A stretch of DNA of 24,895 nucleotides from an uncultured Gemmatimonadota bacterium (GCA_964626665.1 CAZVGK010000038.1:1-24895); one strand, 5' to 3'. Positions 1 through 24,895 are shown, counted from the first letter of the stretch. The notes: generated by a model not told the origin, from the sequence alone. A program made the numbers and translations.

Positions 1-126
1 GCCACCATCTTAGCATTTTCAATGTTTAATTTATTTCCAAAAGGTGGAATCCCTGATTATGGAGCGAGCAAGAAAAATGTTGGGAAATTTATGGAGAGTC
101 TGAATAAAAACCTAAACAAACTATGA
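1..126 (+). CDS. 3' end of a hypothetical CDS entering from the left edge
   Basis: Frame 1 is open from base 1 (ATILAFSMFNLFPKGGIPDYG...NKL) to TGA at 124-126. No recognisable motif. Confidence 0.4.
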   Translation, partial: ATILAFSMFNLFPKGGIPDYGASKKNVGKFMESLNKNLNKL

Positions 127-217
127 ATGACACAAAAGATCGAAAGACGCCAAACCGAAGAAAAGAAAACAGTTACGCATTGATAATAGTGAAGAAATAA
201 ATATCCGGGGGTGAACA

Positions 218-751
218 ATGAAGTGGATAGCAAAAAGGATCTTGCTGAGATCACAAGGCCATATGGACAGAGCATTGACTCAATTTGTAAGCCCATTCGT
301 TGAGAGAATTAGGCAAAAATATGGAATTACTGATTGGTATTGTAGCAGAAAAACTGACGAAGACCGGACTATGCCTTCTGTGAGGATTTACCTAAATGTC
401 GATGAGGCAATAGAGAACGAGTTATTATCTGAACTGGGTGAATTACTTAACAGGAAGAGAAGTGTAATTGGTTGGACAGGCCAATATAATGAGCCAGATC
501 CTACTATAGAACCTTCTAAACCCAATTTAAAGCGAATTCAAAGGGGTTGTGAAATTGCCTTAAAACTAATGATAGCTTATCCTGGTGCAAATAGGCACAA
601 TACCCGAGAATTTCTAGTTGATTTGAGACAAGAGGTAAATGCATTTCTATATTCCATGAATGGGGAGTATGATTGGGAGGCAATCCATTTTATAGCAAAC
701 AACTTAGGTTTAAGAGATGAATTCATTATTCGACTTGCATCAGTTCAATAG
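218..751 (+). CDS. Hypothetical protein resembling the lantibiotic dehydratase C-terminal / thiopeptide-type bacteriocin biosynthesis domain
   Basis: GGGGTGA SD before ATG. N-terminal pattern W...D..LTQFVSPFVE.I...GITDWYCSR..D....VRIYL and C-terminal IHFIANNLGL..E recall Lant_dehydr_C (W..FFxRY.D..HxRxR ... HM..NRLG..E). Recognised by eye only. Confidence 0.6.
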   Translation: MKWIAKRILLRSQGHMDRALTQFVSPFVERIRQKYGITDWYCSRKTDEDRTMPSVRIYLNVDEAIENELLSELGELLNRKRSVIGWTGQYNEPDPTIEPSKPNLKRIQRGCEIALKLMIAYPGANRHNTREFLVDLRQEVNAFLYSMNGEYDWEAIHFIANNLGLRDEFIIRLASVQ

Positions 752-786
752 TAACCGAGCGGACAAAAGGGAGTAGGGGACAAAAG

Positions 787-822
787 ACAAAACTTCCCAC
801 TTTGGGATATGGGAGGTTTTGT
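787..822. terminator. Stem-loop after the 218..751 gene (putative terminator or REP-like)
   Basis: ACAAAACTTCCCA (787-799) pairs with TGGGAGGTTTTGT (810-822), one G-U pair. Confidence 0.5.
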
Positions 823-932
823 AGGGGAATGTAATGAGAAATCATATGGCAAAGAAGAAAAAATCAGTTATATTGTGCTTTAGCAAAGAGGAGAGAGATT
901 TAAGCTCTAAAAGGCAGGAAGGGAGCAGTAGG

Positions 933-2363
933 ATGAAAAAATTATTGTCCCATATCATTATTGTTTGGTTGGGAATAGGCATACTCATTTGTTACTCCAA
1001 TCTTGAAGTTTGCCAAGCAAAAACGGGAGCTCTCGCTGAAACAAATCCCCTCGCATGTGCTCTTTTTTTCGCCAAGAGGATAGACTATCCTATGGATAAA
1101 GTCGATCAGTTGCTCGAAGTAGCCACCCGGTATGTCGAAGTTGGACAAAAGAAGAAAACCCTTGGGATACTGTCCATGACCCTTCAGGAAACTGAGGAGG
1201 TGTCCCCTTCAGCTTACTTGAGTTCTTCCCCATTTTGGAAAGCCTCACAACTGGCTGCTATAGCCGGGGGGTACGCTAAAGCCGGGCAAAAGGAGAAAGC
1301 TCTGAAGATATTGTCCGAGGCCCTTCGGCTGGTCAAAGAGTTGGAATATGCCTGTGATGAGCCCTACTTGAAGTCCAGGACATTGGCTGAAATAGCTGGA
1401 GGGTACGTGAAAACTGGAGAATACGAGCGCGCCTTTCAGATAGCCAAAACAATAGAGAAACCAGATAATGAAGCCAAAGCGTTGATTGAGATAGCCACCA
1501 GATATAATGAAATCGGACAAAAGGAAAAAACTTTGGAGATACTGTCAGAGGCTTTTTGGGTTGCCAAATCAATAGAAGCTACCTCAAGCATGGAAGCTCA
1601 ATCAGAAGTTACCAAATTGGTTGAGATAGCTACCACATACGATCGAATTGGAAAAGAGGGAAAAGCTTTGGAGATATTATCCACGGCCCTTCAGATTGCC
1701 AAAATGCAGGAGTCCACCACTGAGGATCGTTCTTACAAAGTCAGGACATTGACTGAGGTAGCCAGTGGTTATGCGGAAATCGGACAAAAGGAAAAAGCCT
1801 TAGAGATACTACCTGAGGCTCTTCAGGTTGCCAAAACGGTAGTTGTTGAGGGCGAGGAGATGTGGCTTCTGACTGGGAGTTTGAGTTGGCTTTTGATTGG
1901 AGAATCAGGACCCACTGCATTAGCCACTGTAGCTAGCAAGTATGCCGAAGTTGGAGAAGAGGAAAAAGCCCTAGAGATACTATCTGAGGCTCTTCAGGCG
2001 GTCAAAGAAATTGAGCATTCTGACAAACCTTCTTTCAGAGCCAAGGTATTAGCCGAGATAGCTGGCGGATATGTCCAAGCTGGACAAAAGAGGAAAGGCT
2101 TGGAGATATTGGCCTCGGCCCTTCTTCTTGCCAAATCGATCGAGGATCCCAGTATAAAAGACATGGTGTTATATTTCATTACTGAAAGATATGCAAAGGC
2201 TGGTCAATACCACCGTAGCCTCCAGATAGTCAAAAACATAGACGGTCCATATTACAAAACCAGGGCGTTGTTGGAGATTGCCGATGAGTATTCTAATTCC
2301 GCACAAAGGTTAGATAATCGAGCGAAGAAAATTTTGCACGAAATTATAACAGGAACTAAATGA
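933..2363 (+). CDS. Secreted TPR-like alpha-helical repeat protein
   Basis: ATG 933 (in frame with ORF 834) gives a signal-peptide-like MKKLLSHIIIVWLGIGILICY..CQA. About 8 repeats of L.EIA..Y...GQKEKALEILSEAL..AK.IE. Confidence 0.8.
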   Translation: MKKLLSHIIIVWLGIGILICYSNLEVCQAKTGALAETNPLACALFFAKRIDYPMDKVDQLLEVATRYVEVGQKKKTLGILSMTLQETEEVSPSAYLSSSPFWKASQLAAIAGGYAKAGQKEKALKILSEALRLVKELEYACDEPYLKSRTLAEIAGGYVKTGEYERAFQIAKTIEKPDNEAKALIEIATRYNEIGQKEKTLEILSEAFWVAKSIEATSSMEAQSEVTKLVEIATTYDRIGKEGKALEILSTALQIAKMQESTTEDRSYKVRTLTEVASGYAEIGQKEKALEILPEALQVAKTVVVEGEEMWLLTGSLSWLLIGESGPTALATVASKYAEVGEEEKALEILSEALQAVKEIEHSDKPSFRAKVLAEIAGGYVQAGQKRKGLEILASALLLAKSIEDPSIKDMVLYFITERYAKAGQYHRSLQIVKNIDGPYYKTRALLEIADEYSNSAQRLDNRAKKILHEIITGTK

Positions 2364-2426
2364 GAGAAAGATAGCCTTGCTCAAGTAATTCTGAGAAAAG
2401 ATCAGGTAGCTCCAAGACCACCCTAC

Positions 2427-2482
2427 AAAAGGCAAGGGGAAACCCTTGTTTTTTGTATCATTTGGGTTTGATTACATAAATC
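2427..2482 (+). repeat. Copy 1 of a triplicated promoter/palindrome site (core in inverted orientation)
   Basis: AAAAGGCAAGGGGAAACCCTTGTTTTTTGTATCATTTGGGTTTGATTACATAAATC; aligns with 3398-3456 and 5412-5469. Confidence 0.7.
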
Positions 2483-2808
2483 GGTTCTTCTCCATTTTAG
2501 TTGATGCAATTTCGTGTAACTTCCGAAGTAATCGTGGGTTGTATAATGATCTATCTCGCTTGCAATATGGGAGATTACAAAACCCTAAATTGCTAAGCCT
2601 GTATTATTTAGGCGGTTAGTATTCTAGTCATTTCTACAAATTCACTCGCTCTATGATTATGAAAAACAGGGAGTTTAGTAAACTCAAAATGGGAAAAGTT
2701 GCCATTTTGAAAATCCAGAATATGGATAACCTCTTAAAATTAGGTAACTTATACTATCAACTAAAATGGAGATGAACCCATAAATCCAATTATTTACTGG
2801 AGGTAACT

Positions 2809-3252
2809 ATGGAACCATCGCCCCAAAAGAGTGCATCCAAGTGGAGTAGAGCATCCAAGTGGAGTGAAGAGCACGGGGCACCTCTTGGGTGCGTGGGTTG
2901 TTTTACTGTCGTCTTCGTAATAGTAATAATTGGTGTTTTAATCTCTTATTTTTCGGGTGAGAATCCTCTCCAAAACTCGCTCAGAGCATCGGTGGAATTT
3001 ACGGGCACCCAGTTTATGATCACAAACAACGATGATTTTGACTGGTCAAATGTTACTTTCACAATAAATCCTGGTTATCTTGGAGGTGGTTTTAGTCTCT
3101 GGGTCTCAAGGGTCCGTTCGGGACAAACCTATAGTGTAGGAACAATGCAATTCGCAAAAGGGGATGGAACAAGGTTTAATCCCTTTACAACTAAACCTCA
3201 GGAGATCTCTATTTCGTGCGATGAAGGTTTTTGGGGAGGTGGTTGGAAATGA
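2809..3252 (+). CDS. Hypothetical single-pass membrane protein with extracytoplasmic beta-rich domain
   Basis: GGAGGT SD; hydrophobic segment GCVGCFTVVFVIVIIGVLISYF; N-terminal tandem ASKWSR/ASKWSE. Confidence 0.75.
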   Translation: MEPSPQKSASKWSRASKWSEEHGAPLGCVGCFTVVFVIVIIGVLISYFSGENPLQNSLRASVEFTGTQFMITNNDDFDWSNVTFTINPGYLGGGFSLWVSRVRSGQTYSVGTMQFAKGDGTRFNPFTTKPQEISISCDEGFWGGGWK

Positions 3253-3272
3253 TGAGAGTACTTAAAGTATAG

Positions 3273-3391
3273 GCCGATCACTTAGGACATAAGAATATCC
3301 AGAGCACGGCCATCTATGCTAAGATGACTAAGAGAAGAGAGAGGAGATCCTTAAGAGGATGGAAACCTCTCCAGTCATTGCCGAGATTTGA
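3273..3391 (+). pseudogene. C-terminal remnant of a tyrosine recombinase (XerC/FimB-like box II), frameshifted
   Basis: 3273-3329 translates ADHLGHKNIQSTAIYAKMT (LGH..I..T..Y with the catalytic Tyr at 3315-3317). In-frame TAG at 3270-3272. After a shift in the (GA)n run it reads EEILKRMETSPVIAEI* ending at 3391. Confidence 0.8.
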
Positions 3392-3397
3392 AAAACT

Positions 3398-3456
3398 AAA
3401 AGACAAGGGAAAAATCCTTGCCTTTTGTGGTGCTTTAGGTTTATAATCAAACCCAA
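3398..3456 (+). promoter_or_regulatory. Copy 2 of the triplicated site; sigma70-like promoter with a palindrome over the -10
   Basis: TTGCCT (3418-3423), 18-nt spacer, TATAAT (3442-3447). TTAGGTTT-ATAATC-AAACCCAA palindrome; CAAGG..CCTTG upstream. Confidence 0.7.
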
Positions 3457-3556
3457 CCCTCCCCGTTAGTTGTAAAATGATTCAACTTTACGAGAGGTAT
3501 TGCAAATTTGTCGGATATAAACGAGATGAGCTAAATAGGTCAATAATCCAGTAAAC

Positions 3557-4338
3557 GTTAGGCGTCATTATTGATAATAAGACTGTGAAAGAAGCTGCGG
3601 GCCTAGCCTTTTTGATGAAAGGAGGTGAGATCTATGTGGATAGTTACATCCAAACGATCGACGGCATTATTCATTAGTCTCGCTTTGATCTTTGTTCTTG
3701 GTGTGATTCCTTCGATAGCACAGCAGAAGACCAAGATTGCAGGGAAAATGACGGTTGCTTACACTCGACAAGAAACGATTGATATTGGTGACATTGAAGG
3801 GCACATCATTTCCCTGGGTGAATCTGAGGGGACTAATGTTAGTACCGGTAAGCATAAGTTCATGGATGGTGCCCAGGTTGTTAACATGTCATTTGGTGAT
3901 CTTGTTAAGGGAAACGGACCTCATCAAGGCTATCTAAAACTTACCAAAAAGGGCAATGCCGTCTTTTGCAAATGGGAAGGCAAAGTCACTACCAAAGGCA
4001 CCTCTATGCCGACATTTGAAGGTACCTTCTCTTATATAAAAGGGACTGGTAAGTTCGAAAACATCGAGGGGGATGGCACCTATAAGGGAAAGTATATTTC
4101 AAAGACGATATACACTGTGGAATGGAAAGGCCAATACTCCATCAAAAAGTGAGGAAATGGCCTCCTCGTTAGATCCCTTATAGGAGAAGTCTTTGCAGGC
4201 CCGCAGCTTGGCATATTACAAAATGCAGAGGAGGGTTTGTTGAAGGGTCGAAACAGCGCCTAACAAAAAATTAGTCCTCCACTTCGTTTCGCCAAAATCA
4301 GTCTTCCGCTCACTTCGTATAGCCCGAAACCGTTATAT
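3557..4338 (+). mobile_element. Integron-type gene cassette with a degenerate attC; no intI visible in the window
   Basis: Core site GTTAGGC at 3557-3563 is the exact complement of GCCTAAC at 4258-4264 after the gene. The attC-like stretch ends CACTTCGTATAGCCCGAAACC-GTTATAT (4332-4338, near GTTRRRY). Confidence 0.65.
3634..4152 (+). CDS. Hypothetical exported beta-barrel-like protein (cassette cargo)
   Basis: AAGGAGGTGA SD before ATG 3634 (in frame with ORF 3625); signal peptide ALFISLALIFVLGVIPSIA; GTF..I.GTGKF..I.G.G motif as in dirigent/allene-oxide-cyclase-like barrels (inference). Confidence 0.75.
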   Translation: MWIVTSKRSTALFISLALIFVLGVIPSIAQQKTKIAGKMTVAYTRQETIDIGDIEGHIISLGESEGTNVSTGKHKFMDGAQVVNMSFGDLVKGNGPHQGYLKLTKKGNAVFCKWEGKVTTKGTSMPTFEGTFSYIKGTGKFENIEGDGTYKGKYISKTIYTVEWKGQYSIKK

Positions 4339-4463
4339 TAAATCGCCACCAATTTGAGCCTGGTTGGAAAGCTGGTTTGTTGGGAGGGGTAAAAGATTTG
4401 GGTGCTAAATCTTATTTCAGACATACGAATATTAATGGGCCGGAAAAATTAAGGAGGACAGCG

Positions 4464-4880
4464 ATGAAAGTCGCATCGATTATGACCGAGAAAGTGTTCA
4501 AGGTAAGAATGGATGATTCTATCGGAACAATTCGTAATATCTTGGAGCACGTTGAGTTTCACCATCTTCTGGTTGTGAAAGGTAGAGAACTGGTTGGTAT
4601 CCTATCGGATCGGGATGTCTTAAAGGTACTCAGTCCATTTTTAGGCACGCTCTCTGAGGAGTCACGCGATATGACTCTTCTAACTAAGAAAATTCATCAG
4701 ATTATGACTCGAAGACCAATAACTGTGGACAAAGGCACCCACATAGAAATTGCCGCCAATCTCTTGTTGGAGAATAATATATCATGTCTTCCTGTGGTTT
4801 CACCTAAGGGTGAAATCGAGGGAATCGTAACGTTGAAAGATATTCTCAGATTTTACATTGAGGGGAATAAAGCTACCTGA
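4464..4880 (+). CDS. CBS-pair domain protein (AcuB-like)
   Basis: AAGGAGG SD before ATG 4464; two CBS motifs (HHLLVV..ELVGILSDRD; ISCLPVV..GEIEGIVTLKD). Confidence 0.9.
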   Translation: MKVASIMTEKVFKVRMDDSIGTIRNILEHVEFHHLLVVKGRELVGILSDRDVLKVLSPFLGTLSEESRDMTLLTKKIHQIMTRRPITVDKGTHIEIAANLLLENNISCLPVVSPKGEIEGIVTLKDILRFYIEGNKAT

Positions 4881-4881
4881 T

Positions 4882-4910
4882 TTGACAATCTCTCAAAATC
4901 TATCTAAAAT
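4882..4910 (+). promoter_or_regulatory. Near-consensus sigma70 promoter
   Basis: TTGACA (4882-4887), 17-nt spacer, TAAAAT (4905-4910). Confidence 0.7.
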
Positions 4911-4916
4911 TCAATT

Positions 4917-4995
4917 GCCGAGGGACGCGTCTCTGGCCAGGAGACCCCACTCTTGACCAACATAAAGCAGTTTAATGTTGAGGTGGGGATTTTTT
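4917..4995 (+). ncRNA. Candidate ~80-nt small RNA or attenuator leader
   Basis: Directly after the promoter: hairpin GCC-G-AGGGAC-GC-GTCTCT-GGC (4917-4937), then a long hairpin CCCCAC..CAACAT../..ATGTTG..GTGGGG (4945-4988) followed by a T6 run. Confidence 0.4.
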
Positions 4996-5197
4996 ATATC
5001 AAAAGCAAAAACTGCTGGACAAATGCCCAACGGTTTTGTAGTTTGATGTTAGCTTCGGTCTTATCGAGGATGTATCGCAGTATCCGATAACCAACTTACT
5101 CTCTCTCGCTTAAAAGGAATATCATTCTGGGTTGTGCGTCGGAGGACCACGATAGTTCACGAGGTATTTAAAATAAATACCACAGGAGGATGGTAAA

Positions 5198-5347
5198 TTG
5201 GCAAAAAGAAAGGGAGTCTATAGGGGCAAGAAACGAGGGAAGGAACTGAAACGTCAAGAAAAACAGGAAAAGAAAAGGCAGCGGCGCTTTGGTAAGGAGG
5301 ATACTCAGAAGGATACTGAAAGGACAGATGGAGAAGTGGGTGATTAG
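5198..5347 (+). CDS. Small Lys/Arg-rich protein (49 aa), not in the ORF track
   Basis: CAGGAGGA SD 7 nt before TTG; MAKRKGVYRGKKRGKELKRQEKQEKKRQRRFGKEDTQKDTERTDGEVGD*. Resembles small basic proteins seen next to RRM/cold-shock genes (recollection). Confidence 0.7.
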   Translation: MAKRKGVYRGKKRGKELKRQEKQEKKRQRRFGKEDTQKDTERTDGEVGD

Positions 5348-5411
5348 GGGAAGAACAGGAGAATTATGAGAGGATGATGGGAGAGGTGTTTTGAGGAAGA
5401 TTTAAAAGATC

Positions 5412-5469
5412 AAAAGGCAAGAAAAAAAACCTTGCTTTTTGTAGTTTTTAGGTTTATAATTAAACCCAA
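5412..5469 (+). promoter_or_regulatory. Copy 3 of the triplicated site; likely promoter of the RRM gene
   Basis: TTGCTT (5432-5437), 17-nt spacer, TATAAT (5455-5460); palindrome GGTTTA-TAAT-TAAACC. Confidence 0.7.
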
Positions 5470-5655
5470 GTTATTCCCATTGATAATAAAACAACTCAAC
5501 TAGGAGGGAAAATCAAGAGAATTTTGACGGAAAAGGCTAAGGATCCCCTTTTTTTGTTTGAGCTTCACCCATAGTCGTGCATAGACTAACTTGTTTGGTT
5601 GTTTTAAGTTAGGCGAATTTCTGGTATAAACATTCAAGATAAAAGGGAGGTCAGA

Positions 5656-5946
5656 ATGAATCTCTATGTAGGTAATTTGTCCCACGAGGTCACCGAAGAG
5701 GATTTGCAAAAGGCTTTTGAGGCCTTCGGGCAGGTCACATCCGCCAAAATCATTACGGACAAGTTCAGTGGCCAATCAAGAGGGTTCGGATTCGTGGAGA
5801 TGCCTGCTAAAGCTGAAGCGCAGTCTGCAATCGACGGTTTGAATGGGAAAGACTTGAAAGGGCAATCGCTTAACGTCGGTGAGGCTCGCCCCCGCCCCGA
5901 AGGCCGACGAGGGGGAGGAAGGCGAGATAGTGGGTGGCGCTATTAG
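5656..5946 (+). CDS. RRM-domain RNA-binding protein (Rbp family)
   Basis: RNP2 LYVGNL, RNP1 RGFGFVEM, Gly/Arg-rich tail; GGGAGG SD. Confidence 0.97.
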   Translation: MNLYVGNLSHEVTEEDLQKAFEAFGQVTSAKIITDKFSGQSRGFGFVEMPAKAEAQSAIDGLNGKDLKGQSLNVGEARPRPEGRRGGGRRDSGWRY

Positions 5947-6062
5947 TAGTGAGCGGCACTCGGGTAAATAGGGGACACTTTCCACATTTTGGTAGGTAGC
6001 AAGGGACTATCGGGTACTACAGGATTTCTCAACAAAAATATATCAAGTGTTTCCGCAATAGC

Positions 6063-6095
6063 AACCTCCCGCAAGTTTGAAACTTGTGGGAGGTT
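6063..6095. repeat. 15-bp stem hairpin (REP-like or bidirectional terminator) between convergent genes
   Basis: AACCTCCCGCAAGTT-TGA-AACTTGTGGGAGGTT. Confidence 0.6.
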
Positions 6096-6289
6096 TAAAC
6101 TCTGACATTGCGGAACTGACGGTTAAGTTCAGTAGCATCCCTCAGAGCTCTTCTGTAATGGCGTATGAGGCGGGAGAGTCTGGGATTAAGAGTCACACAA
6201 ATCGTTTCCATCTTGTTAGAACAGTTTCTTCAGAGGTAGCCAAGTATGCTCCTCGCAGAAAAGAGGCTTTTACTGGCTAATTTGATTTT

Positions 6290-6502
6290 TTACTCCACCA
6301 TCACGGCGGTGCCGTAGGCTAAGAGCTCGGCGGCACCTCCCATAATGGCTGAGGTGGTGAACCTGAGGCAGACCACTGCATTGGCTCCTATCTTCTCCGC
6401 CTGTTCGGCCATTCTGTCTAAGGATTGTTCCCTGGACTCAGCCAGCATCTTGGTATATTCCTCTATCTCCCCGCCGACGATGTCCTTCAAGCCAGCTATT
6501 AT
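6290..6502 (-). pseudogene. ybjQ: 5'-truncated YbjQ/UPF0145 family protein
   Basis: IIAGLKDIVGGEIEEYTKMLAESREQSLDRM...GANAVVCLRF...AYGTAV is the C-terminal part of the family. The frame upstream reaches the cupin stop within 12 codons, with no ATG/GTG and no N-terminal TT...G...RA segment. Confidence 0.75.
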
Positions 6503-6524
6503 AGCCCAGTCAATGCGGTCTTAT

Positions 6525-6896
6525 TCAAAGCCCTTCTTCCAAGATCTTTGTCCCCTGATGGGTATAGGGTGGGGAACAGAGACAGAGGAAGACAAGGTCT
6601 TCTTGGCCGATGTTCTCGATGTAATGCCTGGCTCGTGGGGGAATGAGGATGACGTCGTGTTGCCCCACCTCCCTTGACTCTTCCTCTAGGTGCATTCTTC
6701 CCTTCCCCTGGAGGAGATAATAGATCTCCTCGGATTGGGTGTGCAGATGGGGATAGGTTTGAGAGCCTGGGCTCACCGTGGCTTGGGCTAAGCTCAGGCT
6801 TTTTGCCGGGGAGTTGGAGAGGTCCATAAGGGGCTTGATTAGGGATCCATCCTTTGTCTGGTAGGGGGTGGCCAAATCCCTATTTCTTATCTCCAA
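6525..6896 (-). CDS. Cupin domain protein
   Basis: PHLH..SEEIYYLLQGKG and IPPRARHYIEN cupin motifs; overlaps the DUF885 stop. Confidence 0.92.
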   Translation of the reverse strand: MEIRNRDLATPYQTKDGSLIKPLMDLSNSPAKSLSLAQATVSPGSQTYPHLHTQSEEIYYLLQGKGRMHLEEESREVGQHDVILIPPRARHYIENIGQEDLVFLCLCSPPYTHQGTKILEEGL

Positions 6897-8499
6897 GAAG
6901 TCCCTCCTTTACCAGGGCCACAGGGATGGTGCCGAAGCTGAGAAGTTGATTGTGAAACTCCTTGAGTTCAAATCCCTTGCCCTTTGCTGTTTGGAACTCC
7001 TTTTTTAGGTCCATAATCTGACGTTTTCCCACCAGGTAGCTCATCGGCTGTGTAGGTGTCGCACAATACCTCTTTACCTCCCTCTCCGCATTTGTCCTCT
7101 CCAGTTTGGCCTTCTCCGTCAGGAAGCCAATTGCCTGTTCGTAGCTCCATCCGCGGGTGTGTAGGCCCACATCGATGAGCACCCTGGCGGCCCTCCACAA
7201 CTGATCCTTGAGCTGCATTAGCCTCACCCGGGGGTCGGTATAGAAGCCCTGATCATACATCAGCTCCTCGCAGTAGAGGGCCCACCCCTCGGCAAATACG
7301 CTGGTGAAGAATGTCCTCCGCACCTTGGATTGGACCCTATTGGCATGGACTAACTGGAGGTGATGGCCAGGATAGGCCTCATGGAGGGCGGTGAGGACCA
7401 TCCCAAACCTGTTGTGGCCACGGAGTTGCTTTTCTTTCTTCTCTGGAGGAAGGGACTCATCAACTGGAGTGACATAGAAAAAGCCGTTCTGTTCCTTCTC
7501 AAAAGGGGCAGGGGGCATATAGGCAGCATAGGGGATGGTGGGTCGTTCAAAGACTGGTGTGGGAATAATTTCCAGTTTCTCCCCCGGTGGGATGGTAACC
7601 AAATCCTTCTGGAGCACGAAATTGCGGGCCTCTTCCATCTTCTTCCGGTAGGCATCCATTACCTCTGCGGGTTGTGGATGGTCCTGCTTTAGCATCTCCA
7701 CTATCTCCATCCAAGTCTGCAGCGGATCTATCTGTTTGGCTAACTTTTGCATCTCCTCTGCGGTTTTGGCCAAGGCTTCCTCTCCCATCTCCCAGAGGTC
7801 CTGGGAATCGTAAGGGAGATGATGATGCACCTTGAGCATATAGTTAAAGAGATCCTCCCCGTAGGCGAACCCGCGCTTCGGAAAGCCCTTGAGGATGAAG
7901 TCCAGATAATCCTGAAAGGCGTTAAGTGCCTTTTGGCTTGCCTGTTCAAGCTCCTTGCTGAGTGAGGGGATCTTCTGTGCCAATTGGGGGACAACCGAGC
8001 CGAAGAAGATCTGGCCACTTTGACAGACCTCAGTGGCCACTTGGGCAAAGACAGGGGGGACCTTCTTGAGGTTTGCGTGGCCCTCCTTGAGAAGTTGCGG
8101 GATCTGGCGAAGCCGGGAAAGGATGGACTCGGCCCTCTGAGCAAGGGGGGCAAACTCCCGTATCGAGAGGAGGAAAATTCCTTCCAGCCCAATCATAGGA
8201 TAGATTCCTGGATCGGCCTGATAGGGGTTGAACTCTTCAAACTCGGCCGTCTGGGCGGAGAGTTGACTTATAAGGATGGAGCGATTGAGCTTCTCATCCG
8301 AAGAGAGCTTCTCCCCAGGGATGGACTCCAGCATGCTGATGAACTCCTTCTCTCGCTGATTCATCTCCTCCAGCTTCTCCTTAGAATAGTCACCCAAGAG
8401 GTGATCATACTGATGGATGCCCTGTCCAGTGGCCCCCACGGGATGGCTTTCCCATTCAAAATTTAATATCTCATCGGTCAGGTCATTAAAGTTTTCCAT
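6880..8499 (-). CDS. DUF885 family protein (putative metallopeptidase-like)
   Basis: HEAYPGHHLQ, FAEGWALYCE, WRAARVLIDVGLH and PTQPMSYLVG motifs. Start at 8499 inferred from AAGGAG upstream (ORF extends to 8523). Confidence 0.9.
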   Translation of the reverse strand: MENFNDLTDEILNFEWESHPVGATGQGIHQYDHLLGDYSKEKLEEMNQREKEFISMLESIPGEKLSSDEKLNRSILISQLSAQTAEFEEFNPYQADPGIYPMIGLEGIFLLSIREFAPLAQRAESILSRLRQIPQLLKEGHANLKKVPPVFAQVATEVCQSGQIFFGSVVPQLAQKIPSLSKELEQASQKALNAFQDYLDFILKGFPKRGFAYGEDLFNYMLKVHHHLPYDSQDLWEMGEEALAKTAEEMQKLAKQIDPLQTWMEIVEMLKQDHPQPAEVMDAYRKKMEEARNFVLQKDLVTIPPGEKLEIIPTPVFERPTIPYAAYMPPAPFEKEQNGFFYVTPVDESLPPEKKEKQLRGHNRFGMVLTALHEAYPGHHLQLVHANRVQSKVRRTFFTSVFAEGWALYCEELMYDQGFYTDPRVRLMQLKDQLWRAARVLIDVGLHTRGWSYEQAIGFLTEKAKLERTNAEREVKRYCATPTQPMSYLVGKRQIMDLKKEFQTAKGKGFELKEFHNQLLSFGTIPVALVKEGLLGDKK

Positions 8500-8523
8500 C
8501 TCTTCTCTCCTTGATTTTATCAT

Positions 8524-8724
8524 TTTGTGCCGACAGAGCCTCTGCCCTGACGGGGCAGGTTGGATTTTGTTCTGCTCCGCTCAAGCTCGCCACGGATGTT
8601 ATCCTCCACAGCACCTATAACAAAGCAAGAAAGTCACTGGGTTGTAGGAATTTTCCTCAATGCCTTTGCTCAGCCCGGACACCTTCAGTCTATCCCTTTG
8701 TGGATGATAACATCCACAAAGAGC
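8524..8724. repeat. REP-like palindromes A (8524-8553) and B (8696-8724), with inverted copies at 10373-10440
   Basis: TTTGTGCCGACAGAGCCTCTGCCCTGACGG and CTTTGTGGATGATAACATCCACAAAGAGC. Confidence 0.75.
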
Positions 8725-8793
8725 GGAGACTTTGTCCATTCGGCTTGAAAACGTCAATTGATAAATAAAAATTGCTCATTAACAATTTAGGAC

Positions 8794-9759
8794 TTACACT
8801 AGGAGTTTCCCTCCCTCCATAATTACCTTCCCATCAATCCTTAAGGTGGGCCTGAGGAGGATGCCATCCAAGTGGCTGGCTACCGAGACATTTCCCCCCA
8901 TTGAGGCATTGTCCCCCATTGCAATGTGCACCGTTCCCAGCACTTTCTCATCCTCTAAGACATTGCCGATTAGTCTGGCCTTATCATTGGTGCCTATCCC
9001 CAGCTCGGCTATGTTCCGACCTGGTCTTCCATGCGGCTCGACCAATTCCCGCAGGTAATTGGCCCATTTCCTCCCTTTGATCTCCTCCACAAAGCCCCCT
9101 CTAACGGTGAGCTCAATGGTCTCGTCCATCACCCCGGTGTCCGCGATGGCCCCATCGATGACGATCTTTCCCTCTGCCGTCCCCTCTATGGGGGCGATAT
9201 AGCCCTCTCCAGCAGGAAGGTTGCTGAAATCTCCGGGGTTAAAGACTAAGCCGGTATCGGCATGGCCATTCCTCCCCTGCAAGGACATAGTGATCTGGGT
9301 GCCAGCAGGGGTGGTCACCTCGGCCCTTTTCCCCTCGCTTAGTATCTGGGCCACCTTTCTGCTCCTCTTAGCTATCTGCTCATAGTCGGCATTAAGGGCC
9401 CGGCGCATCGTCTCCTCCCTTATCCCCGGAAGGGTGGCACACCTGGCCCCAGCCTTGGTGGCCTCCCGCCGGGCGTCGGTGTGGGAGAGGGACATCGAGG
9501 TGGGGATGATGAGGACATCGGCCTCCTTCATAAATTTGGCCAGAGAAGGTGGCGGTTCCTCCCCATGGCTTTTCCGAGGGACTATTTCAGTAAGCATCGC
9601 CTCGGCCCCCAAATCCTTAGCTGCCTCCCAGAAGAGGTAGCCGATCTTTCTTAAGGGTTCATCCGTGATCACCAGCACGGTCTCCCCCCTTCGCACCCGC
9701 AGACAGTTGTTTACTGCCGTCTGGGCGGCCTTTCTTAACTCATCCATCTTACCCTCCAT
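8794..9759 (-). CDS. Aminopeptidase, peptidase M29 (thermophilic metalloprotease/AmpS-like)
   Basis: NLPAGEGYIAP, IAELGIGTN, EDEKVLGTVHIAMG and HLDG motifs. Confidence 0.9.
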   Translation of the reverse strand: MEGKMDELRKAAQTAVNNCLRVRRGETVLVITDEPLRKIGYLFWEAAKDLGAEAMLTEIVPRKSHGEEPPPSLAKFMKEADVLIIPTSMSLSHTDARREATKAGARCATLPGIREETMRRALNADYEQIAKRSRKVAQILSEGKRAEVTTPAGTQITMSLQGRNGHADTGLVFNPGDFSNLPAGEGYIAPIEGTAEGKIVIDGAIADTGVMDETIELTVRGGFVEEIKGRKWANYLRELVEPHGRPGRNIAELGIGTNDKARLIGNVLEDEKVLGTVHIAMGDNASMGGNVSVASHLDGILLRPTLRIDGKVIMEGGKLLV

Positions 9760-9770
9760 TTTTAAATTGC

Positions 9771-10340
9771 TTAGTAGATGAAAACAACCAAACCTGCAGT
9801 AACATTAAAGCTATTGCCATCTGCTGATTTCACTCTCTCTACTTGGTAAGTTAGCTCCAGGGGCACTCCCACGGTGTGGGTCAACATATGGATATTTCCT
9901 ACACCTAAACCCACTATGCTGCCGTCCAAATCGCCGGAGTAATGGGTGTAGGTAAACGCTAAGCCGAAATATGGGTAGTTTGCCCCCTTTATGCGCGGTT
10001 TAGGTCGATTCCTACCTGGGAAGCAGATAATCTGAGGCCCAACACCATACGAGGAGTAGGAGAACGATCCCTGTGAGGTATGCGCGATGCTAAAGTGTCC
10101 GCCAAGGGCAAAGCCTTTACCCAGGAAGGAACTGTAGGAGTAATTGATCTGAAATCTAGTCAACCTGTTACCGTTCCTTTCATAGAGTTCTCCACCTGAT
10201 GTGGAGAAACTGAAGGAACCCGCCACCATCTTGCTCCCTTTGTCTATTGCTGTTCGTTCTCCACTGGAGAAGAAACCATCTGCAAAGGCAGGGCTGGAGA
10301 TGAAGGCGAGAAAAAACAGGAGCACAAAACCCTTTTTCAT
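9771..10340 (-). CDS. Outer-membrane beta-barrel protein
   Basis: Signal peptide ending PAFA; alternating aromatic beta-strands; C-terminal GLVVFIY; GGAGG SD. Confidence 0.8.
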   Translation of the reverse strand: MKKGFVLLFFLAFISSPAFADGFFSSGERTAIDKGSKMVAGSFSFSTSGGELYERNGNRLTRFQINYSYSSFLGKGFALGGHFSIAHTSQGSFSYSSYGVGPQIICFPGRNRPKPRIKGANYPYFGLAFTYTHYSGDLDGSIVGLGVGNIHMLTHTVGVPLELTYQVERVKSADGNSFNVTAGLVVFIY

Positions 10341-10372
10341 AATCCCTCCTTATCCTTAAAGGTTTGCTACCT

Positions 10373-10440
10373 GCTCTTTGTGGATGTTATTATCCACAAA
10401 GGATCTTCATCCGTCAGGGCGGGAGCCCTGACGGCACAAA
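10373..10440. repeat. REP-like palindromes B (10373-10402) and A (10411-10440)
   Basis: GCTCTTTGTGGATGTTATTATCCACAAAGG and CCGTCAGGGCGGGAGCCCTGACGGCACAAA; near reverse complements of 8696-8724 and 8524-8553. Confidence 0.75.
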
Positions 10441-10493
10441 TATCCTGTTATCCTGTCAAAAAAGCCCAGCCGTAGACGGCTAAGTTCAGCTTA

Positions 10494-12413
10494 TCAATAA
10501 TTACCCTTCCTTCTCAATGCCTTATAGGCCAGCAGGCTGATGATACCGGCGAAGAGGAACAGAGAAACGGGGCTGTTCTCTAAAACCTTTACCGGCAGCT
10601 TAATCTTCCCCACAATCAAGGCCGCGATGATGATGCCCATAATAGCCTCGCCGGCGATCAAGCCCGAACTGAAGAGTATGCCCTGATGATTGGCCTCTTT
10701 TGCTACTTCCTCCCCGCGGGAGGAGGCTATTTTCTTCACTACCAGGCTTAGGATCCCTCCGATGAGGATGGGGACGGAGAGGCTGAGGGGGAGGTAGATT
10801 CCCACAGCCACGGGCATCACATAGGCCCGAAATCCGGTTCCCTTGGCCCGCAATACCTCATCGGTGAGGATGAGGACGATCCCAATGGAGACCCCTATAC
10901 CCAACATCAGCCAGGGCAGCCCCTTTTCGGTGAAGACAGCTTTCACTATGCTGGCAAAGAGGGTGGCCTGGGGCGCCTTGAGGGAGGTGGGGGATGAGGT
11001 TCCTATCCCGTAGGCGGAGTTGAGGACTGTGAGGATGGGGGCAATGACGAAAGCCGATGCCCCTACCCCAATCAACTGGGCAATCTGCTGCTTGCGGGGG
11101 GTTGCTCCCACGAGATAACCAGTTTTCAGATCCTGGGATACATCGCCCGCGGTGCAGGCAGCACAGCAGACGATCCCTGCCACACCTAAGCTGGCCAGGA
11201 TCCCGCTCTTTCCGGTCATTCCAAAGAGGAGAAGGAGGCCGGAGGCCAGAAGCACGGTGCAGATGGTCATCCCGGAGACGGGGTTGTTTGAACTTCCCAC
11301 GAGGCCAACTATGTAGCTGGAGACGGCCACAAAGAAGAAGGCGCTTATCACCATTGTCCCTCCGGCCACCAGGCCAACCTTCAGCCCCCCAGTCAGATGC
11401 CAGTAGAGGATGAAGATAGGGATTATGGTCAAAAGGGCGACCCACAATATCTGGGATGAGGGCAGATCCTCTTCGGTGCGTAAGCTGAGCTTTTCCCTGC
11501 CCATTTCCCTTATCCCACTGAAGGCTTCCCTTAAGCCCTGGGAGATTCCCTTTCGCACCTTGATGATTGACCAGATGCCGCCAACCACCATAGTTCCCAC
11601 CCCCATATATCTGATCTGTGAGCTCCATACACCCCAGGCCCAATCCAGGGGGGAACTTTCGAAACCCATCCCCTTAAAGAGGCCAAAGAGGGGGATTCCC
11701 GCTATCCATCCTATCGCCCCGCCGATGAAGACCAAAAGGGAGATGTTAAACCCCACGATGAAGCCCACCCCTAAAAGGGCAGGGGAGATGTCGCTTCCCA
11801 AATAGAGTGCCGTTTTCCCCCACCGAATGGCCCCCTCCACCGTTCCCTGGATAATTGAAATGCCGGAGACCAAGAACTTAAAAGCTCCTCCTATACCGAG
11901 GGCAGAGAAGATATGGCCAACCCCGGAGCCTCCCTTTTCCCCAACCTCCAGGACCTCCGCACAGGCCACTCCTTCAGGGTAAACAAGCTCCTTCTCCTCC
12001 ACAATAAGGGTGCGGCGCAGGGGGATCATAAAGGCCACCCCTAAGGATCCTCCCAAGATGGCAATAAGGGTAACTAACCAGAAGTTGAACCCTTTCCACA
12101 CCCCGGTGATCACCAGGGCAGGAACGGTGAAGATTATCCCCGCGGCTAAGGACTCGCCCGCCGAGGCTATGGTCTGCACGATGTTGTTTTCCAGGATGGT
12201 TCCTCTCTTTAAAATGCCCCGCAGGATGCCCATAGAGACAACGGCAGCCGGAATACTGGCCGAGACGGTCATTCCCGCATAGAGCCCCAGGTAGGTATTG
12301 GCCGCACACATAACTACGGCGAGGAGCGCCCCCAAAAGTATGGCTTTCAGGGTTAGCTCATTGATTCTTTTCTCGGGGGGGACAAAAGGTCCTTTGGGGG
12401 AGTTTTGATTCAT
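10494..12413 (-). CDS. Oligopeptide transporter, OPT family
   Basis: ELTLKAILLG, YLGLYAGMTVSASIPAAV, YPEGVACAEV, GSSNNPVSGM and QDLKTGYLVGATP motifs; AAGGAG SD before ATG 12413. Confidence 0.95.
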   Translation of the reverse strand: MNQNSPKGPFVPPEKRINELTLKAILLGALLAVVMCAANTYLGLYAGMTVSASIPAAVVSMGILRGILKRGTILENNIVQTIASAGESLAAGIIFTVPALVITGVWKGFNFWLVTLIAILGGSLGVAFMIPLRRTLIVEEKELVYPEGVACAEVLEVGEKGGSGVGHIFSALGIGGAFKFLVSGISIIQGTVEGAIRWGKTALYLGSDISPALLGVGFIVGFNISLLVFIGGAIGWIAGIPLFGLFKGMGFESSPLDWAWGVWSSQIRYMGVGTMVVGGIWSIIKVRKGISQGLREAFSGIREMGREKLSLRTEEDLPSSQILWVALLTIIPIFILYWHLTGGLKVGLVAGGTMVISAFFFVAVSSYIVGLVGSSNNPVSGMTICTVLLASGLLLLFGMTGKSGILASLGVAGIVCCAACTAGDVSQDLKTGYLVGATPRKQQIAQLIGVGASAFVIAPILTVLNSAYGIGTSSPTSLKAPQATLFASIVKAVFTEKGLPWLMLGIGVSIGIVLILTDEVLRAKGTGFRAYVMPVAVGIYLPLSLSVPILIGGILSLVVKKIASSRGEEVAKEANHQGILFSSGLIAGEAIMGIIIAALIVGKIKLPVKVLENSPVSLFLFAGIISLLAYKALRRKGNY

Positions 12414-12667
12414 GCTATCTCCTTGAAGTAAGATATCAGTGTGCAAGATAATAACAGTTCACCACGGAACCAAAAAGTGGACCATCATACAATGGTCAAT
12501 TAACAATTAGCAATTAGCAAGCTAAAATGAAAAAAAGAGGGAAAATCCTGAGGTGTCATTTTCCATTGATAATAGTTCATTAATCATTGGTTAAGGTTAA
12601 TGTCTCATCCTAAAGGTGTCAAGTCATTTTTCCCTTGTCTTTTCCCTTCTGAGGATGTAGATTCAGG

Positions 12668-14350
12668 GTGATGAAGACGAAACTCATAATCTTGAGCCTT
12701 CTTCTGTTTGTGGGGTGTGGTTCAACCTCCCAATTGATAGTGAAGAAAGAGGTTGGGGTATCAACAGTGAGTCCTCAGGCCTACGAGCACTTCACCCAGG
12801 GTCTGATCTATCAATTACGAGGTAAGGCCGACTCTGCCCTGGTGGAATACCAGCGGGCCCTGAGGTGGGATCCCCAGTCGGTGGAATTGAGGTTCTCCTT
12901 GGCCCAGCTTTACTACCGCCAAGGGAATTTTGCCCACTCATCCCAGATCTTGCAGGAGGCGGTGCAGCTTACTCCGCAGAGGGAGGGCCTCCATAAACTC
13001 TTGGCCGATTCCTACAGGCATCAGGCCATGGACTCCCTGGCCATCAAGGAGTATAGGGAGGTTGTCAGGATTAACCCTAGAGAGAAAGGGGCTTACTATT
13101 ATCTGGCCTTTCTCTCCCAAAAAGTAGGGGATGAACCTTCGGCCATCAGGTATCTAAATAAGCTAACTAAGCTTATGCCCAGCTCCCCTGATGTCTTCAA
13201 CCAGTTGGCCGGCCTCTTAGCCAAGGAGGGAAAATATGATGAGGCGGAGAAGAAATACAAAAAGGCCCTGGATATAAAGCCCAACCTCTCCAAGGCCAGA
13301 TATGGACTGGGGATGATCTACGAGAAAAAGGGGAAGGTTGACGAGGCAACTGCTCAGTATGAGGAGGTGCTGAAGCTGAGGCCGCGGGATTTGAACCTCA
13401 GACACCATCTGATAAACCTCTATTTGCGGGGGAAAAAGTTCGATCAGGCCATCCATCATTATGAGGAAATCCTCAAATCCCACCCCGATGACCAAGTTGC
13501 TCGGAAGAAGTTAGGACTTCTCCTCTATTCCTTGAAGAGATTTGATGAGGCAGAGAAGGTGTTCAAATCATCTGGCCAGTTGGTGCACTCCCGGCCCGAC
13601 CTCTCCTTCTTCTTGGGTAGGGTTTACTTGGAGAAGAAGGAGTATGAGTCCGCCATTCGGATGTTTCGCCAATCCATCAGCTTGGACGATACCGTTCCCG
13701 ATGCCTGGATAAACTTGGGTTTGGTATACTTGAGGAAGAGCAAGCCAAGGAAAGCGGTAGAGGTCTTTAAGAAAGCAACCCAGAGGATAAAGGGTAACTC
13801 AGACCTCTTCTACTTTTTGGGCATCTCCTTAAACCAGGCAAAGCTTTATACCCAGGCCATACCCGCCTTTACCTCTTCCCTTTCCCTAAGCCCCAAAAAC
13901 GAGAGGGCCATTTTTGGCTTAGGGGTAGCCTATGAGCGGAGTGGGGAGTTTGCCTCAGCGGAGAAGACCTTTCAGGAGGTGATAGCCATCAATCCGCAGA
14001 ACAGCTCTGCCCTCAACTATTTGGGTTATATGTATGCCGACAAGGGGATAAAGCTTAAGGACTCCCTTGAATTGATAAAAAAGGCTCTCAGGATAGATCC
14101 GGGGAATGGGGCCTATCTGGACAGCTATGGTTGGCTTCTCTTCAGATTGGGGAGGTTGCCGGAGGCAGAGAAGAGGATAAAGGAAGCCTTGGAGAAGATA
14201 GGGGATGATGCCACCATCTATGATCATCTGGGCCAGATATACTATCGAGAGGGGAGATATGAAGAGGCCAAAACCCAATGGAAGAAAGCCCTCCAGTTGG
14301 ATCCCCAAAATGGGGAGATAAAGGCGCGGCTCCAGAAATTAGGGGGATAG
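12668..14350 (+). CDS. TPR-repeat lipoprotein
   Basis: Lipobox-like LFVGC; many TPRs; C-terminal ALNYLGYMYAD...YLDSYGWLLF...IYDHLG signature. Confidence 0.92.
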   Translation: MMKTKLIILSLLLFVGCGSTSQLIVKKEVGVSTVSPQAYEHFTQGLIYQLRGKADSALVEYQRALRWDPQSVELRFSLAQLYYRQGNFAHSSQILQEAVQLTPQREGLHKLLADSYRHQAMDSLAIKEYREVVRINPREKGAYYYLAFLSQKVGDEPSAIRYLNKLTKLMPSSPDVFNQLAGLLAKEGKYDEAEKKYKKALDIKPNLSKARYGLGMIYEKKGKVDEATAQYEEVLKLRPRDLNLRHHLINLYLRGKKFDQAIHHYEEILKSHPDDQVARKKLGLLLYSLKRFDEAEKVFKSSGQLVHSRPDLSFFLGRVYLEKKEYESAIRMFRQSISLDDTVPDAWINLGLVYLRKSKPRKAVEVFKKATQRIKGNSDLFYFLGISLNQAKLYTQAIPAFTSSLSLSPKNERAIFGLGVAYERSGEFASAEKTFQEVIAINPQNSSALNYLGYMYADKGIKLKDSLELIKKALRIDPGNGAYLDSYGWLLFRLGRLPEAEKRIKEALEKIGDDATIYDHLGQIYYREGRYEEAKTQWKKALQLDPQNGEIKARLQKLGG

Positions 14351-16033
14351 GTGGTTGTGGTTAGGTTTTCCTCCTTTATTCTCCTGGCTCTTCTTTTTTT
14401 TTCCTGTGCCCGGCAGGAACCGCCCAGAGGTGGGCCGGAGGATACTACCTTCCCGCAGATCCTCGATCACCTACCTCGTTCCTTAGCCACCAAGGTTTCC
14501 CTCCAAAGAAGGCTGAAGGTCTTCTTCAGCGAGCAAATGGATCGCAAGTCGGTGGAGGAGTCGATATTTATCTCCCCGCCTCTGTCCCATAAGGCTTGCT
14601 GGAAAGGTCAGCTCTTAACCCTTACTCCTGCGACTAATCTTTCTCCCAATTGCACCTATGTGGTCACCCTGGGAACTGGGTGTCGGGATCTGCACGGGAA
14701 TCCCCTTTCCCAGGCCTACACATTTGCCTTTTCCACTGGGGATTCCATCGATCAGGGCTCCATTGACGGAAGGACCTTTTTCCAAGGGGAACCCATAGAG
14801 GGAGCAAGCATCTGGGCCTATCGTTCTCTGGGTGGTGCGAATCCCCTTGCTGCTCCGCCAGATTATGTTACCCAATCTGGAATTGACGGCCACTTCCAAT
14901 TTGGCTATCTGGCCGCGGGGAACTATCTGATCTTTGCCCTCTTAGACAAGAACAGGGATGGTAAGTGGGACCCAGCCTCTGAACCCTTGGCGGTTCCGCC
15001 TAAGAGGGTGGACCTGACAACGGGGATTGGTTCTGTTAAAGGGCTTTACCTAAGCCTGGCCTTGCGAGATACCACTCCGCCGAATCTCATCTCCTTGCAA
15101 CCGATGGATAGGGGAAAACTTCGGCTGGTCTTCGATCACCCTATGGACTCCCTGCAGATCTTCAACCCCTCCCACTACTTCCTGAGCTTCGCCGGGGGGA
15201 AACTCCCCATCAAGGGGATCTATCCGGATTATGGGAAAATGGACAGGGTTTACCTTTGGACAGATAGGCAGGAGGAAGGTAAGAGATACACCTTGAGGAT
15301 GAAGGGGATAGGAGATAGGTGGGGGAATGCACTGAGCCTTTCATCCGTTGAGGTGAATTTTTCCGGCTCTTCCCTCCCCGATACGGTGCCTCCAAGCCTT
15401 CAATGGATGTCCCCACCAGATGGGGCCAAAGCTGTCCCCCTGGGGACAAGGGTTAAGCTCTTCTTCTCTGAGCCTATGGATCAACCATCGGTAGAGAAGG
15501 GTTTTGGCTTATTGGATATGGAAGGTGATACTATCTCTGGGAATTTTAACTGGCCGTTTCCCAACCTCTGTTGCTATATTCCCGAGGAGAGGCTTCCTGG
15601 ATCATCATCTCTTCAGATTATTTTAGAGGGAGATAGGGCCAAGGATCTGGCCGGAAATAGGCTGAGCGACTCCACCCTTGCCTACGGTTTTTCCACCCTG
15701 AATCCAGATACCCTCGGCTCCCTCTCCGGGAAGATAACCTTAGCGGATACAACCCAAAAAGGGATGGTTGTCCTCTCCTGTAAGTGCGTGGATAGTCAAA
15801 TAGGCTATGTAAAGCCACTGAAAGAACCAGGTCCTTATACCTTAGAGAGCCTAATTTGTGGCCGCTATATCTTAAGGGCCTGGCTGGACAGAAACTTCAA
15901 CCACCGTTTTGATCAAGGGAAGCTTTCTCCCTTTTTCCCAGCAGAGTTCTTCACGGTCTACCCGGATACGGTGCGGGTGCGGGCCAGGTGGGAAACGGAG
16001 GGGATAGATATGGAGCTGGGGGTTAAAAGGTAA
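14351..16033 (+). CDS. Ig-like (Big_5) domain lipoprotein
   Basis: LFFSCA..PP.GGP.D..P N-terminus; repeated FSE.MD..SVE..I and DL.GN.L...Y.F.FST motifs; starts immediately after the TPR gene. Confidence 0.88.
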   Translation: MVVVRFSSFILLALLFFSCARQEPPRGGPEDTTFPQILDHLPRSLATKVSLQRRLKVFFSEQMDRKSVEESIFISPPLSHKACWKGQLLTLTPATNLSPNCTYVVTLGTGCRDLHGNPLSQAYTFAFSTGDSIDQGSIDGRTFFQGEPIEGASIWAYRSLGGANPLAAPPDYVTQSGIDGHFQFGYLAAGNYLIFALLDKNRDGKWDPASEPLAVPPKRVDLTTGIGSVKGLYLSLALRDTTPPNLISLQPMDRGKLRLVFDHPMDSLQIFNPSHYFLSFAGGKLPIKGIYPDYGKMDRVYLWTDRQEEGKRYTLRMKGIGDRWGNALSLSSVEVNFSGSSLPDTVPPSLQWMSPPDGAKAVPLGTRVKLFFSEPMDQPSVEKGFGLLDMEGDTISGNFNWPFPNLCCYIPEERLPGSSSLQIILEGDRAKDLAGNRLSDSTLAYGFSTLNPDTLGSLSGKITLADTTQKGMVVLSCKCVDSQIGYVKPLKEPGPYTLESLICGRYILRAWLDRNFNHRFDQGKLSPFFPAEFFTVYPDTVRVRARWETEGIDMELGVKR

Positions 16034-16176
16034 AATTTAGCGAAGCCTCGCCTTCCCGGCCTGGGACGGGCAAACCGTCGAGCGGGGAGCCTGCCCCGTG
16101 GGTAGTTTCACACCCTACGGGGCAAGTAAGGAAATCCTAAATCCGAATGTCGAAATCCGAAACAAATCCCAATGAT

Positions 16177-16216
16177 TTCTACCGCACTTTAGTGCGGGTT
16201 CAGGGCCTTTAGGCCC
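16177..16216. repeat. 40-bp double-hairpin repeat, copy 1 (copy 2 at 17961-18000)
   Basis: TTCTACCGCACTTTAGTGCGGGTTCAGGGCCTTTAGGCCC; 38/40 identical to copy 2. Confidence 0.85.
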
Positions 16217-16371
16217 TTTTTATTGAGGGCTAAGGTCCTCTTACCCCCCGTTTCAGCGGGGGTAGAAGTGTAGGATTCGGGGATAACGAGCCACGCGCTA
16301 CGAGTGACGATAGGAGATGGGTTTTTGGTTGCGGCTTCGCTGCGTTCATCTGTGGTTTGGGTATACTTTGT

Positions 16372-17283
16372 TTACCCCAAAAGCTTTACCAAAAGGGCCT
16401 TCTGGGCATGAAGCCTGTTCTCCGCCTGATCAAAGACGACTGAGTGAGGGCCATCAATGACCTCATCGGTTATCTCCTTTCCCCTCTCCGCGGGGAGACA
16501 GTGCATGACCAAACAGTCGGGGTGAGCATAGCTTAAAAGTTCGCTATTCACTTGAAATCCCTTGAGAAGTTGGGCCTTTTCCGCAGATTTCTCCTTCTCC
16601 CCCATACTGGCCCAGACATCCGTATAGACCACATCCACCCCTCTTACCGCCTCCTTTGGATCGTGGGTTAGGGTCACCTTGCTTACGGTCGAATTTTTGG
16701 CCTTCCTGAAGATTCCCCTGTCTGGTTCACACCCCGGAGCTGTTCCAATTCTCAGGTCAAGTTGGACACGAGTAGAGGCATTGAGCCAGGAGTTGGCCAC
16801 ATTGTTCCCATCGCCCAGGTAGGCTATCTTTATCCCGTATATCTTACCCTTCTTCTCCTGGATGGTAAAGAGGTCGCTCAGTATTTGACAGGGATGGAGC
16901 AGCTCAGTGAGGCCGTTTATCACCGGCACCTCTGCCCACTTGGCCAGTTCCCGCACATCCTGGTGGGAGAATGTGCGGATTAGCACCCCATCCACAAAGC
17001 GGGAGAGGACCTTGGCTGCATCATAGATGGACTCCCTTCTGCCCAGTTGAATCTCCTGGGCGGTGATATAAATCCCTCTTCCCCCCAGTTGGTTCAACCC
17101 CACCTCAAAGCTTACCCTTGTCCGCAGGCTCGGCTTGTGGAAGATTAAAGCAACTGATCTGCCGGAGAGAAGCTGGGGACATCTTCCCTCTTTAGTCTTT
17201 ACCTTTAGCTCTGCGGCGAGCTCAAAGACATCCTCAATCTTCTCTCGGCTGAAATCGGTAATGGAAAGAAAGTTACGCTTCAT
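16372..17283 (-). CDS. argF: Ornithine carbamoyltransferase
   Basis: KPSLRTRVSF, HPCQ, GDGNNVANS, DVWASMG and MHCLP motifs. Start at 17283 (GGAG SD); the ORF extension to 17379 runs through repeat DNA. Confidence 0.95.
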   Translation of the reverse strand: MKRNFLSITDFSREKIEDVFELAAELKVKTKEGRCPQLLSGRSVALIFHKPSLRTRVSFEVGLNQLGGRGIYITAQEIQLGRRESIYDAAKVLSRFVDGVLIRTFSHQDVRELAKWAEVPVINGLTELLHPCQILSDLFTIQEKKGKIYGIKIAYLGDGNNVANSWLNASTRVQLDLRIGTAPGCEPDRGIFRKAKNSTVSKVTLTHDPKEAVRGVDVVYTDVWASMGEKEKSAEKAQLLKGFQVNSELLSYAHPDCLVMHCLPAERGKEITDEVIDGPHSVVFDQAENRLHAQKALLVKLLG

Positions 17284-17333
17284 CTTTTCTCCCTTCGTAT
17301 TTGTCTCAAACAATGTCTTATCCAAACAAGGGC

Positions 17334-17402
17334 CACAGATTACACAGATTTCACTGAATCTCTGGAACACGAATGACACGAATAAACGAATCTACACGAA
17401 TA
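17334..17402. repeat. Short imperfect tandem repeats (CACAGATT / CACGAAT); related runs at 17899-17927, 16131-16170, 12490-12520, 10441-10457, 24597-24620
   Basis: Directly visible 7-9-nt periodic units in intergenic DNA. Confidence 0.7.
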
Positions 17403-17602
17403 AGAATCACCGAGGTGGCAGAACCCCTCTTCTGCCACCCTCCCCCGTGCCGTGGTGGTAAGGGCACTTAATAACTGGCCGATAACGGTCAGATAAGGGC
17501 ATCTGACCGTTCAATAATATCAAATCATAATAAATCTGCCAAAATAAATCAAGGTTAATAATAACCGATGGCCTAGCAAAAATTAGCACCCCTGGAAAGT
17601 CC

Positions 17603-17631
17603 TTGACAGGGAGGAGATGATTTGTTATTAT
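17603..17631 (+). promoter_or_regulatory. Strong sigma70 promoter with extended -10 and no convincing downstream CDS
   Basis: TTGACA (17603-17608), 17-nt spacer, TG-n-TATTAT (17626-17631). Confidence 0.75.
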
Positions 17632-17637
17632 GAAAGC

Positions 17638-17806
17638 AAGATATGGAATGGGTTAATCCCGTTTGACCTGCGGGAAGGAGTGTAGCGGAGAGGGTTTTAA
17701 AGCACAAAGCCCGGGGTCTGAAACATACATTTCAAGCTGGAGTTCAATAACTGAGGACAGCCGGGCTGCTGGAGGATTAATTTTCGGTGGGTCGGCTTTT
17801 GTATTT
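17638..17806 (+). ncRNA. Candidate structured non-coding RNA, family not recognised
   Basis: Follows the promoter; nested stems TTAATCC(17653-17659)/GGATTAA(17774-17780) and AGCCCGG(17708-17714)/CCGGGCT(17761-17767); T-rich 3' end. Confidence 0.45.
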
Positions 17807-17960
17807 GGGCTTTTAGTATCGTGGGCTCCTGCTCTGACGAGTCGTCAGAACCCTGATTCTGACGGCAGAGAAAAAGGTGGGTAGAAGGAGACGGGGAACC
17901 GCAGATTAACGCAGAATTACGCGGATATGTGCTGGTAGGACTCTGCCCTATCAGGCAAGG

Positions 17961-18000
17961 TTCTACCGCACTTTAGTGCGGGTTAAGGGCCTTCAGGCCC
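17961..18000. repeat. 40-bp double-hairpin repeat, copy 2
   Basis: TTCTACCGCACTTTAGTGCGGGTTAAGGGCCTTCAGGCCC. Confidence 0.85.
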
Positions 18001-18135
18001 CTTGGGTTTGAGTCCAGTGAACGGGCTAAAGCTCCGTTCTCACAACTTGTCAAGCCCGGTTGCTAAAAAAAATAGGAAGTGTCCCTATTCTATTTCCCAT
18101 AGTGAGGGGAGAAACCCAAAGCAATCTAAGTTCAG

Positions 18136-19542
18136 CTAATCCAGCACTGCCTCATCACGATAGCTGGGAACAGAGACCTTCCAGCCCTTCTTCTCTTGGA
18201 GGAAATTAGCAAAATGGTGAGCGGCATGGGATTCGCCATGGGTGACAAAAACCTGTTTGGGGGGCTTTTTTAGGCTAGATGTCCATCTGAAGAGCTCGTC
18301 CCTGTCCGCATGGGCGGAAAAGCCGTGTATCTGTGCCACCTTTGCCCTGACGGGATATGGCTGCCCCAATATCCTCACCTCCTTGGCTCCTTCTACGATC
18401 TGCCTTCCCAGGGTTCCAGAGGCCTGATACCCCACGAATAGTATGGTGCTCTCCGCTCTATGGATCTCCTTGACCAGGTGATGTTTGACCCTGCCACCGG
18501 TGCACATACCCGAGCCAGCAATGATGATTACCGTCCCCTTTATGTGATTTATGGCCTTTGATTCCTCAGCGGTTCTGGTTGTCTTCAGCCCGGGGAGATC
18601 GAATGGTGACTCCCGCCGACGGATGAGCTCCATCATCTCCTGATCAAAGAGCTCGGGGTAGTGTTCGAAGACCTCGCTGACCCCTATGGCCATTGGGCTG
18701 TCCATAAAGACCATTAGATGAGGGATGCGATTCTCCATCAACAGGTTGTTCAAGTGATAAAGGATTTCCTGTGACCGTTCGATAGCAAAGCTGGGAATAA
18801 CTATGTTGCCCCCTGCCTTCTCGGTGGAATTTATGACCTCGGAGAGCATTTCATCTATGTTTCCTTGATCCTGATGTAACCTGTCCCCATACGTGGATTC
18901 CACCAGGATGTAGTCCGCCTCATCAAATAGGGTTGGATCACGCAATATAGGCTTATCCCATCTGCCTATATCCCCGGAGAAAAGAATGGATCTCTCCTCC
19001 CCGTTTTCCCTCACCCTAACTTTTATCATAGACGAGCCGAGGATATGGCCTGCATCATAAAAGGTGGCCTCTACCCCTTCACCTATCTGCAGTGGCTCCT
19101 CATATTTTAATGGTGAAAGGAGAGAAAGGGAGCTACGCGCATCAGCAGTCGTGTAGAGGGGGATCTCCGGATGTGGTCCCTTTCTCCCCTCCCGTTTATG
19201 TCTCCTCCGTTTGAACTCAGCATCCTCTTCCTGGATATGGGCAGAATCCAAGAGCACAATCTGGGTTATCTCCGCTGTTGCCGCGGTGCAATGGATTTTC
19301 CCTTGGAATCCACTTTTGATTAGCTTAGGCAACAACCCACAGTGGTCAAGATGGGCATGGGTTAAGAGAAGGGCATCCAGGGCCTCCGGTGGAAAGGAGA
19401 ATGGTTCCCAATTCCTCTGCTTTAACTCCCTTTCCTGATAGAGCCCGCAATCCACTAAAAACCTGGCTTTTTTGGTCTCCACCAGGTATCTGGAGCCGGT
19501 GACATTTTGCGCTGCTCCTAAGAAAGTCAGTTTAATCTGCAT
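18136..19542 (-). CDS. MBL-fold beta-CASP ribonuclease (YSH1/TTHA0252-like)
   Basis: FLGAA..VTGS, THAHLDHCG, AGHILGS, ESTYGDR, GSGMCTGGR, FSAHAD and VTHGE motifs. Start at 19542 or 19566. Confidence 0.95.
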   Translation of the reverse strand: MQIKLTFLGAAQNVTGSRYLVETKKARFLVDCGLYQERELKQRNWEPFSFPPEALDALLLTHAHLDHCGLLPKLIKSGFQGKIHCTAATAEITQIVLLDSAHIQEEDAEFKRRRHKREGRKGPHPEIPLYTTADARSSLSLLSPLKYEEPLQIGEGVEATFYDAGHILGSSMIKVRVRENGEERSILFSGDIGRWDKPILRDPTLFDEADYILVESTYGDRLHQDQGNIDEMLSEVINSTEKAGGNIVIPSFAIERSQEILYHLNNLLMENRIPHLMVFMDSPMAIGVSEVFEHYPELFDQEMMELIRRRESPFDLPGLKTTRTAEESKAINHIKGTVIIIAGSGMCTGGRVKHHLVKEIHRAESTILFVGYQASGTLGRQIVEGAKEVRILGQPYPVRAKVAQIHGFSAHADRDELFRWTSSLKKPPKQVFVTHGESHAAHHFANFLQEKKGWKVSVPSYRDEAVLD

Positions 19543-19656
19543 ATTTGCCCCCACATGGTTAGCCATTAACGGTTCACGGGAATCAGAAATCAGCGGTTAA
19601 CCTCTAACAATCAACCTATAAACAGTTGTCCGCTGTGAGGAATTTCCCCCTTCCCC

Positions 19657-20421
19657 TCATCCAACAATCTTTACTCCTGAGCTTGTTCCGATGCGACTGG
19701 CGCCAGCTTCTACCATTTGGAGCGCGGTCTGAAAGTCCCTTATCCCTCCGGCTGCTTTCACTCCCATCCCCCAACCAACGGTCTTCCTCATCAGGGCCAC
19801 ATCAGAGATCGTAGCACCACCGGGGCCAAAGCCAGTGGATGTTTTCACAAAGTTTGCCTCTACCCATTGGGCAACTACACAGGCCTTTACCTTCTCCTCA
19901 TCGCTTAAGAGGGCTGCTTCAATGATAATCTTTACCCCAGTTTTCGGCCCAGCGGCCTGGAGAACGGCCTGCATATCCCGGGCAAGGAGAAGGAGGTCAT
20001 TTGACTTCAATGCTCCTATGTTCATCACCATATCTACCTCCTGGGCCCCCTGGTCAACTGCTAGCTTCGTCTCTAAGGCCTTTACTTCTGGGAGGTTAGC
20101 CCCCAACGGGAAACCAACCACTGAACAGATTCTTGTCCCACTATCCGACAAGCTAGCAACACATTGGGTAATATAGCAGGGGTTGACACAGACGGAGGCA
20201 AAGCCAAAGCTTTTCGCCTCCTGGCAGAGCCTCTCTATATCAACTGGGGTAGCTTGAGGCTTAAGCAGGGTATGGTCTATTAGTTTGGCCATTCCAGACT
20301 TAGTGCTGATGGAGATGGGCGCAAGCTGGGGTTTCTCTTTCATTGCGGGTTCGATCCCCCCAGATTGAAGCAAGCCAGTAACCTTGTCTTTTATCTGGTT
20401 GATCTCGGTTTCTCTCATCAT
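19657..20421 (-). CDS. deoC: Deoxyribose-phosphate aldolase
   Basis: IDHTLLKP, VVGFPLGA, EVDMV, FVKTSTGF, GVKAAGGIR and RIGTS motifs; TAATG overlap with ugd. Confidence 0.96.
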   Translation of the reverse strand: MMRETEINQIKDKVTGLLQSGGIEPAMKEKPQLAPISISTKSGMAKLIDHTLLKPQATPVDIERLCQEAKSFGFASVCVNPCYITQCVASLSDSGTRICSVVGFPLGANLPEVKALETKLAVDQGAQEVDMVMNIGALKSNDLLLLARDMQAVLQAAGPKTGVKIIIEAALLSDEEKVKACVVAQWVEANFVKTSTGFGPGGATISDVALMRKTVGWGMGVKAAGGIRDFQTALQMVEAGASRIGTSSGVKIVG

Positions 20422-21725
20422 TACCCCCTACCTATGGAATAATAGGTGAATCCCAACTTTCTCATCTCCCTTGGATTGTAGATGTTCTTAGCATCCAGAA
20501 GGATGGGTTTCCTTAAAAGTTTCCTTATCCTCCCCATATCCAGTTCCCGCAGCTCGTTCCATTCGGTCATAATCACGGCCAGATCTGCCCCTTGACAGGC
20601 GGAGTATAGATCAGGGGTAAACTCGGCCCCATCCAAAATCATCCGGGCATTCTCCATAGCCATAGGATCATAGGCCTTTATCCGGGCCCCTAATTTTAGA
20701 AGTTCCTCAATTAGGTATATGGATGGGGAGTTTCTAATATCGTCTGTGTTTGGCTTGAAGGCTAGGCCCAGGATGGCTATCTGCTTCCCCTTGATCTCCC
20801 CCAATGCCCTTCTCACCCTCTCCACCATTCCCCTTCTCTGCTGGAGATTCACCTCGATTGTAGCCTGAACAACCTTAGCCTCCATTCCGGCCTCCTTCGC
20901 TATGGAGGCCAAGGCCATAGTATCCTTGGGAAAACAGGAGCCACCAAATCCCGGCCCGGCATGGAGGAACTTTGTACCTATCCTGCCATCCAGGCCTATA
21001 CCTCTGGCCACCACCTGTACGTCCGCTCCTACCCTCTCGCAGAGATTGGCCATCTCGTTTATGAAGGAGATCTTGGTGGCCAAGAAGGCATTGGAGGCAT
21101 ACTTAATTAGCTCGGCCGTTTCCCAGTTGGTCCTGATAATCGGGGTCTCTAAGAGGTAGAGGGGACGATAGATATCAGCCATTATCTCAAAGGCCCTCTC
21201 ACTCTCTGCTCCGACAACCACTCGATTGGGCCGCATAAAATCCCCGATGGCCGATCCCTCCCTGAGAAATTCTGGGTTAGAGACGACATCGAACTCTATC
21301 CCTTTATTTATCTTACCCTCCAATATCTTTTTTACCCTGTGGGCTGTCCCCACCGGGACTGTGCTTTTGTCCACAATAACCTTATAACTATCGATCAAAG
21401 GGGAAATCTCCTCCACGGCCTGGAGAAAGTCCCTCAGATCGACGCCCCCATCTGGCCGGGGTGGAGTTCCTATGGCCAGGTAGATTACCTCTGACTCCCC
21501 AACCCCAGAGGGGAGGTCAAGGGAAAATTCTAGCCTCCCCTTGGAGGTATTTATCCTCACCATCTCCTTCAATCCCGATTCATAGAAGGGTATAGTGCCC
21601 CCCTGCAAAAGTTCAATCTTCTTGGGGTCATTGTCCACGCAGATCACCTTATTGCCGAAATCGGCCAGACAGGCCCCGGTTACCAGCCCCACATAACCAA
21701 CTCCCACAACCGTTATGTTTCTCAA
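20421..21725 (-). CDS. ugd: UDP-glucose 6-dehydrogenase
   Basis: GVGYVG, KSTVPVG, SNPEFLREG, KYASNAFLATKISF, GFGGSCFPKD and GLAFKPNTDD motifs. Confidence 0.96.
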   Translation of the reverse strand: MRNITVVGVGYVGLVTGACLADFGNKVICVDNDPKKIELLQGGTIPFYESGLKEMVRINTSKGRLEFSLDLPSGVGESEVIYLAIGTPPRPDGGVDLRDFLQAVEEISPLIDSYKVIVDKSTVPVGTAHRVKKILEGKINKGIEFDVVSNPEFLREGSAIGDFMRPNRVVVGAESERAFEIMADIYRPLYLLETPIIRTNWETAELIKYASNAFLATKISFINEMANLCERVGADVQVVARGIGLDGRIGTKFLHAGPGFGGSCFPKDTMALASIAKEAGMEAKVVQATIEVNLQQRRGMVERVRRALGEIKGKQIAILGLAFKPNTDDIRNSPSIYLIEELLKLGARIKAYDPMAMENARMILDGAEFTPDLYSACQGADLAVIMTEWNELRELDMGRIRKLLRKPILLDAKNIYNPREMRKLGFTYYSIGRG

Positions 21726-24235
21726 TCTACATCCCCTTTCTCTTGGATGAACTTTATCCTTTCCATAAACTCCTCTGTGCGGTTTTCCCCCTCAGCAGGA
21801 TCAGCGAACTCGGCCAGGATGCGGAAAAAGGGGCGGTGGGAATCGGGGAGCAAGAGAACCCATCCCCCTGGATAGTGCAGCCTTATCCCGTCGATTAGAT
21901 CCTGCGAGATGCCCTCAGTCTCCTTGAGCAGCGCGCGCATCACCTTCCCCTTTCTCTCCCGGGGGCAGAAGACCTCCCTCTTGACCAGCTTTGGCTCTCC
22001 AATTTCCTCCACCAAATCTGCTATCTTTCTCCCGCTCTTGGCCAGGAGCTCTAATATCTTCACAGTGGCAAACATAGCGTCACTTCCCACCTGAAAGTCA
22101 GGGTAGATGAATCCCCCCCTGGTTCCCCCCACAAGGCCCACCCCGGCTAGCTCGGCAACCTCCATCATTGCGCGGTGATCGTCCCTTGTGCGGATGACCT
22201 CCACCCCTCTTTCCTCGGCCAGCTTCTCCACCTCCTGGGAGGCAGTGATGGGAACAGCGATCTTCTCTGGCTTGTATATCTCCAGGAAAAGTAAGACCAC
22301 CAAAAGCAAGGCCATATCGTTGCTCAGGGTTCTGCCCGAGGAGTCCACTATATAGAGCCTCTCGGCAACGACATCCAAGAGGAAACCCACCGCGGCCCCT
22401 ATGGAGGTTACTATGGAGGAGAGCTGGTTCAGGGAACTGGTGAAGTTTTCTGGGCTGCGCGTGAGCCTCTGGGGGTCTAAGTAGGCATTCAGGGAGACGA
22501 CCTCACATCCTAAGTTCCCCAAAATGGGAGGGAAGACGGTGGCAGCAGATCCATGAGAATAATCTATCACTAACTTGGGTCTCTGAGAGGCCAGAAGGGG
22601 GAGGTCTATGGCCTCCAAGAACTTCTCCTTGTATACCTCCTTTACCTGGGTGGAATGCTCCAGCTTCCCCATCGCTTCAAAGGAAGGGCGGGGAAAATCC
22701 TCCCTGAAGAAGAGCCTCTCTATGGATTTCGTGCGGCGCACGGAGAGGTCCTTTCCCCCCTCGTCAAAGAAGATTATGTCTGAGATCCTCCCCTCATAGG
22801 GGGATTGACGGATATGGATTCCAGCGGTTTCCTCCCCCCATTTCAGCTCAAACCTCAGCAAGGGAAGGGGGGTAACCCCTAAATCCTTAACCAAGACACC
22901 AGCGGAGAGGAGCCCACTGGTTAAGGCCCTGTTGATCATCTGAGATGAGCTGCTCGGATCCTGGGTAACGGCTACCCAACTGCCCTTGCCCCAAAATGCC
23001 CCGGCAGCCGCCCCTAACTTAGCGGCAAACTCAGGGGTGAGTTCTAAGTTGGAGATGCCACTTACCTTGGCCTCGGTGAAGAGTTCCCTATTCCACCTTT
23101 GACCCCAGACCAGGGCCGAGGAAAGGGTAGAACCGGCCTCGACCCTCTTGGATGGCCAGATCCGCACATTTTCCTTAATTACGGCTCCTTGGCCGATGAG
23201 ACAGCCATCACCCACTACCGAGGAGGGAGAGAGAATGGCCTCGGCCCCGACCTCTGCCTGGGGGCCTAAGATTGTCCCCTGTAGCTTGGCCCTTTCCCCT
23301 ATCCTTACCCCCGGAAAGAGGATGGATTTCTCTATCTCTGCTCCCTCCCCTATCAGGCATGCGGGGCCGATAATTGAGGAGGAGATCCTGGCCCCCCTTT
23401 TAAGTTTGCTCTTCTCCCCAACTACTACTCTTCCGTTAAACACAACTCCCTCTTCCACCTCCACCCCTTCAGCCATCCATACCTCTGCTCCCTCCCTGTG
23501 GATGAATTCTCCCTTAAAAGGCAATTGTGCTTTTCCCTCTAAGAGCTCCCAGTTGGCCAATCGGTAATCGTCTATGTTCCCCACATCCCTCCAATACCCT
23601 GTACCCACAAGGCCGTAGAGGGGGAAATCGTCCTCGAGGAGGGAAGGGAAGAGGTCATTGCTAAAGTCAAAGGGTTGTTGGGGAGGGACCTTGGTCAGAA
23701 CCTCAGGTTCCACCACATAGATGCCACAGTTTATGGTATCGCTGAATACCTCACCCCAGGAGGGCTTCTCCAAATAGTTGGATATCCTTCCTTCCTTGTC
23801 CGTGATCACCACCCCATAGGAAAGGGGATCCTGGACCCTGGTAAGCACAACGGTAAAGCCTGCCCTCTTCTTTTTGTGGAAGGAGATGATCTCCCTGAGG
23901 TTGAAGTCAGTGAGGAGATCGCCGCTGACCACCAGAAATGTGTCATCCAAAAGGTCCTCTGCATATTTCACGCAGCCGGCGGTGCCATAATCCTCTTCAG
24001 GCTTTAAATAGGTGACTTCAACTCCCAACCTCTCTCCATCTCCTAAGAAATCCTCTATTCTCTCTGGCTGGAAGAAGAGGGGGAGGATAAACTGGGTAAT
24101 GCCCTGGCCCTGGAGATGAAGAATCAGGTGTTCTAGTAAAGGCCTATTTACCACGGGAATAAGTGGTTTGGGTAGATTAACGGTGAGGGGGTGCAGCCTC
24201 GTTCCCAAACCCCCGGCCATAATCACAGCTTTCAT
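21722..24235 (-). CDS. Mannose-1-phosphate guanylyltransferase-like NTP transferase + hexapeptide LbH + phosphomannomutase-like fusion
   Basis: MKAVIMAGGLGTRLHPLT..PKPL, hexapeptide repeats and a C-terminal PMM/PGM-like region (GISNLELTPEFAAKLG); GGAGG SD before ATG 24235; ATGA overlap with ugd. Confidence 0.92.
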   Translation of the reverse strand: MKAVIMAGGLGTRLHPLTVNLPKPLIPVVNRPLLEHLILHLQGQGITQFILPLFFQPERIEDFLGDGERLGVEVTYLKPEEDYGTAGCVKYAEDLLDDTFLVVSGDLLTDFNLREIISFHKKKRAGFTVVLTRVQDPLSYGVVITDKEGRISNYLEKPSWGEVFSDTINCGIYVVEPEVLTKVPPQQPFDFSNDLFPSLLEDDFPLYGLVGTGYWRDVGNIDDYRLANWELLEGKAQLPFKGEFIHREGAEVWMAEGVEVEEGVVFNGRVVVGEKSKLKRGARISSSIIGPACLIGEGAEIEKSILFPGVRIGERAKLQGTILGPQAEVGAEAILSPSSVVGDGCLIGQGAVIKENVRIWPSKRVEAGSTLSSALVWGQRWNRELFTEAKVSGISNLELTPEFAAKLGAAAGAFWGKGSWVAVTQDPSSSSQMINRALTSGLLSAGVLVKDLGVTPLPLLRFELKWGEETAGIHIRQSPYEGRISDIIFFDEGGKDLSVRRTKSIERLFFREDFPRPSFEAMGKLEHSTQVKEVYKEKFLEAIDLPLLASQRPKLVIDYSHGSAATVFPPILGNLGCEVVSLNAYLDPQRLTRSPENFTSSLNQLSSIVTSIGAAVGFLLDVVAERLYIVDSSGRTLSNDMALLLVVLLFLEIYKPEKIAVPITASQEVEKLAEERGVEVIRTRDDHRAMMEVAELAGVGLVGGTRGGFIYPDFQVGSDAMFATVKILELLAKSGRKIADLVEEIGEPKLVKREVFCPRERKGKVMRALLKETEGISQDLIDGIRLHYPGGWVLLLPDSHRPFFRILAEFADPAEGENRTEEFMERIKFIQEKGDVD

Positions 24236-24369
24236 AGATTGACCTCCGATGCCCAATGGTAACAATTTTGCTTTGTGAGGTCAACCCAAAAATTCCCTTA
24301 AGCTTGGGAATTTCAACTTTTGGAGGGGATGATCAGGATAACCCCCCCGCCACAGGGCAAGGCATCGAA

Positions 24370-24625
24370 GACAGTCACCTCCCTCTTGATGGGGGAGGAC
24401 TAAGGAGGGGGTGAAAGTATATTCGCATCAAAAGTGTGCTGTCAGGAGTTACCTCCTGACAGCTCTTGAAAGGTCTGGAGACCTCCCTGCCTGTGCGGTG
24501 CATGCAGACAGGTCCCCCAATTCAAATGTGCCTCTGGCAACTGATTTGAATGTTACGATCCAAATGCGGGTTACAATAATAGACAGCAGGAATAAAAATC
24601 CGGTAAATCCTGTTATCCTCTCAAA
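24370..24625. repeat. Cluster of REP-like hairpins upstream of the operon
   Basis: GCTGTCAGGAG-TTAC-CTCCTGACAGC (24438-24463), CCTGCCTGTG..CAGACAGG (24487-24512), CCTCCCTCTTGATGGGGGAGG (24377-24397). Confidence 0.65.
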
Positions 24626-24895
24626 ATAAGCCCCGCCGCAGGTGGCTGAGTTTACTCTGATATTCTCAGTCGGATGGAATCTGACCTTTCAGGCAGAGAT
24701 TTTACTTGACAGAGACCGAAATACTCTCTATTTTATCTACCAGCAGGCTTGGTGAAAACTGTAATTTGATCAAGGTTTTGCTGTCTTTGTGTAAATTGAT
24801 AATTAAAGGTTTGACCCTGACATATGCTATTGTGGCGTCTTATACCCCCAGTTCCGGAAAAAAAATTGAAAGATTATGGTATATCAAGTAGTTAC

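Follow-up and report, generated by a model that had tools for sequence, protein, structure and literature searches.

In this window, an entire contig (C38, 24,895 bp) of a 3.17-Mb assembly of 63 contigs (G000), the two arms of a perfect 13-bp inverted repeat are probably (at a probability of roughly 0.7) palindromic portions from two copies of a reused module, of which copy 1 had its palindrome flipped in place and was then struck by a MITE, and are not recombination sites. The ~970 bp that separate the arms are best explained as a fixed stretch consisting of that MITE, a 147-aa ORF and a recombinase stump. The first-pass annotation had proposed either a fim-like invertible promoter switch or a flipped site core, and it is the latter proposal that the follow-up favors.

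The repeat itself is borne out: the plus strand reads TTGGGTTTGATTA at 2462-2474 and, at 3444-3456, TAATCAAACCCAA, which is its reverse complement base for base. The 13-mer recurs as copy 3, with one mismatch and in the orientation of copy 2, at 5457-5469. Copies 2 and 3 indeed carry TATAAT (3442-3447 and 5455-5460), and the equivalent positions of copy 1, 2469-2474, read TGATTA. The contents earlier listed for the ~970 bp between the arms (the gene starting at 2809, a recombinase remnant and the -35 box of copy 2) are correct, although that list omits a 296-bp MITE at 2483-2778. With up to three mismatches the 13-mer finds 10 matches in the window against 9.03 expected, a count reached in 44 of 100 shuffles, and the exact 13-mer occurs four times genome-wide, two of them at unrelated places. 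Perfect inverted pairs of at least 13 nt within 1200 nt amount to nine start-position pairs in the window, of which five represent one MITE terminal repeat, one represents two terminators (2425/3416), and one is the reported repeat. Given that shuffled windows (n=200) hold a mean of 0.755 such pairs and that 41.5% of them have at least one, the 13-nt repeat alone is not significant. The repeat is nevertheless real and its origin non-random; its significance lies in the location of its arms. Both begin 6-7 nt past homologous terminators, and with the MITE removed the inverted match of copy 1 extends to 20/22 positions for copy 2 and to 22/23 for the copy in a sister genome, G001.

A reused terminator-promoter module

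Both arms fall inside copies of a ~115-bp module made up of a palindromic rho-independent terminator, a TTGCNT-17/18-TATAAT promoter layout, a weak quasi-palindrome over the -10 box, and a leader of ~60 nt. The quasi-palindrome has arms of 8-9 nt and a loop of 6 nt and straddles the -10 box, while the terminators that precede the arms take the form AAAAGGCAAGG-loop-CCTTGCCTTTT in a terminator scan. The features of the locus are as follows.

834..2363, + strand: gene for a TPR-repeat protein of 509 aa (Pfam TPR_12, E 8.1e-11) with seven internal 105-nt repeats; its 3' end precedes copy 1
2425..2455, no strand: copy 1 terminator hairpin, CAAGGG-GAAA-CCCTTG plus a T run (both-strand terminator scan), homologous to the terminators of copies 2 and 3
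2461..2482, no strand: left part of the copy 1 quasi-palindrome, from left arm TTTGGGTTT through the loop to the fifth nt of the right arm; contains 2462-2474
2475..2482, no strand: left copy of the target-site duplication, CATAAATC; an identical 8-mer lies at 2779-2786
2483..2778, + strand: MITE of 296 bp with 22-bp terminal inverted repeats (GGYTCWTCTCCATTTTAGTTGA) and no ORF common to its copies
2779..2789, no strand: right copy of the target-site duplication (2779-2786) and the rest of the copy 1 right arm
2809..3252, + strand: ORF147, a predicted membrane-anchored protein of 147 aa with no family match
3258..3391, + strand: C-terminal stump of a small tyrosine recombinase gene (ADHLGHKNIQSTAIYAK..., frameshift, ...KRMETSPVIAEI; stop at 3389-3391)
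3398..3427, no strand: copy 2 terminator hairpin, 11 pairs (terminator scan)
3418..3447, + strand: predicted promoter of copy 2, TTGCCT-18-TATAAT, 10/12 consensus matches
3435..3456, no strand: copy 2 quasi-palindrome, TTAGGTTT-ATAATC-AAACCCAA; contains the right arm of the repeat, 3444-3456
3457..3633, + strand: leader, partly common to copies 3 and 4 (nhmmer)
3625..4152, + strand: downstream gene, conserved also in G001, for a protein of 175 aa whose N terminus resembles a signal peptide
5411..5522, + strand: copy 3 module, with terminator, TTGCTT-17-TATAAT (5432-5460), quasi-palindrome (5448-5469) and the leader of an RRM gene
5656-5946: gene for an RRM RNA-binding protein, downstream of copy 3

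A module profile (nhmmer) was built from copy 2 (3393-3510), copy 3 (5405-5522), and copy 4 (at the end of contig C34). Besides these three, which it necessarily recovers, it matches copy 1 at 2426-2469 (E 0.0029), C14:9939 (E 7.6e-7), and C1:218514 (E 3.8e-7); the sister genome G001 holds a further copy at 86% identity. The TTGCNT-17/18-TATAAT layout is present in five of the eight module copies read (copies 2, 3, 4, G001, and C14) and missing from copy 1, C24, and C1:218514, so that sigma-70-type -35 and -10 hexamers at a spacing of 16-18 nt are kept among module copies. Within the five promoter-bearing copies TATAAT is invariant and the quasi-palindrome arms are variable, and the corresponding DNA hairpins are weak (-0.1 to -3.6 kcal/mol, with copy 2 at -2.2 and copy 4, at -0.1, barely palindromic), which together suggest that what is conserved is not a stable hairpin. 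Judged from its consensus, the conserved function looks like that of a promoter, possibly with a dyad operator. Because palindromic direct repeats also read as inverted ones, the two terminators themselves give a 13-nt inverted match (2425/3416). A motif search finds in the leader, at 3490-3531, a decayed copy of a hairpin-plus-AAACGAGTTAGGC site family that is present elsewhere in the genome. Isolated words of the GTTAGGC/GCCTAAC type stand at 3560 and 4262. An Rfam scan of 1-6400 at E <= 1 returned no matches.

The module lies behind the 3' ends of small Xer-like tyrosine recombinase genes, which mostly survive as stumps; such stumps are found at copy 4, at C24, and in G001 as well as at copy 2. 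The copy 2 stump comprises ~40 codons, is frameshifted, has a stop just upstream, and lacks the parts that would hold the catalytic Arg, Lys, and HxxR; its identity is 87.6% with C24:52868-53050 and 82% with the 3' end of the gene at C34:27445-28014, which is intact and encodes 189 aa. The sister genome provides a view of how this arrangement arose. Window positions 3260-5001 align with 7792-9548 of G001 contig C130 (L009) at 91.7% identity, and the homology begins exactly at the stump. Upstream of its stump G001 has glyoxalase-like and outer-membrane-like genes, an arrangement that G000 keeps on C24; consequently, the stump and terminator were duplicated in G000, and rearrangement brought the TPR gene, copy 1, and ORF147 next to them. 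A search of G001 and G002 for the locus of TPR gene, copy 1, and ORF147 returned only weak TPR similarity, in G002. ORF147 has no match in Pfam or NCBIfam, no paralogue in G000 by blastn, and was not found in G001 or G002. The module has probably spread together with recombinase stumps by duplication and rearrangement.

The constant company of recombinase 3' ends (copies 2, 4, C24, and G001) admits another explanation, in which the quasi-palindrome is the crossover core, or att site, of integrative elements or of an integron-like platform, copies 1-3 mark successive integrations in the order recombinase, outward promoter, site, and captured genes, and the inverted copy 1 is a by-product. The locus does resemble an integron platform in that very order, with a site-like GTTAGGC-type end and small unrelated genes. 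Likewise, the duplication of stump and terminator at C24 and C38 relative to G001 is what an insertion would leave at its two ends, and the resemblance between C24 and copy 2 tails off at the palindrome's left arm, which would fit a crossover site. Further, region 1-6000 has a GC content of 37-48% against 47-60% elsewhere in the window and carries small unrelated genes, and the leader holds a decayed AAACGAG-TTAGGC-type site such as also follows a XerA-like recombinase on C52. However, the similarity of copies 2, 3, and 4 runs ~60 nt past the palindrome on the right, and past it on the left too, so the palindrome is not a sharp boundary, and among the promoter-bearing copies the arms differ but the TATAAT never does. 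No module follows the intact 189-aa gene on C34. Unlike an integron, the locus has its recombinase co-directional with the genes, and no integron integrase exceeds the TIGR02249 cut-off of 265 (the C52 protein reaches 230.6 and the 189-aa protein 89.1 bits). Close relatives of the recombinase, moreover, occur in only three of the 401 genomes searched, G000 included. On balance an att site seems unlikely, and the reused promoter module is the better account of the arms.

Copy 1: a probable core flip and a MITE

What sets copy 1 apart is the orientation of its core: relative to the copy 2 type it is reverse-complemented, and its -10 position therefore reads TGATTA. Once the MITE and one copy of the duplication have been removed, as was done for the alignments scored here, 22/23 positions of the copy 1 palindrome agree with that of G001 read as its reverse complement, with a 2-nt indel in addition. 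Its inverted score exceeds its direct score against the G001 copy (18 versus 9), copy 2 (15 versus 10), and copy 4 (9 versus 7), and equals it against copy 3 (14 versus 14). The copy 1 terminator and the 6-nt GTA-type spacer that follows it stand in direct order, as in every other copy. The quasi-palindrome has thus been reverse-complemented between unchanged flanks (simulation p <= 0.005), which is the product expected of a template-switch micro-inversion.

The alternative that copy 1 is simply a diverged direct copy, and that the 13-nt inverted match has no history at all, deserves consideration, as the first-pass annotation had recognized in naming ordinary drift of a quasi-palindrome as an explanation. 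In its favor are the frequency of inverted pairs of this length within 1.2 kb in shuffled windows, the near-palindromic arms, which make direct copies match partly in reverse, and the equal scores of copy 3 in both orientations. Yet the inverted match to the G001 copy takes in the arm asymmetries and the loop. When direct copies were mutated at 20-50% divergence (3000 runs per level, substitutions only), no more than 0.5% of runs reached an inverted score of 18, and no more than 0.17% a difference of 9 between the orientations. Given how rarely the simulations reach the observed scores, drift or pure coincidence is very unlikely, and a flipped core of the kind that the first-pass annotation attributed to hairpin micro-inversion is supported.

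The geometry of the locus bears on how the flip came about. An inversion between copy 1 and copy 2 cannot turn the core relative to its own terminator and outer flank, and the core flip would therefore be an event separate from any such inversion. Most plausibly, in a further event, the 23-25-bp quasi-palindrome of copy 1 (arms and loop) was swapped in place for its own reverse complement, with replication template switching between the arms as the most likely cause, to judge from the product. Template switching between short inverted repeats leads to homogenization of the arms and inversion of the spacer according to one study (PMC8604942), and spacer inversion by this route at short inverted repeats appears also in another (PMC5453318). 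As described in these two reports and a third (PMC8794818), such inversions share with copy 1 an in-place reverse complement, untouched flanks, and an apparent cluster of substitutions; copy 1 differs in its extra 2-nt indel and in the loss of a -10 box, which is specific to this copy. The flip would have changed TATAAT to TGATTA and, by the same stroke, created the perfect 13-nt match to copy 2. Loss of TATAAT probably silenced copy 1 as a promoter, if the hexamer is taken as a guide.

Later, an ISL3-like MITE of 296 bp entered copy 1, interrupting its loop and right arm and duplicating 8 bp of the target. The strongest inverted repeat of the window, 2471-2505 / 2756-2790, bounds this element; as a candidate inverton in its own right, this 35-nt pair was rejected, since it consists of the MITE terminal repeats and the duplication. 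A contig of run X21 (depth 19), from a strain of ~92% identity, skips exactly 2475-2778 (304 nt), with 8 nt fitting both sides, and this empty site in a related strain establishes the insertion of the MITE into copy 1. Terminal repeats, a duplication with an empty site, and several short copies without a transposase ORF are all in evidence. The assembly holds seven copies, six besides this one, all of 296-297 bp and forming three subfamilies with 89-94% identity within and 64-70% between them. All 14 of the 22-nt ends lie within three mismatches of the GGCTCTTCTCCATTTTAGTTGA form, and among the seven copies the target-site duplication agrees at 8/8 nt in two and at 7/8 in two more. The consensus fold has a terminal stem and nine pairs with compensatory change, drawn from only three independent lineages. 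Forty other genomes gave no match to the MITE. In a published table (PMC6305408, Table 3), ISL3 elements have ends that begin with GGCTCTTC and generate 8-bp duplications, and the present element resembles ISL3 elements and their MITEs as presented there in its GGCTCTTC ends, its AT-rich 8-bp duplication, its short transposase-less copies, and the empty site in a relative. It departs from them in that no ISL3 transposase (PF01610) was matched in G000 (the control was positive in 5 of 14 genomes) and in that subfamilies only 64-70% alike nonetheless keep a length of 296-297 bp and some compensatory pairs. The element is therefore best described as putatively ISL3-like, an assignment resting on eight terminal bases (GGCTCTTC) and the duplication length.

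Orientation of the segment and the recombinase

Against this background the case for an invertible segment, whether active or recently disabled, can be judged. On that account copies 1 and 2 would be inverse core sites for the small tyrosine recombinase family, and flipping 2475-3443 would part the -35 box of copy 2 from its -10 box and so turn the 175-aa gene off; the layout would be Hin-like, because the recombinase gene lies inside the segment. Several features of the locus would fit it. The 13-nt arms are perfect, stand in opposite orientation, and enclose an asymmetric loop; the -35 box is inside and the -10 box straddles the right arm, although the frequency of such a pair in shuffled windows (given above) tempers the observation; and the stump inside the segment points at the right arm.

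Orientation was read from Logan contigs, which drop rare variants, of four runs (X16, X17, X20, and X21) from the 24 found; 19 runs hold 0.98-0.99 of the sampled words, and may be the source of this DNA rather than independent of it. In X16 (~150x) and X17, contigs covering 1500-3301 and 3296-4529 with no differences bridge both arms in the reference orientation, and the contigs break at ~3296-3301, where the repeated stump lies. Coverage of the stretch is partial in X20 and X21 (21 of 30 and 28 of 30 bins). A strand-change joint at either arm appears in the contigs of none of the four runs; since contigs drop rare variants, an inversion carried by a minority of cells could still exist. The only joints in the four runs are the MITE-free allele, a poorly supported skip from 3331 to 5597 (side 25), and a low-depth join from 5379 to 3400 with 32 unmatched letters. 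A metagenome scan for the left junction of copy 1 yielded one contig, 100% identical to the window, and no new allele. A second pair around the copy 2 promoter, 3171-3194 / 3466-3489 (24 nt, 83%), was considered as an alternative inverton and rejected as a probable chance match: its length is borderline, its left arm lies in ORF147, an ORF missing from G001, and both of its arms are bridged in the reference orientation.

The enzyme, too, speaks against a switch. Beside or inside the segment there is only the stump, devoid of most catalytic residues, and the intact 189-aa paralogue, which is on another contig and consists of the catalytic domain only, could act in trans. That protein aligns over its full length with the FimB/E-type family NF007371 at an E value of 1.4e-18, but with 67.1 bits against a cut-off of 222 it is not a member of the FimB/FimE family to which the remnant had earlier been compared; NF007370 gives 54.4 bits (cut-off 221), and the best match is XerA NF040815 at 137.7 bits (cut-off 220). 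The family around it comprises 233 proteins at E <= 1e-10 among 336 candidates, mostly of 179-212 aa, a size typical of DNA invertases. A scan for inverted repeats at the loci of the two closest recombinase relatives in another phylum (G209) showed one 17-nt pair, its arms 469 nt apart, beside one of the genes; this is too little to generalize.

Nor is the pair conserved. The orthologous copy 2 promoter in G001 has no inverted partner within 1.5 kb, and of the ~970 bp between the arms 304 represent the recent, strain-specific MITE insertion. The arms, as noted, form only a weak dyad, with copy 4 at the lower extreme. On the grounds of local enzyme, family membership, and conservation of the pair, neither a fim-like nor a Hin-like switch is supported. 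A more ambitious variant, in which the quasi-palindrome is the crossover core of widespread catalytic-domain-only recombinases of ~190 aa, the modules are junctions of a promoter-carrying gene-capture or flip-flop system belonging to this candidate phylum, and copies 1 and 2 are a Hin-like 1-kb switch recently disabled by gene loss and the MITE, has no more than a slim chance of being right. For the simple invertible segment, active or disabled, the chance is about as slim, given the contigs in one orientation, the stump in place of an enzyme, the partnerless promoter of G001, and a core that is flipped relative to its own terminator.

Likeness to known systems and implications

In Escherichia coli, fimS with FimB and FimE carries a promoter at one of its short inverted repeats and, upstream, a gene for a small tyrosine recombinase that points to the promoter. 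The present locus likewise combines short inverted repeats with a predicted promoter at one and an upstream recombinase remnant pointing toward that promoter, but where fimS spans ~300 bp and contains only a promoter, the ~970 bp enclosed by the arms here include a MITE and an ORF, all that is left of the recombinase is a stump, and a single orientation is seen in contigs. The H segment of Salmonella, inverted by Hin, relies on a serine recombinase, 26-bp hix sites, and an enhancer. Similarly to that segment, the stretch measures ~1 kb, would contain its own recombinase gene, and has an outward promoter at one end; the differences are that the stump is of a tyrosine recombinase and that there is no sign of inversion. 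Another parallel is provided by reused or putative mobile promoters, described in PMC3575422 as highly similar promoter regions before unrelated genes within one genome. Unlike the promoters described there, the promoter here travels with a terminator and the 3' stump of a recombinase gene, which suggests a specific vehicle.

The 13-base repeat is best read as a product of everyday genome wear rather than as an on/off DNA switch in working order. As found, it is of little consequence in itself, an example of how direct copies of a palindromic module can mimic the repeats of an invertible switch. It also illustrates the loss of a -10 box through a small in-place flip and the subsequent landing of a MITE at the same spot. 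More broadly, it serves as a warning for inverton searches in metagenome-assembled genomes that are based on inverted repeats. Finally, were the quasi-palindrome to prove a crossover core, the small recombinases of this family would gain their first candidate target site.

Small units shared with other loci

The CBS-domain gene of the window (4377-4880) has an 81%-identical paralogue on contig C17 (30136-30585) of the same genome, G000, and the short pieces that flank it (4350-4403 and 4945-5000) recur elsewhere too; the low-GC stretch therefore has several small units in common with other loci. In sequencing run X17, a contig of low depth (2.7) runs to 5379 and, after 32 unmatched letters, continues from 3400; this join could represent a variant copy 3 of the terminator-promoter module, a tandem duplication, or the copy 2-copy 3 unit in circular form.

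Positions 1-55 are the end of another repeat (...GGTGGAATCCCTG), inside which the contig begins. This repeat recurs at the ends of contigs C41, C1, C55, and C40 and internally at C3:67370, C24:53170, and C47:4936. It is probably an insertion sequence responsible for breaks in the assembly. C24 and C47 carry short derivatives, roughly 125 bp long and delimited by CAGGGATTCC...GGAATCCCTG.

Recombinases and the sites beside them

Two site or module families and one set of gene remnants concern recombinases:

Window 3490-3531; G000 C52:347, C57:68, C19:4443, C25:14048, C41:21452, C14:24051: two or three hairpins (GGTATATCYGCA..TGCGGATATA) with terminal AAACGAGTTAGGC
G000 C59:406-591, C47:3254-3400, C5:14492-14590, C4:42389-42529, C2:187376-187465, C13:47011-47085: six C-terminal recombinase stumps
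L029 2068-2292 (G000 C34:28015-28239); L009 7078-7130 (sister genome G001): second reused promoter-like module, CCCTTGACACAAAGGG..TATA(C/T)T

The window member of the hairpin site family is decayed and lies in the copy 2 leader, and the C52 site lies directly 3' of a gene for a 363-aa XerA-like recombinase that scores above the XerA cut-off (238.6 against 220) and below that for integron integrases (230.6 against 265). The six stumps (C-terminal sequence ...IYTHVLNRGG.GV.SP.D) derive from a different recombinase, integron-integrase-like, and palindromes of the TTATATGG..CCATATAA kind come after most of them. In the second module a palindrome spans the -35; in G000 this module precedes the intact 189-aa recombinase, and in G001 the outer-membrane-like gene.

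Palindromes, hairpin repeats and adjacent ORFs

Window 8695-8724; 10373-10402: near-perfect palindrome of 26-30 nt (CTTTGTGGATG..CATCCACAAAG)
Window 16177-16219; 17961-18003; also C4:22560-22600: REP-like double-hairpin repeat (TTCTACCGCACTTTAGTGCGG + GGGCCTTTAGGCCC)
Window 6057-6108: hairpin repeat (CCTCCCGCAAGTTTGAAACTTGTGGGAGG)
Window 12668-14350; 14351-16033: adjacent same-strand ORFs of exactly 560 aa each

The two palindromes, mutually 97% complementary, enclose the M29-peptidase-like gene together with the ORF that follows it; they resemble operator or terminator sites. The double-hairpin copies are 93% alike, and a TTGGGTTTGA-like word follows the copy at 18002 as well as that on C4. 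The hairpin repeat has matches at 84-91% on at least eight other contigs, and the 560-aa ORFs are probably tandem paralogues.

The MITE family

Among 41 genomes searched, the MITE was found in G000 only, in these copies of 296-297 bp:

Window 2483-2778
G000 C1:213038-213333
G000 C25:17288-17583
G000 C11:23675-23971
G000 C8:17474-17769
G000 C28:29545-29840
G000 C3:58529-58825

They split into three subfamilies with just 64-70% identity between them, and despite this divergence their length is constant, their 22-nt ends hardly vary, and compensatory change is seen at some pairs. The family may be more than a dead MITE; it could, for instance, serve as a structured RNA or as protein-binding cargo.
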